Shown piece after piece: positions 1-64,000 of a DNA stretch of 64,000 nt. The translations under genes were made by a program, and so were the position numbers. The stretch lies in assembly GCA_036172245.1 (NCBI GenBank), contig JAYWIR010000008.1:3658001-3722000 (forward strand), in the 5' to 3' direction. Each line of letters opens with the position of its first letter. Position 1 is the first letter of the stretch. A model generated the notes under the pieces. The model saw only the letters and a program-made list of their open reading frames with translations, was not told where the DNA came from and made no database searches. Origin of the DNA: Raillietiella orientalis. Taxonomy: Eukaryota.

Positions 1-66
1 ATCAGCGACTCCTCCTCCTCCTCAACGACTTTTCTCGGCAAGTCGGTGCTGCTTGCAATGTGGCAA

Positions 67-110
67 TCAACGTAACAGCCCATCGGCAGCGGAGTTGGCT
101 GTTACGTTGA
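67..110. repeat. Perfect 14-bp inverted repeat (hairpin) with 16-nt loop
   Basis: TCAACGTAACAGCC (67-80) is the exact reverse complement of GGCTGTTACGTTGA (97-110). Confidence 0.9.
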
Positions 111-3100
111 CCTTCCGAGATTGAGGTCAGTCCGGCTGGGTGCACCGAGGCGCTTCCCAGCCGGGTGCTTGGGGCGAACGTGGCGGCGTCTCGCGATCCA
201 CCCGAAACGGGGTTCCGGGGATGCAATTCTGAGTCACGTGTTTGCTCTGCGCCGATACGGCCGCGTGCTTCTGTGCATTTTCCCTGCGGGAAACGGCGCC
301 TGCTCGCGCGGAAGGGAGCGCCCCCCAGAGCCAGCGCCGGGTGGAGGAGACCGTCGGGGCGAGTGATCTGTGTCCCGCGCCAGGTCTCGATCCAACTTAC
401 GCGTCGTGGAGCCCATACGCTCCTGCACTCTCGCACACCTGCGTCAGCGGCCGCGATCTCCTTCTCCTCGAGCTGCGAACGCACGTGGGAGCCGCTGATG
501 GACCCCTCTCCCGTGGAGAGACAGGCGGTTTCACAAGGAAGGAGCTTTTCGGCGCGCGCGTGTGTGTGGGGATGGGAGGGGTGTGTGCGTTTCGCCCTCT
601 TGTGTGTTCTTCCAGGAGCGAGACCACGCGTGAAACGGGTGGTCCGTCAGCCTTGCCGTGTGAACACGTCGGAATCTCCTGGGCGAAACTGCCTGCCGGC
701 TCAGATCTGTCCTGGCTCTCTTCCCGCTCTGCCGGTCTTCTCTTCCCACGACTTCCGGCCGTTTCCCGCGTGCCCACGTACGCATCTGCCCGTTCGGGGT
801 GCCGAGGACGCTGCTGGTTGAAGGAGAAGGGGTGCTCCCGTGCCCGCCACGAAACAGTTCTCTTGGCGGCTCTGGAGTCGCGGCTGCCCCTTCCTCCACG
901 CAGCAAAGGCCCCACGTCGTGCAGCAGCGCCGCCGCCGGTCGCAAAGAGGACCTTTTTCTCCTGAGCTGCTGCTAGGTGATGAGGAGACCGCATCCCTGG
1001 GGACCAGGAGCTGCGAGTCACGCCCTATGGGCCACCATGAGGATCGAGGATGCTCACGAGCGCCATCTTTCTTTCGTATGATCCCCACTCAGGAGCTCTC
1101 GGCTTGGCAGAGACGACGTGAGTCTTTGGAGACTTCGTCCTCCTCCTCGCATGGCGCTGGGAGTTCTTCGGCTTCGCCAAGTTCATCTGCGAGGGGAGGT
1201 GACCCCTGAACCGCCTAGGGCTGTGCCGGGCTGGGCGTCTGCTCGACAGCTCGCACGCAGTCCGCAGCGGGAAAAAAAAATGGCCGCTCGTGCATGCACG
1301 CAGTACGAGTACCAGTCGTTCAGGTAATCCTGCCCTGAGGGGTTCGATCACGACGGAGCCTGCCCGATCGAAAATCGACCGATCAGGTGTGGAGTGATGG
1401 TGGGGGATTTCGGGAACGCGAAGGGAAACCCCCGCCGCCGCCGCACGCGAAAACCCGCCCGCCCGCGTCGCGCCCGGCCTTTCGCGCAAAGCAGTGGGCT
1501 CGCGAAGCACGCGCGACTTGCGCACTTCCGTTCTGACTCTTTCAGCCGGACTTTCACGGAGAGACACGTGAGGGGGGTCACGCAATCCCGCGAAGATCCC
1601 ACACGTTCCGACGACCGGTGTTGCGTGCAGTAGCTGCCCCAGCCCCACCAGGCAAGTCGCTCCGCTCCGCCGCCGGAACGGCGACCGTCGTTGCCAGTCT
1701 CGGGTTCGCGGATTCCACGCGAGATGGCGATACGGTCGGGCTTTCCCGCGAATTCCTGGTCGCTTTCGTCGTCCGGCGCCCTCGTGAAATCCACAAAATA
1801 GGGCGCCTCTTGTCCGAAAAACCGCTGCAAGACACGCTTCTGCCTTTTTTTTTTTTCTAAACGGAATTCTGGAGTTTGGATCACCTCCAGTACCATCGTT
1901 TGTGGTGACCCAGCGCACTGATGAGTTCGAAATCCGGTGATGATGATGCCTGCTCCCTGCTTGCAGAGATGCAGAAAAATTTCGAGGAAGAATAAGGGAA
2001 GGAGCTCCAGGCCGGATGACTCCGAATGGAGAAGCCAAGTGGTCCCGTGACACGCGCCTCTCACAAGGAGACCGGAGTCTGCCCTCTGCTATGGATCTCT
2101 CTGGAGATGCTTGAAAAAAAAAAACGCTCACGGAGACCCACGAACTGAGAGCCTTGCACCCAAGGCGGGGTTACGAGCGTTTCGGAAGAGCAGCTTCGGG
2201 ATGCGGAGATCACTATGATTACGTGTGATTCTGACTTCCGCGCTGGGTTCCAGATACTTGGAGACGGGCAAGAGGATTCTTCAGCTCCGTACTGTCGGGA
2301 TCACGTGACCGGACAAGTGGTCCGCTTCTTTGGAACGTCAACCTTCGAAACATTCGGGGGACGGTAGAAAAAAAAAAAAAAAAAAAACATACGCACACAA
2401 AATCCTTCTTTGGGTTAACTCTGAGTGTTCATAAAGAACGGAGGATGTAGAAGTGACCGAAAGCTGATTTTGAAGTAGCCGGTTGCCGGAGGTTTCCAGT
2501 TTCGATGACCTGAATTGTAGAAGGATCCATTTTCTGCCTCTCCGCCCGTTGTTTCTCTTACTGGAGGTGTTAAGACATCGGCATGTCTTCGAGGCAGGCC
2601 AACACGCCGAGTACGCCCGCCCGCGTTGGCCGTCTAGAGGTCACGGAGTCGGAGCGCGGCACCTAGCGTCCCAGATTCGAGTTCGAGGCTGTCCGCGAGA
2701 TGGCGCGCAGGCGGTTTCGGATGTGCATGGGCAGGGCACTGTCCGAGTCCGCGGCTGTGTACGCTCCGTCGACTAGCAGCCAGGAATCCGGGAAAGTGGA
2801 CCGTGCAGCGTTCCTCTTGCCCACTCTGCGCACGTGCCTTGGGGGCGTGGCAGTGGAAGAGTCTTGCGAGCTCCCATGGGGTGAAGCAACGGTTCTTGAG
2901 TGCTTAGGAACCAGAAAACGAAACCAACCAGAACCGAAGGGGGGGGGAAGAAGCAAAACCAGTCGGAAAGGTATCGAAGGCACCAACGATGAATTCCATC
3001 AGCACCATAGGTCAACAGTGACGGTCTCCTCGTAAGGTGGACTTACGGAAGCAAAAAACACCCGTTATAGCTTTCGTTGCGGATTCTGTAGACAATGACA

Positions 3101-3219
3101 ACCTTGCGCGCTTGTCCCGAGGTGGGATCCTAAAGGTTCCCAGAGTCAATTTTGAGGCAGCCTTTCTTGTTCCTCAGCTTGACCGTTCCTTCGGGTGCAC
3201 TCCCGCCATTATAACCCAC

Positions 3220-4344
3220 TCAGCTTCTCCATCCATTTTTATTTGATGGCCTTTTTCCCGTGAGAGGGCAGCTCGTTCTTGAAACGGCATCTCCTGAGGA
3301 CTGTGCCTCTCTACAGCCGGGAGAAACTTCTTTCGTTCCAGGAAGGGTGACCATCAGGTTCCTCGAACCTCGGGCAGCCCGTGCTCCGAGTTCCGAGAAG
3401 GCCGCATCCAGATGGGCGAAAACAGCACGGGAGAGAATTTCTGCATCCCCGTCTCCTCTCGACGAGGGATCCCAACGTCTTCCAAAGCTTCTTCTGATTA
3501 TTCCCGCCCGTCTTCCAGAGGCAGCCTCTCCAAGAGCGGCGTTTTCGATCCGGGTGTTCTGCAGAGCGGCTGCTGTGTTCCAGACTCCCCCCACGCAACG
3601 AACTGAATGACGAGGGCTGAGTGATCCGGTCTCCAGAGAAGGAGAGATGAGCGGAAGGGGATGAGGCTGCCGCGGCTCTCGCCCGCCTCTCCTCACCACT
3701 GCCACACGTGATGAACCAAGGCGGCATTCCGAATGCGGCTGTACACGCACAGTCCGCGACGGCGCGCGTGAGATGTTACCAAGGACTTCCAGACAGGGGG
3801 GAAAGCATCTGAGAAAATTCATCTCTTTCGCACCGAACATGGAGCAGCGCTTTGCACTGGGTATCTGACTGTTTGAAGATCGTTCCTTCGCTTCTGATAA
3901 GATAATGAGATAAGATGATTTTTCAAGATTCTCTCCGGCCGCTGGCTCCGGAAAGCGGAGCCTGCCTCCGCGGAGCGTTCCAGGTCCAAGACGGCCATCC
4001 CGGTGTGTTCCTGTCGACGACTCAGGCATCGCTGGAGAGCCGGAGGCGGCTTTTGGTCTTAGCGTTTGAACTTCCCTCCTGCGTGCCGAGAGGGGCCTCA
4101 GGGATTTCTCTCGATCTTTGTCACGGCGGATCAGCGTCTCCAGATCTTCCTGTCCTCGTGATTTCTGAGCAGATGAGCGATCGCCCAGGCTGCGATCGAA
4201 AAAGCTGATACTTGGAGGAAGATCAGGCAGTAGGCCAAGGTACTGACGTGCCAGTGTTGACCTGAAACGCAAAAGAGAGCTGCATGCATTCGTCGGGAAC
4301 CCCATCTTGGCGGCAAGGAAATCGTCCAGAAGCATTGAAAGCTC
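3220..4344 (-). CDS. Possible large coding exon of an unidentified gene
   Basis: 375 codons including the stop follow an acceptor-like TTTCCTACCAG|GAG (ELSMLLDDFLAAKMGFPTNACSSLLRFRSTLARQYLG...). No family motif is recognised, and it may be a chance ORF. Confidence 0.3.
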   Translation of the reverse strand, partial: ELSMLLDDFLAAKMGFPTNACSSLLRFRSTLARQYLGLLPDLPPSISFFDRSLGDRSSAQKSRGQEDLETLIRRDKDREKSLRPLSARRREVQTLRPKAASGSPAMPESSTGTHRDGRLGPGTLRGGRLRFPEPAAGENLEKSSYLIILSEAKERSSNSQIPSAKRCSMFGAKEMNFLRCFPPCLEVLGNISRAPSRTVRVQPHSECRLGSSRVAVVRRGGREPRQPHPLPLISPSLETGSLSPRHSVRCVGGVWNTAAALQNTRIENAALGEAASGRRAGIIRRSFGRRWDPSSRGDGDAEILSRAVFAHLDAAFSELGARAARGSRNLMVTLPGTKEVSPGCREAQSSGDAVSRTSCPLTGKRPSNKNGWRS

Positions 4345-7300
4345 CTGGTAGGAAATTGCTCCGGTTGAAATGCGTGTGTTGCGAGCGTGAGCGTGAGTGC
4401 TCCCGGGAGCCCTCCGCCATCTACCTGCAGAGCAACCGGTCAGATGCTGAAGTCTTCGACACGCGACACTTAGACGACACACGAAAAAAAAAAAAAAACT
4501 CAGTCCGGTGGTGGACGTATCCTTTAAACCATAACGAGTGTGCAGACTGGGAAAGCCAGGAAGATTCGATCGAAAGAGAGATGGAAGCGCCACAGACCGT
4601 CTTCGTCAACGACAAGACATTCGCCAAAGGCATTCATGTAAGCGGAGGAAGAGAACCAGTTAAGTAAAGGCAGAAGGCAGACGAAAGGAAGCCGATGAAA
4701 AGGAGGTTGGAAATGCACGAAGGACGCACATCGGGTTGCCGGGAGCACCCAGCGTGCCTCACGAGTATTGAAGCTGCAACCGGAGCCTGTAGGCCAACCA
4801 GCTTCGTCCTGCGGAGGAAGGGAGGGGGGTGGGGAGGGGGAACTCGAAACCCATTTTTCTGCGTCGATCCTTTCCCGGACCCTCAACGCTTGATGTCGCG
4901 TGCGGAGACCACGGGCGGCACTCTGATCTTAGCCAAAAGGTCGGGAACATTGAAACTGCAAGAGAGACGAGCGCTTCGCCCTTCTTCGCACTGAAGCGGA
5001 GTTCATCCGGTTGGAACAAGGTCAAACTTGTAACACTCGAATGATCATCGGCACTCCATCGCAAGAAACAGCTTTACATCACACATCGAAAGTGTGATGC
5101 ATGCGGTCAGCTCAGCTAGCGGCATGCGACGGTTCGCTTGGACTCCACAAAGTATGCGCCCTTAGCGCGGAAGAAAGAGCTGAAAGAGAAAAAGCCCTTC
5201 CCGCCCACTGGAATTTGTAGATTCTCCCTCTTCGTGTGTGTGTGTGCGTGTGCGTGCGCGTATGCATGTGTTTTAAAGGTGGAAGAAGAAGAAAGGTTGT
5301 TTAATCTTGGGATAGCGTGGCGGTTGGTTCCAAAAACTTCAGGAGCTCGCAGATGCTTTCGAAGTTGTTGCAGCCAGGCTGGCAGGCACATTCCTGCTGC
5401 CACACAGTGTCCCTGATGTTGACGATCCGTGGTAGGGGAGCGGGAGGGGAAAGTGCCCGAACTTTCAGAGTTCGAGGGAAGTTCAACGCTCAAGAGGCGC
5501 CCCGCATTGCCACTCTTCAGGGAGGGAGGGCGGAAAAAAAAATGTGCAGGAACCCCCCCTCCCCCCCCACTCTTTGCAGAGTGGCTCAGTTAACAGCAGC
5601 ACCTCATCTGCCTGCACACTCAGACCCATAAATCATGCATCTCCTACGCTCGGCGACGAAAACACAGAACTTCAGCTCCAAGACTCAGACGCGGATGCGA
5701 TCGTACGGATCAAAACAACCTCTACTAATAGAAGGTGACTTTTCCACTCGGCAGGACTTGTTCTCGCAGGTAAGCAAGAAGCTGCACAGACTCGCATCGA
5801 TCCCTTTGGATGTGATCTGGCTTATCCAGGACAGTGCAGCTCGCTCCAGCCTGAAAATTAGAGTTTACTGAACGTTGCGCGGAACTGGGGCGCGAACGGG
5901 GGAAGCTGCTGCATCTTTGAAACGCGCGGAGAGGGTGAGAGATCACGCGGAAGAAGACCATCGTGTCCAAGCTCGACGCGCTGGACCAGTGTGTCCGTCT
6001 GGTTCGGAAAGACTCGAACCAGCTCCTCGAGGGTCGTCTTGAGCGTGTGGAGTCCTTGACCGGGAAAAGCGAATGGCGGCGGAAGGCTTCCTGTATGCAA
6101 AAAAATAATCAGGGTCGGAAGAGATGTCGGAGGAAATGGAATAGGAGAGGAGTTCTCTCCATGAACAGTGGCAACGGTTTCAGCACGACACTGCGCGAAA
6201 AGGAAGGAACAGTGGAAGGCGCGTCGAAGCACCGGAGTGCGAATTCTGCAGCAGTTTGAGGACCACTCATCAAACGGCAATTGCTTTGGCAGATGGGATG
6301 CGTTGTCGACAGGCGGTCTGAAAGTTTTCGCTACAACTGAGCTTTCCTTAGACCGTCCTTGACAGCGAGACCTCAAGCGAACAGGTACCGGGAGGGAAAG
6401 TGGAAAAAGAACTTTGAAGAGAGAGTTCAAGACCAAGTAAACCGTTCTTCGATGCAAGCAAACTTGTCAGGACCCTGCCGAGCCGCAGAAAAGTCCGAAG
6501 GAGGAAGGAATGTTCACTCACTTTACGCTGAAAGGAGTAAAAGAGTGAGTGAGAGAGTACGTCGGAAGCAGGGATGTTTCGTTCCCATGCCTAACCGAAG
6601 AACTGCTCAGAGCTGCCAGGAGCTCCAAATCTGCAACTACGGACTAAGCCGGTGCAGATCGCTTTTGAAAACAGCCTGTGGTAACCCTGAAGCGGCATCT
6701 AGCAACCGTGTGGAAACTGACTCGATTCGGGAGGAGTCTTCAGGTGCACGAGAGCCGTCTGGAAGGGTTCTCCTCGAGCACATTCGACATCGGGAGCTGC
6801 TTGACTCAGCGAGCCTTGAACTGAGGATGAAATGAGACCAAGCAGACGGATCTCAGTCATCGGACTCGCACTTGTAGGAGTGCGATTCTAACGCCGCATC
6901 ACACGAAGAGTGTGGAAGAAATCGACGAAAGGTTCGGCAGGTGCTGTTATGAGCTTTGTGCTCGCATTCTTCTAGAATGGGCTGCCGGAAAAAGTTTCAT
7001 TTCTTCCCTTTCCCTTGATTTCGCTCATGTGCGTGCACCTGCCACGTCGCTGGGAGCAAGCGGTTCGATCTCTTTGCAGAGAGCGCAACCGCTTCAACCA
7101 GTGAAGGATTCGGTTGTGTTCGAGGGACATCGAAAGGCACGCATTTTCGTTCTTCCCATGCTGAAAGCAGGCATGGATTCCACCTGTGTGCTTTCGGCTT
7201 CGTTTTGAATGATGCTCGCCCTGCGGACCGGGGTCTTCTATCGTACAAAGGCATGCACGCATTTGCATATGTTGTTCAAGATGCATGCTACATATGTACA

Positions 7301-10011
7301 TGCTACATTCCATATTTTCCAGGAGAAAAATACACACAGTTGCACTGCCTTTTCCCCAAAGTCGACGAGCTTTTACGTTCTTGTCGAAAATTTACGCTTT
7401 GCTTTTCACGAATGTTGAAAGTTCCGGAACCTACTGGTTCCACTCCTCCCACTTCCGAAAGGAGGAGTGAGGGGGAAGGAACTCCATCGTTTCCTTTTCT
7501 GCTTGAAATATTCAAATCATTTCCACTTTCCTTGTGCGTCTTGAGCAATTTTGCCAATGGCTTCCTTGCAATTAGTGTGCGTGCCGGTGTGTTTCCTTTC
7601 GCGCGCCGGTACTTTCTTTTGCGCTTACGTCACGGCTCGCGAAGCAGCGGAGGCTCGCCCGACAACGCCTCGGGGGTGCCCACGAAGGAACAGGGGCTCT
7701 CGCCGCGCGGGAAAAGTAGGGTCTGCGCAGACGAGGCGAACGGGCTCCTGACGCTGCGACTTTGCAAAACATGAAATCTTACCTGGCGTGGAAGCTTTTC
7801 CCACATGCTTCCTCGTTCCGTGTATAGGAAGATATTCCGATTAGGAAACGCTGACCGCTTATTAGAGTGGTAATAGCAGAGCCGGGGTGTGGCTAGAATA
7901 GTAACGTAACAGTTTCACGGATTTCAAATTTCCATAAGAACATGTCGAAACCTTCAATGAGATGAAAACCCTACTAACGAATGGGAGCTTCTTTCAGCAT
8001 CAGCCCGAATGACCTGCCTTACGAATACGACATTCATGTAACGATACAACCTTAAAGGATTCTACACAAGGATAAATGCGGCTTCTCTAAAGATATTTTT
8101 ATAAAATAGACATTACAGGCTCTCAGATCTTGTCAATTAATGCAAGATATCTGATGAGGAAAATTGTCATTCCAAGACCATCTTACATCTTACGTACATT
8201 CTTTTCAGAAGCAGTAGACAACCCCAGTCATTGCCATAATGAGTTCAGACAGTCCCGTGCTAATTGATGATATATATCTATGAGGAAAAACCAAATCAAT
8301 AAAACTAGGAAGAGACAGATAGCCTTTTCGTCTTCTGCTGCATTTTCCAGGTTAGATTTTTTTTTTTTTTTGTCTTAGCTGCTGATGCTACCTAATTCTA
8401 ACCAATGATCTGTAACTTTGGTTATGAATAATGTGCATAGTATGCAGATGGAAATGCCGCAGAAAAAAGGATGATTAAAAGGAACCGGAGAGCAAGATTT
8501 CACGAATTCCACCTACTCGAACAATCAGAACACTAAAAAGTACTATGATATCAGATTTGCAAACTTTCCTTCAACATTTCAGTATTTGTTCCCAGGGGGG
8601 TAAACGAGGCATCCAATGATGAAGGACCAAACCGTCGATGAGCACCAGTTTGTGCACGTTTTCCCGTTTCTGTCAAGTGTGTGGCCAGGAGGTATGTGAG
8701 TTGCTGATTAGGATTTAACAGTGCAGATTGCTGAGGAAGTAGTCGGTCCTGTTTTTTTGTGCCTCTTTTTTTTTCGTGTGTGTGGGTTGTTCTGCCATGA
8801 GAACTGGGTTGCTGATGGTTTCGAGACTACGTAAAACAATTTATTCCAAAGCATTTTCAATTTGAAAATTTCAGTACACGAAACAGCGTAAAACGAAATG
8901 AAATAAATAAAGATGGTTCGTTTTACCCTTTTTGTACAACATGGAAGAAACCAATACTGTTTGAGACGAACGAACTTAGTGTGAAGCCTTTTTCGGAGAT
9001 GGCCTTTGAAACGCATAGACAGATTTAGAAAGAAAAATTCTTGTTACTCATGTATAAAAATCACTGTTCTTTATGTTTCCGGTACCAACTGTACAGTTTC
9101 TAATCATCTCTGAGCTTTTCGGATTACCTAAATGTGTGGTAGTGATGAGATCATAAGAAATGAATCCTTCAGTGAGGCGCATCCTTGATTTCGTTTTTCT
9201 AGGTGTCTGCACAAACGGATCCAGGCAAATAAGAGTGCCTTTCTCTGATCCTCGTGCCGGGATAAATGTAATTCCTCACAACCAAAAGCAGAATAATAAT
9301 CAAAGCAAAGAACTTTGTTCCCAAACTTAAAGAGCCGTTTGGTTCAATCGCACGTCTGCTACCGATGCGAATCAAGCAGCTTGGGTTCCCTGTGGTTGCT
9401 GCAGTCAATAAAAACATGGGTGTCCCTCTCGAGGTGAGGAAAAAATGCGATCACGTGAGTGCACGCTGTTCATCTGAGACTCCATGCTGAATTCGACGAC
9501 GAGCAGGCTGCTGTATGGTAAAACAGTGGTATAAACTGTGCACTTTGATGGGATCACTGGCCTACCACATGTGGGGAAAAAAAAAATCCTGCAAATCAGT
9601 CAAACTGGAATCCTTGCTCGTAACAGCTAAATGCATTTGATGTACAATCCTTTTCATAGGATCCTCGCAAAATAAGACCGAGAGAGAAGGGGGCAAGCGG
9701 AAAAGTTGAACAGCACATTACAACCTTCGTTACAGGCACAGATGCCCGTAACCAAGGTTGTGACAACTGTACTCTTACCCTGGTTATTTATTGATATCAT
9801 TTTAATTTGCGATGCGGAAATTGGATAGCCTGTAACACTGGTCATCTATCTAATTTGTCTAATAACTTAACGTTGTCGACAAGAATTAATGTCTTGAAGT
9901 TTGGTAAAGCGACTAAAAACAAAACAGAGTAGTTGCCTTTACCGTATGTGCGCTGCATTGCACACGAATCATGTATGTGTAATGTATTGGGGTGTCATGA
10001 CGGAAGCATAC

Positions 10012-10713
10012 CATGCAAGTAATTCCCGAGCTGTCCTCTGAAAGACACAAAGTCCGCAGTTTGTAGGAGTCCAGTCCACGATCCTGCACTTTGATTAAGC
10101 ATCTTTCGGCTTCCAAAGTGGACAGATTTGCGTATCTCATAATTCTGTTTGGCATTTTTCCATAAACGAATTGGCCCCAGCCAGCTATCTCAACGTTCTC
10201 GATATCTGGCATTTCTTCAGCTGGCACGCATATACGGCTAATCATCCCATTAAGTTTCAGAGATAGGTCTAACCTGTTTCAACAGCAACAAAGATTAAAG
10301 TACGGAATTTCTTGAAATTGATCAGTGACAGTTCTAGCTTTGGATGCACAGCAAAAAAAAAAAAAAGAAACTTTCTTGAGCAGGGTGAATCAATTCAAAT
10401 TCATGAAGCACTACTAGAATATCTGAATCGAACCTAAGAATCGCCAAATCAAAGCAGGGTGGGTCACATGGTTTTCCATAATCACGATGAATGCAAACAT
10501 CGAACTTGCTAAAAACTTCTTCGTATTCCTTCTGACCCGGTACATCAGGGATCAAAGAGATTTGTCTGGCGATGTGTGAGATGCCTCTAGAAATAACAAC
10601 GCCTATCAACGAGCCCTGTTTTTTTGGTTGATTGAAACGACTTGTCATGACAACCGAGTATTACAATACTTCTCGGATCAAGCCTTTCTATGCACCAATT
10701 AGGGATTTCCCAT
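10012..10713 (-). CDS. Divergent trypsin-fold (S1A) serine protease or protease homolog, partial exons
   Basis: Exons 10531-10434 and 10273-10012 splice in phase (GT-AG) to ...VCIHRDYGKPCDPPCFDLAILR-LDLSLKLNGMISRICVPAEEMPDIENVEIAGWGQF...MRYANLSTLEAERC...TLCLSEDSSGITCM. This gives the DIALL-like, ICLP-like, GWG and Cys landmarks in trypsin order. The upstream segment from 10713 has SIVILGCHD (VxLGxHD-like). No TAAHC or GDSGG motif was found. Confidence 0.55.
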
Positions 10714-11233
10714 CTACGAATGAAAGGAAATCGTCAGGTGTAGTGTATTTGTACCCTGTCGTCTTATTTTTTCGTGACACTGTGACACAACGACAAGAGA
10801 TTATAAACGCTCGTACATTCCAAAGAAAATAGTGAAGGATGTTCCTGTGAGGTGATAACGAGACAGAACGTTTGTATCATCCTTCAGATACCGGTTGATT
10901 GTCTCTTGATGCTCCCAGAACCAAGAGACCGCGCTCCCATTTGTCTTTCTTTGAAATCTCTGGAGAGATCTTTTAAATCCGAACACGGAAAGGAGTGAAC
11001 GTCCCGGGAGAGTGTGAAAATATCGGCTTCAGCACAGTCAGTTTCCAGTGTCTTTGAAACATCATCTCATCAGCTGCCTACTGCTCCACTACTGGACACG
11101 AATTACAAGAAGCAAGCAAACAGCGAAGTAGTTGTGGCAATTCTTCCTCGCAGTATCTTGTGACCATTTCTCGTAGTATCTCGATGAGAGATTCACTACT
11201 TTTGTTTTTAGACTTTTAGCTAACTTTTGCTTC

Positions 11234-11275
11234 TGCTAATCAGGATGCTGACGTAGGTCAGCATCCTGATTAGCA
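11234..11275. repeat. Perfect 19-bp inverted repeat with 4-nt loop
   Basis: TGCTAATCAGGATGCTGAC-GTAG-GTCAGCATCCTGATTAGCA. Confidence 0.95.
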
Positions 11276-14200
11276 CCCTCCCTCCCCACATCAAGTTGAA
11301 TCGAAGAAATCATGTTTCTTTAGATCATAAGTCTGCCCGACCTCAGTCTCCGTTCATCTGTGAAAACATGGCAGCTGTGAGAGTGAAAGGTTCTGGATTA
11401 AGGGTTGCCACCTCCTCGAAGCAAAGTGTTTACCATCGTCAAAACATCGTATCGCTTTTTGTCAACCACCAACCATTCAGTTACCTATTTACACAAGCTG
11501 GATTTTCTTTCTCCATCACTCACAGAAACAGAAATCGCGAGATTTGAATCTGAAAAAACCACGACTTGAGAGAACGCCCTACTGAACTGACGACCAAAAC
11601 TATGCTTCCACAATATATATTCATGGCTTTGCATTCCATGCCACAAATTTCTGTCGGGTGAGATATTCGTGCACCGCGATTGAATTAATCACTGGCGGGA
11701 ATCTCATACGAAGCAATGGTTCTTCTCCACGAAAAAAAAGAAAAATGAAAAACGGGAGAAAGACTTGAAACTGAAGCTGCTCCACAACCCTTCATCGTCT
11801 TTTCACAAATATCATATCGGAGAGAGGCGGCATTCGGTTTTGGAGAATGTTCGGCCACTTGGATTCAGTTGTTCATTTTTCAGTTCTTCGAAAGGATTCA
11901 GTCTCCGGTTCTTCGAATAATAAGCAGCTACTAATTATGGAGATCGGAAAATTGTGCCATCTCGAGTCAAGAAGATGAAAGAAGAAAAAAAAAAATGGAA
12001 GCTTCCTCGAATGAAAATGGATCCACCCTGATGAGAACAAACAGGACCGGTGGTCTCATTGCAGAGATGCAGTTCTAATCTAGGCTTCAGAAAGTCTTAG
12101 AATGCTACAAAAATAAACGGAAAGCTGCTCCTTTCTCAGGGATACAAACATCTTTGCCACGTGATATGCAATAAAAGTAGAATGGGAGAGAACGTTCCCA
12201 TATAATTTAGATTTCAGAGGAATTGTGAAGAAATGATTGCACAATCTACTGAGCTTTTCAGACCATCTCCTACACTCCAAGGTTACGGTAAAAGAATGAT
12301 GAGTCTCAGGAATCCATCAAATGGAACTCTTAAATCCATGTTTCGCATAGTAAAAGACATTTGCATTTGTCCAGAACACATCATTCTTTTTCCTTTACCT
12401 CTTTATCTTCAGCACTTGCCCCACAGACTTCAAAAATTCAATTACAGAACACACTAGAAACGCAATATGCCAAAACGGGATTGCAGTTCGTCTCGCTCAA
12501 CTTCGAAGTATCGGTCTCGAATGAGAAGGACCAGAAGGAGGAAAGACAGATTAAAAGTCTCGAATATCGCTTCCTATGCTTTGGCGACTACACCGTGAGC
12601 ATCATCATCTCCATCTCCGGGATGATGATCCTAGTGAAATCTTCCTTGAAGACTGAAACCAGGGTGCTCCTTCGCTTGCGTGGTCAAGAGATTCGGAAAT
12701 TCTGGTAACGTTGGAGCTCTTCCGATGGTAAGAATTCAGCCTTCCGAACGTGCTGTGAAGAGCGCAAGGTCGAAGGTCAACGGGGTTTCTGTGCTCCACA
12801 CGGCCGAGTGATTGATGCTGTGCTTCATGGATGTAGAATCCTACAGGGCCTTCCGACGTTTCCCGACAAGAAGTCACTGAGCAGCAGCGCTGATTTCGAA
12901 TGTTTCTTCCTTTGGTCTGTGACCGCCGACACTAGGGTCACACGACGCAATGGTCGCGGATAACTAGTTGAAAAAAAAAAAAAAAAAAAGAAAAAAGAAG
13001 AGTGGCAGATGCAAAACATGATTTTAAGGATGTTATTCGTTTACGGGTTTGTTGTGATGCAACTGGCTGCAGTCAGCAAGTAGTTTTCATTTATAATGAC
13101 TGCTGCACATGAAGCAAATAATTGGCCTTCATCCGTGCTCCAGTAGGATTCTAAAAGAACCTAGTTGAGAATAGAGAGAGAGAGAGAGAGAGAAACTGAT
13201 TTAGTAAGATTAATGAAACTCGCAAATGCGGTAATTTGCATCGGCACTATCTGTTTACTGAGTTTCCATCATTTACGTCTCATTAAATCATTTCGTATCA
13301 TCAAAAAAAAGAAAATACATCGGGACTCGAGAAACCGTTGAATAGGAAGGAAATGAAAATACTTGCATGCCATGGTAGCAGCCCCTTTTGAGTCTTGACA
13401 GCGAAAATTCCACATGGCATTCGGAGATTGCTGCCGAAATTTTCTGCATTTTTCGATTTGTCACCGATGTATGCATCGGCATCACGCAAGCAAATGGCCA
13501 TTCTCCAAAGGAAAACTGCTGCTGTAACAGATTCCCAGACATCACTTCTAAACTTCATCCTCAGACCATTAATGGCAAGCGGCAATGAGAAGCAGCCGCA
13601 TCGGCGTCATGGCTTCCCCTGTGGTCATTGTTGCGTCATTTCATGATGTCAGCGTTTGCAGCATGGATCCCATACAAGCACGGGGCTTTTTCTGAAGTCA
13701 TCACCCTTAATTGAGAATCCTGAGCATTTTGTGTGTTCAAATGTCTTTTGGCCTTTTTATTTCACGTGAAAAGAAATATGCAAAATCAGGAAAACGTTCC
13801 TGCCAGGAACTCTCACTTGGAATGTGATGCAACGATTGCATCGCAATCACACGAAATCCTCGTAACTTGCTGGAGAGAAAGGCATCCGGAAATGCGCTCG
13901 TCGTTCTGAAGACAGCATCCGTACTCTTAAAACAAAGAATTGGGTCTCTACAGTTTGGTGAGTTGGTAAGAAAAGAAATCCATAACACACAAAAGAAGAA
14001 AAGCCTAAGAGGAACAATGGCAGTAACCTTGTTGCACACGCCGACTGCCTGGGAATTTGGTTGGATGTCTCGTAAAGACTTTTCGGTTTGATCTTTCACC
14101 TTCCATCACTTTTGTCTACACACGCTGTTTCATGATTTCTGTGAGACAGAAAGTTCTCGTAAATGGTTTTACTTTCGTGATTTCAAAAGAACCAAGCGTT

Positions 14201-15175
14201 CGCATGGTATTTCTTCCTCGGGATGTGGAAATTCCCTAGACGCCTCTCATTTCCTTTCCTATAGATAGTTGTGTGTTTTCTGTTTGTCCTCTGATGCTAG
14301 GGATGAGATACCACTAGATAACAATCTTTGCTCCTCTGCTGCCAAAGCGCGAGCCAGTCTTCACGTTGTGAAATCCACGTGATTTGATTTGAATTTAAAA
14401 TTTGAAACGGCCCTTTGTGTAGTCTGAGTTTTTTTTTTCTTCTTACAGATTTTATTTTGTGATCTTCGAAAGGACTTTGGAGATTTGTCTAGCAGAAACA
14501 TGAAGAATCACGACTGTCTGCAATGAAATCGAAACGCAATGAATTCTTGTCAACATTCAATTACCAGAACCAACGGCACTAATTTTGCCATTCTTAGATG
14601 TAACTTCTCAGTTTATGAGAGGGAGGTGGCGCTGGAAAAAGTACTGCAGCAGCAAGTTTGGAGGAAGAAATCCTACGCGAACGCTTGGCTTGCTTGAAAA
14701 AGATGAAAGCTCAACCATTTATAAGAAAGAGCCTTGGTCTCACGGAAAACATAGTAAAGCACATGTGGATGAAAACGACGAAGAGTCTTCAAGAGGTGAC
14801 CAACCCAATTCCCAAGCGATTCGGGAGCACGCTTAACGGAGGCACCACTGCCGTTCTGAAATCCTTGCCTTTTCGCTACAAAAGAGTGAAGCTGGTGAAT
14901 CTTTTGACCTGCTTTGCTGCATTTACCGTTCCCGCTCGTTTCACGCAGATTCCGAAGTGGTCACGGATCGCAGGTGCACACCAAATCTGCATCTCCACCG
15001 TTCTCCGGCGCGAAGATCTGAGAAGGCATCTTTCGCGACCCGGACACGCGGTGTGCCTTCCCTGACACGGGCGTAGGGAGTTTCGTGACGCGCCGGCCCC
15101 TATTGCCCATGGGCGGCAAAGGCAGGGCCCGCCCCAGCGCTCCCGTCCTCTCTTGGCGGTGCAACAATGGAGCGG

Positions 15176-15187
15176 GCGGCCATTTTG
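15176..15187 (-). promoter_or_regulatory. YY1/Pho-like motif in a GC-rich patch just upstream of the ANKMY1-like gene
   Basis: CAAAATGGCCGC on the minus strand, about 90 bp before the candidate ATG at 15274. Confidence 0.4.
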
Positions 15188-15273
15188 CCAAAGAGCGACC
15201 GCACCTTCCGAGCTTCGCGCTCGTCCTCAGTGCTTCCCAAGCCCAACGTTTTTGGACAACAGAATTGATCCGA

Positions 15274-18200
15274 ATGGATGGGAAAGACATTCACTTCTGC
15301 GACAACAAGGAGGTGAAGTATGCCTTTCTTATCAAACCTATCCTTCTTGACCGTGCGGCCTGTCATTCGTATCTGCCCCCACGTATCGTGCTTTGGTTGA
15401 GATCATCGGGGTGGTGCACTCGCAGATTTTTTGCCCCTTCATTTGAATTTACATGCATTTCAAGAGAAGGAAACACACTTTCGGTGATTTTGGACCGATG
15501 TTTGCTCCAAATCAGGGTGTGATTTCTTCGACGTAAGGGGACTCGAGCCGTGAATCATCATCTTCTTTTGTTTCTGCATAGTGGTATTCAGGAAGACTGA
15601 AGAATAAGGCTTACCATGGAAAGGGAACTTACTCATGGGGAGACGGATTTACTTACATTGGAAGATTTTACTTGAACCAAATGGAGGGATATGGAAAATT
15701 ATTTTATCCCAATGGACAGCTGTTTCAAGTAATTCCAGTCATTCCAAGTTTTTATACAGCAGTAAATTTTGTTCTTTTCGAAGGTTCCACTTATAATTTT
15801 CGAAATCGGATGAATGCACATTCTTTTACATTTAATTAGAGCTCCATACCGTGGAAAACCCTAATTGTAATCCTTCCGTGTTTCGTGTTGAGTTTTGCTC
15901 ACATTCCAATCCATACTTTAGTAATTGCTTAGTCGCGTAACGAAGCACTATTTTTGTTTTTATTTCTTATAAGAAAGTTCGATCGATCGATGTGATTCAC
16001 ACGATAGGATCAGTTTTTTAAAACAAGCCAAGGGTACGATAAGATTCGCGTGTGACGGCACATCACATACACTCTTTTTTTCTCTCTTTGCTCTCAGTCA
16101 TTGTCCCCATTGCGGTGTGAGTTGCGAGGCGAGCTTTTCCGCCATGTCTTGTGTATCCCTTCAGGAGTGTCCCCAATTTAAACTGGTTCCTCCAGGTTGA
16201 AGCTGCTTCCTCCAGCAAGGAACCGTATTTCCTGAGTATAGCTGGAGACGTCCGAGTTATCAGGGATTGCGGCGAGGGTTGTTCTTTTGAGAGCAGGGAG
16301 TGAAACCATCCGTGGTCATCTTGTACAGTGACCAGCCGTGGATCCTCAAGAGCATGGTCCCACCGCCGAGATTATGTACACGGCACAAGTTCTGTGGGTG
16401 GGAATAGTGTGTGCGTTTCGTGCGAAGTGTTTCCGGGTGCCCACACATCGGGAATTTCCCGTTCTTCGGGGGCATGGCCTTACTTGTTGTTGACAATCAT
16501 TTGCTGGTGTCGAGAAACTCCGAATCGGTTTCGTGTCCTGGTGTCACCTGATGCCCACCTACGGACTGGGGGCATACTGCATCCCATTTCGCTTCTTCCG
16601 GTATTGACTTTCGGCGTAGAAAACCGCCGCAGCTCAAATCCTTTCGATCGCCCGATCAGCAGCAGCCCGGTCGCTCCGTTTTTTAGATCCCACAATTTGA
16701 TCCAAGTTGTAGCTTAGATTCTCTCGGTGCGAGCACTTGGGCTTCCGTCGTGCATCCAGGCCCTTTGAGATTCTTTTTTTCCTAAAGCAATCGGATGCTG
16801 CAGAGAGAGAAAGGCCAACAGGAAAATTTAGGAGGAGAGGGATTCAAGGTGTGATCGTCGTGTGGATCACCTCGAAGTGTTCAGAGGTAAAAAGTATAGC
16901 CCAGCCAACCAACGTGTTTTTTCCGAGGAGAACCGGACTTGATCTCAGTCACAGAGTTCTTGAAGGCGAAACTCTGAACCTCGAGAGCGAATCTGATGGG
17001 AGTCTTACGTAACTAATGTTACCTAAAATAATTGATTGCAAGATTCCTTTAACAAACGTGTGCTGTAAAAACTGGGCGCAACTGCAGAGTTTCACAGTGT
17101 GGCGCTCGGATGGACGTCCCATTCTTATAACGAATATAAGAATGGGGCGCCAATTCGATGACGTTACTATACGTTTCGTAAGTACCAATTCTATGTGAGA
17201 ATTATTACAAGCACTGACACTTTCATTATGCACACAGCATTACGTAATTAATTGCCGATTCCCCATAAGAACGCAGTTTACTGTGATCACCTGGGGTTGC
17301 TGTGATCTGCATGAGAATAAAAGCCGTTTCGCTCTGTTTTTCAAGATGGTTCATGTGCTGAGGTTCGGTCGACGCTGTCATGAATACCAGAACCGGTAGA
17401 TCTGGAGGGAGCCTATACCCTTCAAGATAGGCAGACATTTGCTGCATCAGCGTGAGGGAAAGAACTGATTCTCAATTCTTAGACATCGCGAGACCACATT
17501 GCTGTTTCCATCTCACCTTACAGAGAACTCTGTCGCTGCTCGCGCGGCACTCGGCAACGCTCGCTTCTCGACTGCTGTCCTGCATCTTCACGACATCTCG
17601 GATCCGCTTCCCGCTTTTCGACTGAAGACATTTCTGTTTAGCCCTCCTCTCTCAGAATCGCGTGGTACTCCAAGCAGCTCCCTGTGAAACAGCAATTCTT
17701 CGTGTGAAGCAGCAGCAACGCATCGCGTGAAATTCTGCTTCTTTTTAAGGGATCATCAAGGAAAATCAGTCGAAATCCGGAAGTCAGAGTCGACTTCTGC
17801 AATGCTTGGAATCTCTGTCGCACGTGATTCTATTGCTCTTTCAAGTGTTTCGTTTCTCCGAACGAACAGTGTCTTCTGTTGGACTTGTCGCAGCTGCCGT
17901 TAGTTAGTCATTTTCGGTGGAGACACGCGGTTTGCAGTTGGGTTCCGTGACTTTTGGGTGGCCTCGACAAAACAGAGCCTAAACGTGCTCCAGCTGCTTT
18001 CGCGGGAATCTTTCTCATCTGTAGGTGAGGACTCGTTCTTGAAGCAAGTCCATCCACCAGTTCAGTGAAGCCACACTTCAGTGCAGTTGGTCCTTTTGTT
18101 GACATAGTTTAGAAAACCTTTACCATTCTAAAATATCCAGCCGCTTACCGATGCTCTGCGATCGTGCACTGCCCAACGCAATTTAAAAACTTTGGGAAGC

Positions 18201-21200
18201 GTTCAGTACATTCGGGTGGTCAGACGATCTGGCTGGGGTGAATGGAGTCATTCGAAGATGTTAGGAAAGCGCAGAGCCATCAAGAGAGGAGATAAAGTAA
18301 GGAATAAGAAAATTCAGGGCGGATAGAAAGCGCAGAGCCGTTTCTTGTGGTGGTTCCATGTTTTCTCTTTGAAAAACAAACAAAAAAAAAACGCAATACG
18401 GAATGTTTTCTGCCTTTTTGATCCAAACAAAACTTAGGGAACGAAGTGTTCTCGTGGGAAGTTCTAACCGTGGCGGATACTCTCAGTTTACCGAAAACCG
18501 GGTTTGTTGCCGTGACCGCGCACGAAACTCTCAGCCCGTGTCGATCCGTTTCCCATCTCAAGCGAACATACAATTTAAATATGCTCTGCCATGGTATCCA
18601 GACGGAATAGAAGCCGTTCGTTAAGGGTTCCTAAAGCTAAAATAATAGATGTTTTAATTACACCCGAAAAGTTGGATGGGTGTGGAGTCGAGCTGCGGAA
18701 CATCGAATCACGAGTGGAGTAGGCTTGCCGTAAGATGGCGGTGGCACTCCTGACTGGGGAACGTCATCGGAGATCACAGGTATGGCCATCCCTGGACTAG
18801 GTCATTGCCTGAAAATTCACTAGTCACAATGAAGATGGTGATTTTGCACAAAAGAGAGGAGGAAAAGCAAGCGAATGCACCAACCTACTTGGGATGTCTT
18901 AGCTTGACCTGCTCCCGTTTCTTTTCCTGGTCAATAGCATTCGGAAAAAGGGGATGATGGGAGGAAGAGGGAACGCAAGGAACGGATGGGCAAAGAGCGT
19001 CCTGTGCATTCCCTACCACAGCTGGGGAGTCCCAACTCCTTTGATCCAAATCGTGGCTGACGCGGATGTCGCAACAGACACCGTCATTCCGTAGTAGGTA
19101 ATGCATAGGACGGATGTTGCTCATGAAACCGCTGGGTCCAAGAGTTCTTTTTCTGCTGTGTCTATTCACACAGAGTAGAGAGCGGCTTCCGAGGTACTTC
19201 AGAAACTCGGAAGCCGCTGATTCTCCGAAGAATCTGCAGAATCTTGACTCTGACTGATAGACGACTGAATTTGTAGGGAACGGGGGGGGGAGGAGGTCTG
19301 AGGAATCCATCTGAGGAGGACGCAACTGACATCCAATTATTATGCAGAACTGCTGCTGCTAAAGAAGATGAGGGTATGAAAGAAGCGTTTCCTGCTACTT
19401 TGCGAGAATGGAGAAAACCTGCCGTCTCCTCTGAATTGTCAGCTGGGCATTAAGAAACCATCTGCCTTCCTTGACCTTGTCGATTCTCATCTCCCGGTGA
19501 AGGTGCAGCTGGCAACTTCGTAGGGAACACACGAGCAGCGTCGGAAGATTGCTCGCATGCAGCAAGCTACGAAGAACGCACCGAGTTGTAGCTGGGAAAC
19601 ACGAAGCAGAACCGAAACACTTGTAAAGAACATCAAAGAACTCTGAACCACCCTGCCGTGACGTAAGAACGAGGAAACAGATGGGCACATCTCGACGTGT
19701 GGGAACTGGGAACCGCAACATTCCGGAACAATCCGGAAATTCGAAGCAGCTGAGGTGCCAAAATAACGAACATTTAGGGAAAGCAAGTGTCAACGAACTC
19801 TTCGCGGCGAAATTTGACTGCGCACAACTCCATCGCCTCGAGTTTCCGCAACAACGCGAAGATGGATTTCTTCAACCCACAACCAGTGGGCCTAGAAACA
19901 GCTCCGATCGTATCAGAGAGGGAAGGCTCCGCAGGGAGAAAAGTCGAAGTGAATTGGATGCATGCGACAGCTTACGGCAACACCATCAGAGGTTTCGCCT
20001 TAACCTCTCCGGGACGCAAATCAACGCATTGGTGTTTGGGAATCAAACACCAGTGTGTCGATTGATTCCTTGTTGCCGGAAGAGCCTCGCTGCAATGCGT
20101 GCTCCCGAATGATACAAGTAGGAGCTGGAGCAGGAAGTGCGAACAGCAGCGACCGAACTCTCCGAGACACATCATCTTGAAGTCTTGCAACAAGGAATGA
20201 AAGGAGTAGAGAGCCAGCCAGGCGATCTGTTAGCGGGCAGTCTAGCTGGGCATCCCATCCTAGTGGTCCTTTGGTGCGCCCACCTCCACAGGCCGAGTTT
20301 CACTAGCACCTGTGTAGATACCAAACTCTCGAGTCCCCGGAGCAAAGGTCACCATCCTCTTGGCAACGCGCCATACCACTCAATCTCTGTTGGCCACGAT
20401 GCTCAATTTCCATATCGATAACATAGACAGCAACACTTCCTTCGCGGTAGATGCAGCAACCCATGGTCCCCATCTCGAAACTTGCTCCTGGCTGTGAGGT
20501 TGCTGTTCGTGCTTTTCGAACTCCGCAACGTGGCTTCTCGTTCTTGGGGTTGGACTTGCAAGAAGAGAGACCGGAAAACGTCTGCCTCCGTACTCACCTC
20601 GAACAGCGAACAAATTCATGCAAGTTCGAGTGGTGGTCCTTGGGTTCAAAACTTGCAAGAAGGACGCTCCGCTGGGACTTGGCCACTCCAAGCAGGGTTT
20701 CTTGAAGATGCTTTATGAAGATGCGACCTGCCAGCACACCAGAAAGTGCTCCACTCGATCAGCTCCCTTAGAGGAAATACTCACGCGAAGGAGAGGGCAA
20801 GGGGTGGAGGAGGGAGAAGAGATCAAAGCCATCACGGGAGTCTTCACGAGGAAGCACAGTAGGTTTTTCCCTGATCTCGAGAATCCCGTGAGATGAAGAA
20901 GAAATCTCTGCAATGATCTGCATGCGCAGAGAAAGGTCTTCGTGCTGCTCGACGCGAAAAGAAAGGTTCCCAATCGAGGCACTCGAAGACGCCGCAAGAA
21001 ACGCGATATTTTCGAAAGAGTGCCGAAACGCTAGTCGAAAAGCAGCGAATCACCGTTGCAGTTTCCGGGAACTGCTGCTGCGAGGAAACCCAACTGGCGT
21101 AGTCCCTGGCTGGGATCGATCATCCTGGCAATCAAAGGGAAACGGTGGATAGCAAGGAAGGGCAGCAGCAGGACCCCAGCAACTACAATGAGCACCATGT

Positions 21201-24200
21201 TCCGGAGAACAACAAGGTTACCGCTCAAGAAGGTTCGTAGGTTCCAGCTTCAGGGGAAAGATTAGTCGTCGAAGAAATTCCCAGGTGCTTTAGTTACCGG
21301 GAAAGAACCGCCTTTTCCAGCATTTCAAAACTGGTGCTGCTATTCCGATGTGTTATCTGTGGCATCGGAATTCTACATCGACACTACAGAATGATTCGTG
21401 CTCTTTTGTGCCAAGCCTTCTTTCCCGCAATTCAAAATTCAAATTCTCTCAGAACGGAAGGGCTCCAGTGATGCCTTTCTGTACAGATGTTTTCAGCTTT
21501 CCACTTCCCTCTTTGATTATGATTATATTGGCTCTAGAATCTACACTTCCTCGAAGCCATTTCTGTAAAGACCTTAGCACACTTTTGTTTCCCTACGAGG
21601 GTGTCGTCCGATTGGAATGCAAGGATCTTGAAGAATAATTCTCGAGGATTAAGACCACACTACCTGCAACACCACAATGCCGCAGCATTGTATCTAAGGC
21701 CATCAAAAGTAGCGCAGCACTGCATCGGTAATTACTTTCGCGCTAAGAAGTAATTCGACCTTCAAACCCAACGCACAACGCAAGATGCGCCTGATTTCCA
21801 TACTTGTCGGTGTGATTACTTGCTGGCCACTGGGGCTCCAAATCGGAATCCGGTCGGCCAGCCCGTGTTCTTCGTAAAGGGCACAATTGACGCGTGCTTC
21901 AGGTGGTGAACGTCTGCGTGATGAAATCCCCAATCGCACGTGCTATGACATATTTTGCTTCTTCCTTCCCTTTTTCCACTCAACGTGAGCGTTACCGGTA
22001 CTCCCTGATTAACACAACAGCACCGATCAAGACGACCGACCTGCGCTGCATGCCGACGTCCACGAGCGACCGAGGAAGTGAATCACCGGAAGACAAAGAT
22101 GTAGGCGGCACGGGACCGACTGTCGTTCCACGCAGCCGACGTGCAGGGTGGGCTCCGTGGCGTCACGGCTACAGGGAATCGGATCTGAACTCCAGTACCC
22201 GAGATGGGACTTTTCCTTGCCTTCTCCAGTGTGGGACTAGGAGTAAAGCAGAATTCTGCACTTCTTCTCGAGGTCTGCTGCACGCCAGATTTCGGAGTTC
22301 GGAAACGGAAACGCAATCGGCCGACTTGAAAATTGCGACAACGTGAGAATTTTACTAACCCAAAGTTCCGTGAAGCAGTACAGATCACCGTCGGTAGAAA
22401 CATAGGAAACTCCTACATGCCTTCGTCGCACTCCATCGGGGAAAACTCAGGCATTGGGGACTCTTGCAGGACCCTCGCTGCTGTCTCATCCTACTCTGTT
22501 GAATGCACGCCGAAAAAACCACCACGCATGTGGTGTTTCACTCCATTTCGCCTGCATTAGCGCTTTGTTTTTTTTGTTTTTTTTTTCGTTCTGAGACAAG
22601 ATTCTCATCACAGTAGCTGAAAGCTGAAAGTAGCCGATTACCAAGGGTAACGAGGCAGCACAAGCCTCCACCCGAGAGGCAAATGGCTGGATCTTTCAAC
22701 GAGCTAAGAGATAAGTGCTATGGTTACAGAAGGCTCTCGCCGCATTCAAAAGTAAAAGCAATGTACCATGAGCTACTACTATCTATCAAAGAAATTCGTG
22801 TTGTGAGTGACATGCAATATTGACTCGGCCAAAAAGGCACGCTTAAACTGCCGTATGTATAGCTCTCGAGCAAATTCGAAAGTAAGAGCCCATGCAAATG
22901 AGGCTCAAACTTACGGCGGTGTGAGCAGTGGAATTTACGCGCCGAAGTGGCTAGGAAAACCACACAGTAAAAGTGCGACTCTTATTTGAAATGCTTACAC
23001 TTGTGTTTCGTGTTCACAGTGATCGATTTCGGAATTCTCCCATTTTCATAGGGGTTATTCAAGGAGAACAAACCGTTTGGTGCAGGAATCATGCACTACC
23101 CCAATGATTCCGAAGATGTGGGGTTTTGGCTAGGAAAGTACTTGGTTCGCCTGTGCACTAGAGAGTGGAACAGAGATTTTCTGAACAATTTTGAGATGCT
23201 CACGTACATCCCTTTGGACAAGGGGAAGCTGAGCATCCAAGTACGAAAGGTATTTTAGACTCCGAACGCCTTATGCTATCACGTCCAGAATAAAGAGGAG
23301 GGAATACATCTCCTCTGAGGGTCCACTATCCCTTGTGGACCTCAGTTACTACCGACACTGGAGGTGTTTGGCTATAGATATTCAAGCATGTGACAAAGAA
23401 GCGGATATCATTGAGGATGGGACGTTGTTGGCATTGAATTCCTCTCCTTTGCTCTGCGAGATGCAGTTGCTCGCTCACTCTTGCGGGAAGCAGAAAGTAT
23501 CAGGATCCAGCACGAGTTTCGTAAACGCGGAAAACTTTCATTGCTACAGGAAGAGATCGGGAGGGATATCGATCGCATTCTCCGCAGAAGCAGGCCAAGC
23601 TGCGCTCAATCTGGCATCCGAGAGAAATGTAGCATCGCGTTGCTAAGAGGATGCGTGGTCGGCAGCGAGGAATCCGTAAGTGGGCATTTGTGGAATGGAT
23701 CCTGCTATCCAGATCTTCAAGACTGCCTAGGTATCTCACCTCTGTTCTTAGCCTCGGTAAATTCGACCTGAATCCAGCAAAGCATTCAGCGTGTCTGATT
23801 AGATTTACGGGCACTTTCAGATTGTGTGCATCCTGCTCAAAGCGAGGGCAGATCCCGACATTCAAACCGACGACGGATTGTCCGTAATCGCCGCTCTGTG
23901 TAATCAGATTTACCCTCTTAACGCTGAGCTGAGCGAGCCACTGTGGTCTCTGCGCACGGCGGCTTCGTCGGCGGACGAATTTTCCGACGAGAAAATCCCC
24001 GTCCAGAAGCGAAACTTTGATGGAGAGGCTGCGCCTTCGAACGCTGCGACAGACTGCGACGCTTACGCAATATCCAGTTCTTTGGAAAGTACAGATAGTA
24101 GCACGGGTGGCAGCATCTCCAATGAAGCAATGAATCCTGCTGTCGAAGATGTGCCAGAGAACAACGCACCTGCTGATGGATCCGAAGCACACGAACGGAC

Positions 24201-25812
24201 ACAAAACAAGTCCACTCAGGAACCTCCGATGCGGTTCGAACACTGGAAAAGAAGTCCTTTGTTTGGACTTCCAGACATGATGGCCAGAGAGGAAGAATGC
24301 CCTTTTTGTGCTTTGCTTCCAGACGGCAAACCTTTATGTGATTACATTCCGGAGTGAGAGAGCATCTTGCGGCTGATTTGCCCATTGCTTATTTTTGTTT
24401 CGCATTTTTCAGAAATAAAAAGGCCAAAGAGATATTCCTGAAATTACTACGCAACGGGGCCGATTGCAACCGGGCAAGATTTCCCGTACCGTTACTGATG
24501 CACGTGACCTTGGCTTCGGACATACAAATGGCTTGCTCTCTGATCAGAGATCACCACGCCGATCCCAACTGCACTACTGGAACTGCAGTTAAGAGTCCCT
24601 TTCAGCAGATGTTCTTTTCTTTTTTCTTGATCCCTTTCGAAGCATTTTTCATACGAAAAGATGACCGCGCGTGGATCCGAAAAGGCTGTGGTGACACCTT
24701 TCTTTGATGCTGGGAGGGAAACTTGGTTATCGCTGTCACCCGTTGTTCAATCTTTCCGATGAGGAACGTCTCTGGGACTCGCTTTTCGCAAACAGTTCTC
24801 ATGGGAGTCTTTTGTCTTTATCTCAGCAGGGAAAAGAACGTTGTACTTGACCTTCACGGGTTAGATCTTTTTCCTCTTTTTCTTTTTTGTTTTCTATAAG
24901 ATTTCCCAGCTATTTGTTTTACGCGACCCACTATTTGTTATTCCGCTGATTAACGATTCCTAAAGTGAAATGTCAAGTCACGAGTTCTCATCGAACACAC
25001 ATACAGTCATTGAACCCCAACGCCTTTTGGTGCATTCGTCTCTCGCATTTGTGCAGCATGCAGTTTCTGAGATCAGTTTTCAAAATTTACGGAAACCATG
25101 GGTGACCATTCAGCTTCGTCTTCCGAACCACCGGACGCCTTAGGGTGCAGAAGAAATCAAACGGGATGGTTCTTCTCTCCGCTTGATTCTCACTGGGAAA
25201 AGCAGGAAGAGTATTCCTTTTTTTTTTTTTTTCTAGACACTTCGCCGGAATACGGCAATCGTTGTGTCCAAATCAGTCCACTAATTCATCTATTCCTCTG
25301 CGAACTAATCCACTCAGACGATGATTCATGAAACGATTTCCTTTCACCTTGATGACCCACAAACGCGTTTCCCGTGCGTTTCGGCAGTGTACGCACACAC
25401 ACACCCTCGCGATGTTTCACAGGAAGCGTTTTACTGCACGGGGTCGACCCCGTGCCTTCCTCAAAGGCTGGTTGCCTCAGCTTGGCCAAGCCGGTCTGCT
25501 GCACGTCTTGACGAAACACGAAGATCCTCCCTTGGCGTTATTAGAATGTGCTTTGGAAGCTCGGGCTGATGTGAACCAGCAGATGATGGTAGGCAACCGA
25601 GATTCGCGAGCGAGGGAAGGATGTGCCTCTTCACCAAATGCCCTTCTTTATTAGAGCGACCATTCATTCATGACAGCGCATCAGATCCGCAGAGGATTTC
25701 ATCCCACTGGAGGCAAAACTCCTCTTCACATCGCCTGTAATCGAAGTGACCAGGTAAAACCACAACTGTGCATTCTGTTGATACGGTTTCCTAATGCATA
25801 GTCTTCTCTAGC

Positions 25813-25846
<34 letters not shown>

Positions 25847-26360
25847 GCCACAGCTGAAAATCCAGATTCGACCATCTTCATTTTTATTTTTTATTTTTTT
25901 TCGTGTAGGTATGTAGGCGACTGAGTTGCCTCGGCCTTCGTAATATAAATTCATGACAAAAAAAAAGAAAAGCAGGTTTACATTTTGTGCGTGTCTGTAC
26001 GCGTGTTCCAAGCACTTTCTGTTGTGTGGTTCCAGGGACATTCGATGTAAGTTCGATGTTCCACAGAAACACTCACACGGAGAACACGTGTAAACGATAA
26101 GGCAGGGTCTCTGGAAGGCGAGAGCACCCAACATTCCCACTTGAAGAAAGTCAGCTCTTTCCATAGCCACTGGATGTGTGCGTGCGTGCGTGTTTCGTGC
26201 AAAGTCAAGAGCAGAATCAAACTTCGTATTCAGTTCCCCCCCCCCCCCGGATGCACGCTGGGGGATGTGTTTGCACGATAGTGAGACAGAGTGTTGTAAT
26301 AGTTGACAGTTGTTGTAGTAACGGGGCCGGGGTGATTGCTTGGCCAATAATGGAATCCGC

Positions 26361-26420
<60 letters not shown>

Positions 26421-38329: not shown

Positions 38330-41118
38330 TTGTGATGCTTGTTAAAAATATTTATTTAAATAGTGCATTTATTTTAGTGAACATAACAAATTTATAGAAG
38401 TTACCCAGTCTCACAAAGTATATTCATCGGGACAAATAGACTTAATTTCCATCCTATCCGTACATCCTTTGAACAACAGTTGTTACAGCCTATTTTATTA
38501 AAACAGCTAACCATCCATTTAGCGAGACAGAGTATGTGACGACCACCACCACACACCTTTCTGTCTTTCCCTTCGTCAGGTGTGTGCGTGCGTGCGCGCG
38601 CGCGTGTGCGTGTGTGTGTGTGTATCGCTTGGTCCTCCTCCCCCGCGAATCCGAGCTCTTCCATTCCTTTGAAGTTGGCGCGGACGGGAGGTGCGCCTCC
38701 TCCTCGAGCTTCGACGCACGAGGCTCCTCAGTCGAGCGCGCGTCCCTGGGGATGCACGGGGAAGAGGCATGCCCTCGACATCGCGGGGGGTGCTGAAGTC
38801 TTCCCGAGAGTCGGCGACGGAGGTAAAGTCCAAAAAGAAGGGAGAGAGAGAGAGAGAGAGAGAGAGATTCAGTGCACCGCATCCGCGGCAAGTGCCGGTT
38901 GCCGAACGGTGGTCGGCGTGAATCGCAAACCGGGGGACCCCGGGGTCCCGCTCTCTCCCGTGCAGCCATTCGAGAAAATTCCGAAAGTTCCGGGTCGGCG
39001 GTGCAGCGCAGGCAAGCTCACGTCGTGGGAGAGAGGGGAGTCGGACATCAGCGAAGAGCAAGTGTGCGCTTGAGGAAGAGGGGTGGTAGGTAGCAAAGTT
39101 GCTTGCGTGCTTGCTGAGGTCAGCAGGAGATCCGACCCTTTCGAACTCGCAAGGGCGCGCGTAGAAAGAGCTGCCTTGTCGTCGTCGTCGCCATCACGTA
39201 GAAGGGCGCAAGGCGGTGCCTTTTCGGACACGAGCGCTGCGACCTGACGCGAGTCCGACCCTCGAAGCTCTGGTCACTCAGACCGTACCTTCAGAGCGTT
39301 GTGTGCGTGCATAGATGGCAGCGTGATGCTCTCTTCCATCCTCGGTTCTTGCTGGATGGCCAATTCGGAGCGAACGCCTTTTGCGGACAGCAGCAAGCGC
39401 GTGTGGCACGGTGTCCGTTGGCAGGCACAGCAAACCGGTCGCCACGCTCGAGAACGGAGACGACCCGTGGTCGAAGGGGTCGCGCGGGGGGGGTTCGCTT
39501 CTGGTCGGTGCATTTTCCCATCCACAGGCCACCCTCGAAGACGCCGCTCGAGGCACTGGTCCACGAGCGGATGTATCCGCGGACACGCAAACCGAAGCAG
39601 GATGCACGCCTAGTGGTTTCGACGACTGCGTCACGAGGAGTGAATCAGACGAGCACGGTGGGTTTGCAGTCAGTGTGCCGAGCGGCCGACTTTCCGAGCA
39701 GTCTTCACGGAACAGCGAAAGGCGGTGCCTCTTAAACTTTCAAAACGAACGCATCTCTTGGGAGAGTGAAAACGGATCACCGCAGATACGATGACACAAA
39801 GCGGTTCTCAGGTGTCCTTTTGTGACATCAGCCAACACGTGTGCACCCCAAAGCAGGAGGGAGAAAAAAAAGAAAAGAAGCGTTGCTGTGTTTAACAAAG
39901 CCAAGATTCCTTCAGCGAGTGTATTTCTGTTGTCTTTTGAAGCCTAAAACGAGTTTGCTTCACTTGGTCTCGTTAAATATGCAGTGCGTTGAAATTTTCA
40001 ACCAATCCTTGGTTTCTTTCCTCTTCTAAAAAACGAAAACCGCTCATCTCTGACCAACTTGGAAATCCACTCTCTCCTTTACTATATACCTTTCCTCCTC
40101 CTCCCCCTCCCCCGCCTTCTTTTTTTCTTTCTTTTTTTCCTTCCTTCGAAGCCAATCTCCGAACGCCAGCAGTTGTGCTTTGTTTTTATTTTTATTTTTA
40201 TTTTTTTCGCTGCTCGAGCGAATTTTCGCGATTTTAGAATCCCAGAGCAAACGAATTGAACGAAAGTGTGGTGGGATCACTGAAGTGAAAGTGTTCCGAT
40301 GCATCCGTTCCGTGCCCACCTTATCGCTTTGAAGAAAGCAGCAAGGATAGCGGGGGGCTTCCGAAAAGCAAAAGATGCCGAATTCCGATCCCGATGTGTC
40401 GAAGTAAAGCCTTCTGAAGAAAGGAAGATGAAAGAAAGACAAAAGTGCGCGCGCACCTCATCGGCACACGGCACGGTCCGCGTGCTTCGTGCCTTCCGCG
40501 TAAACGCGAATTGGCCACGGCTTTGCGGTCGTGTGGCCACGGCAAGTTTTCCCACAGTCGGGAAGGGCTCTTTTCTGTCAGGAAGTGCGCACGGAGGCGG
40601 TGTGATGGCCACGATGAGGGAAGGGGAACGCTGGATTTAACCACCACCACCACGGTGTGGGAGGCGTGCTGGTTTTTTGCCTCCTGTGGTTCCCTCGTGC
40701 GCCGGCAGAAACAGCTTCCGGTTTGGAAAAACGGATGCTCATCTTCGGTGCGATCTCGCAGGCTTTCGTAGCCATCTGCATCCTGGAGGAGGGGGGGGGG
40801 GAACCAAAAACAGGAAACGCAGCGATCAGTATACTCACGGAAGGTCAGCGTGGGCGACGATGATTCCACAGTGGCAAACAGCTCTGGTTACCCGCGTCTC
40901 AAAAATGAAAATCTGGTTCCAGACGCGCCGTTATCCGACCGATTCCTCTCCCGTGTTCCCGGCCCTTCCTCCGACGGAGCAAAACGGCAGGGTGGAGTGC
41001 CTTCGCAACCGGGGATGGAGAGCGTCTACTCGCGTCGGATCCGGGCTCACCCTGCCGACGCCCCACATTCCAAAATGCCGGACGACGCCCCGCTGAGAAC
41101 CACCAGCTCGCAGCGTGG

Positions 41119-42183
41119 TTTTCGCCTGAGAGAAGCTCTCCTCCGAGCAGTTTCCGGCAGACCACGGAGGAGGGCAGGGGGCAGGTAACGTGGCAAGACG
41201 GGGGGCAGCGGAGACCGGTGGCACGCCACCGGTCTTCGCTGTGCGCACTGCCGACAGCGCCCCCCTTGCACGCTCTGCCGCGCGCGCGGCGGCGGGCTCG
41301 CGAGTTCGCTTCCCCTGCTGTGGCGACCACCCGAACGATCGCCACCGGGGCGGGAAACGGATGCCTTTCGGACCCTTTGGATCCCCGGCGAGGGATCTCC
41401 AGGACGTCTCTTTGCGTGGGGCGTCCCCCTTCTACCCGTTCACACGCCGGCGGCGGCCGTCCCGGACGCTCCGTTCTCGGGTCCTCCATTCTGTTCCCCC
41501 CGCCTTCTTCTTCGCGGGGAGGGAGGGTGCGGCAGCATCTGAGCGGGGAGTCGGATGAGGGCCGCGCACTCCCGGCCGCCGCAGAACCCGCAGGGGAGCT
41601 TCCGGCAGCCCCTCCGACGTTCCATCGTCCACGCAGAGCCGCCGCCTTCTTCTACCAGGGCGGCCAGGGACGAGCGGTCTCTCTCCACTTCCTCCCCCGA
41701 CTCTCTCTCGCCTTCGTCTCGCTCCGTGCCCGGTTGCTCCCAGTAACCGGCGAGTTTGGTCCGCCCTTTCCTCCCAGCTGAGGACCGCCGCTCGGGACGC
41801 CCTCCGCAGATGAGGGTGGGAGGGCGTTGGCCCGGCGGTGACACCGCCGGAACGCCCTTCCGGAGTGTGGGAAGCGCAGCAGCTCGCCGAGGGTAAGGAA
41901 TAGACACCCGACCACCTCCTCTCCCTCCTGCCCCCCCAAGAAGGGAAACGAGGGCGCGGCGGTAGCTGTTTCCCCCTCCCTCCGACACCCGCTTCTCCAC
42001 CGTCCGGAAACGGAGCCCGATCTGCCATTTCCTTCCCGCTCGCCCGCGACGGTCTAGAGATCGCTCCGGTCCTCGCATCCGCTCTAAGAGGGGGAAGGGA
42101 AGAGTGCTCTGCGCCCCCCACCCCCCTTTTTTCGCCTGAGAGAAGCTCTCCTCCGAGCAGTTTCCGGCAAACCACCGAGGAGG
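41119..42183 (+). repeat. 55-bp direct repeat pair (41119-41173 and 42129-42183)
   Basis: TTTTCGCCTGAGAGAAGCTCTCCTCCGAGCAGTTTCCGGCA... 53/55 identical, offset 1010 bp. Confidence 0.95.
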
Positions 42184-43487
42184 AAAGTGTCCGCTTCTCC
42201 TGCTTGTATCGACAGCCCCCAACCCCAAGTCGCCTCCGAGAAGTGGAGCTTCCATTCAAGATGGCGCCTTCCCGCCTTACGATCACGTGATATCTTCGAC
42301 GACCGGCACTCACCCGGAGGAAGGCTCGCTTCCCCGTCCTCTCGTTTCTCCTCCCAGAAAGGAACCGGGATGGGTGGGGACTGTGCAGGACCGCTCTGAA
42401 GACAAAAGGAAAGGGGAAGGGGCACGAAAAACTCCCGGGATAGTTGTCTTTCGCGTCACCTTGGTTGCCCAATCTTCCTTTCTCTTCGACTGCAGGCGGA
42501 AGGGGGTGAGGGACATACCTTGTCGTGGTATCGACGTTTCGTGGTATCCTCCCTAAGCTAAAAGGGCACTCCAGGCCCACGTGGCCTCAGGACGCCCTCC
42601 CGCCCGCTCCCCGAAGCGGTCGGCGAATCGGGGCGAACACGCTTGCACGTGGAGCCTGGGCGGCGCGAGTCGCCACGCGCGCTTTCCGTCCGTCCATCCG
42701 CATTTCTTTCTTTCCTTTTTTCGCACGGCGCGCCCCTCCGCTCGTTCACACGCCGGCGGCGGGGGCGAACGCGCCGTGCTGCACCGCGACGCTTGCCAAC
42801 GCCACGCGGCCTCGCTGCGAAACGCTTCCGCAGCGCCAGCGACCCGAAGCGGGAGTCCCAGGATAAAGGACAACCTGCTCGCGAGATCACGCGTGCGTGC
42901 CTCCTCGCTGAAGGGCGAAGCGGAAGACGTGCCTCCGCGGCGCCTTGCAAGGGGCGCCTGCGTCGGCCGAAAGGACCACGGTCTTCCTTCGTCGAGGGAA
43001 TCCCAGAAAAAAGTGGTAATCTCACTTGTCGACGGCGGCGCCGAAACGCAAAAAGTCCATTAGCACACGCGAGGCGAAGCGTTCTTTGCAACCACTATAG
43101 AGGACCGTGGACTACGAAACACACGTACTCCAGCGCGTCTCGCGCTTGGAAAAAGCACTTTGGAAGAGGCTGTGGGGTCCTAAGAGGGAAAAGGGGGAGC
43201 TCTTGCAGGGAGCTGCTGTCCGATCAACATCTCGGGTTTCCACAGTCGGGGAGAGTGCCCATTCTAATCTGTGTGGACAACTCAGAAATCGCATATTCAC
43301 GCGACACCTACTACTCTCTCCCCTCTGCGAGCTTTGCTGGTGAAACGCGAGCATCTTTGTACTCATTCTTCCTTTGGGATACCACGGGAGGTTGAAAATA
43401 CTCGGCTGCCATGTTGTGCCACTCGATTTTGGATTTTTTTTTCTTTTTCGACCAATGTGCGTACGATCGATATGAATTGTGATGGTG

Positions 43488-43525
<38 letters not shown>

Positions 43526-45369
43526 AAAGAAAGAAAGAAGAAGAAGAAATCCGAAAAAAAAAAAAAAAAAAATTTGAATTTTCACCATTCCTCAGCGCAT
43601 CCGCAAAAAGTTTCGTTCGTTAAAATGAAAAGTTTTGATTTCCAAGCTCACTGGGCGTGACGCATTTTCGATGGGGTGGGAACGCTGGCACCACTGCTCC
43701 ACTTTCCGGGCCCATTGTTGACAGCCAGCTCTTGGAGGTGGAGGCCAGCGATGGCTGCATTCGCCGCAGGAGGGAACCGCACAACTCAGCCAAGTACGGT
43801 ACGGTTAATACGGTTGATCTTGCACGTCGTTTCTGTATGGAGGTGCAATAAATCCACGCAGATCTCTGCGTGCACGCAACCGTCCAGTGCAAAAGAAAGG
43901 AAAGCGAAATAGACAACCAGGAATGCCAGGCTTCGTGGCTTGAGGTTTGGCGAAGCAGCAACTACAAAAGGCAAGGGGAAACTGGTGGATGAATTACAAA
44001 TGCCCAGATCCTGGAGGGGGGGGGGGAATGCATTTCGGCGTGAACAGGAAAGGTGGCTCCCCGAGTCAAGCCGGATTCCCTTTACCCCCCTCCCGTTACA
44101 GGAGCCCGGAAGAGACAGGCTGTGCTGCAACCTTCCAGGGGAAGCTTCGCAGCCGGGCGCCCTCCCTCGAAGGGCAGCCTCGTGCTTCGTTCCCTGGCGA
44201 AGGCAACTTGCCGCAGGAAAGTTTCCATAAAGTCGGCATCTGGAGAGAGGAGGGGTGGCGCAGGGTTGACCTCTGCACAGAACGGAGGATGCGGCGGCGG
44301 TGGTGGGCTTTGCGTCGCACTCACTGCAGCTGATCTCCTGCTTTCTTTTCAGCACGAAATTCGGTGAAGCACGCGCTCCTGCGTGAAGGAAGGGAGAGCC
44401 CCGAACGCGTGATTCATCCTCGCGGTGTCAACTGTGACTCCATTCCCGGAACGCAGTGGTGCACGCACCCTTCGCGTTCCCGGATTCGTCGGCTGCACTT
44501 CCGTGTGGATGAGGGGAATTCCCGGGTCGGGACCTTTGTTCGGGAAGAGAGGTCACTCATTTCTTGACAAGGGCCGAGCAAAGTCATGCGGCTGCTTCCA
44601 GGAAGGGGATGCTGACGTACCCGCCATCCGTGACACTGTTGTGGTGCTCGATTTGACCATCCCACCTTCCTTTCTGCGCGCTGGATCGGGAATTTTCGCG
44701 CCGAAATCTGAGCCTGCGTCCCAACGTCAACAACAGTGCCAGCGATTGCGGATGGGTCAACATTTCTGGAACCAGGGGACTCTCTCATTTCGTCTGGGCA
44801 GTACCGCTGCCCCAGAGGAACAAAGAAGCAAACAAGCAGGGTTTGCCCGTGTTCACGTGACACGTAGGAAATAATCATCAGCAGGCACACCCATTCCGAG
44901 CGCTCGGTCTGTCACGTCAAGGCAGGGGAGCGTTTGGTCCCCCATGAAGATGCGTACGTGGACGCTCGTTTGTGTACATTGCAAGTCGGGCATCTTCTTC
45001 GCGCGGACGTCCAGCGTGCAGAGTCCGCTGCGAGACGCTGCCCGGAAGCCATGCGCGAAAGCGGCGTCCGAGTGTACAAAGTTTCCTTTCGAAATTTAAG
45101 GCAAAAGAGGTGTGTCATCTGAAGGGACGGAATAGCTGTGCTTCCGCTTCCTGATGATCCGCCTCTTCGGAGCTAAGCGCTCATCTGAACACTCGCATCT
45201 CCATGAGTCTTGTGTTTCCACCCGGTCACACCCCGCCGTGTTTATTGTACAGAAATACGCGTTACAATTTGCAACGAAGCATTCGAAAAGTTCTGCCTTT
45301 CGCAGGGGCACTGCAATCCCACCGCGGAGATGAAATCCTGGAGGCACAGAATAAACAAAGATGCATACA

Positions 45370-45693
45370 CAGTGGTACCTCGGTACTCGACGGTGTCAGA
45401 AATCGTCAGACTCAGTACTCGTCGCATGCTGACGAGGAAAAAAAAATGTTTCGACACTCGGCGCGAGCTCGGAACTCGTGATGAAACGCACGCTTCAGTC
45501 TCGTGGCAGCTCGCGGACAGTGCCGAACACTTCCACAGAGTGCCTCCGGGATCGTTCCTTTTTGTGTGTGCTTCCTATAAAGTTTAAGCGTTAATCACGA
45601 GTCCGAAAAGGGTTAAAAATGACACCACGAAGCCTGGAAAGGAACCCGTTCGGTACTCGTCACGAATTACCGACGAGTGCCGAGGTACCAGCG
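45370..45693. mobile_element. Non-autonomous Tc1/mariner (pogo/Tigger-like) MITE, 324 bp
   Basis: Terminal inverted repeats: CAGTGGTACCTCGGTACTCGACGGT versus reverse-complemented right end CGCTGGTACCTCGGCACTCGTCGGT (21/25). CAGTGGTACCTCG-type termini are typical of Tigger-family MITEs. Internal ACTCG subrepeats are present. The TA target duplication is not preserved. Confidence 0.7.
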
Positions 45694-45793
45694 GTCTGCG
45701 ACGCAGGGCGATCTTCTTGGGAGTACCGGAAAAATACGGTGGAAACCCAACAGATTTTCCAGGAATCCTCCTTGAAGGTTCAGCATTTTCTAG

Positions 45794-46309
45794 GGCTGCC
45801 AATCCACCGGGAACTGCACGGGAACGATCTTTTGCACCACGTGCTGCAGTGCAAAGTGGACTCCAGGAGTCAGCCCTGAGGAGATAAGGAGGTCCTCTTG
45901 CTTTTGCTCATCGATCCAGGGCCGCAGCCTGCAAGGAGGAGGTGGTGGAGGGCACACAGCCTGCCCCTTACCCCGCCTCGGCCCGGAAGACCTGTTCAGG
46001 CGGCTCCTCCGCAGCGACGGTATCTCTCTAGAAGGAGGCTGGCACTCTGTTTGTGTGCTGCCTGCGCGCCACGGCAATATCCTGGCGCTCTCGGGAGGTA
46101 GCCCGAAGCGGGAGGTCGAAACCCTCCAGGCATGCAGAGGACTGCTGCGTACGGCGCTCGGGTGGGCACATCTGGAGAGGGAGGACCGCGAAGAGCTGGA
46201 AAGATACACCATTCGATTGTATCAGGCGCCAGAATCCCAGCCACAGCCCACTCTCCGCCCCGCCCGCATAGGCTTGCATGAACGCTTGGCTGGCTCTCCC
46301 TCCCGCTAG
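45794..46309 (+). CDS. Possible terminal exon of an unidentified gene (171 codons + stop)
   Basis: Open frame after acceptor-like CATTTTCTAG| ending ...RGLLRTALGWAHLEREDREELERYTIRLYQ...*, followed at once by a sharply AT-rich tract (46310-46360). No homology recognised. Confidence 0.3.
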   Translation, partial: GCQSTGNCTGTIFCTTCCSAKWTPGVSPEEIRRSSCFCSSIQGRSLQGGGGGGHTACPLPRLGPEDLFRRLLRSDGISLEGGWHSVCVLPARHGNILALSGGSPKREVETLQACRGLLRTALGWAHLEREDREELERYTIRLYQAPESQPQPTLRPARIGLHERLAGSPSR

Positions 46310-49240
46310 TATAAGGAAAACTTCATGTTTATTTATATATATATTTTTTAAATTATAAATGGACGTCCTGGAGCATCCTGGAGGGTATGAAACCGCACAA
46401 ACAGAAAACTGCCCAATGCGTTTGGAACAGATTGGGCGGCAGAGGAAGGGATCACGCAGAGGAATGACTCGCTGGCGTCCCTCAGCATCCTGTCTAGTAA
46501 GCCGGCAAGTTCCCTCTCCTTTTAGTGGGCTCAGGTGCGGTCATCTCAGCGCGATCCTGAGAAAGGGAAACACGGCCTTTTGTGACCTCAGTCATCGGGG
46601 CTTCTAGCCTCCACGACTTCACAAACGCAGCGCAAAGCTGCGATCGCTTCCGGGAGGGGAGAGAGGGAGGAATAGATCCATTTCAATGCAAATCCCTCTC
46701 CCCCCCCCCCTTCCGTTCCTAAAGGGTACGGAAGTGGATCTCCGATCCTTTCCCCTCCGGCATCGCTCCACGAGTGAAGAGGCGTTTGAATGCACCCTTC
46801 GGGTGGTCTGGGGAGTCCAGGAATGTGGGCGAATGTTCCCGTGCACACCAGAGAGAAGCACGTTCAAGCAACAGGTGCGGGGAAGGTTTCCCATGCACCG
46901 CACCTGGCACAGATGGGACCACACTTTCCCCTGGTTCAGTGGTGAAGGTGTGCCTTCGCACGGGATGGCCCAATGTCAGGAGTCGCAGAGTCGAGTCCTG
47001 CCATCTTCAGAGGAAGCGCGGAGCAGTCCAAGGACACCACGGAGATCACCAGCTCCGTTCAAGGGGACTTCCAAGAGATCTTCACAGAGGGGAAATCCTT
47101 TGGGGTGGTTGCCAGCTGACACGTCGTCCAGTATCCCACTCTCTTCTCCTCTCTCAGGCGGTCTTGCAGGTTCTGCTCACGAGACGGGTCAAACAACACG
47201 GGGGGTCCAAACGACCGAACGTGCGCGCAAGAGGTGGGCGACGAAACGGAATGAGTAAAATGCTTCCTCCCGGTGTCTCCCACTTCTTTTTCGTCAGCAA
47301 AGCGAATCAGTCAAGCGAAGCCGATCACAGTTGAAGTCTTCGGTACTTGCAGTCGCTGCATGGGGGCGCTTTTTTCTCTTTCCAGCTGCTCCGCCCGGGT
47401 CGGATGCGCCCATTCTGGGGCTGCCGTTTGTGTTCGTCAGGATAACATGAAAGCTGCGGCCACGGGCTATCCCCAACCTTCCCCGTGGCTGCTTCGGACG
47501 GCGTTTCGGCGCCGGGAGAGGGCGATGCATCGCGCGGTCTTTTCGTTTCAGGGAATACAACCGGGAGTCCAACTTGGGCTGACGAAAGGGGATGCAGTTC
47601 CGTCTTCCTATTCAAGAGTTCGCAGCATCTTCGCGGCTCGGCTAGGAAGGGGAAGTCTGCCGGGAAGGCAGGAGGTGCCAAAGCCTCCACGAAAGAGCTT
47701 TCCACGAAAATCACCTCGTCTCAGGAGACCACTGCTGGAAAGCGCATCCCCAAACCGGTTTCCCCCCCCGTCCCCCAGAAAAGAAATGGCGGAGGGAAAA
47801 ACTAGAATGAGGAGGGGTGGGGGGACTCCAAAGTCGTTTGGAGAAAACGTGGCAGCAGTCGGGCGAAACGCGAACGCTTGCGAAACGACCGTTTACGTGG
47901 AGGCGCGCCGACGTAAACAAAACCTACGATGACCTACACCTACGAGTGAGTGTCAAACGAAACGAAAGTCGCAGTAAGGATGTGAGTCTCCCACGAGTCG
48001 TTTGGAGGTCTGCAAAGGTTGCAACAATTTTATTTACAAGACTGAAAACAAATGAACAAACAGGCAAAAGAAAAGGAAGGTGGCAAAAGAAAACGGACGC
48101 TAATCGGACGACTTACTTTTCCCCCAAAAAAAACAAAAACAAAAACAAAATCCCACCTCAGGGGCTCCCCGAAAGGAATGATTTTCGAGCACCCCATTAG
48201 AAAACTTGCAGCACGCTCGAATCTTCGTCGAACATCCGAATTCGGGATGCCATCGTCGCCCTGAATCCTTCGCGGAAGGAATGGTGGCAAAGTTCTTTCA
48301 TCCGCCGGAAAGGCATGGGGGGTGTCGGCCGCCTCTGCTCGGCCATCACGCGTGAAGCCACGTGGGGACAGCGGTCGATGCTTCCGTCTGTGCAGGGTTG
48401 CCAGTGCAACGAACGAGGAGGACCTGTCGCTCAAGACTTCAACGGACGCGCGACACGGCAGCCGGAAGCACCGTTGGTCAGCATGCAGTATCGCGTTCGT
48501 TGAATGCAAGTCTGCGGAGGATGCTGGATGAAGTTTTTTTTAAATGCCCGCACCAAGACAGACAAGCGCGCACCGGGGGGGTGGGGGTGGGGGGATGGAA
48601 AGCAAAAACGAATATCCCCCGTGCCCACATCTTGCAAGACGTGAGAACTGAAGTGCTGCCAGGGATTGTCGATGCCCCTGTATCTTGAGGGCTGCGCGCA
48701 CGTGCCTCGTGGGCGTGCTCTGTAATGGAGGGTTAATTCCATGCTGAAGGAGATGACGTCTGCTTGAAGAAAGGAGTGACATGTTCGTGTTTGCTACGAG
48801 AACATGGAGTCGTGCCCGTGTAATGTTTGCCCGCGTGGAGCCTCTGGCCATTCCTTTTTCCTCTGTGTGAATTATTCTACCGAGTGTTGCATAGTGTTTT
48901 GCATTTGCATTTGGCGGGTGAGATGCACTACGCGAACCGGGCGTGCGACACACGCACGTTTCATCCTCGCTCCAGCACACGTGCGTGCGTGAGCACGCGC
49001 GGGAGGGCGGACCATCGTGGCCGGGACGCCGCGTGAGTCGAAGCCCAGCAGCGGAGGAGGTTCGCGGAAGAGCGCAGTCCTGCGCGCGGGGACCTACGGG
49101 GAGGAAACTCCTGCGCCTCGGGGCGGGAGGCGGCAAGAGGTTCCCACATTTTCTCTCGCGTCGCCTTTTTCCTCGTTCGTGCGTGCGACCAGCCCCGTCC
49201 TGTTCCCCCCTCCTCCTCGTTTCTCTCGGCGTTTCTCTTT

Positions 49241-50898
49241 CCTCAGCCTCGCTGTGGCAGTCGCAGGAACTTTGCGAGCTGCACGCCGTGGGCAGCGCGC
49301 CGCCTGCGATTCTTGCGACAGCAGTCTCCCCTCTCTGAACTGTCTCGCTCACGGCTCACTCGCTCGCACGTGCGTGCGTGCGAGCATTTTACTGTTTTCC
49401 CGCTTGCTGCCCTCCGCCTTTCGCACGGGAGCGATCCGTGCGGACGCCGCCGTGCCTGACGACGGGATCCTCTTCCCCACTCGCGACCAAGACGGCGGTG
49501 GCAGTCCCAGCTCTCCCGTGGCTGCTTCGGACGGCATCTCACGGCACCGGGAAATCGGCTGGAGCAGCGCGGGACCCGTCGTCACCCAAGACTGCCCGGG
49601 GCAGACCGGAGGGGGTGCCTTTTGTTCCCTCGATGGCTCCCCTCGGCGAGCGCATGGACCCTTCCGCCTGTGGTCGCTAATGGGGAGGACACCACGCTCC
49701 CCTCTCGCATCGCGGAGTGTAATGAGGTCCGCGGGAGACCGCCGCCGCTGCGGCGCGGAACGCCGGCGCCATCGTGAATGCGGCTGTCACGAGTACAAAG
49801 GCGCTGCGCCGCCGGCGACTGCCTCCCGAACGTCTCCGGAAATTCTCCCTTCTTCCCGGACCCGTCCTCTCCCTCCCTCCCCTCTTCCCTCTCCTTTGAC
49901 CCTTCTCCTCCCCTCTTCCTTCTCCGTTCGTTTCTTCCAGACCCCCCTCCCCTCTGCCTCCCCCGGGAGGTGAGAGGCTCCGGCGCGCGAGTCCCTTCCG
50001 TGTCCGGCGGGAGGCCCAGTGACGGTTCCGCCGCTCCCCTGATGGTCGGCATGGAGACCACCTGACCCCTTCCGGACTGGAGAGATCCCCAAAGCTCCCG
50101 TTCCTTCTTCCTTCCTCCCTCTCCAACCCATACCCCCTTTTCCTCGTTCTGCCCTCGTCCCCGACCCCTCCGGCTGGGTGTGCGCTCCTCTGCCGTCGAC
50201 ACGCCCCGCCGCAGGGAGGTGGCCCCGGAGGGTACAAGAAGCAGGGGAGCATCTGCCCTCCAGGTTCTCCCGCATCACTTCCCTGCGGCGGGGAAGCCGA
50301 CCAGGACACGGGAGAATCATCCTTTCTCCCCCCTCCCGTTGCCATGGGTACTGAAGTGAATCTGTGATCCTTACTCTCCATCTTCCTTCTCCCTTCACCC
50401 GCCTCCCCGGGCCAAACCTCTGGGAGAATGGCAGCTCCGGTTCTTTCCCCGGGAGCAGGGGGTTGCCGGGGTTCTCCCGACCTCTTCCTCCTCCGAGTCC
50501 AGGATTCTCGGCTAGAGCAAGAAAATGGGGTTGGGACCATCCACCTCCTTGCCTCCCTTCCCGTCCCGTCTCGTGTGGCCGCAGTGGATTCGGCCCTCAG
50601 GGAGTCGCTCAAGGGCGAGTAATACCTCCCTCGCCCGCCTTCCAGCGGAATGGATCGCGAGAAACTACCTCGTCTCCCCTCTTTTCCTCCTCCCCTCGAA
50701 CCCAAGAAGGGCAGGACGCCCTGGCTCTCGGTCGCCCCCAGGAAGCACCACGGGCGCGCTCCCTCTCGACCCCGGTCCACCCTCACAGCACCTCAGTCTC
50801 ACTGTGGCAGCCGCAGGAACTTTGCGAGCTGCACGCCGTGGGCAGCACGCCACCTACGATTCTTGCGACAGCAGTCTCCCCTCCGAATTGTCTCGCTC
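49241..50898 (+). repeat. ~110-bp direct repeat pair (49241-49350 and 50791-50898)
   Basis: First 93 nt differ at 6 positions, all transitions; offset 1550 bp. Confidence 0.95.
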
Positions 50899-53800
50899 GC
50901 CGCTCGCGCGGACCTGTGGGACTCGCTCCTCGGGGTCTCCTCCGCCGAAAACGCCCCCCGGCGGTTCAGCACGCGCGGCAGGTCACGGAGGCTCCCCCCC
51001 CCCGCTCCCTCCCTGCACCCGTCTTTCCCGTGGGACCCGGAGCTCACACCGCAGACTCCGAATACGCTCCGAATCCCCTTAGGGGCGGAGGAACGAGGGT
51101 GAGCTGTTCCCCCGTTCCTCCGCCCCTGAGGAGGCAGCAGCGACGCGGGCTCTCTGCGGGAGATTGCGGAGACAGAGGGGAAGGATCCATCGATCGATCG
51201 AATTGCTCCAGCCACGCCCGCGTGCGCGTGCTCTTCCTCCTCTTCTGTTCCCCTTTTTCCCTTCCTTCTTTTCCTTTTCTCGCATCCTCCCGCCAGCTCC
51301 CGAAAGTGGCGAACCGCGAGGGCTTCCGAGGTTCCACGCTAGATGTCACCGGAGGTGCGTCCCGTCCCGGGCGCGCGGCTCGCCTGCTCACTACTGGCGC
51401 TGGACTCCTCCGGTTCGTTTTCAGTCCCCCCCCCCTTCTCTCCTCTTCCTCTGCTCACAGAAGGGGGGAGGGAGGGTTCGCGGGCGCCACCCCGCCGCAG
51501 TAGTCCGTGCGGTTGCGATAGCGTTACCAGGCCCTGCGTCTCTGCTCCGCCAGAGGAGGAAAAAACCGAACCCTATCTTCCCTCCCTCCATCTTTCATCC
51601 CTGATTTCCCTCCGACCCCCTTCGCATCGATTCTCCCCTTTTGTTTTCGTCTTCGTTTGCTGGCAGTTTGGCAGGCGACCCAGGCGCTGCTGCGGGGAAA
51701 GGCGGAACTCCTCGGCTTGTGGGAGGCGGAGGGAGGAGGGAAGCAACGGCCCAGTATCGCTGCTGCTGTTGTCGCCGCTTTGTGTGAGTGGAGGGAGAAT
51801 CGCGTCGCTCGGGTACGAGAGCGATGGTTCGATGGCGGGGATCCGAATTCCTTCATCCCGAATGCCGTCCCTCCTTCCCTTCCTGCTCCCCTTCGCGTGC
51901 TGCTCCCCGGATGCTCGAGGGATGGGCTGGGGCGTCGGGATGCCTACTTCCCTCTTGACTCTCGCGTTTCCCCTTATGCCCTCGAGCACTTTCCCCCTCG
52001 GGGGAGATTCTCTGCCGGGAGTCCCTCCCTCTCCCTCCAGGAAGCTCTGGACCAACTCGGCCGGCAGCCGACGGTCCCACCCGGCCGACGGGGTGCATAC
52101 CTCATCTCCCTAATGCCTTCGCCATGCTGCCATCCAGGCTACCGCGACCGGTCCGGTTCCATGTCAAGTCACGTCTCCCGGCGCGCGACCCTGCCTGGAC
52201 TCGGGAAAAACGCCCGGGAAGTGGCGAGGAGCACTTCGCCCCCCAGGCCCGAGATGGATGGTGGCGGAGTCTGACCTGGGTCTCCACCGCCTTGCAGCCC
52301 AAACAATGTTGCCCGAAATAGGGCCGGGAAAGGATGGAGCACGTCCGACACTTCGGGAGCGCGCGCCCTCCTCTGGTGCACGGAGCGGTGCCGCCTGCGT
52401 CGCTTCGGGCCGCGGGTCTCAGGACTTCCTCCCACCTTCCCAGTCTAAAGCTCCCGCAGCAGGACCCCTGGAACCTTTGCTTTGCCCCTACCCCATCCCC
52501 TGGCATCACATGATCCGGGGAGTCAGCGTCATCTCCAAACGAGGAAGAAGGGGAAGTGAACAGGATGAGGAAGAGGAAGAGGAAAAAGAAGGGAGGAGGA
52601 AGAGAGAAAAGAGAAAGGGGGAGTGGGAAGAGCAGGAGAAGGACCAATCTTATGCTCCCCAACCTCTCCCTTTCTTCCCCATCGTCCGTATTCCAGCATC
52701 CCCGGAAGCATCCGATCGGCGGTTCTGCCTTGAACTCGCCCGCATCTTTACGTGATTCCTGCCTCTCTTCATCCGCGAAGCTCCGGTCGCCGCCATCGTC
52801 GCCCTGACGATGAGGATGCGCAACGGATGAGCGCGCAGTCCTCGAAGTCCCCCCCCCCCTCCCCCCGTCCTTTGACTAAGCGCCTAGGTCCCTCTCTCTG
52901 CTTCCCGGATGCGCCCCCTACTGGAAGCCGCTACCTCCGCAACAGCAGCACCCGCGCCTGCACAGACGATTGCCCCTCTGATCTCACCCCGTTTAAGGAC
53001 CTCCCCTCCCTTCTCGCACAGCTGCCGCTTCCTCCAGAGAACGCTGGAAGCTGCAGCAGCAGAAGACGGATGGGAATCTCTGCGGTTACCACAGATCCTC
53101 TGCCCATCTCGACCTCCCGGGTCCCGGGATCCGGACCGCATTGCTCTCTCGAACGCTTCCCGGATCCTTCCTCAGCGTTTCTTTGAATGGCGCGGTACCT
53201 TAGGCTTGGTTCTCCTCCTCCTGCAGTAGCCAGCACGGGGAGGTGGGCTCCCCCTGAGACCCCTTAGTCCTTTCCCTCGCGTTCCAGGACCGTTCCCGAC
53301 GGAGGGCTTCCTCGCGGTCATTCTGTGCATGCTGTTGATGGCGGCGGGAATTCGCTCCCACCAACAACTGGCTACGGGAACGAGGGGGTTCGCACGCTCG
53401 TCGCGAGAGGGGAGGAGGAGAGGCTCCTTCTCCGCGCGCTGCTGTCACCCTCCGCGGAGGCGCACCTCCCCCTCGCCCTACCTCCCTGGGGTTCGGAGGT
53501 CCACAGGATGCGCGGCACCCAGCCGCCGCCTTCCACCGTCTCGAGGCTTTGCATCCGCAAGGTGGTGCGCACGCGATCTCCCTTTCCTCCACCCCCGCTC
53601 GTGGGGTGCAGCCAAGGAGGGAGCCTCCGGAGGGCGTTCGGCGCCACGGCCCGCCGGGGACCGGGGGGGAGGAATTGCCAAACTCCTCCCATCCTCTCCT
53701 CTGCTGGGCTCCGCCCTCTTCTCATTCCAGGGACACGCGCTCAACGTCCCGGGACGAGTCGCTTCCGACCCCCTCACGGGAGGGACGCGAGGGGCAGGAA

Positions 53801-54014
53801 TGGAGCCCCGCTGCCGCCTTGGCAGGAGCGACCGGAAGAATTTGAATGCCCTGGGGTCCTCACCGGACTCTCGGCGGCGGTCCCCTCCCCATCTTCCTCT
53901 CCGGACGGAAGGGGTGGGGAAAAAGATCCCCCCCTTGCTTCCCCTCCCCTCCCTTCCCTCTCTCCGGCTCCAAAAGGTCAGGACGAATCCACGTTTATGA
54001 GCTGCCCGTTGCCC

Positions 54015-55183
54015 TCAACCCCTCCTCCTCCTCCTCTCCGCGTTGCCCTTCGGCAGAGGACCGGAGAGAGAACGAGGCACCCCGTCCCGGAAGGGGGACC
54101 GGGGGTCCCGGAAAGGTGCGCCGCCGCCATCGTCGTAGTCGCCGTCGCCGCCGTCGTAGTCGCCGCGGCCCTCCTCCTCTTCCTCCTCCTCCGGGTAGCC
54201 CCAGGGGCCGGGTCGGACGCGCCAGCTGCTTGGAATCCTTCCGCCAACCTCATCGTCGCCAGGTCCCTGCAGGCGGCTCTCCCGAGGGCCGGCGGCGCCC
54301 TCCTCCTTCGCCCGCCAGCGTCTGTCTTCCTGAGGGAGAGGGGTTCCTAGGGGGGGAACAGAGAGAGACTCGTGTGGGGGCTCACGAGTCGGCCCGGAGG
54401 GCCATGTTGGGCTCACCTGGGTCCGGCGGCGGACCCTGATCATCCCCGAGAGCCTCCAGCAGGCGTCGGAAGTCGTCATCGGACAGCCTCTCTTGCAGAT
54501 CATCGTAGCCTCTCGGAGGCAGCTCCCAGGACCTCCTGGACCTCGCGCGCTTCCTTCTGCGGTCGTACCCGAAGTACGTGCGCCGGCGGCGGGTCTCCTC
54601 GGGCTCGTCGTAGGGGCCGCGGGCCGAGGCCAGGGACTTCTTGCGATGCGCCCTTTCCAGCAGCGAGGGCAGATCCCGGGGATCCTTCGTGTCGTCGGAC
54701 CGCAGGAGAGCGTAGGGACGCCGCGCCCCTCCAGGGAAGGGGTCGACGGGCGCCCAGGGATCTCTCGGGACCTCCTCGGGAAGGCCTGTCCGTCGGCAAG
54801 AAAGGAAGTCGAGGGAGGGGCGTGGTCACCCTTCCTGCCGACTCACCTGTGCCTGCGCGGTCGTCGGGGCCGCCTCGCGCGAGGTCCAACGCGGATGCCA
54901 GAAGCGCCGCCGCCTCGGCGTCTCCCCGGTCGCGGCCGTCGGTTCGCTTCTGACGCCGAGCGTCGAGGAGGACCTGGGCCCTCTGCTCCGAGGGGGCAGA
55001 CGATGGAGAGAAGGCCGAGGGGGCGGTGGCGACGGCGATCGAGGGTCTCCCGCCCGCAGGATGGCGGGAGGAGCCGTCGGACGACAACTGGGCTTCCTGC
55101 CCTCCGGCCACCGGTCGCCACCAGACGACAGCGGCGGCAGCGCACACCAGGAGAGGCACCCACGTGGCGCGGCAGGCTATCAT
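54015..55183 (-). CDS. Secreted prohormone/granin-like neuropeptide precursor candidate, 3 coding exons, 345 aa (3' end less certain)
   Basis: Exons 55183-54847, 54785-54417, 54346-54015, with donors CAG|GTGAGT and CAG|GTGAGC, all phase 1, no internal stops. Signal-peptide-like N-terminus MIACRATWVPLLVCAAAAVVWWRPVAG. Basic sites RRQKR, RKK, RRRR, RRRKR, RSRR, and an acidic stretch EEEEEEEGRGDYDGGDGDYDD. A non-coding 5' exon (~55455-55355, GTG|GTGAGT) splices to TTTTCCAG|55240. Confidence 0.6.
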
Positions 55184-55480
55184 CTCGGAAGCAGCTCTTC
55201 CCGATGGGGTGGACGCTCACAGGGAGAGCTCGAGAGAAGCCTGGAAAAGGGCAGAACGCCTCCGGAGGAACGAGGAAGGGGTGGGCGGAAAGGGAAGCCC
55301 TCCCCCCCCTCCCGTGCGGGCCCTCGAGGGCAGGGGGGCTGCGTCTGAACTCACCACCACCAGGTTGTCGTCGTCGTCGTCGACAGGTGCGAGGGATGCG
55401 CGCTCGTCCCGGGCCAGGCGGATGTCGTCTTCCCGGTTCCCCTGCAGGAGCAGCTGGGCGGATCCGTTCCGCCGGCGGGC

Positions 55481-55583
55481 TATTTATAGCTCTCCTCCCC
55501 GGCTCCTCTCCCTGCCTCCCGCGTCGCCGCCGTCGCCGCCGTCGCCGCCCCGGTGTCACGGGGCAACAGGTTGCCGTGGCGAC
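55481..55583 (-). promoter_or_regulatory. TATA box / MEF2 site with tandem RFX X-box-like motifs upstream (copy 1)
   Basis: TATAAATA on the minus strand at 55488-55481, within CTATTTATAG (MEF2 consensus). GTCACGGGGCAAC (55555-55567), then AG, then GTTGCCGTGGCGAC (55570-55583). An Inr-like CCAGCT lies 33 nt downstream of the TATA. Confidence 0.6.
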
Positions 55584-57478
55584 GGCGCGGCGAGGGAGGG
55601 AGGGAGCAGAGGCGGGAGACCCGCTCTCGCCTCCCTCCTTCCCTCGTCCGATCTTCCCGTTCCTGGATCGGGCAGGCGGACTCCGCCAGACGCCGTTTCG
55701 TCCTCCCCCCAAGAGAAGCTGCGCGAGAAAGCACTTCGTTCCCCTCCCCTTTTCTCACTCTCTCTCGATCCCCTCCCTCCTGTGGTTGCCACTGACAGCC
55801 GCCGCCGGTCGCTGCCGGTGGCATCGACGGCGGTCGCTCCCGTAAGCGCACGCGCCTTTTCCTCCAGGGGATGCCCCACAGCCAGTGCTGTAGGGAAGCC
55901 GGGGGTGACCTCGAGCCTCCATGGGACCTCCAGGCTGGTCACGGCCTCCTCCGCTCACGTCCCCGGGCCGCCCCGGAAGGAGAGAGGAGAGAAGGACAGA
56001 AGGCGCCATCTGGTTCTTCCCTCCGGAAATCCTCTTTTCTCTCGCCCTACGAGGTCCCCGCGCGCGCGTCGGGGTCATCCAAGAAGCCAGGGGACAGGTC
56101 GAAAGGCGGCCGGCGGGGCGACTTCCCCTTGGCTGCCCCTGCACCTTCCCCCTATTCCTCGAGGCAGCTCCCTCACGACGGAGTTGAACTTCACCCTTAG
56201 AGAAAGCGGCGCCCACTGGCTACCTCCCTCGCCCGCGGGTGGCCAAGAAGAAGGTGGCGTTGCTGTCCCCGCGGCGCCACCCGCTCCCTTCTTCGACGCG
56301 TCCCCGTCCAAGACATCCACATGACCCTCCGGCGTGCGGCGGACGAACATCCGCGCGCCGAGGCAGCCTGCGGCCAAGAGAGGGAGAGGTGCTCCTGCGT
56401 TGAGGTGCGCGCTTGACCTCTGGGCCGCGCCCAAGGACCGAGAGGGCGAGCCCGAAATTCAGAGGGACCGAGGGAAGGGGAGCAGCCCCTCCTGCAGGCG
56501 ATACCGCACCCTCAGGCGGCCAGAGGGAGGCTCCTGGTCCGTCATTACCTCAACCTTCGATGCGTCCCAGAGTTCCGCGCGGCTTCCGCGGTGCCGAAGT
56601 CGGACGGCAGCGCGCGCCCCCTCCGTGGCGTCGTTTTAGCCTCCTCGCCGATTGTCGATCCACGTAGCCTGGGCAGTTTCCTTCGCTTGCCCGTGTGGAT
56701 CGGCCCCCGAGGGTTTCCAAGGCGACTCTTCGCTCGAGAGCCTGCGCCTGCTTCAGGAACGGGCCTGCCTGACATTCGCGCCTCTCAGGGAGGTCGGGGA
56801 ATAGCCAGTGACGAGAGGTTCGAGGAATCGTCCCTCCGCCTGGCAGCGTCGCCTCTCGTCCATCGCGCGCGCGACGATGCTCCTCGAAGTCCACCGGGTG
56901 CTTCGAAGATGGCAGAACATCACCTGCCCGTTCGGTGCCCGCCCGAGGAAGCCCACACCAACCGTGGGTGCACAGCACGCATTGCGACGCGGTGTCCCGT
57001 CGCTCGCGCAGGGCGAGGGGAACGCTCGCGTTACGCTCGCATCCCCTTTTTCTCCCAAAGAGAGCCACTCCGACTGCCGCCCACCACAAGCCGCTCTCTT
57101 CCTTCCAGGATGCATCGGCGTACTTCCAGTTGCACATGTGCTCGCTGGAGGGCGGCATCGCTCCAGAGCGTCCCTGGGGATGGGGGCTACCCTCGGCCTC
57201 AGGGCGGCTGCTGATGGCCGCAGAAGGTTCCACTCGCCGAAGGATGGGTGAAGGGCTCATCGCCCGCGACTCTTGCAGCGCGGAACCGGCGGCTGGAGGG
57301 AAACGGCCGCGAAGTCCTCAGTCACGAGGTGCACGGGAGGGCAGGGAGGAGGGCGTGAGGAGGAGGGAAGAAAAACCGTGCGGGGGAGGCCAGCGAGGGA
57401 GCCACTGGCGCCTACTTCACCCTGGTACGAAGTCGTCCTTTCCTTTGCCCCTCGCTAGCCCCTTTTTTGCTCCGGGGC

Positions 57479-57551
57479 TATTTATAACTCTGCTCCCGCA
57501 TCGCCGCGGCCATCGGCCCGTTGCCACCGGCAACAGGTCTCCGTGGAGTAC
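57479..57551 (-). promoter_or_regulatory. TATA box / MEF2 site with tandem RFX X-box-like motifs upstream (copy 2)
   Basis: TATAAATA on the minus strand at 57486-57479. GTTGCCACCGGCAAC (57520-57534), then AG, then GTCTCCGTGGAGTAC (57537-57551). The TATA flank is 21/23 identical to copy 1. Confidence 0.55.
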
Positions 57552-60500
57552 GGGCCACACCGCCGCCGCGAACCTGCTCAGCCTGTTGCCAGCGCCGATC
57601 TCGTTGAAGCGGCGGGTCCCGGCAATACCACCGTTCCCCGATGCGCTCCTCCGGACCCTGACTCTTCTTTCCCCTCCTCCCTCTTCCTCCCCCCGGCTCC
57701 CGTGTATTCCGGGCACAGGTGAAATGAATCTCCTAGGAAGGAGCGTTTATCATCTCCCGACTCGGTATGTCAAGATAAAAGGGAAGACGCGGACGCGATT
57801 CGGGAAGAAAGGAACTTCCCGCACTGCCGTCGTCTCTTCCCGCGAAATTAATGAGCGGGGGCTGGGAGTGAGGAGGAGGAGGGGGTGGAGGAGGAGGAGG
57901 GAAGGGGGAGACGCCACGTTTGATTCCCTGCGTTCCTACCGATTCCGTACGATCGATCCCGGTCCCTCCGAGAGCGTTTCCGCAGGATGCACTCGGCTGG
58001 AAGCAACAGGTTTTCCGGCCATCCGGCTTCACGGGCGCCTCCCCTTCCTCTCTCCTATTCTCGCTGGGGGAGGTGGTGTGAGCGGCCATGCTTGCCTGTG
58101 CGGCAACCCGCGTAGCGGCGCGTGCAACGGAACCCTCTGGAAGGCCTCCGCAAGAAGACCTCCCCCCCCTCCTTGCCAGCCTTCCTCCCTCCTTCCTTCC
58201 CTCTCACTGCCGGGACGCGAAGGATTCGGCCTTCCTTCTGACCCGAGGTGTTCTCCAGAAGGGATGGGCAGGGGGCTAGGCGGAGGAGCGCTGAAGACAA
58301 CCTCGTGGAGAGGGTTTCGACCAGAGATAGGGCGCTGGGGATGCTTTTGCTCCGGAAGCGCCAAGGAGCATCCGTAGCAGCGAGGCCACGGAACCGGAGA
58401 TGCGCCGCGAGCTTACTCGTATCCGCTGAAGATGGCAGAGCGGTCGCTCCTGCACTTCGTTCACGACGCCTTCCCGTCCTGCTGTCGCACCCGAGGCCGG
58501 CGCGCCTTGATGGATTGATGAAGCCTTCCCCCCAGTAATGCTAGGAGTCAATCTGGGAGTCAATCCCACTACGAGGGCGACGGCCGGGCGAGGGCGGGGA
58601 CGCCCGGAGTCACGTCCGACCTCGTGCCCGTCCTGTCCCGGCAGCGGCGCGCGCGCTGCAGAGCAGAGGTCGGGTCTCATTTTGCCCGTCCTTCCATCAA
58701 GCGCCGCCCTGCCCTCTGCCTCGTCCCCCTTCCCCTGCGCGCAGCAGCACTCTCCTGGAGGAACGCGGTCTGTCTTCCGCCCGTTCGAATCCTCTGCTTC
58801 CGTCCCATCAGATCTGCGCGTTTCCCACCCAAAGAGGCTCCTCCCGAGAGCCAGACGCACGGACAGCGGCTCCGAGGTCCATTCGATGCCTCTCGCCTCC
58901 CCCTTTCGCTGTGGGGTCCTCGGTCTGCTTCCCCCACCGGAGTTCTTTCCTCCCTCGGCTGCCGCTCCCCCCCTGCCTCTGCGAGATTTCCCGGGGAGAT
59001 GTGGAGGCAACCCTCTTCGAGGAGGCCGGGAAACTCTCCGGGCACGAGTCACCCATCCCCTTTCCGCCTTCTCAGGGGCTGCGAGGGAGGGTGAGGGAGC
59101 CGAAGCAACGTCGGTTTGGACTCCCGGGTCGAGAAGAGGGCGGTGGCATCGCAGGAATTTTCTTCCCCTCTTCTCTTTGCTCATCATCCTCAGAGTTCTG
59201 GCGCGCCCATCGCCCCGGGCGATGTTGCTGCTAGTCAGCGGAAACGGAGAAGAGAGGGAGGGGGAGGAGGAGGAAGAGAGGAAAGGGAAAAGAGGAGGAG
59301 GAAGGGAGGAAGGGACACGAACTGACCCTATCACTACTCCCGGCGTCCAAGCAAAGCGCGCGACCAGTAACGGCAGCATCCGATCCCGGCTCCTGTGGCT
59401 CGCCATGGATCTTCTTTCTTCCTGTCCTCACTCTTCCCGAGCAGCAGGCGGATCTCTCCTCCTCCTCCTCACCTCGTCGATCCCGGAGCGCCGATTCCCG
59501 GCTGCCTTCCTCGCCTCCCCCGCGCTCTACAGGGGGCACGGATGCGGTCCAGCATCTGCATCAGAATGGTCTCCGAGCGACCCCTCGCAGCTCGGCCTTA
59601 TCAGGGCTCCGCGCCCACTTTCTGACCCGAGCGGCGCCGTTCTTCCCCTTCCCGTGGGGACGTCCCCGTGGGAGCTCTCGTCCGTTGCTTCCTGAGAGGT
59701 CGGGAAGGGGAGATGATGAAGGGGACGGAAGGAACCGCATCGTCCTTCCCTTCCCTCCATTCCTCCCTCCGCCCACCTCGGGACTGCGCACGCTCGCGCT
59801 AAGGGTTCGCGTGCGATGTCTGCACAGTCTCTTCCGCTTCAACCCGCTCCTCCGGCATTGCACGACCTACCGGATGACACGCGAGGTGCGCCGCCGCTCA
59901 CCCGCGCTCCGCCAGCGTTCCGAGCGCCCGATGGCTCTCGAAGGCTTCTGGCGGGAGGCGGAGGCGGCGGCGAGTGCGTTTTCCTCACGGCGGGACCGGT
60001 GGCAGCCCCTACTCCCCTCCTTCCGGCTGAGCGGAGATCTGTTCCAGGATCTTCCCATTCGCTGCAGACGCGGGGAGGACGTGGTGCTTTGCATCTGGCA
60101 GTGGACGGCGCTCTCCCCGCTCCTTCACGTCATCCCCATGTTCCCGCCATGCATCACGGAACTTTTTTAGTTTCGCACGGAAGACCGACCCGCCAGCCGC
60201 AGCTTCCTCAGCGAGCAGCCTGCCGGACTGACCGGTGGCAACCCTGAGCCTGCTGAAAGCGCTTGCTGCGGACATCCTCTGCAGGGGGCCGGCGCTTGTG
60301 GGTCTCCCCACCCTCCCAATCGCGGGAGTTTCGTGGCCTTCGCCGGCGCGGCGCCACCCTCCGAAAAGCGCGCCCTCTCGCAGGATCCTCCCCTTCTCAT
60401 GCGCCCTCTCGTTGAGGGGCGCAAATTGCGGCCTCCGTCATCTCCGCTTCCCGCGGCAGGGGGTAGGCGGAGGGGCTATCCCGGTTCCAGAAGAAACGGG

Positions 60501-63500
60501 ACCGCCCGCGAGGAACGGGGATCCATGTGTGTCGCCTGCATTTCCGGGCGCGCGCGCGCATCCTAGCGGCTCCGTGCCGAACCTCCACTAGAGGCCTCTC
60601 GCGAGCTTTTCTGAAGAGCGGAGCCTTCCCCTCTCCCCATCTCTTCGTTCCCGACTTCGCGGAGGCAACGGAGCGGGCAGGCGTCGCACCAGCAGACGGC
60701 GGCGGCAAGAGCGGCAACGGAAGGCGAAGGGTGGCCCAGGAGCATCAGGCGAGCAGGGAGGCAGCCGGCCTTCCGCGTCCGACCCGGTCCATCGCCGGCG
60801 ACGGACGCGAATGTGCTGCTGCAGAGCACTCTGCCGGTCTCCACTTCCTCCTACGCCAAGAGGCAGTGCTCTAGCCAGAGTGTGAGAGAGGAGGGGTTCC
60901 AAGCCACTCCGCCCCCCCGCGTGTGCCGCCAGCGGTTCCCTTGACAACCCGACGAGGCGAAACGACCTCCGTCCCGTCCCTCCCTCGCCTCCTGCGCGCG
61001 AGTTTGTTCCTGGGCAACAAACAGGAAGTCGCGTCGAGAGATGGAAGGGTCGTCCGACTTTCGTGGTGCCGCAGTGGAGCTGCGCACCTCCGGAGCCACG
61101 GGATGCGCGCAGCCTCCGAAGAGCCGCAGTCGTCGCCAGTGGGCGGTGACGCAGCTTCCCGTCGCCGCCGCCGCCGCCGCCACGAGCTCGGGTCGAACCG
61201 GGCTGTCTTCCTCCTCCTCGGCGCGCGAGGCCACCGCTTTGACCTCTCTCTCTCTCTCTCTCTCTCCTAGGAGCGCGCTTCCAGTGGGAACGTGCTCATC
61301 GCGGTCCCGCGCTTTTTCGTTCGCCTTCGCAACGGTTGTCCGGGAGACGCTTCGGTTCGTTCCGCCCGTTCTTCAACGTCCGCTTGGCGAGTCCACGCTT
61401 CTCGGCAGTTGCCTCCCCCTTCGAAGACCGCGCCCTGCGTCCTTCGAGCGCCTCCCGCGAAGAGTAGCCGGCCGACCGCGCCGCTCCGCAGGGTGCCACC
61501 CCCTCCTCCACGAAGTGGATCCATTGTGTTTCCTTGGAATCCATTTCAACTTCAGTGGCGCTCGGCCAGAGTGCCATGCTCTTCTCTGGATGGTCGGCAG
61601 ACGCTTGGTTCGTCTTCCTTCCTTCCGTCGACGCCGCTGCCTGTCTGGAAACGTTTCCTCTCTTTTTCGGTCCGTGACCCCACCTTGCCGGTGAGCCGGA
61701 CGACGCGGAAGATCCGTGACACGAGCGCTTCCCGAAGCACGGATGAAGCGGGCGATCTGTTGAAACGGTGGGAGGCGGGAAGGAGGAAGCGGGGACGAGA
61801 GAGGATTCGGGAGCTTTCGGGGACGTCGGAAGGACTACTTTCTTCTTCTCATCACGACGGATGTGTTCCTCCGAGCCGTGCAGGCAGAGTGCGGCGTGTC
61901 CTTGCACGCGCGCGCAACGAGACCGCCTCCAGTGGTGTGCACGAAACGAACATCCGCAGCACCCGAAGAGACGCGCCAATAGAGAGAGACGCATTCGCGG
62001 AGGACTGCACGTGCGGGGTCGGAATGGAGCTGTGGGAATGGTTCCGCTGCCCGGGAACGGACACGCACGCGAACACACGCACGCGTACCACGTGTGCTCG
62101 TGTGTTCCCCCCACGGGGCGAGCGAGGCCTGCTTTCGACCCCGAGAGTACTGGCCTTCCGGACTGCCTTCCGCTTCACCCTCCTCATCCCTTCTTGCTCT
62201 CCTCCTTCATTCTTCCTCCTTTTGGCTTCATCCCGTTTCCTCCTCCTCCTCGTTCTCTTTTCTTCCTCCCTGCTTCCTCTGTTTCTCTCCTTCCCACTCG
62301 AAGGGGTTGGTCAAACTAAAGTGGCGCGCGGATCCACCCCACTTGACGTCTCCTTCTCTCTTGGGAATGTGCTCCGGAGGAAGGTCTCCCCCAAGAGGTC
62401 ACGCGCTTTCTTATTCGCCCTTGCAACAGGATCAACTGGAGATGTATCGGCACGCGCTCCGCCCGTTGCCAGGCGTCTGCCCCTCCGAGGACCTCGGCCT
62501 TCGCGAAGAGCAGCCGACTGGCCGTTCCCACTCCACGCATCCTTCTTGGGCGGCACGGCCTCGAAGCTTCGCACCTGCAGCCAAGACCTCGTCCTCCGGG
62601 GACGGCATCCGGGTCGGGGGAGGAAAAAAAACGGCCCCGTTGCAGTGACTTCCGCTTTCGACCCCTTCCCTCTCCGTCTTCACGGGTTCTCGAGGGAGGT
62701 CGGGCGGCGGAGGTCCGAGGGAGGATCGCGCTGTCCTCCTCGACCCGGAGTTGGAAGGGATCCTCCCTTCAGCTACCCTCGGATGCGTTGGGCAAGGTCC
62801 GTATGGGGGCGCGAGCCACCCACCGAGCGAAGCGGGGGGCAGACGAGGGGGGTTCCGTCCTTCCCCGCGGGGAATCCGCGGGCGCGCGCCCCTCGGCGCC
62901 CGAGAGGACCCTCCGGTCCAGGACGGGGACCGATTTCTGGGGCAGCTGGATGGACTGAAAATAGCAACCCGTTTCCGGGAGCTGCTGCATAGCTGATGAG
63001 GAAGGCGAGGTCCCGCGAGGAAGCTGGCGCTCTTATCTGGGGCCAGAGGAGCCGCCTCATTGTTCCGCTTCCGCAGCCTCCTTCCCTGCAGTGCCTCTGC
63101 TGACGTCACCCGACCGGAGAGAGTCACGTGACGACTTCCACTAACCGGTCGGCCCGCACTCGGCGGGTTAGGGGACCTCCGGTGGAGCCCCTGTGCGCGC
63201 TCCTGTCAGAGGAGTGCTGCCATCTATCCGCCCTCTCCTCGCTCAGAACGGGAACGACTCCTTTGCCTCCCGGTGAGATCCCCGGGTGAGGAGTCCCAGG
63301 GGAAGCGGGAGGAAGGAAGGAACCCGGAAGTTTGTTGTCCACCACTCCTACCACCACCACAACGCTCCCGTGTTCTCTTCTTCCCCCCACCCTTCCCTGC
63401 TCGAAGGCGCGGGGGAGGAGCCACGAGTCCGGTCGCGCTGGGGCATCCGCTCAGACTACACGGACGGCGCGCGCATGCACGTGCCATGGGGGCGTGCCGA

Positions 63501-64000
63501 CGGGCGCGCTGACTCGCGAGCAGTCCGGAGGAAGGGGCACGTTCAGTGGGGAGGGGATAAAAATGAGTGCACAGGGGAGGGAGATGACGGCCGGCATCTC
63601 CGGAACGAGGGACGGCGGGGCAGGGGAGGTCAGTGGGTTTCCATCCCTCGTCCTTCTCATGGCCTTCCCTCAGTCCGAGAGGCGGACTCTTCGGTTTCGG
63701 GACGCTGGAGCGGCCATTTTGCGCTCGACCACCACCACGGACGGGGTGCGGCGAGTGGAAGTCCTCCACTTACGCGACTCCTTTCGCGGCTGCTGGCCAG
63801 ATGGTATGGCGCGGGGTGGCCGGCGGCCGACAGGCCTTGGGGCGTATAGAGTCGTCGCAGAAGCTGCCGGGAGAGGCCTCCGGGTGCTGCCGCCGTCCCG
63901 CTCTTTGCCCTCTGCTGCAGGGAAACCGGCGCTGCGGGGGGCGCGCTCGATGCCACCTCCCTACCACCCCCAGGCGTTCCTCCTCGGCCAGGTGTCCTTC

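What the first reader, a model, noticed from the sequence alone, without database searches (positions are those of the whole stretch)
54015..55460. Hidden prohormone-like precursor gene that the ORF track does not assemble
Seen: a 5' UTR exon plus three phase-compatible coding exons. The middle exon frame is absent from the ORF list. They give a 345-aa protein with a signal-peptide-like start, many di- and polybasic sites and acidic Tyr-containing segments. Predicted products include TYFGYD (between RRRR and RRRKR), SLASARGPYDEPEET and SWELPPRGYDDLQERLSDDDF. Established: signal peptide + polybasic convertase sites + acidic spacers is the layout of neuropeptide/granin precursors, and Tyr flanked by Asp/Glu (DYD, GYDD) is a sulfation context. 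Inference: YFGYDRRRKR recalls the YFGxDRRRK motif I remember from insect NVP-like/prohormone-2 precursors. It may be a very divergent member of that family or a new precursor.
Basis: partly seen in the sequence, partly recalled or inferred. Interest (0 to 1): 0.75.

Follow-up and report, generated by a model that had tools for sequence, protein, structure and literature searches.

The report
Divergent baratin (NVP-like) neuropeptide precursor gene
This is most likely a small spliced arthropod gene for a secreted neuropeptide-type precursor, a heavily diverged relative of the insect baratin/NVP-like (prohormone-2) precursor, so it is a useful annotation and not a new kind of system.

Summary
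On the minus strand a TATAAATA box (55488-55481) precedes a non-coding exon and three phase-1 coding exons with GTGAG donors and YAG acceptors. Together they give the 345-aa protein described. Codon-position GC periodicity changes register at both coding introns and collapses after the stop. The N-terminus looks like a signal peptide, and basic residues cluster more than shuffles allow.

INTS6 next door places the window in an arthropod. No HMMER-level homologue exists (Pfam).

The candidate keeps three family blocks in family order: ALLRSD..DP, YFGYD-RRRKR and LSDDDFRRLLEAL. That combination appeared in 0 of 20,000 composition-preserving shuffles.

It lacks GNxQN and the conserved C-terminal blocks. 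A baratin-core-like RGRWGG lies in frame just behind the TGA, with no good intron to reach it.

Verdict: a real gene and a probable, strongly GC-skewed and possibly truncated family member. Transcription, splicing and processing are untested.

The parts
55481..55488 (-). TATA box (TATAAATA), 28 nt upstream of the proposed transcript start
   Evidence: It is one of 3 TATAAATA on the minus strand of 40-64 kb. Function is inferred.
55355..55460 (-). Exon 1, 5' UTR; its 5' end is inferred from the TATA box
   Evidence: It ends at donor GTGAGT (55354-55349). I saw no ATG in it when reading. It contains a (GAC)5 run.
55241..55354 (-). Intron 1 (114 nt), within the 5' UTR
   Evidence: GTGAGT...ccttttccAG. 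It is C/T-rich.
54847..55240 (-). Exon 2: 57 nt of UTR plus codons 1-112 and one extra base; ATG at 55183-55181
   Evidence: An in-frame TGA lies upstream at 55219-55217. GC1/2/3 are .74/.66/.80.
55103..55183 (-). Signal-peptide-like N-terminus, MIACRATWVPLLVCAAAAVVWWRPVAGG
   Evidence: Arg at position 5, a hydrophobic core at residues 6-22, then small residues before Q28. The cleavage site is a heuristic guess.
54786..54846 (-). Intron 2 (61 nt), phase 1
   Evidence: GTGAGT...ggacAG. The periodicity phase shifts here.
54417..54785 (-). Exon 3 (123 codons); carries the three family-like blocks
   Evidence: GC1/2/3 are .73/.55/.80.
54679..54711 (-). ALLRSDDTKDP, the counterpart of the family block (E)NALLKSELYG(D)P
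   Evidence: the full 13-column window PYALLRSDDTKDP (54717-54679, two residues upstream of this entry) matches 8 of 13 family column classes. Only 13 of about 128,000 six-frame positions in the window reach 8; the regex with the ..DP tail is unique in the window.
54547..54576 (-). YFGYDRRRKR, the counterpart of family Y(R)YYG..(D/E)..RRKR: an aromatic pair followed by a polybasic site
   Evidence: 2 matches in the whole six-frame translation, one of them this.
54448..54486 (-). LSDDDFRRLLEAL, the counterpart of the family helix block L(D/T/S)PE(D/E)(V/I)LTLLSLW
   Evidence: matches 8 of 11 family column classes and ties for best among about 128,000 positions (3 positions reach 8).
54347..54416 (-). 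Intron 3 (70 nt), phase 1
   Evidence: GTGAGC...ccccctAG. The periodicity phase shifts here.
54015..54346 (-). Exon 4 up to the stop TGA (54017-54015). It holds W..RPGPWGYP, a run of seven Glu, two DYD sites, ..GGAPF.. and ends ..NAERRRRRG
   Evidence: GC1/2/3 are .75/.62/.78. It loosely parallels the family segment 'YRPW..acidic run..WL(D/E)xPV'; that block on its own is not significant.
53994..53999 (-). CATAAA, the only poly(A)-signal-like hexamer near the stop
   Evidence: no AATAAA or ATTAAA on the minus strand between 49000 and 54100. Weak evidence for the 3' end.
53871..53903 (-). RRGRWGGDRRR, in the frame of exon 4 but 38 codons past the TGA. It is like the baratin core, basic site + (G)RWGG(F), of beetle precursors
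   Evidence: The regex basic-x(0-2)-W[GN]G has 1 match in the six-frame window, and this is it. Whether it is translated is unknown.
53478..54014 (-). Open frame continuing from the TGA (178 codons). It may be a relic or a possible readthrough or alternative extension
   Evidence: Coding-type periodicity in this frame is absent at 54010-53770. None of 21 in-frame GT..AG pairs has a consensus donor.

Best explanation
The locus is a real, spliced, TATA-driven arthropod gene. It encodes a Cys-free, disordered secretory precursor of 345 aa. The precursor is a strongly diverged homologue of the insect baratin / NVP-like / prohormone-2 neuropeptide precursor.

Inferred mechanism:
- The N-terminal signal peptide takes the protein into the secretory pathway.
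- Subtilisin-like proprotein convertases cut at the KR / RR / polybasic clusters, and a carboxypeptidase trims the basic residues.
- This releases acidic, Tyr-containing peptides, for example SLASARGPYDEPEET, TYFGYD and SWELPPRGYDDLQERLSDDDF.., some of which may be Tyr-sulfated.

The extreme local GC pressure explains why only short blocks of the family survive. The CDS is 72% GC and Gly+Ala+Arg+Pro make up 49% of residues. K is replaced by R, and N, Y and I are nearly gone.

The family's C-terminal, baratin-bearing module is not part of the annotated CDS. A baratin-core-like RGRWGG flanked by basic sites survives in the same frame just behind the TGA. So this precursor is either truncated relative to its relatives, or it has an isoform that these tools cannot see.

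Shown here: the sequence signals, the periodicity, the protein composition and the ordered family motifs. Inferred: transcription, splicing, secretion, cleavage, sulfation and any bioactivity.
For: Gene signals: TATAAATA at -28, three GTGAG(T/C) donors and (C/T)AG acceptors behind pyrimidine tracts. Intron sizes of 114, 61 and 70 nt resemble those of the neighbouring INTS6 gene, which has introns of 43, 65 and about 140 nt.

Coding signal: GC2 < GC1 < GC3 in all three exons. The periodicity phase steps at both coding introns and collapses after the stop.

Secretory and prohormone layout: a signal-like N-terminus; dibasic pairs 19 against 10.4 (9 of 5000 shuffles reach 19); runs of four or more basic residues 3 against 0.27 (5 of 5000).

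Host: INTS6 best hits are arthropods at 43-56% identity (all but one row at 50-56%), and the tree puts the window among arthropods.

Family link:
- I built column classes from the published alignments.
- The ENALLKSELYG.P block matches PYALLRSDDTKDP at 8 of 13 columns. Only 13 of about 128,000 six-frame positions reach 8.
- The helix block matches LSDDDFRRLLEAL at 8 of 11 columns. Only 3 positions reach 8.
- Both occur in family order in 1 of 20,000 composition-preserving shuffles. With an aromatic-pair plus polybasic motif between them, the count is 0 of 20,000.
- A 10-block collinear score is reached by 6 of 500 shuffles.
- Four family-style regexes each occur 1-2 times in the whole six-frame window. 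All four fall in this locus, in family order and in model-consistent frames.

Literature: prohormone-2 = NVPIYQEPRF precursor = NVP-like = baratin precursor (passages).
Against: No sequence search reached significance.
- phmmer of exon 3 against 1.84 billion representatives: 0 hits at E <= 1e-3.
- Word-indexed searches among longer proteins: 0 of 1573 candidates at E <= 0.01 and 0 of 5074 at E <= 10.
- Pfam: nothing for any of the 3 exons.
- Atlas look-alikes were meaningless, best score 0.82.
- Exons 2 and 4 were never searched on their own against the large protein sets.

Family blocks not found in the CDS: GN[QHR]QN (the protein has one Asn), YEKGY.YG, WL(E/D)GPV, WGGF, KRFMV..KR, LAQLL in its place, and the terminal P.Y.R.VL.

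Statistical cautions:
- The strict Y[RQ]YY[G] block matches only 3 of 5 columns.
- With the extended protein the collinear score is weaker, 21 of 500 shuffles.
- The motif classes and regexes were written by me after I had seen the candidate. The regexes in particular are post hoc.

Other gaps: there is no canonical poly(A) signal, no transcript, peptide or orthologue evidence, and long ORFs are cheap at this GC.
Confidence: 0.6

Rival explanations
1. It is a real secreted, convertase-processed precursor gene, but a lineage-specific one. On this reading the resemblance to NVP-like/baratin precursors is convergence of low-complexity acidic and basic sequence.
For: All HMMER-level searches were empty and Pfam found nothing. 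Most family blocks are absent. Neuropeptide precursors commonly share aromatic-plus-polybasic strings. My motif tests are partly post hoc.
Against: Two blocks defined from family columns rank in the top 13 and top 3 of about 128,000 positions. They sit in family order with the aromatic/polybasic motif between them, a combination seen in 0 of 20,000 shuffles. In addition, RGRWGG flanked by basic sites lies downstream in the same frame.
Confidence: 0.2
2. It is a decaying or truncated copy of the baratin precursor gene. On this reading the TGA at 54017-54015 is a nonsense change that cut off the baratin module, and the remainder is drifting under GC-biased substitution with little or no function.
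For: The baratin-core-like RRGRWGGDRRR lies in frame behind the stop. No consensus intron bypasses the stop. Coding periodicity is lost after 54015. Many conserved blocks are eroded. There is no canonical poly(A) signal.
Against: Upstream of the TGA everything is intact: the TATA box, the start codon, the signal peptide, 345 open codons across three exons, all splice sites, codon periodicity and clustered cleavage sites. The published Dendroctonus precursor also lacks the last part.
Confidence: 0.13
3. It is not a gene. On this reading a chain of chance ORFs in about 70% GC DNA happens to be flanked by splice-like strings.
For: Stop codons are rare at this GC. ORFs of 450-500 aa overlap the locus on the opposite strand. 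Triplet repeats near the promoter also give strong 3-periodicity outside any CDS. No homologue was found by search.
Against: The following coincide: the TATA box, three consensus donors and acceptors, phase compatibility, the first ATG opening a signal-like peptide, and the periodicity register following the introns. Basic clustering and the ordered family motifs add to this.
Confidence: 0.05

Closest known systems
Insect baratin / NVP-like / prohormone-2 (NVPIYQEPRF-containing) neuropeptide-like precursor. Alignments: Veenstra 2014, PMC4237046 Suppl. Fig. 10; Veenstra 2019, PMC6585902 Fig. S2.
   Same: Size class: 345 aa against roughly 320-420 aa. Signal peptide, no Cys in the mature part, and an acidic Tyr-rich body cut by polybasic sites. 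Three blocks in the same order: ALL(K/R)S(E/D)..DP, then an aromatic pair + G + acidic + RRRKR, then the L(S/T/D)x(D/E)(D/E)(V/I/F)..LL helix. After these comes a W-containing segment with an acidic run.
   Different: No HMMER-detectable similarity. There is a 33-residue insert between the first two blocks. There is no KR directly before the helix block. YEKGY.YG and WL(E/D)GPV are missing. The whole C-terminal module (xWGGF, KRFMVxxKR, LAQLL, PxYxRxVL end) is absent from the CDS, and an RGRWGG lies only behind the stop codon. GC-driven composition is extreme.
Dendroctonus baratin precursor, the truncated form
   Same: A family member reported to lack the last part of the precursor in both genome and transcriptome (passage; alignment).
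   Different: Dendroctonus still has the RWGAF core inside its CDS and recognisable upstream blocks. Here the core is outside the annotated CDS.
Lophotrochozoan GNXQN precursors, proposed homologues of prohormone-2 (PMC6425005; passages only)
   Same: Same proposed protostome-wide superfamily, so a member in a non-insect arthropod would be expected.
   Different: The shared hallmark GN[QHR]QN near the N-terminus is absent here.
Granin / prohormone-type precursors in general
   Same: Signal peptide plus acidic disordered body plus clustered dibasic sites plus Tyr in acidic contexts. This is how it probably works.
   Different: This is a functional analogy only, with no sequence relationship. 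None of the matches found is to a vertebrate granin.

Membership tests
baratin / NVP-like / prohormone-2 precursor | N-terminal signal peptide on a Cys-free precursor of about 300-420 aa | tested here: met
   Hydropathy and the -3/-1 heuristic. 345 aa, with 2 Cys, both in the signal-like segment. SignalP was not available.
baratin / NVP-like / prohormone-2 precursor | Block (E)NA(L/V)LKSELYG(D)P | tested here: met
   A degenerate copy, PYALLRSDDTKDP, matches 8 of 13 column classes. 13 of about 128,000 six-frame positions reach 8. 1075 of 20,000 shuffles reach 8 somewhere.
baratin / NVP-like / prohormone-2 precursor | Y(R/Q)(Y/F)(Y/F)(G/D/E) followed within a few residues by a polybasic site | tested here: inconclusive
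   The strict 5-column block matches 3 of 5 (RTYFG). The relaxed form (aromatic pair + G/D/E/T + up to 6 residues + three basic) is met by YFGYDRRRKR: 2 matches in the six-frame window and 149 of 20,000 shuffles.
baratin / NVP-like / prohormone-2 precursor | Helix block (KR)D(L/V)xL(D/T/S)PE(D/E)(V/I)LTLLSL(W/Y) | tested here: met
   LSDDDFRRLLEAL matches 8 of 11 classes and ties for best in the window (3 positions). 145 of 20,000 shuffles reach 8. The preceding KR site is missing.
baratin / NVP-like / prohormone-2 precursor | Baratin-type core (basic site, xWGGF, basic site) | tested here: inconclusive
   Absent from the 345-aa CDS. RRGRWGGDRRR is present in the same frame 38 codons after the TGA, and no consensus intron reaches it. 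Apis and Bombyx members also lack WGGF.
baratin / NVP-like / prohormone-2 precursor | C-terminal module KRFMVxxKR ... (T)LAQLL ... PxYxRxVL at the end | tested here: not met
   No match in any frame of the window with the family regexes. Block scores in the locus are unremarkable. This feature is not universal, since Dendroctonus lacks it.
prohormone-2 / GNXQN superfamily | GN[QHR]QN region near the N-terminus (PMC6425005) | tested here: not met
   No GN.QN; the protein has a single Asn. The Tribolium and Zootermopsis rows of the published alignment also lack it.
baratin / NVP-like / prohormone-2 precursor | Statistically significant sequence or profile similarity to family members | tested here: not met
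   phmmer of exon 3 gave 0 hits at E <= 1e-3 in 1.84e9 representatives. Word-indexed searches gave 0 at E <= 10. A family profile HMM could not be built, because family sequences were available only as paper text.
baratin / NVP-like / prohormone-2 precursor | Expression in CNS neurons or neurosecretory cells and peptides detectable by mass spectrometry | not testable with these tools
   No transcript or peptide data for the source species. Family background comes from passages.

The most novel reading that the evidence does not exclude
The baratin-type peptide of this species is encoded behind an in-frame UGA. On this reading the gene makes a short precursor ending at ..RRRRRG. By stop-codon readthrough, or by an unconventional 123-nt phase-1 splice (54019-53897), it also makes a longer isoform that adds RGRWGGD between polybasic sites. 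Release of the family's name-giving peptide would then be controlled at the level of decoding or splicing.
Probability: 0.1. Interest if true: 0.6.

Novelty: new member of a known kind. Interest (0 to 1): 0.35.

Why it matters
If confirmed, this adds a neuropeptide-like precursor gene that start-codon ORF lists, and probably homology-based annotation, miss. It also extends the baratin/NVP-like (prohormone-2) family into a fast-evolving, GC-rich arthropod lineage that falls outside the insect clade in the INTS6 tree.

It is a clear example of how GC-biased substitution can erase all but a few short blocks of a precursor. The blocks that survive (ALLKSE-like, aromatic pair/polybasic, the DPEDVLTLL-like helix) point to the parts under the strongest constraint in a family whose receptor and active parts are, as far as I recall (no call checked this), still unknown.

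The in-frame baratin-like core behind the stop codon is a small, testable oddity. The rest is an ordinary annotation gain.

Tried and rejected
1. Vertebrate prohormones (proSAAS, gastrin/CCK, granins). I considered these from memory because of the GC content and the GPW..EEEEE string. I dropped them once INTS6 placed the window in arthropods.

2. Pfam.
- The three exons gave nothing.
- Of 410 stop-to-stop ORFs of 80 aa or more, only 5 had families: MORN, Ank, class II photolyase, VWA_2 and the INTS6 barrel. 0 of 130 ORFs in 49.3-64 kb had any.

3. Other scans. Rfam and tRNA scans of the window found nothing. Atlas look-alikes for exon 3 were uninformative, best score 0.82.

4. Search for the family's C-terminal module anywhere in the window by regex. 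None was found. A first regex missed RWGGD because it demanded F after WGG.

5. Search for an intron that skips the TGA. There are 21 in-frame GT..AG pairs. All have non-consensus donors (GTCCCC, GTGCCT, GTCCTC, GTTGAG), and the best-placed acceptors have G at -3.

6. RNA structure after the TGA as a readthrough element. The z-score was -0.62, not distinctive.

7. Paralogues in the window. tblastn of the spliced protein found only itself.

8. Literature.
- The 'baratin' searches were swamped by an author of that name.
- Four papers (PMC5141488, PMC6158917, PMC4770511, PMC7179676) held the search term only in their reference lists.
- The supplement of PMC12604039, which holds a cockroach/stick-insect NVP-like alignment, could not be read.

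9. A formal profile-HMM or pairwise alignment to family sequences was not done. These sequences were available only as paper text, not as stored proteins.

10. Unchecked.
Full report
**Observation.**

- A TATAAATA box lies at 55488-55481. It is one of three on that strand in 40-64 kb, and it sits 28 nt upstream of the proposed transcript start.
- Exon 1 (about 55460-55355) is non-coding and ends at GTGAGT.
- Intron 1 (55354-55241, 114 nt) ends ccttttccAG.
- Exon 2 (55240-54847) opens with 57 nt of leader. That leader holds an in-frame TGA at 55219-55217. The ATG is at 55183.
- Intron 2 (54846-54786, 61 nt, GTGAGT..acAG) and intron 3 (54416-54347, 70 nt, GTGAGC..ctAG) are both phase 1.
- Exon 3 is 54785-54417. 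Exon 4 runs from 54346 to the TGA at 54017-54015.
- With start-codon-based ORF listing the middle exon's frame is absent. It shows only in stop-to-stop listing.

**Is it more than chance?**

ORF length is worthless as evidence here. The region is about 70% GC, and ORFs of 450-500 codons overlap the locus on the other strand. The evidence comes from elsewhere.
- Two of the five GTGAGT sites on the minus strand of 40-64 kb are the model's donors.
- All three exons show GC2 < GC1 < GC3.74/.66/.80.73/.55/.80 and .75/.62/.78.
- In a sliding scan the register of this periodicity steps 0, 1, 2 at the two coding introns and collapses after 54015. One stretch in the Ser/Ala/Pro/Thr-rich first half of exon 2 departs from this. 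I attribute that to its amino-acid make-up.
- Strong periodicity also appears at the promoter and 5' UTR. There it comes from (GGCGGCGAC)3 and (GAC)5 repeats, so periodicity alone must be read with care.
- The neighbouring INTS6 gene has introns of 43, 65, about 140 and 634 nt with GTRRG donors. Short introns are therefore normal in this genome.

**The protein.**
- Residues 1-27 look like a signal peptide: Arg5, a hydrophobic core at 6-22 with Kyte-Doolittle values up to 2.99, then PVAGG|Q. No other hydrophobic segment exists.
- The only two Cys lie in that segment.
- Arg, Pro, Gly, Ala and Asp make up 59% of residues, and the protein has only one Asn.
- Basic residues are clustered. There are 19 dibasic pairs against 10.4 +/- 2.7, and 9 of 5000 shuffles reach 19. 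There are three runs of four or more basic residues against a mean of 0.27, and 5 of 5000 shuffles reach three.
- Five of eight Tyr sit among three or more acidic residues.
- This is the layout of a convertase-processed secretory precursor. Cleavage and sulfation themselves are inference from established knowledge of prohormone processing.

**Host and context.**

Pfam on 410 ORFs of 80 aa or more found families in only five:
- a MORN repeat (15582-15836, +);
- ankyrin repeats (28160-29455, +);
- a class II CPD photolyase exon (31592-31981, -; best PDB match the Methanosarcina class II enzyme);
- VWA_2 (34402-34644, +);
- the INTS6 beta-barrel (35989-37359, +).

The INTS6 fragment aligns to human INTS6 residues about 203-576. 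Its best hits among longer proteins are all arthropods, mostly insects, at 43-56% identity, with all but one listed row at 50-56%.

I built a quick tree from 29 named hits, chosen to span orders out of the 120 listed, plus the window. It places the window on a long branch (1.06) outside a well-supported insect clade, next to an ostracod. The program itself flags that join as possible long-branch attraction. So the source is an arthropod whose lineage I cannot place.

**Homology searches.**
- Exon 3 (122 aa) has no hit at E <= 1e-3 among 1.84 billion representatives.
- The word-indexed search among longer proteins found none at E <= 0.01 (1573 candidates) or at E <= 10 (5074 candidates).
- Pfam and Atlas look-alikes gave nothing.

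**The family lead.**

The literature confirms that these names denote one family. The Apis NVPIYQEPRF precursor is prohormone-2 (passages of PMC6425005). It is the same as NVP-like of Tribolium and the baratin precursor (passages of PMC6585902 and PMC4237046).

I read two published alignments: 17 beetles (PMC6585902 Fig. S2 and sequence table) and seven insect orders (PMC4237046 Suppl. Fig. 10). They show these ordered blocks:
- YEKGY.YG;
- ENA(L/V)LKSELYG.P;
- NQYRYYG..(D/E) followed by RRKR, for example YYGNDDRRRKR and YRYFG..KKRKR;
- KR-D(L/V)xL(D/T/S)PE(D/E)(V/I)LTLLSLW;
- a W..acidic-run..WL(E/D)GPV segment;
- the baratin core (K/R)..(Q/R)WGGF;
- KRFMVxxKR;
- (T)LAQLL;
- the end P.Y.R.VL.

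So the remembered motif is real.

**Testing the candidate against the family.**

Family sequences were available only as paper text, not as stored proteins. I therefore could not build a profile HMM. Instead I wrote column classes for the blocks from the alignments and scanned with them.

Block matches against the whole six-frame translation of the window, about 128,000 positions:
- The helix block matches LSDDDFRRLLEAL at 8 of 11 classes. This ties for best, and 3 positions reach 8.
- The ENALLKSELYG.P block matches PYALLRSDDTKDP at 8 of 13 classes. 13 positions reach 8.
- The other seven blocks (YEKG, strict YRYYG, WLEGPV, WGGF, KRFMV, LAQLL, PLYRRVVL) are not distinguished in the locus.

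Results in 20,000 composition-preserving shuffles of the mature protein:

| Event | Shuffles showing it |
|---|---|
| First block reaches 8 | 1075 |
| Helix block reaches 8 | 145 |
| Both, in family order | 1 |
| Relaxed aromatic-pair/polybasic motif anywhere | 149 |
| All three, in order | 0 |

A cruder collinear score over all ten blocks is reached by 6 of 500 shuffles for the 345-aa protein and by 21 of 500 for an extended protein.

Four family-style regexes each occur once or twice in the whole six-frame window. All four fall in this locus in family order. These regexes were written after I had seen the candidate and overstate significance.

Against membership:
- GN[QHR]QN, the hallmark that links prohormone-2 to lophotrochozoan GNXQN, is absent.
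- The C-terminal module is absent from the CDS and from every frame of the window.
- Neither feature is universal in the family. The Tribolium and Zootermopsis rows lack GNxQN, Apis and Bombyx lack WGGF, and Dendroctonus lacks the last part.

The substitutions in the surviving blocks (K to R, E to D, loss of N, Y and I) go in the direction that GC-rich codons favour. This fits the 72% GC of the CDS.

**The 3' end.**

Directly behind the TGA the same frame stays open for 178 codons. Thirty-eight codons on it reads ..SVRRGRWGGDRRRESGEDPRAFKFFRSLL...
- RGRWGG is the core of the beetle baratin site, KRGRWGGFAD.
- The pattern 'basic pair, up to 2 residues, W[GN]G' occurs only here in the six-frame window.
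- A phase-1 intron at 54019-53897 (123 nt) would join ..AERRRRR to G-RWGGD. However, its donor is GTTGAG and its acceptor has G at -3.
- None of the 21 in-frame GT..AG pairs has a consensus donor.
- Coding-type periodicity in this frame is absent just after the stop.
- The RNA there folds no better than shuffles, z = -0.62.
- The only poly(A)-like hexamer is CATAAA at 53999-53994. There is no AATAAA or ATTAAA on this strand from 49000 to 54100.

The simplest reading is a precursor truncated before the baratin module, with the module's remnant in the 3' flank. Readthrough, an unconventional splice or an assembly error remain possible.

**Conclusion.**

Most likely (about 0.6) this is a functional gene for a secreted, convertase-processed precursor that is a highly diverged and probably C-terminally truncated member of the baratin/NVP-like/prohormone-2 family.

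Rivals:
- a lineage-specific precursor with convergent motifs (about 0.2);
- a decaying relic of the family gene (about 0.13);
- no gene at all (about 0.05).

The family is expressed mainly in the CNS in the species studied (passages of PMC13478068 and PMC12604039). As far as I recall, and I checked no call for this, its receptor is unknown.

Nothing here is a new kind of system. The value is an annotation gain, a case study of GC-driven erosion of a precursor, and the small oddity of a baratin-like core behind a stop codon.

**What stayed unchecked.**
- Transcripts, peptides, orthologous loci and selection.
- The cockroach/stick-insect NVP-like alignment in the unreadable supplement of PMC12604039.
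- A true profile comparison with family sequences.

Noticed in passing
window 57479-57486 (-), with 56550-57317 (-): A second TATAAATAGCCC promoter-like site lies 2 kb upstream on the same strand. Like the candidate's promoter, it is preceded 50-90 nt upstream by a GTTGCC/GGCAAC inverted repeat: CCTGTTGCCGGTGGCAACGG here, GGCAACCTGTTGCC at 55574-55561. Downstream, an ATG at 57260 opens a 255-codon frame with no Pfam match. This could be another unannotated gene or a shared regulatory element.
   Followed up: partly
window 46330-46337 (-): A third TATAAATA on the minus strand of the GC-rich half. I did not examine what lies downstream of it.
   Followed up: no
window 34501-38281 (+): An INTS6 gene that is compact, with very short introns (43, 65 and about 140 nt, plus one of 634 nt). 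It has one 1.37-kb exon covering the equivalent of human residues about 203-576. It sits on a long branch outside insects in a 30-row tree.
   Followed up: partly
window 31592-31981 (-): An exon of a class II CPD photolyase. The Pfam DNA_photolyase match has E = 2e-15, and the best PDB match is the Methanosarcina mazei class II enzyme.
   Followed up: partly
window 15582-15836 (+) and 28160-29455 (+): A MORN repeat and ankyrin repeats on the same strand. One PDB hit of the ankyrin ORF is 'Ankyrin repeat and MYND domain-containing protein 1', so this may be one ANKMY1-like gene spanning about 15-30 kb.
   Followed up: no
window 55523-55549 and 55368-55383 (-): Triplet repeats, (GGCGGCGAC)3 just upstream of the TATA box and (GAC)5 followed by GTGGTGGTG in the 5' UTR exon. 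They give the strongest 3-base periodicity of the region although they are outside the CDS.
   Followed up: partly
window 53320-53560: A patch of strong codon-like periodicity (GC by phase .53/.80/.85) about 500 nt downstream of the gene. It straddles the stop of the downstream open frame. ORFs run through it on both strands, including a plus-strand one with a hydrophobic FLAVILCMLLMAAGI segment. It is unexplained.
   Followed up: no
window 1-64000: A sharp compositional contrast: 40-45% GC at 8-16 kb against 64-70% at 50-64 kb. In 49.3-64 kb none of 130 ORFs of 80 aa or more has a Pfam family.
   Followed up: partly
window 34646-34690 (+): A long A-rich run of about 45 nt, interrupted by a few G, inside the first INTS6 intron.
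   Followed up: no
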